Source: Fonticula-like sp. SCN 57-25
Lineage: Eukaryota
Assembly (NCBI GenBank): GCA_001724245.1
Contig: MEDX01000029.1
Span: forward strand, 1-52,843
Length of the DNA: 52,843 nucleotides
Direction of reading: 5' to 3'
Position numbers and translations under genes: made by a program
The notes under the pieces: model-generated
Seen by the model: the letters and a program-made list of their open reading frames with translations, nothing else
Databases searched by the model: none
What the model was told of the DNA's origin: nothing
Shown here: positions 1-52,843 of the stretch, piece after piece
Numbering within the stretch: the first letter of the stretch is position 1
How the letters are laid out: every line of letters starts with the position of its first letter

Positions 1-886
1 CGCGGCTCGCGAGCCACAATTTCGGCTTCTTCAAGTATAGGTCATCCTTGCGCGACTTATACACCTCCACGACAACGCTACACAGAGAAAGGACCCAGCT
101 GAGTGTGACACTTCCTTTCCTGACAGAGCTGGTACACTCGTGACAGGGTTGACCTGGTTTGTCTGGAAAAACGCTTAGGACCCAAAGGACCAGCGGCCTT
201 CATTCTGCTCGTCCGTTACATCCTAAGCGGTTCTCCAGTTGCTTCAAGTACAGGGCATCCTTTCCTGTCTTGTACAACTCCACAACAAGGCTACACAGAG
301 CAAGGACCCAGCTGAGTGTGACAGCTGTGAACTGCCACCCGATGCCAAAATCCAAAATGGCAAAAAACACCCCGACAAGGTGAAGGCCCGAGCGGGTCAG
401 CCCGAGCTGCGAAAATGGTTTGGTAGTTTTCCAAAACCTTTGGACGCTCGCGAGCCACAATTTCGGCTTCAAGTATAGGTCTACCTTTCCTGGCAGAGCT
501 GGTACACTCGACTGGGTTGACCAGGAGAGACTGGAAAAACGCTTAGGATCCAAAGGACCAGCGGCTTTCATTCCGCTCGTCCTTGAGACCCTTAGCGGTT
601 CTCCAGTCTCTTCATGTAGAGGTCGCCCTTGCGCGACTTGATCACCTCCACACCCTGGATGGCCGCGGAGATGGCCAGGCTGAGCAGAGCAGCTGCCACC
701 TGCCAACCAACGGCAACCTCAAAAAAAACAAAAAAAAGTGCGAGAAGGTGCAGACCAGACCTGGTCAGCTCGAGCACTGCGAAAATGGTCTGGTTGTTCT
801 CCAAAGACCTTTGGACGCTGGCGAGCCAAAGCGTCAGCTTCTTCAACCACTCCCACTTGGGGTTTCCGGGGAAAAGCGGGTCCTAG
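1..886 (-). repeat. Degenerate tandem/mosaic repeat (about 370-bp period, at least 2.5 copies) encoding small hydrophobic ORFs
   Basis: Recurrent blocks such as GGAAAAACGCTTAGGAxCCAAAGGACCAGCGGC near 165 and 533, and CTCGCGAGCCACAATTTCGGCTTC near 6 and 447. Translated copies share LWLASVQR..TRSGLHL..GWQ..LY(L/M)KxLENR. Confidence 0.8.
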
Positions 887-1244
887 AATGGTTGCCTGGA
901 AATAAAGGCAATCTCGGGGACGCGCGGGAGGCTTCTTGTTAATAACTGGTACGGAATATAACGCTTTTATTCCATACTAGCTATATCGCGAATTGCGACA
1001 ATTGTATCTCAAATGAATCGGGCCCGATACATAATAATAAAAAACATGAAAATACCCTTAACTATCCGCCCTTCTCTATTGGAACTTGAGTAAAAGCTGC
1101 CCTACTTTCCTGTTAATAACAACAGTACGGATACTTGTACAGAACGGATACTTGTTGCTTTCGAATTGCATACACCGCCAAATTGTGATTCATACAGCAA
1201 GTCGGTTTGAAACCAACTATTCGAGTTGCTGATTGGCCGCCACG

Positions 1245-2491
1245 ATGCAGCGCGCCATTGAGGTGGTGGGCGGCGTGCCCACGGTGACGCTGCGCCTCGC
1301 CTGCCGCGAGGACCGTCGCCACGCGGCCGTCCCGACGCTCGTTGTCATTCCGGGCAACCCGGGTGTCATTGATTATTATTCTGTTTTCATGCAGGGCGTG
1401 TATGACTCGCTCGATGGCGCCATCGACGTCGTGGGGAGTGCGTGCCACTACGTGCTGAGCGTCCGCGCTAACACTCGCCTTAGTCGAACATGCGGGCCAC
1501 AGCACGTCGACACAGTGGAGTGCGCGTTCGTTTGGGATAGTCGAGCAGGTTCAGCACAAGGTCGCGTTTGTCGAGCGCGAGCGCGCGTCTCGGCCCGAGT
1601 CGCTGCTCATGATCGCGGGCCACTCGGTCGGCGCGTATATCTGCCTTGAGCTGCTCGGCCAGCGCTCAGACCTTAATATTCTAAAGTCATTCATGCTTCT
1701 TCCGACGCTGCACGACATTGGCGCGACGCCCAATGGCGCCAAGCTGACGGTATGTCTTGTCCGATCAATCGCCCGCGCTGACGCCTAGTTAAGCCCGTGT
1801 TTGACCCAGTCCCACGCTCGCTCGTCGCCGGCTTTGGCGGCCTCCTCGGCTTTCTCCCCCTTGGCTTGCGCGCGCGCCTTGTATCGGCCGCCACCGGCCA
1901 GCAGCCGGAACACGCGCGCATCACCGCCGAGAATCTCGCCGGCGCGGGCGTCATCTGGAACGCGCTCAAGATGGCCAACACCGAGATGCAGCTCATCCGC
2001 GAAGTCAACCGCAAGGCGCTGCAGGACAACGTGTCGCGAATTGTCGCGTTCTACGGCCAGGTAGACGGGTGGGTACCGACGCACCACCGCGAGGCGCTCA
2101 AGGCGTCGCACCCAGACGGTACGACGCGAGTCGATCCGACATCGCCGCTGACCTTACGTTTAGTGGACGTGCGCGAGTGCCCCTCCAGCATTTTGCACGC
2201 GTTTGTCCTCAATGACGACGCCAGCCGACTGCTCGCGGGCGACGTCGCTGACGTAATTAAAAAGAGCGTTGACGACCACGCCAAGTGCGTTTAGATCATG
2301 CGATCGCCCCATTGCTCACACGTTAGAACAGGTCGGTGGACGCAAAGGTGCAGCTCAGGCAGGCGCTCGAGCGCGCGGACTCGAGCCTCGAGTCGCTTGC
2401 GTCGTCGGCTTCGGGAAGCGATGCCGGCGTGCTGCAGGCCGTCGGCGTCGCCGCCCCTTTCGTCGCCACACTGGCATCATTTTTGTTGTAA
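1245..2491 (+). CDS. LDAH: Lipid droplet-associated hydrolase (alpha/beta hydrolase), 5 exons
   Basis: IPGNPGVIDYY, nucleophile elbow GHSVG, FYGQVDGWVP, HAFVL. Canonical introns; last exon (from about 2332) ends TAA 2489-2491. Confidence 0.88.
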
Positions 2492-2696
2492 TTTCACTAT
2501 GAGTATTTCTTGTACACGGATGGACATCACACGAAGTACCGAGCGGCTGTGCATTCGCTTTCGCGGCCCTTTTGTATCAAGTGTAATAGAGCGTTTCATT
2601 GATGATCACCCGCGGATCCGCCGTTTGAATCATGGCCACGTGCACGATTTCAGCCTTTACGTCCATCCACGTGGGGTTTACCTTTGTCGCACGAGG

Positions 2697-3718
2697 ATGC
2701 TGTCGGCGGCATGGAGGGCGGTCTGCCCGTCGCCTTTGCTCGCGAAACAGAGGTGCGCTGGCTCGCACTTGCTCGATATTGTTTACATTTTACTTATGCT
2801 ATTTATATTACGTCTTTTTTCTTTCTTTGTACCTTGTAGTGGGGCGCGTTTCCTCGCCCGATTCCAGCGTAATGTGGGCGGCCGGCCTTCCCCCGGCCCT
2901 CGCATCAGGCCGCGCGTGCGTCCCGCTCGGCCAGCCGGTGCCGAGCAGCCGCCCGGCATGGCGTCGTCGATCACGGCCGAGTCGGCGCCGTCCGTCGTTT
3001 CGCCTCTTTTCGACGAGATCACGATGACGCCAGCGGTATTGGACAAGAACATTCGCCAGGTGCGACGCCAATCTCAAGAGCGTGCTCTTTGCTCACACTT
3101 TATCGACTAGGTTTCCAAGTCGTACCATATTGCCGGTAGCCACCGTAAAATGTCCAAGCTTGCCCGCCTCGTTCGCGGTCTTCCTCTTTCCAGCGGTTCG
3201 TCTCTTGCGAACGATCCCGGCATCCCTAACGCGATTTTCTAGCAATGGACCAGCTCACCTTTTCGCACAAGGGCGTCGCGCGCCACTTTTTGACTGTCCT
3301 TCGCTCGGCAAAGGCCAATGCTCAGGAGCGCGGCATGAGCGTTCCCGATCTTCATGTCTGTACGTGTTGAACGCCATCTTTTTCCGTACCGTGATCTTTA
3401 CTGTGGTGTCGCCTTCTGTGGTGTCGCCTTTGCTTCCATTGCTTTCCTTTGCTACTTTACCATTACTTTATTTTATTTTATTGCTTTCGTGTCTAACTAA
3501 TTGTTTTTCCAGCGTCAATTTATGTGACCCGCGGCCCGCAGAGCGGCATGATCGACTACAAGGGCCGCAGCCGCACGGGCCGGATCCTGCGCCGCTCGGG
3601 GCACCTTTTCGTGGAGCTGTCGCACAAGGCGCTCCCCTCCAAGCAGGAGGCCACGAAACAGCTTGTTGACCGCATCGCCAAGCGGCTCACCAAGAGGCTC
3701 AAGGTCTACAGGCATTGA
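2697..3718 (+). CDS. MRPL22: Mitochondrial ribosomal protein uL22m, 5 exons
   Basis: Spliced product contains SHRKMSKLARLVRGL, LRSAKANAQ and KGRSRTGRILRRSGHLFVEL, typical of L22. Arg/Ala-rich N-terminal presequence. Confidence 0.85.
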
Positions 3719-3886
3719 TGCGGCGGCGCACGTCGCAACTTTCAGATGAACGATTATGTACACAAGTATAAAATGATAAGAGGATAGAAACCAAGCGATG
3801 TGTTATGGTGCATAAAGTATTATTTGCTGAAACGAAAAGCGACAAATGTGAACAATGAAGGCCAAATATGATAACAAAAAGGGCCG

Positions 3887-4238
3887 TTAGCCGACAAGCA
3901 GCTCCATGATGATCCAGCAAATATTAAGCCCGATGAGCGGAACTAGGTCGGGTTAGCAGGCGCAAAGAGAGAAAGAAAGAAGAAAGACGCACTGCGCAGC
4001 AACGTTTGAACGGATCCGATGAGCGACACTACTTTGCTCTTTACGGAATTCTGCTGTCCGAATCCCAGCTCGGCCGACTGCGATCCCCACCCAACTGCCG
4101 ACGCGGTCGAGGTTAACAATACAACAAAGCAAAGTAAAAAGACGCACTTCGTGCAAGGAAACGCTCCTCGTTCAAAATTGCCGCCGCATTAATAAACAGC
4201 AGCACCGCCTTGAGGATGTGCCATATCGAAAACGCCAT
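3887..4238 (-). CDS. YOS1: Yos1/IER3IP1 ER-Golgi membrane protein, 3 exons
   Basis: Spliced product MAFSIWHILKAVLLFINAAAILNEERFLARIGW...SVKSKVVSLIGSVQTLLRIPLIGLNICWIIMELLVG; two GTGCGT..AG introns. Confidence 0.92.
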
Positions 4239-4342
4239 CGCGCACCGGTCTAAACGGCCGGAGCGGTTGCAACGAAGGTCGATTTGAGCTGCCCCTCCAG
4301 TGTTTGATGTTTCGCGTGGCGCGGAGGCACTTTACAGCAGCA

Positions 4343-5253
4343 ATGTCGGCCGCCGCGGATGCGCCCCCAAAGTCCCTTCCCCAGAAGCGCTATTTTCGGC
4401 AGCGCGCCCATAGCAACCCCTTTGCCGACCATGAGCTTGACTAGTGCGTGTTTTCGTTGCTTTTATTGTCGTTTGCTGACCCCATCGGCAGCCCGACGTC
4501 GCCTCAGACGATGAACTGGAGCGAGCACTACCCTGCCCACTTTAACGCCGACGGCTCGGCCAAGACCGGAGCGCGCGTCGAGATGGCCGACATTGGCTGC
4601 GGCTACGGCGGTCTTCTAAGTGCGCCTCTCTTTTTCTGCTTCTTTTTGCTTACCGTGTGCAGTGCAACTGGGCCTTCTCTTCCCCGAAAAGCTGTCGCTC
4701 GGCATGGAGATCCGCGTCAAGGTGTCCGACTATGTCCGCGAGCGGATAGAAGCACTTCGCGAGCAGCACGTCGGCCAGTACCAGAACGTGAGCGTGATCC
4801 GCGCCAACGCGATGAAGTATCTCCCCAACTTTTTCGCCAAGGGCCAGGTGCGCATTCCCCGTCGATCCCTGATCCCTGCTGACTGATGTTGTCGTGCAGC
4901 TCACCAAGGTGTTCTTCCTGTTCCCCGACCCGCACTTTAAAAAGGCCAAGCACAAGTGGCGCATCATCAGCCCGACGCTGAATGCCGAGTACGCCTACTG
5001 CCTCGCGCCCGGCGGCCTCGTGTACACGATCACGGACGTGCTCGCGCTGCACGAGTGGATGGCCAAGCACCTCTCCGAGCACCCGCTCTTTGAGCGCGTC
5101 AGCGACGTCGAGCTGCAGGACGACCCCGTCGTCGACAAGGTCCGCTTTAGCAGCGAGGAGGGCATCAAGGTCGCGCGCGCGCAGGGGCCAAAGTACCTCG
5201 CCGTGTTTAGGCGCATCGCCGACCCGGAGGAGGCGACCACCCCGGCGCCCTGA
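4343..5253 (+). CDS. METTL1: tRNA (guanine-N7)-methyltransferase catalytic subunit, 4 exons
   Basis: [61 protein letters not shown]. Confidence 0.96.
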
Positions 5254-5483
5254 ATATCGCCTTAGAATGTCGCAGTTTTCATATCTCTTTTTGTACAAAA
5301 TGCGCGTAGTTGATTTGGTGCGCAAACAAATAGGCCGCTGATACGATACCTTTTTGATATTTTTGATGGCCAAACCCTAAGGCAGCCCAATACTGTTGCA
5401 CATGTATTTACCGTCAAATTGCTCGGCCATGCCTATATCACTATAATATGTACAAAAAAACTGTATATCGTTGCATTACCTGT

Positions 5484-7860
5484 CTATACCCACACGAACG
5501 ACGCAGCCATGCGCTGCATCTCGCGCGCCGCGTCCCTCACCCCCGTTGAATTCATAAACCCATACGCCTCTTCCGAAAGCCCCTCTGCGTGCCGCCTCGC
5601 GTCGCCTATCGCATCCTTGACCTTTTCTCCCACGGCCGCCATCGTCAACCCTGCGGCAAACTCGCGCGCCGCCTCCCTTATCGACGACCGCAGCTTCTCC
5701 TGCGTCGCGAGCCGCTGCAGCGACCCGACGAGCCGGTGCGCGAGCAGCCGCGCAAACGCGCCGCGCGTCGCCACGTGATCGTCCACAGAGACGACCATGC
5801 CGCACCCGCGGCAGAGGTAGTGCTGCGCGAGCTCCGTGTCGACCGTCACGACGACGGCGTCCGACGCGAGCGCGAGCCGCAACGCAGTCGGGTCGCTGTC
5901 GAGGCGGTCGGGCTCGAGAAGCACAATGACCGCGTCGGCGCCGCGAAGCGCGGCTTCATCGACGGGTTCGCACGACGCGGTCAGCTTGCCGGCGGCGCTC
6001 CACTCTACGAGCTCGCGCGAGGAGGCGCGAAGGATGTCGAGCGATGAGGCGTCGGGGACGCGCACGTCAGCTGTCCATGGGACGGCGTCAAGCATGCTTT
6101 CCATGCGGCGGACGACGAGAACGCCGAGATCGGCGCCGCCGGGCTGAACCACGACGACCACGTGAAAGCCTTCAGCGGTCTTTTCCTCATTATTGTGCTC
6201 GTTTTCGTCGTGCGGCGGCAGGGGATAGTGAAGGAGCCGCGTAGATGACGCGACCTGGCCGGCGCTCAAAAAAGCCGCCGCCGGTGAGAATGAAATCTGC
6301 GCGTCGTACATTGCATGCATGCCGCGCGACGCGGCGATGGCGGGGATGACGCACCGCGCGCCGCACTCGTCAATCCACTCTACGAGCGGGACCGGCGCGT
6401 CCACACATGAGCGCGAGCGCACATACGGAAGCAAAAGCGCCGCCGACGGCTCATTGCGAGAAATCAGCGCCGGTACGGCTCCATCATCGGTCAGCCGCGT
6501 GCGCAGCAGATAGCACATGAGCTCCCCAAGCAGCTGCTTTGGCACAAGCTGCGACGCAGAAATCACGTCATCCAGCATTGGCGCGTGCGACGGCACGGCA
6601 AATTCGGCCGCGGCCGGCGGCGCCGCCTTGCCCGTCCACCCGACAGGCCCCGGCTGCTCGCGCCATGCGACGATGAGCGGCGCGTCCACGAGGCCGCGCA
6701 GCATGTCGTCCTCGGCGTCGGTCATGGCGGACGACTCGAGCACGACGGACGACGCGCGGCCGCCAAAGGCGCCCTCAAAGTCGATGCGGTGCGGCAGGGG
6801 AAGACGCTTCATGCGCCAAAAGGCGGGGGTCGCGAGCGGCGCTTCGGCCCACGCGACGGCGCTCAAAGGGCGGATCGCGCGCGTCGGGTCGCTCTGGAGA
6901 GTCGCGCCGGCGCAGTCGCTTGGCTGGTAGCGCGCGTCGGGGTGCACAGAATACAGATATTCGCTGATTGTCCACTATACAGGTGTCAGCCCGTGGTAAG
7001 CAAACAAAATGACGTACCGCAGTGTAGCCGATGCGGTGGACGCTCCAGTGCAGCCAAGTAGAGACGAGCGCGACGTCGGCGCCGCACGCGGCGCGCAGCG
7101 AGTGCAGAGGCGATACACGGGCCTGCTTGAGCGCGGCCGTGCTAAACACCGCGCCGGGAGAAAGGCGCGACAGGGCGCGCACCTCGCGGCGGTCGACCGG
7201 CCAGTACCGCTGAAGGAGGCTGGCGCTGCCGTCGGGCGCCGCCTGCGCAGTCTCGTCGAAAGGGTTCCATGAGATGGGCGCGCCGTCCTTGCCGAGGTGA
7301 AAGGTCGAGACGGCGGCGACGCGATGCCGCGCGCGCATCACCCACGCAGCCTGCTCATGAAGGGTCGATGTGAACGAATCGCCGACATGCACAACCGAAT
7401 AGAGAAAGCATGTTGACATGTCAATTGCGCTATCAGCGACAGTAAATGGATCCCACATGGGGATCTCCTGAAGTGTGCGGACAAGATCGGGCTGGGGCAT
7501 CGGCACCGATGACGCGAGTAGCACCTGCTCGATGCTACCCGATTGCCCCATAAACAACAACTGGATCTCTTTCGCCGAGCTCCCAAAAAGAGATCGCGCG
7601 GTCGCCGCCGCTGCCGCTTCCATGTCAACGCCGTCCGCGCCGCCGCCATGCTGCAGGGCGACGATCGTCACGCACTGATGCTGGCGATCGGTCGGCTCGG
7701 GCTCAAAGGTTAGCGCCGTCGATCGCGCATAATATTGATTCTCCTCTACGCTTAGCGACGAAGCCGTCCCGTGCGGGTTATCAAACGAACGCCTGCCTCC
7801 CGATATTAAAATAATAATGCCAACGAACGCGAGCGCGCCCAGGCTGGCCGCTCGCCGCAT
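5484..7860 (-). CDS. Type II membrane glycosyltransferase-like protein (divergent GT2-like plus GT-B/GT4-like regions), 2 exons
   Basis: N-terminal signal anchor MRRAASLGALAFVGIIILISG. Spliced ..WLHWSVHRIGYTAWTISEYLY resembles a GT2 C-terminal motif; ADAVIVLL..ALRLALASDAVVVTVD resembles a GT4 motif. Canonical intron near 6975-7017. Confidence 0.45.
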
Positions 7861-8487
7861 CCCTCCTAGCTTGACACCTTGACAGCTTGACTGGGGCTTG
7901 AAGGGGCAGGAATGCTATAAGCAGACCGACCAAAACCGACTTTGCATGAGATCGAACCGATTGCCTACATCGTTTGTTTGACATTTATGGCAACTATTTG
8001 CACGGGCGTGTGAACGCCACATGTGGCGCTGCCCCAATCGATATTTGATTAGGAAAGTGGGTAGGGGTGAAAATAATTGCCTGGTTGAGGTGAATATCAC
8101 GAGCTGGGCGCGAGTATAGCTAGGGAGTCAAGACATTTTCTGCGGTTTGATGAGGAATATGCTCGGTTAGGGATGAAACTGAGCAAAAGAACGCACTAAA
8201 AGAACACACAACGTCCATACGAAAGCGGCCTCACTGATAGACTAGGAAAGTCTCAGTAGAGACGCGTTGATGACGGAAGGTCGGGTCAGCAAGTTATTAT
8301 GGTACTGTCCGATAGTGCTATATCGAGCTGCGATGTAAGGAAACAATGAAATACGTCGTCAAGCATGTGTATGTACAGCATATAGTCGTTTTCTTCCTTG
8401 AGAATTGTCCGCGCAATGGCCGCTAACCTTTCCCCACATTTCCCCGCCACCTGCAATCTTTATGGTGAGTCAGCATTTGCTTGGCGC

Positions 8488-8537
8488 CGAATCCACAGCG
8501 AATCCAGGCCGAATCTGCGCCGAATCTGCGCCGAATC
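8488..8537 (+). repeat. Five CGAATC motifs at exact 11-bp spacing upstream of the HECT start
   Basis: CGAATC at 8488, 8499, 8510, 8521 and 8532. Confidence 0.85.
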
Positions 8538-8544
8538 TCCCGCG

Positions 8545-10208
8545 ATGGGGACGGCGTTCTCGACGAGTGCCGCGCGCGACGAGAGCGACGATGTAGAAGA
8601 GATCGCGATAGATAATTGTTCCAATGAGTTGTTGAGAGGCGGCGGCGACTTGACAGAGGAGGAACTGCGCGAGGGGCTGCGCGCCGAGCGTGAGCATGAG
8701 GCCCGACGGGACGCCATCCAGACGCTCATGTCGCACAGCATGAGCGTGAGCCAGGTGACGATTGTGCTTCATTCTCTCCGCATTCTTGGTCTCTCTGATA
8801 CGCTACGGAACTGCTATGAGGTCATGCCCCATCTCTCTGTGCTCTCAAACGGATCCGACGTGGATACGTCGAGCGACATTGACGAAGGGCCTCCTTCAAT
8901 GTCCCTTAACGTGCTGCTCAAGCAGACATCAGGGTGGCTCCTTGCCCTTGCGCGATCGAATGTGCGCGTACAAATCCTTCCCCTGGTAGAGTACCCATTG
9001 AATGCCCCGTCCCTCTCCGAGCGCATGAGCGTGATCCGCTCGCAGCTGCGCATGTCGAGCGGGACGATCCCCAGCGAGCTCGACTTTGACAAGTCTGATC
9101 CCGTATCGTCGGCCCTCGAGGCGATCATGTCGCTTTCCCGCACGCAGCTCCGCAAGCCGCTCTGTGTTCGCTTCAACGGCCTCGACAGCGTCGCAGCAGA
9201 CTATGGCGGCGTCGCGCGCGAATTCCTCGCGTGCACCGCCGACGGCATCATGACGGGCCTGCTGCCACACATCGCCTTTGCCGGCCGAAAGGGCGAAGGC
9301 TTCCCGGACGCAAACAGCACGGCGACGCTCGCCGACGGCATTGTCTTTTACCGCGGTCTCGGGCGCCTCTGCGGCCTCTGCCTGCGGCACCCCGATTGGA
9401 TCCTTCCGCTCAACCTGTCGCCGGCGCTCTTCCGCGTCGTGTGCGGCCTGCCGATCACCTCGGACGACCTGCCGACAATAGACAGCGAGCTTGACGACCA
9501 ACTCAAGGGGCTCGCCGCGCTGCCGCTCCACCAGGTGGAGGCGCTCCAGCTCGTCTTTGCGGTCGAGCGGACCGTCCCCGACGCCGACGGGTCGACGCAG
9601 GCCGAGTTTTTGGTATGTCCCTATTAACTGTTCTTTTCGCTGACAGTTTTATTTAGAGAGGCGGCTCGGACGTGCACGTAACCGGCTTTAATGTATACAA
9701 CTATTATCTTTCGCGGCTCTTTTGGCGGCTGGGCGGCGGCTTCCGTAGCCTCCTCATCGCCTTTGCGCGCGGCTTCCACGACGCCGTGCCGCTCAACGTC
9801 ATCCAGGGCGTGCTCACACCCGAAGAGCTTTTACTGGCCGTGTGCGGCGAGCGCGAGCTGCCTTCCTCGCTGCTCTCGGACGTCGAGTTTGTTCAGGACC
9901 CGTTCAACACCGCGGCGGCCAATCACCGTCTCGAGGCGTCCTACAGGTGGTGCATTGGAAAGCTCACGCAGGAGGAGCTGCAGGGGCTGTGCCGCTTTGC
10001 TACTGGCGTGCAGCGCGCGCCAATCACGGGGTTTCCGACAAGATCGGGCAAGCTGCGCGTTGCGTTTGTCGCGCAGCTGAGCGACGCGCATAGGCCGGTG
10101 GCGCACACGTGCTCGTATCAGATTGATATGCCGCCGTACTCGGACGCCGTCATCATGCTCGCGCGCCTTAAAGAGGCTATCGGCACGACCGGCTTTCACA
10201 TTCTGTAA
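8545..10208 (+). CDS. HECT-domain E3 ubiquitin ligase, 2 exons
   Basis: AADYGGVAREFL, FYRGLGRLCGL, FARGFHDAVP, FATG, catalytic PVAHTC..IDMPPY, C-terminal GFHIL. N-terminus MGTAFS. Confidence 0.9.
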
Positions 10209-10467
10209 AGATATTGTTCATTAGGTTATGTGTACATGTTTTTGGCCATTATTGTACGGTTATTATGCCAATACACGAGTGATTTCAAGTATAGCAATTA
10301 TATATGCAGTGATTTTAATACGTTGTACGTCATGAAACGACTACTGGCGCGCTGCTTGGGCTACTTTCCCGGTGACACGTAATGCGATTTACAGTCACTC
10401 ACGTTTTTTCACCCCCGATTCTTCCCCTGATTGATCGTAGAAACCACTTTTGGAATCGACGCGTCTC

Positions 10468-10527
10468 CTGATTGGTGGACACGTAACATTGCGCAATCCG
10501 TCGAGTACCGCAAAATGCACTATAAAA
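10468..10527 (+). promoter_or_regulatory. Pol II promoter-like cluster: inverted CCAAT, GACACGTA, ATTGCGCAAT palindrome, TATAAAA
   Basis: CTGATTGG 10468-10475; GACACGTA 10478-10485 (also 10374-10381); ATTGCGCAAT 10488-10497; TATAAAA 10521-10527. Confidence 0.55.
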
Positions 10528-10549
10528 GGCGGGGTAAGATCCGGCATTT

Positions 10550-11520
10550 CGGTACGTACGGAGCCCGCTACCTCGCCACGAATTTAACGTGACTGCACGC
10601 GTTCCTGTGTTTAAGACTTGTTCCCTGATGGCCGCGCGTAGCCGGTCTTTTGCCCATGTCCGGGCAAAGATTGGTCGCGCGGTCGACGCCGCTCGCTCCA
10701 CCAGCATTGCCTCTGACTCCCCCCTGTCGTCGCCCACTGGCATGCCCCGCCAGCCCATCTTCCCGCGTCCCATCCCGGATAAGCGAGACATGAGCCGGCC
10801 GTGCTGTGCCGGTCTGCCTCGCGGGATGCGGTTTCGGATTTGCAACATGCTCATGGGTCAGCCGCCGATTGGGAAGAGGCCTCGCACAGGTCCGCATGGG
10901 TCTCCGTTACTTCCACTTCAAGTAACCCGTATGACTTCGCGTACGTCTCTGCCTGTCTCGGTGTTTAGCGCTTGCTAACATTGGCGCGCAGGGTGGGCGC
11001 GAATATTTTCCCCTCTCGGTCACACCAATATGCTTTCTTCGTTTGGGCTTTTGGACCGGCGTCAATGAGACTGTCGGACCGATCGCCTTTACTTTGAGGA
11101 TTGAGCAAGGTCTATGCGCCCATATTGAGGCACTTGACTTTAATCTTTCCTCACGCGCGCCACCACTAGCATCCACGCTATCACCATTTTGGTGCTTCGC
11201 CTCTGGGCCCGGCAACGCTCCCCCATTCTTTCCCTCTTCTTTTGATTGGGACGGGGGTGGCGGCCGGCGCTCTTTGGCTTTGTGGAGGTGGCCGCGAACC
11301 TGGGACCGGCGCGCGCTCAACCAGCCTGCTTCGCGCTTTGCGCAGCTTTCGTTGTTATTTCTCTTTTTTCCCCTCCCTTTCTTTTTAGATAAGCAAGAGC
11401 GCGCGAGTATAGAAGGTATGCCGCCATGTAGTTAACTAACGATTGTGCGCAGGTACCAGCCGTCATAGACTGTATTCATGGTATTCAAAGTGTAATATTT
11501 GTACAAATGCAGAAATAAAA
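10550..11520 (+). other. Putative spliced transcript: orphan ORF of about 129 aa or structured lncRNA
   Basis: Intron-like segments 10552-10615, 10941-10991 (GTACGT..GCTAAC..CAG) and 11416-11452 (GTATGC..ACTAAC..CAG). Spliced ORF 10628-11068 has no recognisable domain. Confidence 0.4.
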
Positions 11521-11524
11521 GGGG

Positions 11525-12638
11525 TTACTGTACATGTGTTGGTGCCACGACGCAGTAGCGCGCCATAATGTCCTTGAGCCACTGAATCCACACCTCGGCC
11601 GACCTGCTCTTGTCGAACGACGACGTGTCAATAGGGATGACGCGGCTGGACGCAATTCCATCGTCAAATTCTGCCAGGGCAATGATGGGCAGCCCGTCTG
11701 GGAAAGCGATGGGCAGCCTGAGCGTCAGCAGGTAGCTCGCCGCCGTCGTCGCCCACAAAAGCGAGATCTTGGACGGCATCCCGACATCGACCTCGACAAT
11801 GTGGCGCTTAAACGTCGCCAAGACGGAAGCAATAAAGGCCGCGCGACGTTTCCGGTTGTCCTTTACGCGCTCGCGCGCCGTCTGGAACGCGGCATGCGAT
11901 TCGTTGATGAAGCTCGCGACGCCGACTTGGCTGCTGAACGGCGGAAAGACCGGCGTGCCGATCAGCTCCTCGGAAAGGCCGTCCATATCAATGCGCGCGT
12001 CGGAGCGCTGAAGGTGGGAAGCGGCGCCCACCACAAGCTCTGCCCCGATTTGACCAACTGTAGGCGCGCATGAGCATCAGACAGCAAACTAATAATTGAG
12101 GCGTACCGCGGACCGGCGCGCCAGTGTCATCCGCCACATGAGCAGCGACAATGATGCGCACAATGAAATCGGCGCCGGCGCGCGTCAAGGAATACTCGGG
12201 CGAGAGATCGCTCGACAGCGTTTCGAGCTCAAAGTTGAGCGGCGCGCACTCGAGCAGGCGGATGCAGCGAACCTGATGCTCCAGGTAGGCGCGGCGGACG
12301 TCGGCCAATAGGGCGCGCACAGCGGCGGGCGTCGTATCTGTCCAAGAGCTCCACGACGGTAGACTTGATAAAAGAGGGGAAAAGGGATACTCGGCAGAGG
12401 CCTCGTTCGCCTCGTTCACTATGAGATCCGGCGGCGTCCCGTCGTCATGCAAAATAAAAGTAACTAGACTTTATATTAGCAACACGCACACTCTCGATAG
12501 GGTTCACGTACCAAAGAGAGGGCCACCACTTGTCTGCAGCTCGGCCTCAAACGAAGCGGCCGAGAGAGCGCTCATCTCGCGCACAGCCGCCGGATTCCCC
12601 GGCTCGCCATCGCGCAGCGCCGCAATGACCCCTTCCAT
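11525..12638 (-). CDS. BABAM2: BRISC/BRCA1-A complex member 2 (BRE/BRCC45), 3 exons
   Basis: TPPDLIV, LPSWSSW, AYLEHQ..LNFELETL, RKRRAAFIASVLATFKRHIVEVD and LRLPIAFPDGLP match BRE motifs. Start codon uncertain. Confidence 0.8.
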
Positions 12639-12741
12639 TGGACCCCTCACCAACGGCCACGTGCACACTGCAAGATCAAAGGTTATTTCTGTGGTAAGTT
12701 GTGGAGTTTGTGTTGCATCGTGGTCCACGTGTGTGTGAAGG

Positions 12742-14322
12742 ATGCCGGCAGCGAAGCGCCGTGCGGTCGCCTCTGTGGCGCGGGAGCCGCCGTCGGCGCG
12801 CCTCGAAACGACCAAGCACGCCAAGGCGAACGATGAGGACGCGCTGGAAAACTGGTTGTTTGGCGGCACGGCGACGTTCGCCCAGCCCGATGAGGAGATT
12901 GAGCACGATGATGCCGATGCGGGCAAGGATGAGACGGCCCCCTCTGCCGATCAGCTTTTTGTTATCGATCGCACGCGGCGAGCCAAGCCCAAGCGCTCGT
13001 ATGAGGACGAGGATAGCGACGAGGAAGAGGCCGAGGCCGAGGCCAAGGCGCCTGCCGAGCGCGCGCCCGCCTGGCACGACGAGGACGACGAGGAGGTGGA
13101 GGTGGACATTGCCGCGCGGGCGCGCTCGCGCAAGCTGCGCCAGACCCCCGCCGAGTCGACGCTTTCCGGTAGCGAGTATCAGGAGCGTCTGCGCAAGCAG
13201 CACTCCAAGCTCCGCGCTGCGGGCGGCAGGAATGATGGTTGGGCTGCGCTCCCTGCCGCCGATGCCGAGCGCGACTCTGTCCTTGATGCGCTTGTCACCT
13301 CTCGCTCCAAGCTCGCGCGCAAGTCTGCCGCGCTCCCCTCTACTGTTCTTGATATGAGCACGCTGCGCGACGCGAACCACGCCCAGCCCAATAATGCGGT
13401 CACGCAGACTGTTGCGTTCCACCCTTCAGCGCCGGTGCTTATCACCGGCGGCTTTGACCGGACGCTGCGCATCTTTCAGATGGACGGCAAGAACAATTCT
13501 CTTATGCAGAGCGTTGCGATGGGCGACTTTCCCATCCACACTGCGCAGTTTGCGCGCGGCGGCCAGGAGGTCGTGCTTGCCTCGCGGCGCTCGCACTTTT
13601 ACGTGTACGACATTGAGGCCGGGCGGGTATCGCGCGTGCCGGGCATCATGGGCCGCCCCGAGCGCAGCCTCGAGCACCTTTCTGTGTCGCCAGACGGCAA
13701 GCTCTTTGCGTTTGGCGGCATGCGCGGCGAGATCATCCTCGTGTCGGCTGCGACGCGGCAGCTTGTGGGCACTGTCAAGATGGGCAGCGGGTTCGTAGAC
13801 ATGGCGTGGTCCGATGAGGGCCGCACGCTTTACAGCATGTCGGAGAATGGCGAGGTGTACGAGTGGGACGTGGCGGAGCGGCGCGCCCGGTGGCGCTTCC
13901 AGGACGAAGGTGCACTCCACGGGACGTCCATCGCCGCGACGGCCGGGAATCAGGGCCTGCTCGCGTGCGGGTCAAACACCGGCATTGTCAATTTCTACGA
14001 CGTTGCGGCGCTCCGCCGGGAAGGCAAGCTCACGAATGCCCCCGTGCCCGCCAAGGCGCTCATGAACCTCACGACAAGCATATCGTCGCTGCACTTTAAC
14101 CACGACGGGCAGCTGCTGCTCTTTGCCAGCCGTTCCGCCAAGGCGTCTGTGCGCGCCTTCCATACCGGAACGCGCTCCGTGTTTGGCAACTGGCCGCGGA
14201 GCAACATCCCGCTCGGCCGCGTCAACGTCATGGAGACGAGCCCGCACTCGGGCTTTTTGGCCATCGGAAATGACAAGGGCCGCGTCCTTCTCAACAGGCT
14301 AAACTACTACGCTGCATACTAA
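12742..14322 (+). CDS. UTP18: U3 snoRNP WD40 protein Utp18 (intronless)
   Basis: PAWHDEDDE, RKLRQ..LSGSEYQERLRKQH, LRDAN, WD40 repeats, VFGNWP, FLAIGNDKGRV. Confidence 0.95.
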   Translation: MPAAKRRAVASVAREPPSARLETTKHAKANDEDALENWLFGGTATFAQPDEEIEHDDADAGKDETAPSADQLFVIDRTRRAKPKRSYEDEDSDEEEAEAEAKAPAERAPAWHDEDDEEVEVDIAARARSRKLRQTPAESTLSGSEYQERLRKQHSKLRAAGGRNDGWAALPAADAERDSVLDALVTSRSKLARKSAALPSTVLDMSTLRDANHAQPNNAVTQTVAFHPSAPVLITGGFDRTLRIFQMDGKNNSLMQSVAMGDFPIHTAQFARGGQEVVLASRRSHFYVYDIEAGRVSRVPGIMGRPERSLEHLSVSPDGKLFAFGGMRGEIILVSAATRQLVGTVKMGSGFVDMAWSDEGRTLYSMSENGEVYEWDVAERRARWRFQDEGALHGTSIAATAGNQGLLACGSNTGIVNFYDVAALRREGKLTNAPVPAKALMNLTTSISSLHFNHDGQLLLFASRSAKASVRAFHTGTRSVFGNWPRSNIPLGRVNVMETSPHSGFLAIGNDKGRVLLNRLNYYAAY

Positions 14323-14916
14323 TTTTGTACAAATGGAATCCCAAATACATTTAGCTCTTTGAACGTATGGAATATGCTGCCGGAATAGACCGTAAGTCAC
14401 TGTTATACTGTATTCGCCGTGGGCTATAAACTTTTGTACTTTGTAGCATATATCGGTGAATAGGCAGCGCCCATATTCACCGAAGTATTATTCAATTCCC
14501 TGTGCTTATCATTGTGAATCAAGGGGTCCCGCCTTATTTGCTCACATCATACACATAAATTCTCCTATCAAACGTCCGGCGCCGTGGGTGCGTCCCCGCC
14601 AAAAAGGACGCGTCAGCATCTGGACCAAGGTTGACGTAATCAAAGATCGTTTAAATCGCATGCGATTACGCACCCGCGTGGTACCAAAAACCAGTTTATA
14701 AGGCGCCGAATTTTGGCCCTCTCCACCTTCGTTGTTCCCTTTCGCCCCCCTCTAGCGAGCGTTTCTCTGTCGGGCTGTACGTACCTTTTGGGTGTTTTTT
14801 GTTTTTCTTGTGTTGTGGCGGCTGCTCGGCTGCGCATGCTGATACCGCACTATGCATATTTGTATTTTTCTCGTTTCGGCGCTGTTTCTAATGCTCGCAT
14901 TTTAGTTGGGGTCTCG

Positions 14917-16210
14917 ATGACAAACTCGCTTGAGAATGCTCCCGTCATGATGGCGCCTGTCGTTCACGTCCAGCCGTCGGTTACCGCCGTGCTGGACGAG
15001 CTTTCGACTCACTCCAACAACCCCGAGCTTCTTCCGTTCTTCGTCTGTGACCTGAACGTGCTGGCCGCTCGGATGACCCAGTGGCGCACCAACCTTCCCG
15101 GCGTCGTTCCCTTCTACGCCATCAAGTCGTGCCCCGACCCGCAGGTCATGCGCACTCTTTTCCAGCTCGGCGCCAACTTTGACTGCGCCAGCATGGTGCG
15201 TTTTTATTTTTCGTGTCTATTTCTTGCTAACAATCTCACGATTTTAGGGCGAGATTGCCACCGTGCTCGACCTCGGCGTGAACCCCGACAACATCATCTA
15301 TGCCAACCCGACCAAGCCGCTTGCGCACATTCGCTACGCCGCGTCCAAGGGCGTCCGCATGATGACGTTTGACAACGCCGAAGAGCTTGACAAGATCAAG
15401 GAGGGGCACCCGACCGCCCAGATGGTGCTCCGCGTGCTGGCCGACGACTCCAAGTCTGTTTGCCAGTTTGGCAAGAAGTTTGGCGTGCACCCCTCGTTCA
15501 CCGCGTCGCTTCTCGCGCGCGCCAAGGAGCTCGGCATCGACGTGATTGGCGTCAGCTTCCACGTCGGCAGCGGCTGCTTTGACCCCGAGTCGTTCGCCGA
15601 CGCTGTCCGCCGCGCGCACCTCGTGATCCAGGAGGGCATCGACCTCGGCTTTGACATGCGCCTGCTCGACCTCGGCGGCGGCTTCCCCGGCCTCGACAAT
15701 GTCGACGGCGCGCCCTTCAACGACGTTGCGGCGGCCATCCGCGGCGCCCTCGCCGAGCTGCCCGCCTCCGTCCGCGTCATTGGCGAGCCCGGCCGCTTCT
15801 TTGCCGCGCCGACGTTCACCCTGGCCGTCCACGTCACCTCGCGCCGCACCACGCTGAGCAAGAACGAGGAGGGCGAGACTGTCAAGCGCTTCATGTACTA
15901 TGTCAATGACGGCGTCTATGGCTCGTTCAACTGCATCCTCTTTGACCACGCGAACCCCAAGGCGTACGTGCTTCGCCACGGCGGCCGCTTCCTCGTCAAC
16001 GAGGCGGTCGACGCTGCCCTGCACGGCTGCAGCATCTGGGGCCCGACCTGCGACTCGATGGACCTGATCGTCCGCGAGACCGACCTCCCGGAGCTCAGCG
16101 TCGGCGACTGGCTCTACTACCCCAACATGGGCGCCTACACGCTCACGGCGTCGTCCACCTTTAACGGCTTCCCCAGGCCCGAGGTTCGCTACATCGCCCT
16201 CAAGGACTAG
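14917..16210 (+). CDS. ODC1: Ornithine decarboxylase (fold III PLP enzyme), 2 coding exons plus a 5'UTR intron at 14777-14905
   Basis: PFYAIK (PLP lysine), FDCAS, HVGSG, DLGGGF, EPGRFF, NDGVYGSFNC, WGPTCD, MGAYT. Confidence 0.96.
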
Positions 16211-16523
16211 GCGAGTTTTTTTCGTTAGTGTGTGTATTGTTGCTCCGCCTCTGGTAGAGAATGTGTACATAGTATCATTGTGTATAACTCTTTGTGTTTT
16301 TCTCGCGCTCGCCTGCCTGCGTGCTGCCCGTCTACAGTGTTCGATAGTATAGGCGCGCTCGTTCATATTGCGGAAACAATACAACTAGACTAGACTTAAT
16401 CATTTGAACCATTTCATATTGCGAACACGCTCTCATATTGCTGAATCGATACAACTAGACTAGACTTGAAACATATATAACAACCATCTATCATTGATGC
16501 ATGAAGATGATAAGCCGACTTGG

Positions 16524-17429
16524 CTACTTTGCGAGCTCGCCGCCGAGCGTGGCGTCGGCGCACGCCTTAAAGTAGTTTGAAAAGAACCCTGGCTTGCGCG
16601 CGTCGGCCTGCTTGCTCCCCGCGCGCGTCCTGAGCGGCGCTACTGACGGCGCTGTCTCGCCGGCGCGCGACTCTGACCCCGCGCGGTCCGTCGTGCCCAG
16701 CGCGGCCACCATGTTGGCCATCGAGTCGCCCCGCGTGAGCCGCGTGTACATTTGATCGGCAATAAAGGCATCGAGAAGGCTATCGCGCAGCTCGTCCTCC
16801 TGCTCGTCGGGGAAGGCGCGCTCGAGAATGTCGTCGGCAAAGCTCGGCATGGCAGCCAGTGCGGTGAAGGACGGGCGATGCTGCAGCGCCGATGACGGAA
16901 GGCTGTTGTCGCGTGTCAGCGTCGATGGCCTCACGGTGGTCGCGGCGGGGACGCCGGAATCGCCCCCTGTTCCCGACATGGACGCGGCAAGCATGAAAGA
17001 AGCGTTCCCAGAGCCCATGGTGGGCAGCGTCGGCGCGGGCTGCGCAGGCGCATCCTCGGTGGCGGCGCCGCCGGTCGCAACCATCGAAAGCATGCCGAGA
17101 CGGCGGTCATCAACAAATCCCCGGAGGCGCGCGATCTCGGACTCTTTGGCGGTCACCTGCTTTGAAGATAAAAGCAAAAGGTAAAGAAGCTTCATTTCGC
17201 GGCTCTTGCGGTGCTCGACCTCTTCCTGCAGTGCCTCGAGCGATGCAGTGAGCTCGAGCAGCTTCTCCTTCTGCTTGGCGCGATACTTGCGGTACTTTTC
17301 GGGGCTCCGCGACGTCCCAGTACCTTCCTCGTCCGATTCGACCTCATACTTTTCAACGCGTGCCCGCTTCGGCCCCTTTGACGCAGAGACACGCGGAACG
17401 CGGCCACTAGGGACAGCAGGCTTCACCAT
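16524..17429 (-). CDS. Putative bZIP-like transcription factor
   Basis: Basic region KYRKYRAKQKEK followed by leucine heptads LLELTASLEALQEEVEH; remainder low complexity; 301-aa intronless ORF. Confidence 0.55.
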   Translation of the reverse strand: MVKPAVPSGRVPRVSASKGPKRARVEKYEVESDEEGTGTSRSPEKYRKYRAKQKEKLLELTASLEALQEEVEHRKSREMKLLYLLLLSSKQVTAKESEIARLRGFVDDRRLGMLSMVATGGAATEDAPAQPAPTLPTMGSGNASFMLAASMSGTGGDSGVPAATTVRPSTLTRDNSLPSSALQHRPSFTALAAMPSFADDILERAFPDEQEDELRDSLLDAFIADQMYTRLTRGDSMANMVAALGTTDRAGSESRAGETAPSVAPLRTRAGSKQADARKPGFFSNYFKACADATLGGELAK

Positions 17430-17553
17430 CGGTCCGGATCCGCGGGGGTGCGCTCGGGTGGCGAAACCAAACAGTCACAAATCGCTGGAATTGGGGGTGT
17501 AATTTAGGGTAAAATCCGGGGTGGACAAGTCGGTTTCCCGCCAACTTTCAGCG

Positions 17554-19709
17554 ATGGGCGACGTGATCGAGCTCGTCGAGTCGACCGTCAATGGGTTTTA
17601 CGTGTGCCCGCTCGGCAACCATGTCTTGCCGCTGTACGCATTCTGATAGATATTTATGTGGGAATGACGCTCATGAGAATTAATAGCGAGTCGATGAGCA
17701 AGCATCTTCTCGTGGCGCATTTTGCCGAGATGCGCAACTACAAGCTCGAAGGACTCTACCTCGTGCGGACGTACCAGGATCCGGAGCCGGCACCGGCGCC
17801 GCGGCCTATACAATACAAGCCTCCTGTGCAGCATTTTGTACAGCGCGAGGCGGCCCAGCCAGCGCGCGAAGATGTCGAACCGGTCGACGAGCTTTCCCCG
17901 GACCGCATCCTCGCCATGGTGGCCGATCCCGCGGCCTTTAAGCAGCTCATGGACTTTTTACACAGTACGCGCTCATGTCTCTGTTTGTCTTTTTGCTAAA
18001 AACGCGCAGTGGCGACGATGGAGGAACGCTCGGTTATTTTTGATGATGTTTCGCCAATCACGGACGAACTGCTTTCTTCGCCTTCCGGCCTGCAGCTTCT
18101 CTTTGCCTTTCTCGACCTTGGCCGCGCGCGGCACCGCGCCTCTTTCCTCCAAACACTTGAAGGCAATATTGAGCGGATGCTCAGCAGCCCCAACGGCTGC
18201 TCCATCCTTGCGCATCTGATCAGCGAGAACCCCGTGACGCAAGATGTCCCGCCAAGCATCATTGAAGAGCTGCTCACGCTCGACATGCACCGCCTCGCCG
18301 TCGACCGCCACGCGAGCAGCGTCCTTTTTGCCGTCATTGAATCTGGCAGCGACGAGCACCGCGTACGCACAATAAGGACTTTTTTTGTTGCCTTTTCTTA
18401 TCTTTGCCTAGTCTGCACTGCTCGTGTCCCTTTTAGAGACGACGCTCAAGATCGCCGCGACCGAGGTCGGCCCGCGCCTCCTCCGCCGCATATTTGCGAG
18501 CAAGTCCGTTTCCCCTTCCGAGAAGCAGTTTTTCATTAGCCGGCTTCAAGGCAACCTTGCTCGTCTCGGCGCCAAATCTGCCACTGCTTCCCTCGTTCAG
18601 GACGCCCTGAATCACGCCGCCCCCGACGAGCTTGTCCGCCTGCTTGACGAGCTCGCCTACCTCCCCATCGAGCGCATGCCGAGCATCATTTACCTGCTCG
18701 GCGACGTGAACGGCTATGGCGTGGCGGTCGCCGAGACTGCGCTGCGGCTCGCCTCGCCCGCCTCGCTCGCCAAGTTTGCGCTCGTCATTGCTCAGCACTG
18801 GCCGCTCATAGAAGGCTCCGCCGACGCCATTCGGTACCTTTCGCGGTCGGAAAACGCGGCATTTGCGTCGCGCATCGCAGAGTACATGTACAGCGACGAG
18901 GTTGTCAAGAGTGGGGCCGCGTGGCGCGCGGCGGACGAGGCGTCGCGCGACGACGACCGCGGCCGCGTCGGCACCGAGATTGACGAGGAGGCCGAGCAGG
19001 ACGAGGCGGAAAAGCCGGTGCAGCAAAAGGCGGACAATAAGCAAGGCGGCGAGCAGCGAAAGTACGCGTCGGTGCAGTCGTTTTACCCGCTGCGGATAGA
19101 GGAAGACGAGGAGCTGGCCGAGGACGAACTGCAAAGAAAGTACATGAACCTCGACCTCGAGCCGCGCGACAGCCTCGCACAGTACGCGCGCAATGACCGC
19201 ATGTTTGAAATCTCATATTTGATAGGCTGTCGGCGCAGGATCCGCATTATTGGGTTGTGCGCGAGCAGGACCTTCACGACCTCTTGTTTGACAAGATGGA
19301 CGAGCTCAATGTCATTGACAAGACGGGGTACGCCGAATACCTCGAGTCGCTCGGGCTGTCGGGTTACGACGAGCAGACGATTGAGTGGAAGCCAAACGAC
19401 TTGTGCGAGGCAAAGCACGGAAGCGGGGCGGAGGCAAGATGGTTTACCGCGCGGATCTTGAAGATCAGCAAGGACAGGACGCGCGCGATCGTGCAGTTTC
19501 CCAACAAGCGTGATGAGGCGTGCGAGGTTTTGGTACGCGGGATCGTGAAGATGTGTCGTTTGCTTACACCTGTGCAGCTGTCCGACGTGCGGCCTGCGAT
19601 CAAGTACGACGAGATTGAAGAGTATAGAGTGAGCGGCGACATTAATGTTTACGAAAGGAGAAAGCTGATGCGCAACATGCCGCCGTCGGCATCGCACAAG
19701 CAGAGGTAG
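17554..19709 (+). CDS. Putative RNA-binding protein: CHHC-like zinc finger, PUF-like helical repeats and Tudor domain; about 6 exons
   Basis: Spliced CPLGNHVLPLESMSKHLLVAH; repeats LSSPNGCSILAHLI, LAVDRHASSVLFAVIESG, LLGDVNGYGV; C-terminal WKPNDLCEAK..WFTARILKI..IVQF..EVLLSDVRP. Confidence 0.6.
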
Positions 19710-19947
19710 ATGTTCATGATTACCTTTTTGTACAATACCAGTCATAATACATGAATTTTTTTAATACATGTCAATTAGCATCAAATACTTTATCATTTAC
19801 CTTACATTGCAAAGTCAATAGCGTGTACAATTTGTGCGTTTCTTCTTTGCGGATGTTTCGAGATCAGCGCGGCATGACGCGCCCATGCAATCCTGATTAT
19901 CCACGTGGCCGTTATTCGTGCTGACTCGGTGCTGACCTTTGGCGGCG

Positions 19948-22900
19948 ATGGCGCAGCGGCCACAGGAACTGCGGGACTATAGGGTAAGCCTGCGCCATAT
20001 GTGCTCTTTGAAAGTGAATAGAGTGTGCTAACAGTCGTTCTGCCTTGCTTTTTCTGCCGGTCGTTGTAGGTCTGGCAGTATGATGTGTTGGAGCAGAATG
20101 GCCTGCTGGGACTGGTGGTGGGCACCCCGCACCAGCCGGAGGATCCCTACGCGGCGCCCGAGGACAACCCTGACCCGGTGCGCGCTACTACCACCTTTCT
20201 TTGCGCCTTGCTCATATTTCGCTTTTGATCCTTGCAGCTTGCCCCCGACGAGATCATCATTCGCGTGCTCGGTGTGTCGGTGCCGTACAAGATCAAAGCC
20301 GACGAGCTGCCCGTTGTCGATCGCGGCTTCACGTACAGCGATCCCGTGACGTGGGCGGAAACTGCTCCGCGTGCGTGGAACGGCATTGTTCAGAGCGGCA
20401 TCATCCGCCGCGTGCGGATCATGCTTGATGTTACATTCTCCGAGCCACTTCTGTCGCACTTTGCCGTTGCTGACCGCAACGTGAGCCGCCTGAATGTGCT
20501 CACCGATGTCGACTCGCAGCACTTTTTGCCGGCCACGCCCATGATGCTTGAATCGCTCGTGACGTACCGCGGATGGGTAGGAAGCATCGAAGGGGTGCGC
20601 ATCCCGCATGCCAATCGCTCACTTTTGCTGACATGGTACAGATGGTGTACGAGCTCATCCTGCAGACATCGACGCACACCTTTTGCATCCCTGTGCAGGA
20701 AGTCGCGCACGTCACGAACGTCTTGTCCGCCTTTGCCGAGAGCTCGTCGCACTTTGTCGGCGCGACCGTCCTTGTCCCGCCGCGCGTGTGGCGCTCGGCG
20801 CGCGTCCTCACCGGCAGCCAGTCCACCGTCACCTACCCCGAGCACGCCGTCATCGCCGCGTTTGGCCTGCGCTTCCTCGAGATTCAGTGGATCACGCCCG
20901 ACGTGGAGCAGGAGCGGCCAATGCCGCCGCCGCGCATCAACGTCTCAAAGATGACCGAAGCGCAGACGCGCAGGCTCTTTGACTACCCGTCGCACATCTT
21001 TGAAAACGACGGGTTCAATATCGGAAGCCCGCTCATCGTGCGCCCCGACTCGCCCCACGCGGCGGTGGTAAAGGAGCACTTTGACCGTCTGGTACGCACT
21101 ATAATCAGTTTGCCTCTTGTTCTAACGCTACAAAAATAGCGCCGCCAATTCCCCGTCCCTCTCACGATGGGCCTCATTGTGACGCGCACGCGCAGCGTCG
21201 TCGATGTCCAATGGCAGGACGGCAGCATATCGCGCGACGTGAAAGCGACCGACCTCGTCTTCCGCAACAACATTGACGAGCACGAATTCTTTTCCGGCGA
21301 CTTTGTCGTTGAGAAAAAAGTGCAGTCGCTCGCCGACGGCGAATCTGCGGTCGACGACGTTGAGCGCGTCGGCGTCGTCCTTTCGATGAACGCCGCCGAG
21401 CGCACCTGCAAGGTCCGCTGGATGGACGCCTACGTCCGCGACAACGTCCAGGAAGAAGAAGTCCCCGTATTCAACCTGCAGCGTCACAGCCTCTGGGACT
21501 TCCAGATCGGCTCCGAAGTCGTGCTCCTTTCCAAGGCGGCGCACTCGACCGACGCCGCCGTCATCGCGCGCGCCGGCGCCATGGTCGACGACTTTGTCCG
21601 CGGCACCGAGCGCGAGGGCCGCGTCAAGCCGATCGACGACCAGGCGCGGCGGGCGCAGTACGCCGGCGTCGCACTCGGCGTCATGCCAGAGGGCCTCGTG
21701 GTCGTCTTGTGGGCAAACGCGTCTTTCAGCGCCGTCCCGCCGGACCACCTCTTGCTCGTCGAGGACGAGGGCGAGGAAGAGGCAGACCCTGATGCAGAGG
21801 ACGAGGAAGAGGAGAGCGACGAGTGGATTGTCGAAGATGACGTCGAGTACAGCACGAATGACAACCAGGAAGAGGGCGACGAGGGCGACTGGGAAACCGA
21901 CGAAGAAGAAGATGATGACGAGAATGTTGATGATGAAGATGAGCATGAAAGCAGCAGCGGCAACGCGAGCGACGTCGAGTGGTACACGGACGACGAGATT
22001 GACGACGCCGAGATCGAAGCCGACGCAATGGACGTCGACGAAATTGATGATGACGTCATTGACGTGAGCGAGGCGCTGACAGAGAGCGAGGCGATGGAGA
22101 TGGTGCTCAATGCGCTGTCGGACAGCAGCGTGGCGGCGCGCCAGCTCATTCTCGACACGATCGCGGCGCAGCAGGCGCAGACGTCGTCGTCAGAGGGCGA
22201 AGAAGACACTTTTCACGATGCGCGGCAGTCGCCAGAGCCAGAGGAAAGGCCGACGAGCGGGGCGACCGCCGTTGAAGCGAGCGCAGAGACGGCGCAGGGT
22301 GGAGCAGTGTTGTTTGAGATGCTCGAATCGGCGCCTGCCAATCACCACTTTATCAGTTCAGCTGTACGAAAAATCATTTTTACTGCTTTTTGCTCACTAT
22401 TGAATAGACGCAGCCGAGCAGACAGCTGATGCACCGCCTCGCACAAGAGCACAGCATGCTTGAATCGTCGCTTCCATGTGCGCTTTTCCATATTTTTCCT
22501 TTCATCTAACTTTTCCTTAGCCGGTATTCTTGTGCGCGTGTTTGAGGATCGCATGGACCTGATGCAGTGCATGATTTGCGGCCCCGCCGACACGCCCTAC
22601 GAGGACATTATGTTTCTGTTTGACCTTCACATGCCGCCGACGTACCCGCAGGTGCCGCCGGAAGTGTTTTTCTACTCGTGGACGGACTCGCTCGGGCGTC
22701 TCAACCCGAACCTCTACGAGGACGGCAAAGTGTGCCTCAGCATTTTGGGCACGTGGACGGGCAACGGCGTCGAGAATTGGAGCCCGGCATCGAATGTGCT
22801 TCGTGTACTTCTTTCTATCCAGGCAATGGTGCTCGTCCGCGAGCCCTACTACAACGAAGCAGGGTCCGTTTTTCATATGTTTTTTATATGTCGCTGACTA

Positions 22901-23298
22901 TACGAATAGGTTTGAGAGGTTTGTTGGGTCAGTTGAGGGCGATCGCAACTCGCAAATGTACACGGAAAACATCTTTTTGATATCGCTCAGGGTACATAAA
23001 CCACATTTTCTGCTACTTGCAAACTGACCGCGTTTTGCAGAGCGTCATGCAGGCGATGCGACACCCGCCGCCGTCCTTTGCCGCCTCCGTGTACGACCAC
23101 TACATCACCAACGGCGCGCTGGACCGCATCCTGGCGCGGTGCGACGCGCTCGTGAGCGACGACGCGCAGGGGACGAAAGGCGCGCGTCACGTGCCGGCAA
23201 AGCTCACAAAGGGCGCGCGGAGCGTCCTCGCCGACCTCGTCAAGCAGATGCGGCACATTCAGGCGTCGGCGACAAGGCCAGTATTACAACAACAATAG
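19948..23298 (+). CDS. UBE2O: E2/E3 hybrid ubiquitin-conjugating enzyme UBE2O-like, multi-exon
   Basis: VVDRGF, VDVQWQDGS, EHEFFSGDFV, ERTCKVRW, UBC domain ICGPADTPY..RLNPNLYEDGKVCLSILGTW..PYYNEAG. Confidence 0.93.
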
Positions 23299-23464
23299 CG
23301 CACGCGGACGATTTTGCCGCACATTTCTCGATGGATAATTATCTCATTTCGCATATGTACTGTTTGGGTTTCTTTACGTATGAGTAAATATGAGGCATGT
23401 ACACTTGATTACCGACAATATCGCCCAACAAAACGCGTTCTGATATGATACAAACCAAATATTT

Positions 23465-24508
23465 CTACTCGTCGTCGTCGTCAGCGGCGCTCTCGGCGTC
23501 GCCACCGGCGCTGTTGGCTGCGCTCTTGCGGCGGCGACGGCGGCGGCGCTTCTTTTCCGGGGCATCAGACTGGCTCGTCTGCTCGGCCTCTGGCGCTGCC
23601 TACACACGCCGTGTTTAACACAATACTGTACCCACATTATTCGTACCCTCTTTTTTGTGGCCGCCTCGCTGCTCTCCGCCTCTGCATTGTCGCTCGTCTG
23701 CGGCTTTTCTTCTGCGCTCTTGACCGCCTTCTTTTCGGGCGTCTTGGGGGCCGCCTTTGCCGCGGTCGACTTCTTGACCGAGAGCGGGTTGGGCCCCTTG
23801 GCGGGCTGCTTCCTGTGCAGCACAAAGGCCGGCTTTCCCTCCTCCTTTACCTTTTTGGCCGCGGCGATTTCCGACGGCTTGGGCATCGCCTTGGCCGCCT
23901 CGAGCTCCTTGGCGCGCTGCGTCGACGCCGCGCTCGGCTCCTCGAGGATCACCGTGTTGTACTGGATGTAGCACAGCGGGACGGCGGGGATGCGACGCAG
24001 ATCATTGCGCAGCTTGGTGTCCTGCGTCGCGACGAGGTAAGAGTGAGGGTTAGTCTCGCCGACCATGGAGCGGAGGCAGTCGGCAGCGGGGATCGGCGTG
24101 TCGTGGCCGCAGCGGCGCGACTCGAAGCGTCGGGCGATCACGAGGGCGCCGCCAAAATCGGGGCCAAGCTTGCGAATCTCCTCGACAATGCAGCGCGTCA
24201 CCAGTAAGAATCGAGTCAAGGAAAAGAGTAAATTTACCACATAAACGACACGAATTGCGACATAATATACACGACAAAGGCACGATACATGACACACGAG
24301 CGCGTGCACACGCGGAGTATGAGCGGATATGTTCTTTGGTCTGCATGCCGAGCACCTTTGGTAGCTGCTCCTTGATATGAATCCTCGTCTGCAGCGCCAC
24401 CTGGCAGAATGTACCGTCCACGAGCACCTGTAGGGGCGCATGGAACTTGAAGCTGTGCCGGTAAAAGTCGAGGTGCCGCCGCACCGTCTTGAGCCGCTTC
24501 ACGCGCAT
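23465..24508 (-). CDS. UTP23: rRNA-processing PIN protein Utp23, 3 exons (first intron AT-AC)
   Basis: QVLVDGTF, VTRCIVEE, RRCGH, YLVATQD..LRRIPAVPL, KGPNPLSVKK. Confidence 0.95.
24204..24330 (-). other. U12-type (minor) AT-AC intron, 127 nt
   Basis: Donor ATATCC, branch TTTTCCTTGAC about 12 nt from the end, acceptor TTAC. Removal restores the frame (QTKE-L-VTRC). No AG dinucleotide in the interval. Confidence 0.88.
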
Positions 24509-24521
24509 CGTGTCACCGTAC

Positions 24522-24536
24522 TATCCACGTGGCCGT
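24522..24536. promoter_or_regulatory. E-box element TATCCACGTGGCCGT in the 32-bp UTP23/MRPS10 divergent spacer
   Basis: Identical 15-mer at 19898-19912 upstream of UBE2O; CACGTG also at 2637, 2668, 12658, 12726 and 52774. Confidence 0.6.
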
Positions 24537-24540
24537 ATCG

Positions 24541-25150
24541 ATGTCTGTCGTCGGGTGGCGCATGTTGGCCACGGGGGCCGCCGCGCCGATGCGGTTCGCC
24601 GCTGCGCGCGCGCTCGCGACGGCTGCCACCGGCGTGCCGGCGGCGGTCTCGCCGAATTCGCACCGCACAGAGAACCAGAAGCGCGTCCAGATTAGGCTCG
24701 AGGCTTTCGAGGTCGATATGCTCGACGAGTTTGTGAGATTTACACAGGACACGGCATGGAACCTCCATCTGATCCCGGGGTACGCCTTTTAATTATTTTC
24801 CTCTTTTTATTAAATTGAATGCGCTCAATAGCGGTCGCGTGGCGCTCCCGACGCACATCCGGCGGTGGACCGTCAACCGCTCGCCGCACATTGACAAGAA
24901 GAGTCGCGAGCAGTTTGAGATGCGGACCCACAAGAGGTAAGAATCGCCCATTTTCTTCTTTGTTTACTAAAGCGCTCTTATTAGGCTCGTACAAGTGCAC
25001 AATGTCCCGCCGATCGTGCTCGACTTTTACGTCAAGTACCTCGCGCACCATCTGCCGGCCGGTCTCGGCATGAAGGTCCGCAAGTTTGACTACCAGCGCG
25101 TGCCGACTCGCACGGCAGAGCTGCTTGCCCGCGCGCGTGCCTCCAACTAA
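24541..25150 (+). CDS. MRPS10: Mitochondrial ribosomal protein uS10m, 3 exons
   Basis: [41 protein letters not shown]; presequence-like N-terminus. Confidence 0.93.
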
Positions 25151-25243
25151 GGACGGCGTGTGTGAATATACACTAAGGGAAAGCAAAGGAGATACTTGTA
25201 AAATTTGGGCTTCATTTCATAATAATAATACACTTTTTTTTCT

Positions 25244-25977
25244 CTAATACTCGATGGTCCAGATGAGCGGCGCATCCGTCTCAACATGCACCTCCGACCC
25301 CTCTACGTGGTTTGACGTGCTTACAAGACCGCCAAAGCGTGTTTCCGCTGCCGTGAGGTCCCACCGCAGCCCCTTGGTTGTCACGATGGCAGGCCCGAAA
25401 ATTGGGAGCAGGCCGCATGTCGGCTTGATCCGCGACGGATCGTGCAGGAGAGTGTGCGATCCCTAGCCAGGGATCAGCATGATGTGAAAGAAAAGAGAGC
25501 GCGTACAGGAAGCAAAAGACACCCCAGACAGTCTGAATTGACAAAAAAGAATTTTACATTTGCCTTTGCGGTGAACGCGCTATTAATGTTGCTCAGGCTA
25601 TGATCGAGGCGGCCGCCCATCGAGGCAACGATCACGATATCGTCATTCGGGTCCTGCTTGATCGCCCACCTCACCGCCTTGTCCATGTCTGTAGAGTATT
25701 GGTCGCCGTCCTCGATGATAGAAACGCGCTTTTCCCTGTAATACGCGGCGACATCCTCTCGGATCGAGTCGAGATCACCCACGATTGCATCCGGCACGAT
25801 ATCCAGCCCGCTATCACGCAGGCGGTTGGCCCCGCCGTCGGCGCACACTATCCGTGCCGCGTGCTTGGCCAGGTGCGACACCACAGAAGCTGAAGGAAGC
25901 ACGTAGTTGAGGAAGACGGCGCTGAACGGCGATGACGGCTCGGCGCCAACCAGCTCGCTCAACTGCCATGACGTCAT
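25244..25977 (-). CDS. TPK1: Thiamine pyrophosphokinase, 2 exons
   Basis: VCADGGANRL, PDAIVGDLDSIR, DQYSTDMDKA, GGRLDH; second exon ends ..WTIEY. Confidence 0.95.
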
Positions 25978-26201
25978 GGCCAATGATGACTGTGGGGATC
26001 AGATGTGCAAACCATCTTGTATTAGCAACATGATGCATGAGGAAAGTATAGTTTTACGTGAATATAAAAGCCGTGAAAGTGTGTGGAAATAAAGTTATAT
26101 ACATATATTACACCTATCTATACAAAAGGTTCACATTTTGCACTTCATGCAAAGCCCGAGATGATGGCCACTGCAGCTCACTGCGGCACACTGCGGCTCG
26201 A

Positions 26202-27041
26202 TCACAGGTCGCGTAGCCGCGCGCGCGACCTAATATCAGCCTGTCGTATTGGCTCTGGTACGCGATACGTCGCAAAGCGCGCAACAATACTAGTTGCCGT
26301 GGCGATCGACACGCGATGCCCCACGGAAACAAAGACGGGATTGGGCGCGCCGTCCGCCGTGCGAAGCGCTCGCCCCCACACGCGCCCCGACTCCCCCTTC
26401 AACTCTAGTGAGTCGCCACCGTGCAACAACTCTGTTTCAAATCGAGGCCGCAGCAGCGCAATGTCTAGCCCGTCCACATTGAAAAATTTCTTGCCGACGC
26501 CGATGGTCGGTATGTCGCACTTGATGCCGAGATGGCAAGCAACCCCGCACCCTGAATAGCAATGCTTTAGTACACAGGTTCCTTTAATAAATGCTAATAA
26601 AAGAGCCGTACGACGCGGGTGAAGGACGCCGTTGCCGTCAACTAAAAGCACCTGCGGCACCAGATCAGGCCGACTGGCGCGCAGCTTTCCAACCAGGCGC
26701 TCAAGATGTGATGCTTCGCGGAATGCAAGAAAGCCAGGAATGTACGGCAGCGACATTTCGACCATTTCACAGTCCTCGTATACTACCTCTAGCGTGTCTG
26801 CGCGCAAAACCACGAGAGACGCGCAGGCTTGCGTGTCGCTGCCGACCACAAAGCTGATGTCCGTGCCACCGACCAAAGAAATGTTTGCAAGCGAGGGATC
26901 GTCCTCTTCCTTTACAAAAGCCGCCAGCGTCTTTTGCTCCCTATTATAGACCATTCAGCTATATGCGCGCACAACCCATGACAGAACGCACGCCTCCCAC
27001 TGCGCCCTCAAGCGGGCCTCATCCCCATCGTCCCCTTGCAT
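26202..27041 (-). CDS. ENDOV: Endonuclease V (inosine-specific nuclease), 3 exons
   Basis: VGGTDISF, PYIPGFLAFREA, LVDGNGVLHPR, GVACHLG, PVFVSVGH, RVPEPIRQAD. Confidence 0.95.
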
Positions 27042-27128
27042 CACACCCTGTCACGGTTTCATACAGGCCTGTGACAGGCTTGTGACTCTATTATTGACCC
27101 GACTCCCGACGGACACCTGACCTGGAGG

Positions 27129-28968
27129 ATGTCGTGGCTCGACGACAACATTTGGGTACGGCCCCTTCAAATCCTCCTCTATCGCGTCGCCTAACAAAGC
27201 TCCTTGTCCCATTGTAGGTGGTGGTGGTGATCGCCGTCGTGGTCGTGATCATCATCTCCTTTGCGATTTGGTACTTTTGCCGCCGCTCGTACGTGATCCC
27301 CCCAAAGTGTTTGCCCCATCCTCACCCTTGTTGTAATAGGCAATCGACGCCGTACAGCCGTCTCGAGTTGGGCGTCAATGAGGCGTTTGACGAAAGCACG
27401 CGCCTGAAGCAAAAGGAGGCCTCTGACTGTACGCCTTCCTTTCTCTTTGCTGTCATCGATCTTACCCACCCCGCAGCCGACTTTGCCCTCGAGCTTCGCT
27501 ACTACCTCCGCGACAAGAACAACATGTCTCTTATCCGCGTTCTTCCGCAGATCGGCGAGCGCACCGAGAAGCGCTATGCGCTGCTCAAGTGCACGGACAC
27601 GATGTCCCCGCACAAGCAGATCATCCTGAGCGTGATGCCGCGCCCCGATGGCTGCCTTTTCGCCTTTGCCGCCGAAACCGAGCGCATGCTCGAGTCGACG
27701 CTGAAGCGCATCCAGTACCCGTTCATCCTGCCCCTCATCCACATCAATTTGGACCCGTCAAAGAACGCTGTATTTGTGTTTTACCCGTACAAGTCGGCCG
27801 GCAGCCTGCGCGATCTGATCCACAACGTGCGCCCTGATCTTACTCCCCGATCCCCCTCTGACCTTTCTTTCCTTGCAGTGCAACCCTGACTATGAGTACC
27901 GCAGCAAGTACTCCACTCTCGGCGTTGCCCCCAGCGAGCAAAAGATTGCCGTCTTTGGCCGCCAGATCCTCGAGGCCCTTCGCTACCTCGAGTTCATCAA
28001 TGTCCCCTACTACCACCTCACGGCCGGCAACATCATCATGGACAATGGCGTCTGCCAGCTCACCGGCATTGAGCTCACGCTCCTCGGCGTGCGCCCGTCG
28101 GTGCACGAGCACCTCGCGCGCCTCGTCAAGAAGAACCCCGCCGCCTCGCCCGTCCTCCAGTTTGGCCACGTCCTCTTTGAGATGGCGCACGGCTTTGAGC
28201 TCGACTCGCCGACGCCCGAGTACATCTCCAATAAGGTGCCGCGCAAGGTCGCCGACGCCATCGAGTTTATCTTTCGCGGCGTCAATGTCAAGGAGGGAAT
28301 CGTGCAGGTGCCGACCATCCAAGAGGTGCTCGAGCACCCATTCTTTGCCGACGCGCTCTATCAGCTCCGCAAGAGCGACCTCACTTTCCGTCCGGTACGA
28401 AGCAGAAAAAGTGTGTAAAAAATGGCTTTTATTAACATTTTACTTTTCTTTTTTGTAGCCGGCTCTGGATGCCGACATGACGGCATTTGTTGAGGCCGTT
28501 CGCGACCATCGCCGCATCGAGCTGACCGGCCCGACCAAGCGCTCCGCCGCGCGCAAGGCGTCGTCAAAGCGCGCGCTTAGCAAGCCGGCACTCCTCTCGA
28601 CGCTCGACGCGCCGCAGACGACCGTCACGCAGGCGCCCGGGTCCGTCCCATCTGCGCTCAACTACGTCCCGTCGTCGCCGTCGGCCAAGAAGGCGCCCGG
28701 TAGCCCTTCGATGAGCGCGACGACGTCGGCCGCGCCGCCGACGCCAAAGGCCGCCCCCGCCGCTGCCCCGCCAGCGCCAAAGCCCGCTGCCGCTGCGCCA
28801 GCACCGCCGCCGGCGCCAAAGACGCCCGCGACTCCGGCGCCGCCGCCGCCGCCGGTCGCGTCGTCCGAGGGAGGCGAGGGCCGCTCGTCGCTGCTCGCGT
28901 CGATTAACGGGTTCAAGGGAGGGCTCAAGAAGGTAAAGACAAACGACCGCAGCAAGCCGACCGTTTAA
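27129..28968 (+). CDS. Slob/PXK-like pseudokinase with N-terminal TM, proline-rich region and C-terminal WH2; 6 exons
   Basis: Hydrophobic VVVIAVVVVIIISFAIWYF; GSLRDLIH, FGRQILEAL, YYHLTAGNII (no HRD), LTGIE (no DFG); GRSSLLASINGFKGGLKKVKTNDRS (WH2). Confidence 0.8.
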
Positions 28969-29220
28969 GGAAACATTAACGCAGTCATTGCGATCATAGA
29001 CGTTTCTGGCGCTTTGCTGCCGGCCATTTTGTTTTTACTACCTTTCTATGATGTTTGTTTATGGTTTTTGTCTCATTTTCTGGGCTTTCCGCTCATATTC
29101 CCACCCCATACCAAATAGACAGTTGGGCAATGCTGAACCGCGAAATCGACCGAAAAACAGTAATATTCATCATCGCAAACGACGACGATGGATACAATAA
29201 TAATGCTGATGCTGATTTGA

Positions 29221-31414
29221 CTATGAGGATGCCTCGAGCAGGGCGACCGTCTTTGACGCGAGCCGCGAGATTTCCGCGTCGGGGTGCGTCAATACTTGCC
29301 GCAACGCGGTCGCCACCTCTGTCGTCGCATTCACGCGGTCGCGCGCCGCCTGCATCTCGGCTACGAAAAGTGTCAGTTTGTGCGTAATTATATGAAAAAA
29401 GGGCGCACGGTTACGACAGATTTCGTAGATTGTCCATGTGGCAATGTGCGGCAAGGCGGGGTTGCTCGACTGGAGGAACTGCAGGAGGTAAACAGCGGCG
29501 CTGTCCCAGCATTCCATAAACTTTTGCGCTCCCACAGCTATGAAAAACACAAAATTGTAAGCAAAAAGCAGCCAAGTGGGATAACATACGCGACCCGACG
29601 AGGTTGCCCAGCGCGGCCGCCGCGTGCCCCTGCACGTCGGGGCTGTCGGACGACGCGAGCGCGACGATCTGCTCGACGACGCCCATCTCGGCGAGGCGTG
29701 TACACAGGGACGGCGACAGCGCAAAAACAGTGATGGCCGCGGCCACTTCGCTGAGCAGCTGCTTGGGCGCGTCGGGAAGAGAGAGCAGCGCCATGACGTC
29801 CTCGACGCCGTCGTACTGCAGAATATTGTCGCGGTTCGCGTCGGTGGCGGAAATGTTGCGCAACGTCGAGACGCAGTGGCAGAAAATGTCGTAAATTGTC
29901 CTATTCAAGTTCGCCGCTAAAAATAATATGGTACATTTAGCAAACTGAACTGCAAAACAACCGAGAAAAAAACCACAAAAAAGCGTACCTTGCCCGTGCT
30001 TTGAAAACTTGCGGATGACGTCGAGCAGCAGCTGTACGCAGTGGTTCTCCACGAGGTGCGCCTCATTGAGCGGGTGGATGCTGATATTGCGAAGCACGGC
30101 CACGGCCGCGACCAGCACGGCGGGCTGGTCCATCGAAAAGCGAATCAGCTGAAGCAGCGGCTGAACACCATTGCGCTTCACAATATGCAATTGATAATCC
30201 TCTGAGCAAAGATGTATGAGTATATGTGAAAGAAACACAAATAGACGCACCGTCAGAGGCAAGGTTCAATAGAGCGAGACACGCCTGAATCTGCAGCTGA
30301 CTGGACGTTGACGACAAGAGGCTGATAAGACCCGACAGCAGCTCGTCCACATGGGCAAGCAAGAGTCGCCGGTGCTCGCCTGCGCGCATCGTGAGCAAAA
30401 AAACAAAAAAATGTGCAAAAACGGACCGTCAACTGCAATATTACTGAGCGCGGCGGCACAAAAGTACTGCACGTCGGTCTCGGGCGACCTCAAGAGGCGC
30501 ACAAAAACGGCGAGGCAGCCGGCGCGCACGAGCGCGGGCCGGTTCTTGTCGGCGTGCGTCAGGTTGAGCAGCGCCCCCGACGCGTTCCTGACCGTCCGCG
30601 AGTCCTCCGAGTAGCACAGCTGCACGAGCGGCACAAGCGCGCCGGAGGAAACTATCCGGACCTTGTTCATGTCCGCCGTCGAGAGATCCGTGAAGCAGCC
30701 GCAGACGGTCCGCTGTACTTCGATGCTCGGCGACGAAAGTAGCTTGACGAGCGGATCAAGGCCGCCAAGCTCAACAATGAGCAGCTTGTTCAGGTCTGAG
30801 GAAGAAGAAAAAAAAATTGGTGAGGAAAGGGCGATGGAAAGGAGGAAAGATGCGTACCATTCACTGTCAAGTTGCTCAGGGCAAAGGATGCGGCGCGCTG
30901 AATCTGGACGTCGGACGACTGAAGAAGGCGCAGAATGGGATATATCAATTCACGTGTGGCGGGCGCATTATCTATGTCGCTGTCAGAAGCGAGAAATGCA
31001 GAAGGAAGCAGCATACCGGGCTTGATCACCTCTGAGAATGTCAGCGCGGCAGATCGCTGAAGCTCGACATTTGACGAAAAGCTCAGCGTTGTGAGCGCGC
31101 CCAGGGCCTCGCTCCAGTAAGCAGAGTCATTTGCGTGGTCTATTTCAGCAGTATTGAGTAAAATATTTGAAAAGCCAAGCAGATGCACGCACTGCCGAGG
31201 TACTGAAGCAAATTGGACACGGCATCGCGCTCTGCATCACCGAGCAGCGGCTCCCGCAGGTCCACCGCCTTGTTGGCTCCTAAACAAATACATAAAACAA
31301 AAGAAAGAAAGAAAATAAACAAATAAAAAGAGCATATTCCTCGTGAATTAGCTTTCACGATCAAGATGAGCCGCATGCGCCAGGGCACGTACGCGTGCTG
31401 CAGCAGTTGCCCAT
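29221..31414 (-). CDS. VAC8: Vacuolar armadillo-repeat protein Vac8-like, about 10 exons
   Basis: N-terminal MGNCCST acylation motif; EPLLGDAERDAVSNLLQYL; NVELQRSAALTFSE; RNASGALLNLTH; DVQYFCAAALSNIAVD; LRNISIHPLNE; DVQGHAAAALGNL. Confidence 0.92.
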
Positions 31415-31605
31415 CCGAGCGTGCGGTAAACAACAACGTCACACTGACGAAAAATAATCAACCGTCCATTCACAGTAAAATCAACGCAAAACCTGCAGTA
31501 AACATTCGAATCGAGTGGCGTGTCAAGCGCGGCACGCACATACCAATTGTTTCGCTTCTCTCTCGGCAAGTGCGGCACAAGTGCAGACACTCCATAGACT
31601 AAAGG

Positions 31606-32559
31606 ATGCAGATCAAGGGTGGAGTATTCCTGATCACTGGCGGGTGCGCGCGCGATCACGATGTCGCAGGGATCTCACCAGCCTTGTAGCGCGTCGGGCC
31701 TCGGCGAGGCCACGGCATCGCTGCTCATTGAGCAGGGTGCATCGGTGACGCTTCTCGACATCAAGGAAACTGAGGGCGTCGATACGGCCGCGCGCCTCGG
31801 AGCGCGCTGCCTGTGGCCCGGCGAAACCGACATCACCAGCGAGGAGTCTGTGCAGGCGGCGATTGACGCCACGCTCCAAAAGTTTGGCAAGCTGTCGGGC
31901 GCCGTCAACTGCGCCGGCATCGGCATGGCCATGAAGGTGCGGATCCTTTCCTTTTGCCTTCCCTTTACCACCATGCTGATGAGTATTCGCCGCCGTGGTT
32001 AGACCGTGGGCAACAATGGGTACCCGCACTCGCTCGATGTCTTTGAGAGCGTACTGAGGATCAATCTGATCGGCACGTTCAATGTCTGCCGCCTCGCCAG
32101 CGCCGTGATGTCAAAGCAGACGCCCAATGAGGACGGAGAGCGCGGCGTCATTATTAACGTGGCGTCTGTGGCCGCCTTTGAGGGCCAGATCGGGCAGGTC
32201 GCCTACAGCGCATCAAAGGCTGGTGTCGTCGGGATGACGCTCACGATGGCGCGCGATCTCTGCGCTTTCGGCATCCGCGTTGTTACCATTGCGCCGGGCG
32301 TTTTCGGTGCGTACAGCAGCAGTTCTTCTGTGCGCATGCGTCTGATCTGATGCTGACACGCGTGACGATGATAGAGACGCCGATGATGGCGCTGGCGTCC
32401 AAAAAGGTCGTCGATGGCCTTACGCAGGCCAACGCGTTCCCGAAGCGCCTGGGCAGGCCCGCAGAGTTTGCCAAGCTGGCGGCAGGCATCATTGAAAACA
32501 CAATGATCAACGGCGAGACGATTCGAATTGACGCCGGCGTGCGCATGCCGCGCATGTAA
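31606..32559 (+). CDS. HSD17B10: 3-hydroxyacyl-CoA dehydrogenase type-2 (SDR), 4 exons
   Basis: [69 protein letters not shown]. Confidence 0.95.
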
Positions 32560-32718
32560 CTTTGTTTCATTCTGAAAAAAGCGTACAATTGCCCTCTACA
32601 GTATTGCTTTATAATAGATAATAATAATAATGACAACTGGAACGAAAGTGTGCGTATTGGTATTGCGTTAAAATACATGAAATGTAGTGTACAGAAAGAT
32701 GATACATGCCGACCCTAC

Positions 32719-33215
32719 CTACTCGAGCTCGCGTTTGATGCTGGGGGTGAGGGCGTTTGCTGGAGACGACGCGGAAACGGGCTTGGGGAGCTGGCCATTG
32801 TGCAGCCAGTGGAAATACTGCTGCCCGTGAATTTGAAGCAGCGTCTCTTTATGCGCGGCGCGGGAACGGAACTGCGCATCCTGCAGGGCATCAAGAAAGT
32901 AGAGACAATGGGGATACCTTTTGAACGCGTCAGTTTCAAGAAAGCGCATAAATTAAAGAGACGCACAAGAGGTACTTTGCATACTCGGGCCGCTTCCAGT
33001 ACTGGAGGTAGGCAAGGTAGTTGACAAAGGCAGGGTTCTGAAAGTACCGCTGCTGCGCAAGATCTACTCGCATGTTAGACGAAGGCCAATTGGCGCAAAT
33101 ACCACAACGCACATTGCAAATACGCAGGGTTTGCCATGCACTGTACAAACTCGAGCTCGAGCTGGAACCGGTTGTCGGCGCCCTCCTCGGGCAACGGTGG
33201 CGGTGCCTGCGCCAT
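32719..33215 (-). CDS. MED31: Mediator subunit 31, 3 exons
   Basis: RFQLELEFVQCMANPAYL, FVNYLAYLQYWKRPEYAKYL, YPHCLYFLDALQ. Confidence 0.95.
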
Positions 33216-33940
33216 CCTGCGGCCGACCGATAGACGTCGGTTTTGGTCGGTTTACAAAACCGACTGAAACGTACCAAGATGATTTGAACCAAAAAAGAGT
33301 AAAATTTGGCCGTGCAGGACACGAACAAATAGAAAGTCCGCTAATTACCTTATAGCGGTACAATACACTTGACTTGAGCGCCTTATTATGAAAGAAAGGG
33401 ACGATTTGGCGCACAGAAATGACGTTGAAACTGCCCTATCAGCTAGAAAAGGGCAATAGAGGCATTCGTCAATATGTAAAGTGTCGATGGTCAATAATAG
33501 GATACGCAAAATGCATATAATAAATAGTATGAAACACAAAGTAATCCTGCATTATAGAAATGAAAATTTTTGATATGCAACCGAATCCGAAATACCCAGC
33601 ACCTGCACTTTGAACTATATCTGCTCATGAAATTGGAACTCTATTCAAAAAGTGTTGTTTTCGAGAAAAAGTATGCAATGAAAATTTCCTGGTTTTAGCA
33701 CCAAAGGTAAGAGCGTGCAGTACAAGTACTACATGAGCATGAAAGGCCTTTTCAAGGGCTGCAGGTATAAGGTGTACCAAAAATAATGAAAAATTCATCA
33801 ATCCTTCTCTACAGAATCAACGGTAATTTCACAGAGTATTCAGTGAGCAATCACAAGTAAAAATTTTGATTGAAAAACCCATTCAAAAACCGACCAATCA
33901 CTTGCATCCTTGAGCAGTTGGCGCGCACGGCATCGTCGAC

Positions 33941-36900
33941 ATGACCAAGTCGCCTAGCGACGCGGAAAAGGTCGCGGAAGGCCGACGACTCGTACGTGTC
34001 CTTGTACGGCGTCGCCGTTCACTAACGCGTGCAATGCCTTATCTGTTTCCAGTTTTTACAAAAGAGGCTTAACCTTGCCAATAAGGCAAAGGGATCGGCG
34101 CCAGCAGTTCAAACGTACGCGCCATTTTCACCCATCCAACATTGGCCGATGCATTTGTCTCTTCTAACTTGTCGCGTTGCGCGCCCGCCTATCTTCTTCT
34201 TCATTTAGAACCCCGGCTGCAGACAATCATGTGGTATTAGAATTCGGCACCCCGACGCCAACGAAACAGGCATCCGTCGCCTCGGCCGTTGGCGATCTTT
34301 TGCAGCCCCTGCGGTCCCTCGCGGGCAATGGTGCGGGCCCGAACTCTGGCGCTGCACCCGACGCCGAGTTGGGCGATGCTTACGGTTTTCCCGCAATTGC
34401 GGGAGGCCGTAGCGCTGTGCAGTATGTGCCGCCGCCGGCCCATCCCGCTGCCCATCCCGCCGCCTCGGTTCCGACGTGGACGCCTCCGGTTCTGCCCGAA
34501 GCTGTCGCTGCGCCCGCACCGGTCTCTCACGGTGTCGCTGAAGCGTCGCAGCCATTTGTTCCGCTTACAATGCTTCACGGTTCCATTATCGAGCCCGAGC
34601 CTTTCGTCGATCACGTCGCCCCCAAGCTCAGCAGCTCCTTTTTGCCTCCGATTGAGCAGGGCGATGCCCTTGCTTCGCCCGTGGCGGCACCCGACGCCAC
34701 GCCCGCGTGGGCGTCGAGCGCGTCCATGGAACAGGCCCGTTTTCAGCCGACTGCCGCTGCTTCGCCCGAGCTCTGGTCGTCCATTTCGATCGATGGCGGC
34801 CACGCGCGGCCAGCCTCGGTCGATGCGCCCGTCGACGGCGATGCGCTGAGCATGTCGCCGACGCCTTTGGACGCGGACGATTTCCTGGCGACGTTGCCTG
34901 AGCCGTCCAGCCCGCCTGCGCTTGATGCGTTTGAGGAGAGCGAGCATGAGCCGTCCGTTCACGAGACGTCGCTCGCCGCCCCTGTGCCGCTTTTCTTCGC
35001 ACCGAGCGACCCCGAGGAGCAGAATGCCGCCATTTCGGCGTCCTTCCTCGCTTCCCCTGCGGCGTCGCACCAAGCGTCCATCGCTGCCGCCGACTCTGCC
35101 TCTCCCAACAAGTCGCTTCTCTTGTCGTCTGCCTATGCTGCCGATGCCGCCGAAGCCGACGACATTACCTTTGAGGAGCTCGACTCGGCACCTGCTCTCC
35201 CTGCTGCGCCCGAGATGACGCAGCAGCCTAGTCCCGCGCGCACCTTCCCTGGCGTTGCTGAGGGTGCTTCATTGACGGCGTCTACCGCCAGCCTCGTGCC
35301 GACACCAGAGGCGGATGAGCCGCGTGGCCGTTTCGAGGACGCAGAGCTGGTCGAGGCTCTTGGTGGCGTTTCGCCCGCGAGACTCCCTGCTGCTGCTGCT
35401 AGCGCGGCGACTCCCTCAAAGACTGCGTCTCCCGCAGCGTCGTTTGCGCCGTCGACGAGTTCCGCTGCCCCGCTGGCGGCCTCGTCAGTCTCGGCTCCGA
35501 CGTATGAGGCGCCGAAGCAGGCGTCCTTTGTGCAGTCGGCGGCTTCGTCGATCAAGTCGACTGGCGCCGCGGCTTCCCCGGCTGCTTCCCACGTGTTTGC
35601 ATCGCCTGCGCAGCCGTCGTTTTCGCAGACCTCCAACTTTGCCTCGCCCTTTGCGCATTCCGCCGGGTCGGTGGCGCAGTCTGCTACAACCTCTTATGCG
35701 CCGTCGCCCGCTCGCGATGAGGACGCCTCTCTCACGGAGGAGATTCAGGACGCACTGAACCGTTCGCAGGTGAGCTTTGCGCGCATGTCGTCCCTTTCGC
35801 AGTCGCTGCGCGCCATGCAGCCGTCGTTCGAGGCCTCTTTCCACGGCGCGGGCCATGATGAATCCGTGCTTGGTTCTCTGCCAGACTCTCTGTCCTCGTC
35901 GGTGGCGTCGTTCACCCCTGCCGCCGCGCCTGCTCAGCCGCGCGCCGCCGAGGCGCAACCCGCCCGCGTCAACGCCGGCATGACGTCTCACCTTCCTCTT
36001 CTTGCCCATGTCATTGAGCAATTCGAGGCCGAGATTGCCGTCACGCGCGAGGTCGGAGCCACCTTGCAGCACGTTGTTGGCCGCATGCACACGCTCATGG
36101 AAGACAAGCGCTCCCTGAACGGCAAGCTGCGCGCCATGAAGGAGCAGGTGAACAAGATGGACAATGCGCTCAGTCAGCGCCAGGGCGAGAACGAGATTTT
36201 GGAAAGGCGGCTTCGCGAGGCGCGCACTCAGATCGATGTTTGGGAGCGCCGCAGCATCGATGCTGCCAAGAACGGCGACGAGTTGGGCGCCAAGCTGCGC
36301 ATTTTCGAGCGCGAGAATGAGTTGCTCAAGACGCGCATCGACCAGGTAAGCACAGAGGCCGAGATCTTGAAGCAGGCCCAGAAGGAAAAGGAGATGCAGG
36401 AAATGTCGGCGGAGGAGCAGCTCGACGACCTTCGCCAGCAGCTTGAAAAGTGCCAGGCGGCCCTTGACCAGGAGCACGCCGAGCACACCATGGAAAAGGA
36501 GCGCCTCGCGACCCGCCTCGCCGAGAGCGCGTCGTTTGTCGAGACGCAGGCCGCCATCACGGACGAGTGGAAGTCGCGCGCCGAGGCCGCCGAGCGCGAA
36601 TGCCTCGCTTTCCGCTCAAAGCCGCAGGAGTTTGCCGAGCAGATTGCGCTTTTGGAGGAGCAGCTCAAGGTTCTTCGCGGCGAAAAGACCGAGCTTGCCG
36701 ACCAGCTGCACCGCTACAAGGTCGCGTCTCGCATGGAGGTCAGCCCCGAGCGCAAGCAGCTCGGCGTGTCGGCGCACCGCCTTGCGGAGCGCCCGCTCGC
36801 CGACTCACTGCGGAGCTCTGTCGCAGAGTCAGAGGTTAGCCTCAGCGACCTGTCGGGATCTTTCCAGCACACTGAGGAAGATGGCACGGCGTCCGACAAG

Positions 36901-39900
36901 CACAGACTGCCGCGGTCCGCCAAGATTATCCAGCGCCTCAGCGAGCAGGTCGCCGAGGCCCGGCAGGATCTCCGTCGCGTGTCGGGCGAGCTGGTCGCGT
37001 CGCAGGAGACGGTCTCAAAGCTGCTTGAGGAACAAAAGGAGCTCCGCTCGAGTCGCGTTCAGATGCAGTCCGAAGAGGTGGCGCGGCTCACGGCCGAGCT
37101 CGACGAGCAGCAGGTTTCCTTCCGCAGGCTCGGGCAGGAAAAGGTTGCGCTCGAGGAGCGCATCCGCGACTACGAGAGCGAGGTCAACTCGCTGCGCACG
37201 AGCCGCGCTCAGCTGAGCTCGCAGCTGCGCTCGGCCAAGGAGAGCGCCGATCACTGGCGGCTCGAGATCGACTCGCAGCGCGCGGCTTACGATGCGCTCC
37301 GCGTCATGCATGAGAACGCCACGGAGCAGCACATCCAGCTTCGCGGCGAGTTCCGCAAGGCGCTCGAGGAGCGCGACCAGCTGCAGGCCGAGATCGCCGA
37401 TCTGCGCGCGGACGGCAAGCCGGAAGAAGGCAGCGCCATGCGCAGCAGCGGCCGCACCAAGACCGTTGTGCCGCTCGGCGAGATCCGTACTGTGTACGTC
37501 AAGGACGAAAAGGCGATTGCCGAGGCGCAGGAGGCGCTTGCGGCGGCCCGCGAGGCCGAAGCCGAGGCCGAGTCCAAGGTCAAGAGCCTTGCCATGGCCA
37601 TCGACATTATGGGCAAGGACCTGTCGAGCCTTCGCACTGAGCTGAACCTGTCCAAGCAGGAGCTCGAGCGCGTCAAGAGCGACCACACTCTTACGGTACG
37701 TCGCAATTTTTGTAGTAGTTTTTGTTGCTTACGCTTTTTTTGCAGCAAATGACGCTTGAAAGCACTTCGGCAGAGCTCAGTTTGGTGAGGCAATCGCTTG
37801 CTGATTCGACCGCCACGAACGCCGACCTTGTGAGCGACAATCAGCGTCTGCGCACGGAGCTTGAGGAGCACCGCCTCGCACTTCCTCTGAGCGGCATCGC
37901 CCAGCTCGAGTCCATGCTCAGCAACCTGCGCCAGGAGAACCGCACCAACCAAAAGGAGCGCCAGATTGCGATGCAGCTTGTTGAGGAGCAAAAGGCGCTC
38001 GACGAGAGCGTGCTGAGGACCGAGCGCGATATGCTCGTGGACCAGGTGGCGCGCCTTTCAAGCGTGAACTCGGACCTGCGCCGCTCCCAGCGCGAGTTTG
38101 CGACGCAAGTCGAGCGCTCCATGCCCGACCCGTCGCTCCTGCGCTCGCAGTTTGACACGCTCGAGCGCACCGCGGCCGTCGTTGCTGCCGAGCGCGATTT
38201 GTTAAAGTCAAAGCTCGCCGAGTCGCAGCAGGAGGTGAACAGCCTTCGGTCAAGCTTGCAGCCGCGCGTGGGCGACGTCGACGAAGAGTTGCCCGAGGAC
38301 GCGGGCGACGCGGGCTTTGACCTTGACCGGTATGTTGAGCCGATCAGCGACGACGGCGAACTGCACGACCTTGACGACGCGAACGACTCGCGCGACCGCG
38401 CCACGAGCTTTGTGGTGCACCAGGATGTTGCCTCCCCGTCGCTGCTCGCCGTGCAGCGCATTCGCGCCGCGCAGGCGATGGAATCGATTGTCGAGACCGA
38501 CTTTGAATCCTTAGATGACATTGAAGTTGGCGAGGATTCGCTGCACATTGCGCCGGCCGCTGCTGCGCGCGGAACTGGCGCTGCGCCCGCCGCGCCGCCG
38601 ACGCGCGACGCCCTCACGCGCGCCATCCTTGAGGACGCGGCCGACCGCCACGAGAATGTCGACTCGCTTCACGCGTGGATGGAGGACGTCCCGCCGACGC
38701 CCGTGCGCGAGGACGCGCTCGCCGCCTTTGCCAAGGCCCGCAGCGCACCCGCCACGATAGAGGAAGAAGAAGAGGAAGACGGCGGCGAATTCGAGTTTTC
38801 CGATATTGAAATTGCCGAGAACCATTTGCAACAGGCGAGCGACGACGACGACGGCTTTGCCGACATTGAAGACTTGGCCGTGGACGTTGCCGCCGAATCA
38901 TCTCGTCTTCACGGGAGCGGCATGTCCATCGGCGGCGTTGGAAGCAGCGCGCCCATCAGTGCCCCGGTCAGCGCGCCTGTCACAGCCCCCGCTCGCGCGA
39001 CGGCCAACCGCGCTGGAACGATCACGCTCGAGGACTGGCAGCGTCAGCAGACGGCGACGTCGATGGCTGCGCTGGCGGCGTCGGTGCCGGTCGTCCAGCG
39101 ACTCAGCTCAAAGCCGCAGGCCGCCAAGCCGCAGGCCCCCGCTGCTGCCGCCGCGCCCGGCCTTCAGCGCTGGATGGAGACGCAGGCCGATGCCGACGAC
39201 GGTTTCGACTGGGACGACGACAGCGAGGAGCAGCAGCCGCAGGCCCGCCTGCCCGCGCGCGCTTCTGCGCTGCCGGCGGCCGACGATGACGACGATATGG
39301 ACGCTGACTTTGAAGGGCTGGACGACCGCGGGCCGCTTGCCATGAGGCCTCCGCCTTCGCACCTCGAGCAGCTGCAGCGCGACCACGTTGTGCTTCAAAT
39401 GTCGCATATGCCGAGGGCAGCGGGTGGCGCTAACGTCGAGCGCACGTCGCCGTCGTCGCTCAACTCGGACGGCGAGCCGCGCGGCGACGGCCTTTCAATC
39501 AGCGAGCTCGGCGTGTCGGCCGCCACATTTGTGTCGCGCGACGCGCCCTTGTCGCCCGTCCGGCGGCCACGCGAGCTGACGTCGTCCGCTCCCGACCCGC
39601 CGACGCCCACGACGCGGCACTCGTCGGCTTCGTCGTCGACGACATCGGCCAACTCGTCTCGTCTCGGCGTCTTTGGCGGCGTGATGGCTTCTGCGTCTTC
39701 GGCGCGCGTCATGATGCCTTCGCAGCTTTTGTCCTTCACGTCGGGCCGCAGCACCGTGTCTGCACGGGGCGAGAACGGAATTACAGCGCACCCGCGGTTG
39801 CTCGCGTCGGCGCAGGCCGCGCACGGCAGCTCGAGGGGCATCATCGACATTGCCGACGGGTCGCTTCAGGGTAGCAATTACCTCCTGACGCCCAGGGCAG

Positions 39901-40157
39901 ACATGGGTCTCATCCTCACCAACCAGGCAGAGGTCGCCGAGACGCAGCTCAACGACGGGCTCAATACATATCTGTACGACCTCGTGCAGACGAGCCTTAC
40001 GAGGTCGCAGGAGAGGCCGCTGCCCCCGCCGACATTCCCGCAGCAGTCGCAGCCGGCGTCGCCGACGCCAGCGGGCACGCGGACAGACGCGCTGGTAGAG
40101 TCGCCACTGCACACGAGCGACGAGGGAAGGCGGTCAGCAAGGAGACTCTTTGACTAA
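33941..40157 (+). CDS. Very large (about 2000 aa) disordered plus coiled-coil protein, about 4 exons
   Basis: Long ORFs 34177-37752 and 37722-40157 joined by a GTACGT..CAG intron; A/S/P-rich N-terminal half, heptad E/Q/L/R middle, acidic tail; small 5' exons from ATG 33941. Confidence 0.75.
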
Positions 40158-40320
40158 AAGTGTTTTTCCCAATTTTCCGCGTGGGCTTTTCTCTTCTTTT
40201 TGGTGCATGGCGCTGTCTTATTATGCGGCCGCTATCGCCGCCCTTGATCATTGTTCCACATTTATTATGTTTACATATAAACTCCAATTATCTCACAAAT
40301 ACAAAAGTACTCAATGCAGA

Positions 40321-41923
40321 CTAGTCCTCCTTGGCGCGAAGCTCCTCGGGGTTAAAGTGCCGCGCGGCCACGTCGAGCGTCATCATGGGGACGACGAGGA
40401 GGCACGCGAGCGTCATGAACGCGACGGTCGGCCCGAAAGACCAGTAAAGGAACGAGCACAGCAGCGGCCCGGCGGCGCGGCCGACGAGGCCATAAGCACG
40501 AAAGGCGCCAATCGACGCGCCACTAAAGTGCTCTGTCAGCAAAAGAAACATAAAAAAGTTGTTCGTACCGCTCGCTCTCGCTTGCCACGATGGATACGAG
40601 TGACGTGAGCGTCGGGACGACGACAGCGGACGCGTATCCAAAGATGACCGACGCCGCGACGATCCAGACGGTCGACTTGCCATGGGCAAACAACAGGAGC
40701 GACACGAGGAGAGCAATGATGCCCGATCCGCAAATGGTCTTCACCTCTGCGGCGCGTCAGTCGCAGCGAAAATGAAAGTCAATGAGCGCACCTTGCATCT
40801 GCTTGAAGCGGCGCACGTACGAGCCCTGCAGCACGACGGCCACCACGCCGATGAGCGCGAGCAGCTTGCCATTGTCCATCGTGCTAAAGCCATATTGGTC
40901 GCTCAGGAAAAAGGTCAAATTGTACTCAAAGCCAGCGAAAAGCGCAAGGAAAACGCAGTGCGTCAATTGAAGCAGCCGCTCTGCGTCGCCGTGCGGCCGC
41001 GCGGCATCGGTAGCCTTGGGCTTTTCGACGGCCTTGACGAACGCGGGCCGCGTCTCTGGCAGCGCGACGGCCGCGATCAGGGCGCCCAGCGCCGCCACAG
41101 CAAGCGACACGAGCGCGGCAAAGCCGAACGGGTTCCCGGTCGCGGCGCACACGCGCTCGGAGAGCGCAAAGAGCGGCGCGGGGAGCGCACGAGAGGCCGC
41201 GGCCGGCATCAAAAGGGCACCGAGGAGCGGGCCAAAGACAAAGCCGAGCGAGAACGCGGCGCCAATCATTGCCTTATTTGCAAAACAGTCAGCCAATTAA
41301 AACAAAGCATATATCTGCGTACCATGGCGCGCGTGCGGCCGAGGGATGTCGAGACGTCTGACGCGATCGTGTGCGACAGCTGAGTTAACCCGCGGCTGAT
41401 GCCAGAGAAGAATCGCGAAGCGACAAAGAGCGGGAACTGGTCCGCAAAGAGCCACGCAACGAGCGACAGCAGCGTGCCAAGCTCGCAGAGGAGCACAAGC
41501 GGGCGGCGGCCGTGGCGATCGGCGAGGCGGCCAACTGTCACGGAGGTAATCAGCTGAAGAACAGCGCCGAGGGAGCCAAGAAGGCCGCCCATCAGCACAA
41601 TGTCCGCTTCACCGGGATGCTCGACATCGCGCGATACATACGAGAGGTAGGGGCGGAACCAGTGGGCCCACTCGAGCATGCTGCTAAAGAGGCCATCCTA
41701 CGATGCAAGCAGTTAGGCAACCGGATCCAGGATGACGTGATACGAACCCCGCCATCGGCCTTGTGGTATTGCGCAATGACATTAGGGAGGAGCCTATTGA
41801 ATTAACTCGACGCATAAGCTTAAGAAAGGAACATGTGGCCGCGACGCACGGGAGGAGGATGGCAAACGAGATTAGATCGCACAGTAGAACCACAAAGATG
41901 GTTCCCAGGGCGCGCGACGACAT
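40321..41923 (-). CDS. MFS transporter, MFSD10/TetA-like, about 6 exons
   Basis: DLISFAILLP, motif A GRLADRHGRRPL, IGAAFSLGFVFGPLLG, FAGFEYNLTF, GRAAGPL. Confidence 0.88.
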
Positions 41924-42056
41924 CGTCGGTGCCAGGGTTATACAATGCAAACTGCAATCTGGTTTGCAGTTTTCTAGTCGGAATCGCGTGGTGACCGCGG
42001 CGCGCACCTGCCTGCACCGGTTATAGGACACTGTGCCTGTGGGGCCGCCGCGCACC

Positions 42057-42851
42057 ATGGCACTGCTGCGCAAACTGGTCATTGGCACCACGGGAATAGT
42101 GAGTTACTTTTTCACGCGGTATTTTATGCGAACGGAAGTGGTTGGTGCCGAGCGCCTTCGCCAATATGTGCTCGAGGATCGCAAACGTGGCCTACTGACG
42201 ATTAGCAACCATACCACGCCCATTGATGACCCCTTCCTGTGGGGCAGTCTCCTGCCTCTCGGCTTTTTGGCGCTCCGCGGCACCGACCTTCGTTGGTCTC
42301 TTGGCGCGGAAGACGTCGTTTTTCGCGTTCGTGCCTTTCGCCCGCTCTTCCGTGCTGCCCAGGTGATCTCTGTGACGCGCGGATTGGGCCTCTGGCAGCC
42401 CGGAATAGAGTCGGCCATCGAGCGCCTCCGCAATAAGGAGTGGATTCATATCTTCCCAGAGGCGTACGTGAACCAGACGGGGCTCATGCGGCCGTTGCGG
42501 TGGGGCACCGCGAGGCTCATCATGGAAGGAAACTGCCCGACGGTCCTGCCCATCTGGCATCTCGGCCTCGAGAACGTCATGCCGGAGAAGACGCTTCAGA
42601 TCCCGCGGCCCGGCAAGCGCGCCCGCGTAATAGTCGGCGAGCCAATTGACTTTGAGCCGCTGCTTCGGCACCACCGGCATCTCGGCACATCCCACGAGCA
42701 GACGAGGGCTCACATCATGCTGCTGCTCACCGAGACCATGCTACAGCTTCAGGCACGCGCGCAGCGCCAGGGCGGCGTCTGGGACGTTCCGCTGCCGGAC
42801 ACGCCCAGGAGAACGCACCCAATAGAGACAGGGACGCGGCCGGACATCTAA
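42057..42851 (+). CDS. TAFAZZIN: Tafazzin (cardiolipin transacylase), intronless
   Basis: LLTISNHTTPIDDP (HxxxxD), RWSLGA, WIHIFPEA, LRWGTARLI, LPIWHLG. Confidence 0.93.
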   Translation: MALLRKLVIGTTGIVSYFFTRYFMRTEVVGAERLRQYVLEDRKRGLLTISNHTTPIDDPFLWGSLLPLGFLALRGTDLRWSLGAEDVVFRVRAFRPLFRAAQVISVTRGLGLWQPGIESAIERLRNKEWIHIFPEAYVNQTGLMRPLRWGTARLIMEGNCPTVLPIWHLGLENVMPEKTLQIPRPGKRARVIVGEPIDFEPLLRHHRHLGTSHEQTRAHIMLLLTETMLQLQARAQRQGGVWDVPLPDTPRRTHPIETGTRPDI

Positions 42852-42966
42852 CACAATTCATTCGAGTATCTGTATCATCATAATAAACGCATTTTGAATT
42901 TATCGCATGAGCGACTCATAGACATGATGTTTTTATTATATACAAACAAAAAGATTATTGCGCGGC

Positions 42967-44888
42967 TCATTCGTTCTCGAGCAGCACGGCCTTGATGCTG
43001 TTGCGCGTCGCCTGCCGCTGACCCACCCTCGCATGCAGCGACACCATCGTCTCCTACATGACCATTAGCGCCAAGTACGCACAAGGGATGGCACGTACAT
43101 CATCTTCGTCGTACGACGGCATTGTCTTAAGCTTTCCTGCGATTGCGTGCGCGGCGCGCACCGACAGGCTGTTATCAAGGAGAAGCTTGAGCGCGTGAAC
43201 GTGAGCGAGAGCACTCGTCGTCGCCGCCGGCAGCAGCATCTTTCTCAGCACAGCTAGCCTTGCCGCCTGACCCGCGTCCGGCCTGCTCAGCAGCGCCGCC
43301 GTGAACGACACGATCAGCGCGGCCGTCTCCTCCTGTGACGTCGGCTCGCGGCGGCCGAGCACGTCGACAGCAAGCAGCGCCGCCGTCACGTGCTGCGCCT
43401 CTAGCCGCTCGACCGCAAACTGCAAAAACACCTCACGGCACAGCGCATTGTCACTGACGAGGCGCATTGCCGGCTGAGAGGTCGCAAACAGCTCCTCCAG
43501 CGCCGACGCCTCCTCCTCGGCGCTGTCCTCCACTTCGCCGTCCTCTGGCGCGTCCTTGATCTCGCCGCTCTCTTCAACATCAACATCCGCCGACTCATCG
43601 TCAACGGTGTCGGTGCGCGCGCGCTTTGACCGCCGGCTGCGGGTGCGCGTGTCGGTCGGGACCGAGGGGGCGGCGAGCAGCGTCAAAAGATGCGGTAAAA
43701 AGACGTTTAAGAATTCTTTTTCTGGGCGCGGGACGCGAATCCGTGACGATGTCGTTGTTGCGGCTTCGAGGAGCGACGCGGCTGCTTGGCCCTGCTGGAT
43801 GAGACCTGCGAGCCACTGTACATTGGAAGACTCTTTGATGGCGCTGCCGGGAGACATGTTGCGCAAAGCGTTCAGCAGGGCGCCGGCAACCACGTGGATC
43901 ACCGAGGGGTCGCCCAAAATCATGGCCATGTCACTATACAATAATGAGCAAGACAGTTTATACTTCTTTTGACGTACGCAATGAGCGGATTTCCCGCCTT
44001 GACCTCGTCGAGGATGGCCGTGAGTTCCTTGATGTGCCTCGCTTCAATGGTATGGTGGCGCACGCACGCGTCCAAATGCCACGCCAGCATGCGGCACGGG
44101 TCCTCCTGCACAGTCTCATTCTCCTCGTCGTGCATCAGCATGAGCACGTCCATGCGAAGGCTGCACAGGGCCGGCTGCTTGGTGCGGACGAGGGCCGCAC
44201 GCAACAGCTGTGTCCAGGCAACGTAAAGGGACTTGTCGCGCCCAAGCGCGCGCACGATCGACCGCACAACGTCGTTGCTTCGGCGCGCGCGCCGCAGGCC
44301 CATGCCGTGCGATCGAAGCTCGCGCCGCGCATTCACAACGGAAGGATCGCGCTGGTACGCCTCAATCAGCGGCATAATGTGGTCGCGGAACGACGACGAA
44401 TCGAGGCGCCAGATCTGGCGCTTGACGTCAATGGGGCACTGCGCATAGAGCTCAGCCGTCATCCGGATCTTGTGAAGGTAAAAGTCGGGAATGTGGCGGT
44501 GCGCGCTAAACACCTCAAACACGAGGGGCTGCAGCTCAGGCACGGCAATATAAGGGAAGGTTGCTTCGAGAAGCGCTCCCAGACGCGATTCATCCATCGA
44601 GCCGCTCTGCACATGCTCAAGCAAGTTTGACTTTAGGCGTTCAAGGAGGCCCGAGTGGACCTCGTAGCGCGACACCTGATGGAGATCCAACAGGGGGAGC
44701 AGCGGCTTTACTCTGCCACGTATCTACCGCGAGAGGTAAGAAGGACACCATGGGGATAATAAGAGCGTATCTGGGTCAGCAAGGCCATGCTCTTCTTGCA
44801 ACTGAGGGATAACCTGTTTCGGATTCTCTCGGCTGAGACGCTCGCGCACGTACGCGGCCCCATCCTCGGCCACTAACCTCCGCTTCAT
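42967..44888 (-). CDS. NELFB: Negative elongation factor B (COBRA1), 4 exons
   Basis: LLPLLDLHQVSRYEVH, LLEATFPYIAVPELQP, LYAQCPIDVKRQIW, LCSLRMDVLMLMHD, DPCRMLAWHLDACVR, DMAMILGDP. Confidence 0.9.
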
Positions 44889-45106
44889 CCTCCCTCCCGC
44901 GCAAATCACGGGGTGTACACCCTCCAAAATTTCAGGGGGATATCATAATAACCACCCTGTAACTTGCATGTCACAGGGTCAAGGCGGGGTCGAAGTGAAG
45001 TGAATCGACGCCGGGGCTGAAAGTGCGGTTTGAGATTGCCGACGGCCGATTGCAGGGCGTGCAGGAATAAAACACGCTCTTTATCTGCCGTTTTGCGCGC
45101 ACGAGC

Positions 45107-48100
45107 ATGTAGGGGCGGCGGAACTCCCTGGCCGTCCTGCTCATCGCTGCCGTCCTCGTCGTGCAGGGTGCGTTCGATCGTTTCATCGTGCGATTGCTGA
45201 TCGTGTCGATAGTCGCACAAAGCGTAGACGTGTTTGCGTTTGATTCCACCTACACAAACTCGTCCACTCCTTATGAGAACTATCAAGCGGTCTGTTTCTA
45301 CTCTGATGGGGGGCTGGCAACATGCGAGAACATCTTTGCGTTCACCGACGGCAGCTCGACCGAACCGACGAGCGTCGCCTACTTCAATTTCGACCTTTCT
45401 TCTCGAGCTGTACGTTTTTGGTCATGCCATTCAACTGATACTGACATATTGTCTCGTAGCCCGACCCTTCGCGCTTCTGCGCAACAGGCATTCCGCGGCT
45501 ATACATCAATTTTGGTCGCGACATGAACCCCTCGGGTTTGACAAGCAGTGTCATCGTCGACGTACCAAGGATCCCAGTGTACGCCGGTTTCTTTTGAGGT
45601 CGATATATTGACTTGCGTTGCAGCAACTTTGAGATGGTGACTTGGGATAGTCAGCCTTCACTCGATGATTCCACCGCGCGCGTCGTCGGCGGATACAGCA
45701 TGAATGAGTACGCTTTGCCGGCTCGTGTATCCTTGGCTCACCGCTCCTGTAGCGACGCGATTTTTACATACTACGTAAGTTTGACGGCCGACTTTCTCAA
45801 CACCGCCGTCCGCCAAACGAGCTATGCTGTGCGTTGCGCTCTTCAAGCCGCGCTGCCCTCTTACATTACGTTAGGTCACGGTTCGGAATTTCTACTCGCA
45901 CGCAGCTCGTGTGGGTTGGGAAACCCACGTGCTCGACAAAGGATTAATGAGTCCTTTTTTGTCGTTCAACTACCTTACTTGCGATGCGAACGCGGCGTGT
46001 ACCAATGGCGCATGCGTCTGCAACATGTTCTATTCCGGCTCTGGAACGTCGTGTACCTGTACGCGCCCCCCTCAAATCAAATTGTTGCTAATGTTGCTTT
46101 GCTAGATTCCGCGTGTGAAGGCACATCCATGAGCAACGCTCGCTTCCCCCTCTCGCAGTCTGGCACACTGGTAACCGGCGAATGCGAGGGTGGCTACAGA
46201 GGATCGCCGAAAGCCGTTTGCAACAACGGAGTCTGGGGTGCCGTCTCTGACCCTTGCACAAGTGCGCACACCACGTGACGGCGCGTTTGCTTACATATAT
46301 TCTAGTTTCGGCATGCGCTGCGGACAATTCAGGGTCGGTGGGCAACGCTGTTTACCCGCTCACAAACAGGGACCAGGTCGCCACTGGAACATGCCTTTTC
46401 GGCTATGGAGGTTCGGCTTCTCGCCAATGCGATAGCGATGGCGTGTGGGCGACTTCAGCCTTGACGTCGTGCACTCGCCTGCTTTGCGAGGCGGCTACAA
46501 TGGGCAACGCCTACTTTCCGGTAACAGATAGTTTGACGAGCGGATACGGTACTTGCTTTAACGGCTACTCGGGATCTCCTTCAAGCAGCTGCTCTGCGTC
46601 GGGGACATGGGGCGAAGTTGCCTCGCCTTGCGTTCGTACGTGCCGCTCTTTTTATTAATTGACATCTAATGTTGTTATTTATAGGAAACACGTGTCTTTA
46701 TTTTGCTGATTACGACAACAATGTCGCCTGGCCCCAGACCTCCTCGCTCACTACTGCCGTTGGCACGTGTTCCTCTGGCTTTGAAGGTGCACCTGAGCGC
46801 GAATGCCTGGCATCCGGTGAGTGGTCGTCGCAGATGACTGGTAGGTGTGTTCCTCTCGCGTGCCCCGAGGAATCCTTGTTCCAGAATGCCGCATGGCCAT
46901 CGACGAATGGAGGCTCTTACGGTAATGGCGTTTGTATCGCTGGGTACTTTGGGTCACCGCAGAGACAGTGTCGACTTGACGGCACGTGGTCGTCGACTGT
47001 TTTGCCAATTTGCAATCGTCACTATTGCGCCGCCGTAACGTTTGGAAACGCAGCATGGCCGTCCAACACGCCTTCCATGACAACGGCCACCGGCATGTGC
47101 GTTGCCGGCTATACCGGCACTCCTTCGCGCGCCTGCCAAGCTGACGGCCAATGGGCATCGACGGTGACCAATCCATGTGTGCAAATGTTCTGCCCCTCTT
47201 TCCAAGGAAACAATGCCAATTGGCCGCACGCGCCCGCCTTTTCCCAGTCTGTGCCTGGCGAGTGCGTTTCCGGCTACACCGGCAGCCCCACGCGCGACTG
47301 CAGCGCGTACGGCGATTGGCTCGCGGTGTCAAATCCGTGCACGATTATCCGCTGCGCAGCCGTGACGGAAGGCTTTGCCACGTGGTCGGCCGCCGACGCA
47401 TTTGCCACGATTGCGGGCTCGTGCACGACGGGGTACTATGGCACGCCGCGCCGTACCTGCGGCCCCGACGGGGCTTTTGGCGAGATTGTCAACCCGTGCC
47501 AGCGCATCATGTGCATGGCAGGAGTGGCGGGCGACGCGTCGTGGCCAGCGACTCCTTCTGACACGACCGCGACGGGTGTTTGTGACCCTGGATGGACCGG
47601 ATCGCCGACGCGTGTTTGCGGCGCCACTGGTAACTGGGGAACCGTGACGAATGCGTGCACTCGCATGACGTGCGCCGCCGCCAATGACGCGGTCGCTCAG
47701 GCGCAGTTCCCTGCTGCCAACGCGGGCGACCAATCGGTGGCCGGCACGTGCTACGAAGGCACGTCGGGGTCGCCCTCACGTGACTGCCACCTGGACGGGA
47801 CGTGGTCCGAGACAAACAACCCATGCAGCACCAACCCGTGCCCCGCGCTACTCGACAGCGAGCACGCCAACTGGCCGAGCCCCGATGAGCCCAATACTCT
47901 CGTGACTGGTACCTGCGTCGCTGGCTACGACACATCTCTGCCGCCGCCAAAGCGCATGTGCAATTCAAACGGCCAGTGGTCATCCTCGATCACCAACCCG
48001 TGCCAGCCCATCTACTGCACGGCAAGCACGCCCGGCTACGCTGCCTTTAACGCCCAGTGGCCCGCGCAAGTCCAGGCCGGCACTTCTGCTTCCGGCACCT

Positions 48101-51100
48101 GTGTTGCGGGCTACTCTGGAACGACCTCTCGCGCGTGCTCGCTGGCCGGCGTATGGGGCACGCCGTCGCCGCTCTGCGATGCCATCAAGTGCGCCGCCAT
48201 CAGCAACGACGGCGCGCATAGCTCGTGGCCGCAGACGCAGGCAGGTCAAAGCGCATCGGGTTCGTGTCTTACGGGCTATGAAGGCTCGCCTACTCGCCTC
48301 TGCAGCATGACCGGCCAATGGGAGACCGTCTCGTCGCCCTGTGTTCAGAAGAGGTGCCCTGCCGAGACGGTTTCCAACAGCAACTGGAACGCCACACTCG
48401 GCGGCCTCAGTGCGACTGGCCAGTGCGTCATTGGCTCGACTGGTACTGTGACGCGCGCCTGCTCGGTGGACGGTGTGTGGGGCCCGATCTCTGGCGCGTG
48501 CGTCGATATGGTGTGCCCCGCCGAGACTGTCGACAATGTCGTGTGGCCAGAGGCGCAAAAGGGGACCACCGCCACCGGCTCGTGTGTGATGGGCTACGGC
48601 GGCGAGAGTGCGCCTACGCGCGCGTGCCTCTCGAGCGGCGTTTGGGGCTCTGTAAGCGGCGAGTGCGCGCGCATCCGCTGCCCTGGTGGCACGTACGAGA
48701 ATGCCGTATGGCCCGAGGAGAACTCGATGACAAATGGCGTGCGCGGCACGTGTGTCGCCGGCTGGCAAGGCGCGCCGCTGCGCAACTGCTCTGCTACGGG
48801 CGTCTACTCTGCCGTGGCGAACCCTTGCGTTCAGACGACGTGCGCGGCGCTCGATACAGACGCCGGCGCGTGGCCGCTGACGTTTGCCGGCACCGTGACT
48901 GTTCAAGGCGAGTGCCCCGCCGGCTCGGATGGCGCCCCTGTGCGCGACTGCTTGATCAATGGCACATGGACGGCGGCGACGGGCACTTGCATCGCGCGGT
49001 CGTGCCAGGCCCTTGTTGATGGCCACGTGAGCTGGCCGCTGACGGCTGCTGGCAGCTCTGCGGCTGGCACGTGCGATTCCGGCTACTCTGGCAGCCCCTC
49101 GCGGCGGTGCTCGTCGCTCGGCGAGTGGGAATCGATCGCCAACCCGTGCGTACAGAACGTGTGCCCCGCCGTGGTTGACGGACTCGTGGAATGGCCGCTG
49201 ACGCCCGCCTTGTCTGCGCCTGTCAACGGCACATGCCCTACCGGCTATGCTGGCTCGCCGCAGCGGTCGTGCGATGCGAGCGGCAACTGGGGCGACATTG
49301 TCGGCCCATGTGAGGCGGTGCTGTGCCCAGCTGCTTTATATGATAACGCCGACTGGGATGCGACGGGTGCCGGCCAGGAAACCGTTGGGCAGTGCATCAC
49401 CGGGTACATTGGCACGCCGCGCCGCGTGTGCCTTGCATCTGGCGCATGGAACGCAACGATCAGCTCGCCGTGCACAATCAAGTACGACGACTGTCCGAGC
49501 GAGACGGTCGGTATGACATTTTTCCCGTCGGCTGCGCCCGGCACGAGTGTCGAAGGCAACTGCGCCACTGGCTATCAACCGTCGCCCGACGGCCCGCCGA
49601 CACGTCAGTGCTACGCTAATGGTACTTGGGAGGAGCTCTTTTCTCGCCCGTGTACATTTGGTACGCGCCTTGAAATGACGAACGACAATACTAACTTTTC
49701 CTGTCCAGTACCTGTGTCGAGCGGGATTATCAGCGATTTGCGCTGGACGAGCAAGACATCCAACTCGGTGACACTGGCGTGGTCGGCATCGAATACGACC
49801 CCCAACACCACTTTCCGCGTGGAAGTGGCGTCGCTGACTGGCGCATTTGTAGTGGCCAACTTTGGAAGTGCGTTTTGATACTTTGCATTGCATAGTTACT
49901 GATGTATCTTTAAGGCGCCATCGACCTTGTTAATCGGGAGGTTGTCGTTCTGGGCTTGACGCCAAACACGGCTTTCCAGTTCCGGGTGTCGCATAGCGAG
50001 ATGGGCAGCTACTCTGAGCATGACGCCTTGGTCATCAGCACAACTACATATATCTCACGTGCGTCATCTGCTTATCTTAATTATTGCCTGACACTTTTTT
50101 GCAGCTGTTGGCGGCCTATGGATGGAGGCAGCAACGCCGAATTCGCTGCGACTTGTTTGGACGGCGTCGCCCGAAAGCGATTTTTACCAGGTTTGGTATC
50201 GGTCACTTGGGTCATCGCGCGCCGTTTCGGACGGCTTTACTTTCTTTACACGCCTTTCAAGCGGTGCGCGTGAATTAATACATAAAATGAAATTGACGGC
50301 TGATATTGATGGGCATAGATGCGCAATCGGTTACTGTGACCGGGCTCACAGGCGGTCGTCGGTACGAGGTGCTTGTGCTTGCAGGCCTGGGCACGGAAGC
50401 CGAGCAGGTTGGCGCGCGCATCACAGTTGCGACAGCCGCAACAGCAACAAACGACGATTCTTGTACGTTATTTACACCATTACCAGGCGTATCTAACACG
50501 TTTTTGGTTGTTTAGCGGAAAGCGAAAGCGACAGCAGCAATGCTCCTCAAAATATTGGTCTCTTTATTGGCATTGCAGTTGGCTGCCTTGCTTTCATCGT
50601 GATCATCATATTGACCGTGCTCTATCTGCGTGCTCGTAAGCGCGCGTCCGACAAGCCTGATAAGGACGCTATTGGTAGCATGATGGCGCTGGTACGCTCA
50701 ATAATTGCTGCGCTGCTTTTATATCTAACCAGTGTCTTTGCCACCACAGAACAATTTGAGGTCGTACGATTCGTCGCCAAGCTTTGACGGAAACGGCAGA
50801 GGGGACGACATTGAGACAGCTTCACCGCCCGCACCTCATCATGGCTCCGCACTGCACGGTGACGCTGACATGCCGCAAGATGCGCCGCCCGAATATTCCA
50901 CAGTATTTGTCGCGCCAGCATCAAGCTCTGACCAGACCCCGCCGTTGAACAAGAGAATGTCATTTGATAGCAAGTCGCCGTTTGATAACAAGTCACATAT
51001 CGATAGCAAGTCACCAATCGAGTTCACGTCGACAAGTGCTTCGGCGTCGGCGTCGGCCAATCAGGCGTCAAGGTCAACGACGCTTCCTCGGCAAGCCGTT

Positions 51101-51238
51101 GACGCCGGTGCTTCGTCAGCTCGACTGCCTCCGCCGCTGACTGCGCGGACACCGCTGTCACGATCAAACACACGATCGGCTACGACTGGGGTCAGGCTGC
51201 ATAGCAAAGATGCGGACAAGCCAGGTGACGGTTTATAA
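45107..51238 (+). CDS. Large single-pass surface protein: signal peptide, DNRLRE-like domain, EGF-like, 21 four-Cys HRM/sushi-like repeats, 2 FN3, TM, PPxY tail (codon 2 is TAG)
   Basis: Repeat consensus C..WP.T..G.C..GY.G.P.R.C...G.W....PC; FN3 motifs TSNSVTLAW/LTPNTAFQFRV and TPNSLRLVW/LTGGRRYEVLV; TM IGLFIGIAVGCLAFIVIIILTVLYL. Canonical introns throughout; start anomalous. Confidence 0.8.
50963..51016 (+). repeat. 3 x 18-nt coding repeat (FDSKSP/FDNKSH/IDSKSP) in the receptor tail
   Basis: tttgatagcaagtcgccg tttgataacaagtcacat atcgatagcaagtcacca. Confidence 0.75.
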
Positions 51239-52843
51239 GGAGCGCTTTTAAGGCGCTTTTTTTCTATTGTGACGTTAGTTGTCTGTACCATTACATTGAT
51301 GCATAATTATCCATACTTGGTCTTTGAGAGATTTTTATCACTAGTGATAATCCATGTTATAATATCCATCTTTATTGATAATTGGCATGCGGTGATTAGT
51401 CTGTAACGATCCAGCTCTGTTGCTGGCCTCTATAATACCATTTAGCACCATTATATCCCTATACCATTTCTTGGAGCCCAGCTCGACCACTGCGTGCTTT
51501 CATTTTGCCCTGCATATGGTGCAAAGTGATTGAAATACACTGATCACTTGGCACCGCGATTGCATAATTATAAACAAACCAAAAATTATTGGAACGCAAA
51601 CCAGGTTGTGCGTTCGAGTCCCTCAAAAGCACGGACAGTCGGACACTTTAATTGGCCAACTATCCGGGCTCAAATCCACGAATCTGACAGCCGGACCTGC
51701 TATACTATACTAATATTATACTCTACACTCTTCTACCCATACATAATTATGACAAAACATCGTACTTGTTTATCTATTTCACATTAAAACATGACTGGAC
51801 CTACACTGCCAGTCGTTCCTTTTCCGCCAACCGCGCCTCGAGCATTCCGTGCTGATCTGGAAGCGCATCATGCGCAGAGGCAGAATGCCAGAAAGAGGTC
51901 AGAGCGCTTCCGCACGCAAGCCATGGCCACGAACGCCAGCGCAGGGGCGTGTAAAGGGTTCAGGTACATGACGATTACGTCGAGCGTCTGCCCTCGGCTT
52001 TTGTAATGGTGAACACCCACTCCAGCGGCGCAGCGCCAGCAAACCTTTCCGCAGGTGAAAACATCACCATCAGACAAGCTCAGCAACCGCTGCACCTCCT
52101 CTATGCTCGGAATTGTCAGACATTGTGGTTCAGGTAATGCCACATGGCCATTTACAGACCACCTACTCTCGCGTGGCGCCGGGCGCGCGCGACGCGTGAA
52201 ATAGTGAACAGCGATTGCGCGCGAGGACGCCAGTTACGCTGCAAACAGTTTTAATGGTCGCTGAAATGTACGCGCGTGCGTGAATAGGGTAATTGAATAT
52301 ATGAATCACCTGGATAGGAGGTGGGGTACAGATGGCGACCATCAATGCGTCTTCACCCACCGAGCCGCCCAGCGGCCCGGGCCTGCACGCGACTCAAAGG
52401 CGCGCGCTGCGCCGCTGGCCGCGCGCGCAACTTTGTAAGAATTGTGTCGAGTGCAAGCATGCCAGCCGCTCCATATGTTGTGCTTATTCATATACACCAA
52501 TGCCGCTTCCTGCCATCAGTCGAGCGTGCCCATCCTAGCCACAGAATCCCAGATCGGTGCCACAGAACGAAATCCGCCGCGGTCAATCTACTATAAAGAA
52601 CCATGTAGGCTATGTGGCGCCAGGCATTGTTGTGTATGGCGACGATCCGTTTGTGTGCGGTGCTCGTTGGTGCTAGATCGGCGGCAGGGTAGGGTGCTCG
52701 TCACCGTGCTCGGCGGCGCGGCGCAGGTTTGGCGTCTTTTGGGGCACGGTGCGCTCACCTATGATCATCCGGCCACGTGGTTCAATTTCCAAAGTGAACT
52801 GATCAGATCGAGTCAGTTTGTACCCGGCGACGAGCGGATGTCG

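Follow-up and report, generated by a model that had tools for sequence, protein, structure and literature searches.

A candidate U12-type AT-AC intron with a mildly unusual donor in the UTP23 gene of an apparently unsampled eukaryote

The UTP23 locus and its surroundings

The window, by which we mean the whole 52,843-nt stretch of DNA that was analysed, carries on its minus strand UTP23, a ribosome-assembly gene (small-subunit processome, Fcf1 family), which was modelled as three exons (Table 1). The translation of exon 1 begins MRVKRLK and ends ...GMQTKE, followed by the single base C. These 59 residues were compared by BLASTP and aligned without gaps to the N-termini of P0007 (E = 1e-16, 47% identity) and P0009 (E = 6e-18, 54%), and the exon 1 piece alone returned no Pfam family at E <= 0.01. 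The VTRCIVEE frame of exon 2 runs from 24201 downwards, and this exon matched the Pfam families Fcf1 (PF04900, 1.2e-28) and UTP23_sensor (PF24779, 6.9e-05, 23.2 bits against a cutoff of 15). A preliminary description of this DNA had reported that the UTP23 frame breaks between ...GMQTKE and VTRCIVEE, and the minus-strand sequence and translations confirmed the break. At the junction of exons 1 and 2 the split codon C|TG encodes Leu, and excision of intron 2 leads into a C-terminal tail that is basic and ends at a stop codon. The three exons (24508-24331, 24203-23647 and 23599-23465), joined in a script, gave a product of 289 aa. This product was identified as UTP23 by its Fcf1 domain, its sensor motif and a conserved MR.KR N-terminus that aligned with homologues. 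The best named UTP23 matches reached 41% (Coemansia, Rhizoctonia, Blastocladiella).

Table 1. Coordinates of the UTP23 gene, its candidate AT-AC intron and the neighbouring genes used for comparison.
Feature	Position	Strand	Description
UTP23 exon 1	24508-24331	-	ATG at 24508; 59 codons plus the first base (C) of a Leu codon
Candidate U12-type AT-AC intron	24330-24204	-	127 nt, phase 1, GC 0.44
5' splice-site motif ATATCCGCTC	24321-24330	-	+1 to +6 as the U12 consensus; GC at +7/+8 against consensus TT
Branch-site motif TTTTCCTTGAC	24225-24215	-	the A at 24216, which lies 12 nt from the final base of the intron (24204), is the predicted branch point
3' terminal AC dinucleotide	24204-24205	-	read from the sequence
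UTP23 exon 2	24203-23647	-	starts TG, then VTRCIVEE...; Fcf1/PIN domain and UTP23 sensor motif
UTP23 intron 2	23600-23646	-	U2-type GT-AG, 47 nt (GTACGA...TAG), phase 0
UTP23 exon 3	23465-23599	-	stop TAG at 23467-23465; from the scripted splice and translation
Ribosomal protein S10 gene	24589-25150	+	three exons; Pfam Ribosomal_S10 on exon 2, 2e-13
S10 intron	24780-24831	+	52 nt, GTACGC
S10 intron	24937-24984	+	48 nt, GTAAGA
Vac8-like armadillo-repeat gene	29400-31286	-	at least four short GT-AG introns
Vac8-like introns	31192-31140, 31016-30972, 30857-30796, 29589-29538	-	GT-AG

The sole predicted protein for UTP23 in the large protein collection was P0003 (275 aa; 23374-24201, minus strand). 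Its start is the GTG of VTRC, exon 1 was missed, and the GT-AG intron 2 was read through out of frame. Because P0003 reads through this plain GT-AG intron into nonsense it is an artefact of the caller, namely a prokaryote-style gene call on a eukaryotic contig.

UTP23 and the gene for ribosomal protein S10 are divergent and lie head to head with 80 bp between their start codons. The S10 product has an N-terminal extension and is therefore probably mitochondrial. We collected seven homology-supported U2-type introns from the window, one being UTP23 intron 2, two lying in the adjacent S10 gene and four in the Vac8-like gene. Six of these were supported by a continuous ORF together with homology and the remaining one, in the Vac8-like gene, by tblastn segment (HSP) ends alone. 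All seven were GT-AG introns of 45-62 nt with G at +5, and their donors were GTACGA, GTACGC (twice), GTAAGA, GTGCGT, GTATGC and GTATGT. The preliminary description had called the genome streamlined, and this was supported at the local scale only, by the short U2-type introns and the 80 bp between divergent start codons. One in-frame stop was left in the Vac8-like model, which points to a further intron, and the ORF boundary at 30265-30269 suggests where this stop is located. A U2 donor profile built from composition-filtered GT...AG candidates was dropped as uninformative noise, as was a regular-expression intron set that yielded 64 matches against a chance expectation of 36.5.

Named matches of UTP23, the Vac8-like protein and endonuclease V were scattered over fungi, holozoans, amoebozoans, plants and a haptophyte. 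The best named matches of the Vac8-like protein were at 60% (fungi and invertebrates), and those of endonuclease V were at about 50% (45-52%) to Capsaspora, a haptophyte, dictyostelids, Balamuthia, animals and plants. In a tree of endonuclease V with 35 rows the sequence from the window sat on a long branch and in no supported clade. No relative above about 40-60% protein identity was present in the collections searched, and the source organism is apparently an unsampled eukaryote.

Other content of the window was also recorded. A large cysteine-rich multi-exon gene at 45598-49875 (plus strand) carried repeated HRM (hormone receptor), Sushi and Ephrin-CRD matches, and a 1071-aa ORF within it matched Pfam HRM (3.6e-40), Sushi (2.7e-15) and Ephrin-CRD (1.9e-23). 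By its domain matches, this gene would be an animal-like extracellular repertoire in a microbial eukaryote. Two long open frames of 1194 and 812 aa lay at 34168-40154 (plus strand), where the GC content of the window is highest (0.63-0.67), and neither matched a Pfam family at E <= 1e-5. A BRE/BABAM2 match (2.6e-06) was found at 11528-12076 (minus strand), and UBE2O SH3-B/SH3-C and UQ_con domain matches were found at 21140-22894 (plus strand). To our knowledge the BRE/BABAM2 and UBE2O families are not typical of dikaryan fungi, and these matches may aid placement of the organism.

Sequence and boundaries of the 127-nt interval

The interval between the first two UTP23 exons starts ATATCCGCT and ends TTAC. 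Its donor reads ATATCC from +1 to +6, GC at +7 and +8, and T at +9. Close to the 3' end, the TTCCTTGAC core of the branch motif is exact and extends to TTTTCCTTGAC, and the motif TCCTTGAC is present in the candidate intron. The interval contains 16 GT dinucleotides and no AG, the nearest AGs being at 24335/24334 upstream and at 24182/24181 downstream. From composition 4.1 AGs were expected, and the complete lack of AG had P = 0.0067 in 20,000 shuffles. AG avoidance in an AT-AC intron would block cryptic GT-AG splicing, although this is only a guess. The start, the branch motif 12 nt from the end, the TTAC end and the missing AG were all as the preliminary description had given them. The GC content of the interval was below that of the flanking exons (0.58 and 0.65), and the predicted RNA fold of the 127-nt intron was no more stable than that of shuffled sequences (z = -0.41). 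The interval is T-rich (40%) and A-poor (16%), and the exon 1 and exon 2 frames are both open across it (stop-to-stop ORFs 24050..24520 and 23374..24498).

Excising exactly 24330-24204 produced an ungapped junction alignment with 17 of the 19 UTP23 homologues, and the other two (P0006 and P0010) lack the junction region. This gap-free junction supported the claim that the interval is an intron. To place these ends among the alternatives, all donors from 24420 to 24291 were combined with all acceptors from 24262 to 24121 that keep the frame open. The enumeration returned 6083 frame-preserving, stop-free donor/acceptor pairs, 38 of which had GT-AG, GC-AG or AT-AC ends. The 28 GT-AG or GC-AG pairs are restricted to the AG at 24181 or to AGs further downstream, and as a result every one of them deletes the conserved VTRCIVE, in which T and C are conserved in the homologue alignment. 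The proposal that GT-AG splicing could not restore the T-R-C block was thereby upheld for 28 of 28 pairs. The remaining 10 pairs were AT-AC, and only 24330/24204 kept the conserved blocks on either side at the length seen in homologues. A cut shifted by 1 nt (CA...TA) would give an identical mRNA but matches no known splice-site type. The AT-AC termini sit at boundaries that the gap-free alignment and the enumeration of alternatives fix.

The same interval was compared with contigs of four DNA runs, and those from runs of three other studies (X4, X5 and X6) covered it whole or in part. The X4 contig (record 12) spanned 23940-24581 with 10 differences in 642 nt, one of them in the intron, at 24213. 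The X5 contig spanned 24131-24328 with no intron change, and the X6 contig spanned 24257-24407 with one listed intron change, at 24293. The donor and branch site were unaltered in the X4, X5 and X6 contigs and the DNA showed no joint at the interval. The finding of the interval unjoined in contigs of three other studies indicates that it is real DNA. Over the intron these strains share at least about 98% identity, and for this reason the unchanged motifs are uninformative on constraint. A more distant relative was seen in X4 (record 10), about 9% different over 23571-23802, with most of its differences and two indels concentrated in the U2-type intron 2. The contigs of this relative (records 10, 11 and 13) stop short of the AT-AC intron. 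A metagenome scan returned one 1572-nt contig of the same organism (L001) that holds the UTP23 3' end only, and a scan of genome contigs for further DNA from this organism or from relatives found none.

Assignment of the interval to a splicing class

The frequency of U12 motifs in the window was evaluated against chance. RTATCCKY matched 6 times against 6.94 expected, and TTCCTTRAC with at most one mismatch matched 18 times against 13.6 expected, with two exact matches when both strands were counted, one of them the UTP23 branch site. U12 motifs on their own were not enriched in the window. A relaxed composite (RTATCC, 20-300 nt, TCCTTRAY, 7-13 nt, then AC or AG) occurred once in the real window and was present at least once in 30 of 300 Markov-1 simulations, with a mean of 0.11 per 105.7 kb over both strands. 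The composite motif alone would not be convincing. It is the base-exact coincidence of this composite with the sole donor/acceptor pair compatible with homology that makes the U12 case and takes it beyond chance.

A relaxed scan of the 52.8-kb window for further U12-type introns returned 32 rows and no second plausible candidate. Four of the rows fell at the UTP23 locus (127 or 134 nt), and the 28 elsewhere were rejected as introns, being 353-1173 nt long and spanning coding ORFs. Two single motifs were also rejected, GTATCCTT at 45727 (plus strand) and TTCCTTGAC at 12184 (minus strand), as each lay in sequence that looked coding and neither had a partner motif close enough to be workable. Components of the minor spliceosome, which the preliminary description had taken to be functional in this genome, were looked for in the same DNA. 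Rfam returned no snRNA gene at gathering scores in the 52.8-kb window and, at E <= 5, one irrelevant weak match only (RMST_1, E = 1.2), and no minor-specific protein family was found among the 50 window ORFs scanned.

The U12-type hexamer, the branch site, the branch distance and the AT-AC termini named in the preliminary description were all found. The predicted branch A lies 12 nt from the 3' site, which is within the spacing of about 10-15 nt expected of a TCCTTRAC branch site, as in introns of the U12 type. The candidate has C at +5, is 127 nt long and is free of AG, as compared to G at +5 and 45-62 nt for the local U2-type introns, and it fits the organism's own U2-type signals poorly. 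We consider it very probable that 24330-24204 is a U12-type (minor) AT-AC spliceosomal intron in the first third of UTP23. That this candidate intron is spliced, and by which machinery, we infer from the DNA. The DNA is a metagenome contig, and of the 18 sequencing runs listed for it none is recorded as RNA. In the splicing pathway that we propose, the U11/U12 di-snRNP would recognise the ATATCC donor and the long TTTTCCTTGAC branch site jointly, and the branch A at 24216 would attack the donor. The 3' site would then be selected for lying 12 nt from the branch A, and exons 1 and 2 would be joined at 24331|24203 with C|TG as the Leu codon.

The donor departs from RTATCCTT at +7 and +8, with GC for TT, as had been pointed out in the preliminary description. 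RTATCCTT is the '5' rule' that Bartschat and Samuelsson used for effective minor 5' sites, with /RTATCCTTT as the consensus, in the part of their article drawn on here (PMC2846911). Measured against this rule the UTP23 donor matches from +1 to +6 and fails at +7/+8. One portion of Sheth et al. 2006 (PMC1557818) reports for five species that U12 5' sites start to lose information content at +6, and an excerpt of PMC11347168 gives the stretch that pairs with U11 and U6atac as +4 to +9, which includes +7 and +8. Most simply, G at +7 and C at +8 are a deviation that is tolerated where constraint on the donor is weak, and the unusually long match at the branch site may offset it. Cooperative U11/U12 recognition could, by our own reasoning, compensate for a weaker donor. 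A donor with G at +7 and C at +8 is not evidence of altered snRNAs or of an altered spliceosome. No minor intron in UTP23 turned up in a narrow literature search, and a search for ATATCCG or GTATCCG donors in connection with U12 returned primer noise only. UTP23 and the donor strings were absent from one supplementary file of PMC11347168, which is confined to human introns and lists DONSON as minor.

Three other explanations of the interval were weighed. It could be left unspliced, the locus being a pseudogene or having another gene organisation, or translation could start inside exon 2 as P0003 assumes. P0003 does start at the GTG of VTRC, and the frames of exons 1 and 2 are both open through the interval. 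However, exon 1 codes for the conserved UTP23 N-terminus from its first Met, neither exon is broken, and a single exact excision links the two in frame into a product as long as the homologues. As 127 is not divisible by 3, reading through the interval would shift the frame, and P0003 also runs through intron 2 into nonsense. We regard an unspliced interval as highly unlikely. It is extremely unlikely, in our judgement, that the minor snRNAs were lost and that the major spliceosome removes the interval as a U2-type AT-AC intron ('type II'), or that an unconventional route does so. A section of PMC1557818 counts 15 U2-dependent AT-AC introns in human and mentions the hypothesis that some filamentous fungi have them too, and a passage of PMC11347168 relates reports of some lineages with minor-looking introns in which no minor snRNAs were detectable. 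The C at +5 of the UTP23 donor argues against type II, because such introns keep to the U2 5' consensus except at +1 (the same section of PMC1557818) and all 7 local U2-type introns carry G at that position. Under this explanation an exact U12 branch motif at the U12-typical distance of 12 nt would be a coincidence.

A further explanation, which follows the co-evolved pairing suggested in the preliminary description, is a shifted minor system, in which the U11 5' end and U6atac would pair with G at +7 and C at +8 and ATATCCGC would be near the local consensus. The donor deviates at two adjacent pairing positions, and the organism has no close sequenced relative (UTP23 at 41%, endonuclease V at 45-52%). 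There is a precedent in Physarum, where part of the report available as bioRxiv 10.1101/2020.10.12.336362 describes a U12 branch-binding region with two changes that complement TTTGA. The argument for a shift is built on a single intron, from which a tolerated outlier and a shifted consensus are inseparable, and the classical TTCCTTGAC branch site speaks for no shift on the U12 side. The decay of information from +6, again from the portion of PMC1557818 cited above, means that an outlier at +7/+8 needs no special explanation. Such a shift seems to us improbable. The reading of the UTP23 intron as an ordinary member of the known U12 class whose donor is mildly unusual is well supported.

Comparison with known introns and implications

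The candidate was set beside the splicing systems that it most resembles. With the canonical U12 AT-AC introns of animals, plants, non-dikaryan fungi, amoebozoans and oomycetes the UTP23 intron shares its termini, ATATCC and TTCCTTGAC at 12 nt. It also shares with them a non-zero phase, a place in an old conserved housekeeping gene and a length greater than that of the local U2-type introns, as set out in a part of PMC10639083. It differs from them in that they have TT at +7/+8, whereas the UTP23 candidate has GC and is known from DNA alone. With the type II introns described in a section of Sheth et al. 2006 (PMC1557818) the shared feature is the AT-AC terminal dinucleotides. Beyond +1 those introns follow the U2 5' consensus, and they lack a U12 branch motif, in contrast to the C at +5 and the perfect U12 branch motif of the UTP23 intron. 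Physarum polycephalum is the precedent for a lineage-specific shift of motif and snRNA together; there, by part of the bioRxiv report (10.1101/2020.10.12.336362), the branch site (TTTGA) and U12 are altered over about 20,000 introns, whereas here the branch site is classical and a single donor is involved. There is a slim chance that U11 and U6atac have shifted to accept G at +7 and C at +8 in this apparently unsampled eukaryote lineage, which would be the 5'-site counterpart of the co-variation of U12 and branch site in Physarum.

It is not unusual for a compact genome to retain minor introns. In the survey reported in a part of PMC10639083 minor introns were present in 64% of 1844 genera, including non-dikaryan fungi, amoebozoans, oomycetes and Blastocystis. 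Blastocystis sp. ST1 resembles the organism studied here in being gene-dense, in having very short introns and in keeping AT-AC minor introns. Its 253 minor introns average about 42 bp and are as short as its major ones, whereas the UTP23 candidate is about 2 to 2.8 times the length of the local U2-type introns. The same part of that survey gives minor introns longer than very short major ones as a known pattern where minor introns are few.

A minor intron in UTP23 is in itself expected biology. The wrong P0003 model indicates that eukaryotic metagenome contigs need splice-aware gene calling that allows AT-AC introns. If the UTP23 intron is spliced as predicted, one more lineage, known from metagenomes only, would retain the minor spliceosome. 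It would also provide a natural AT-AC donor that has two non-consensus snRNA-pairing bases beside a very strong branch site, and this would be a small data point on the limits of relaxed U11/U12 recognition.
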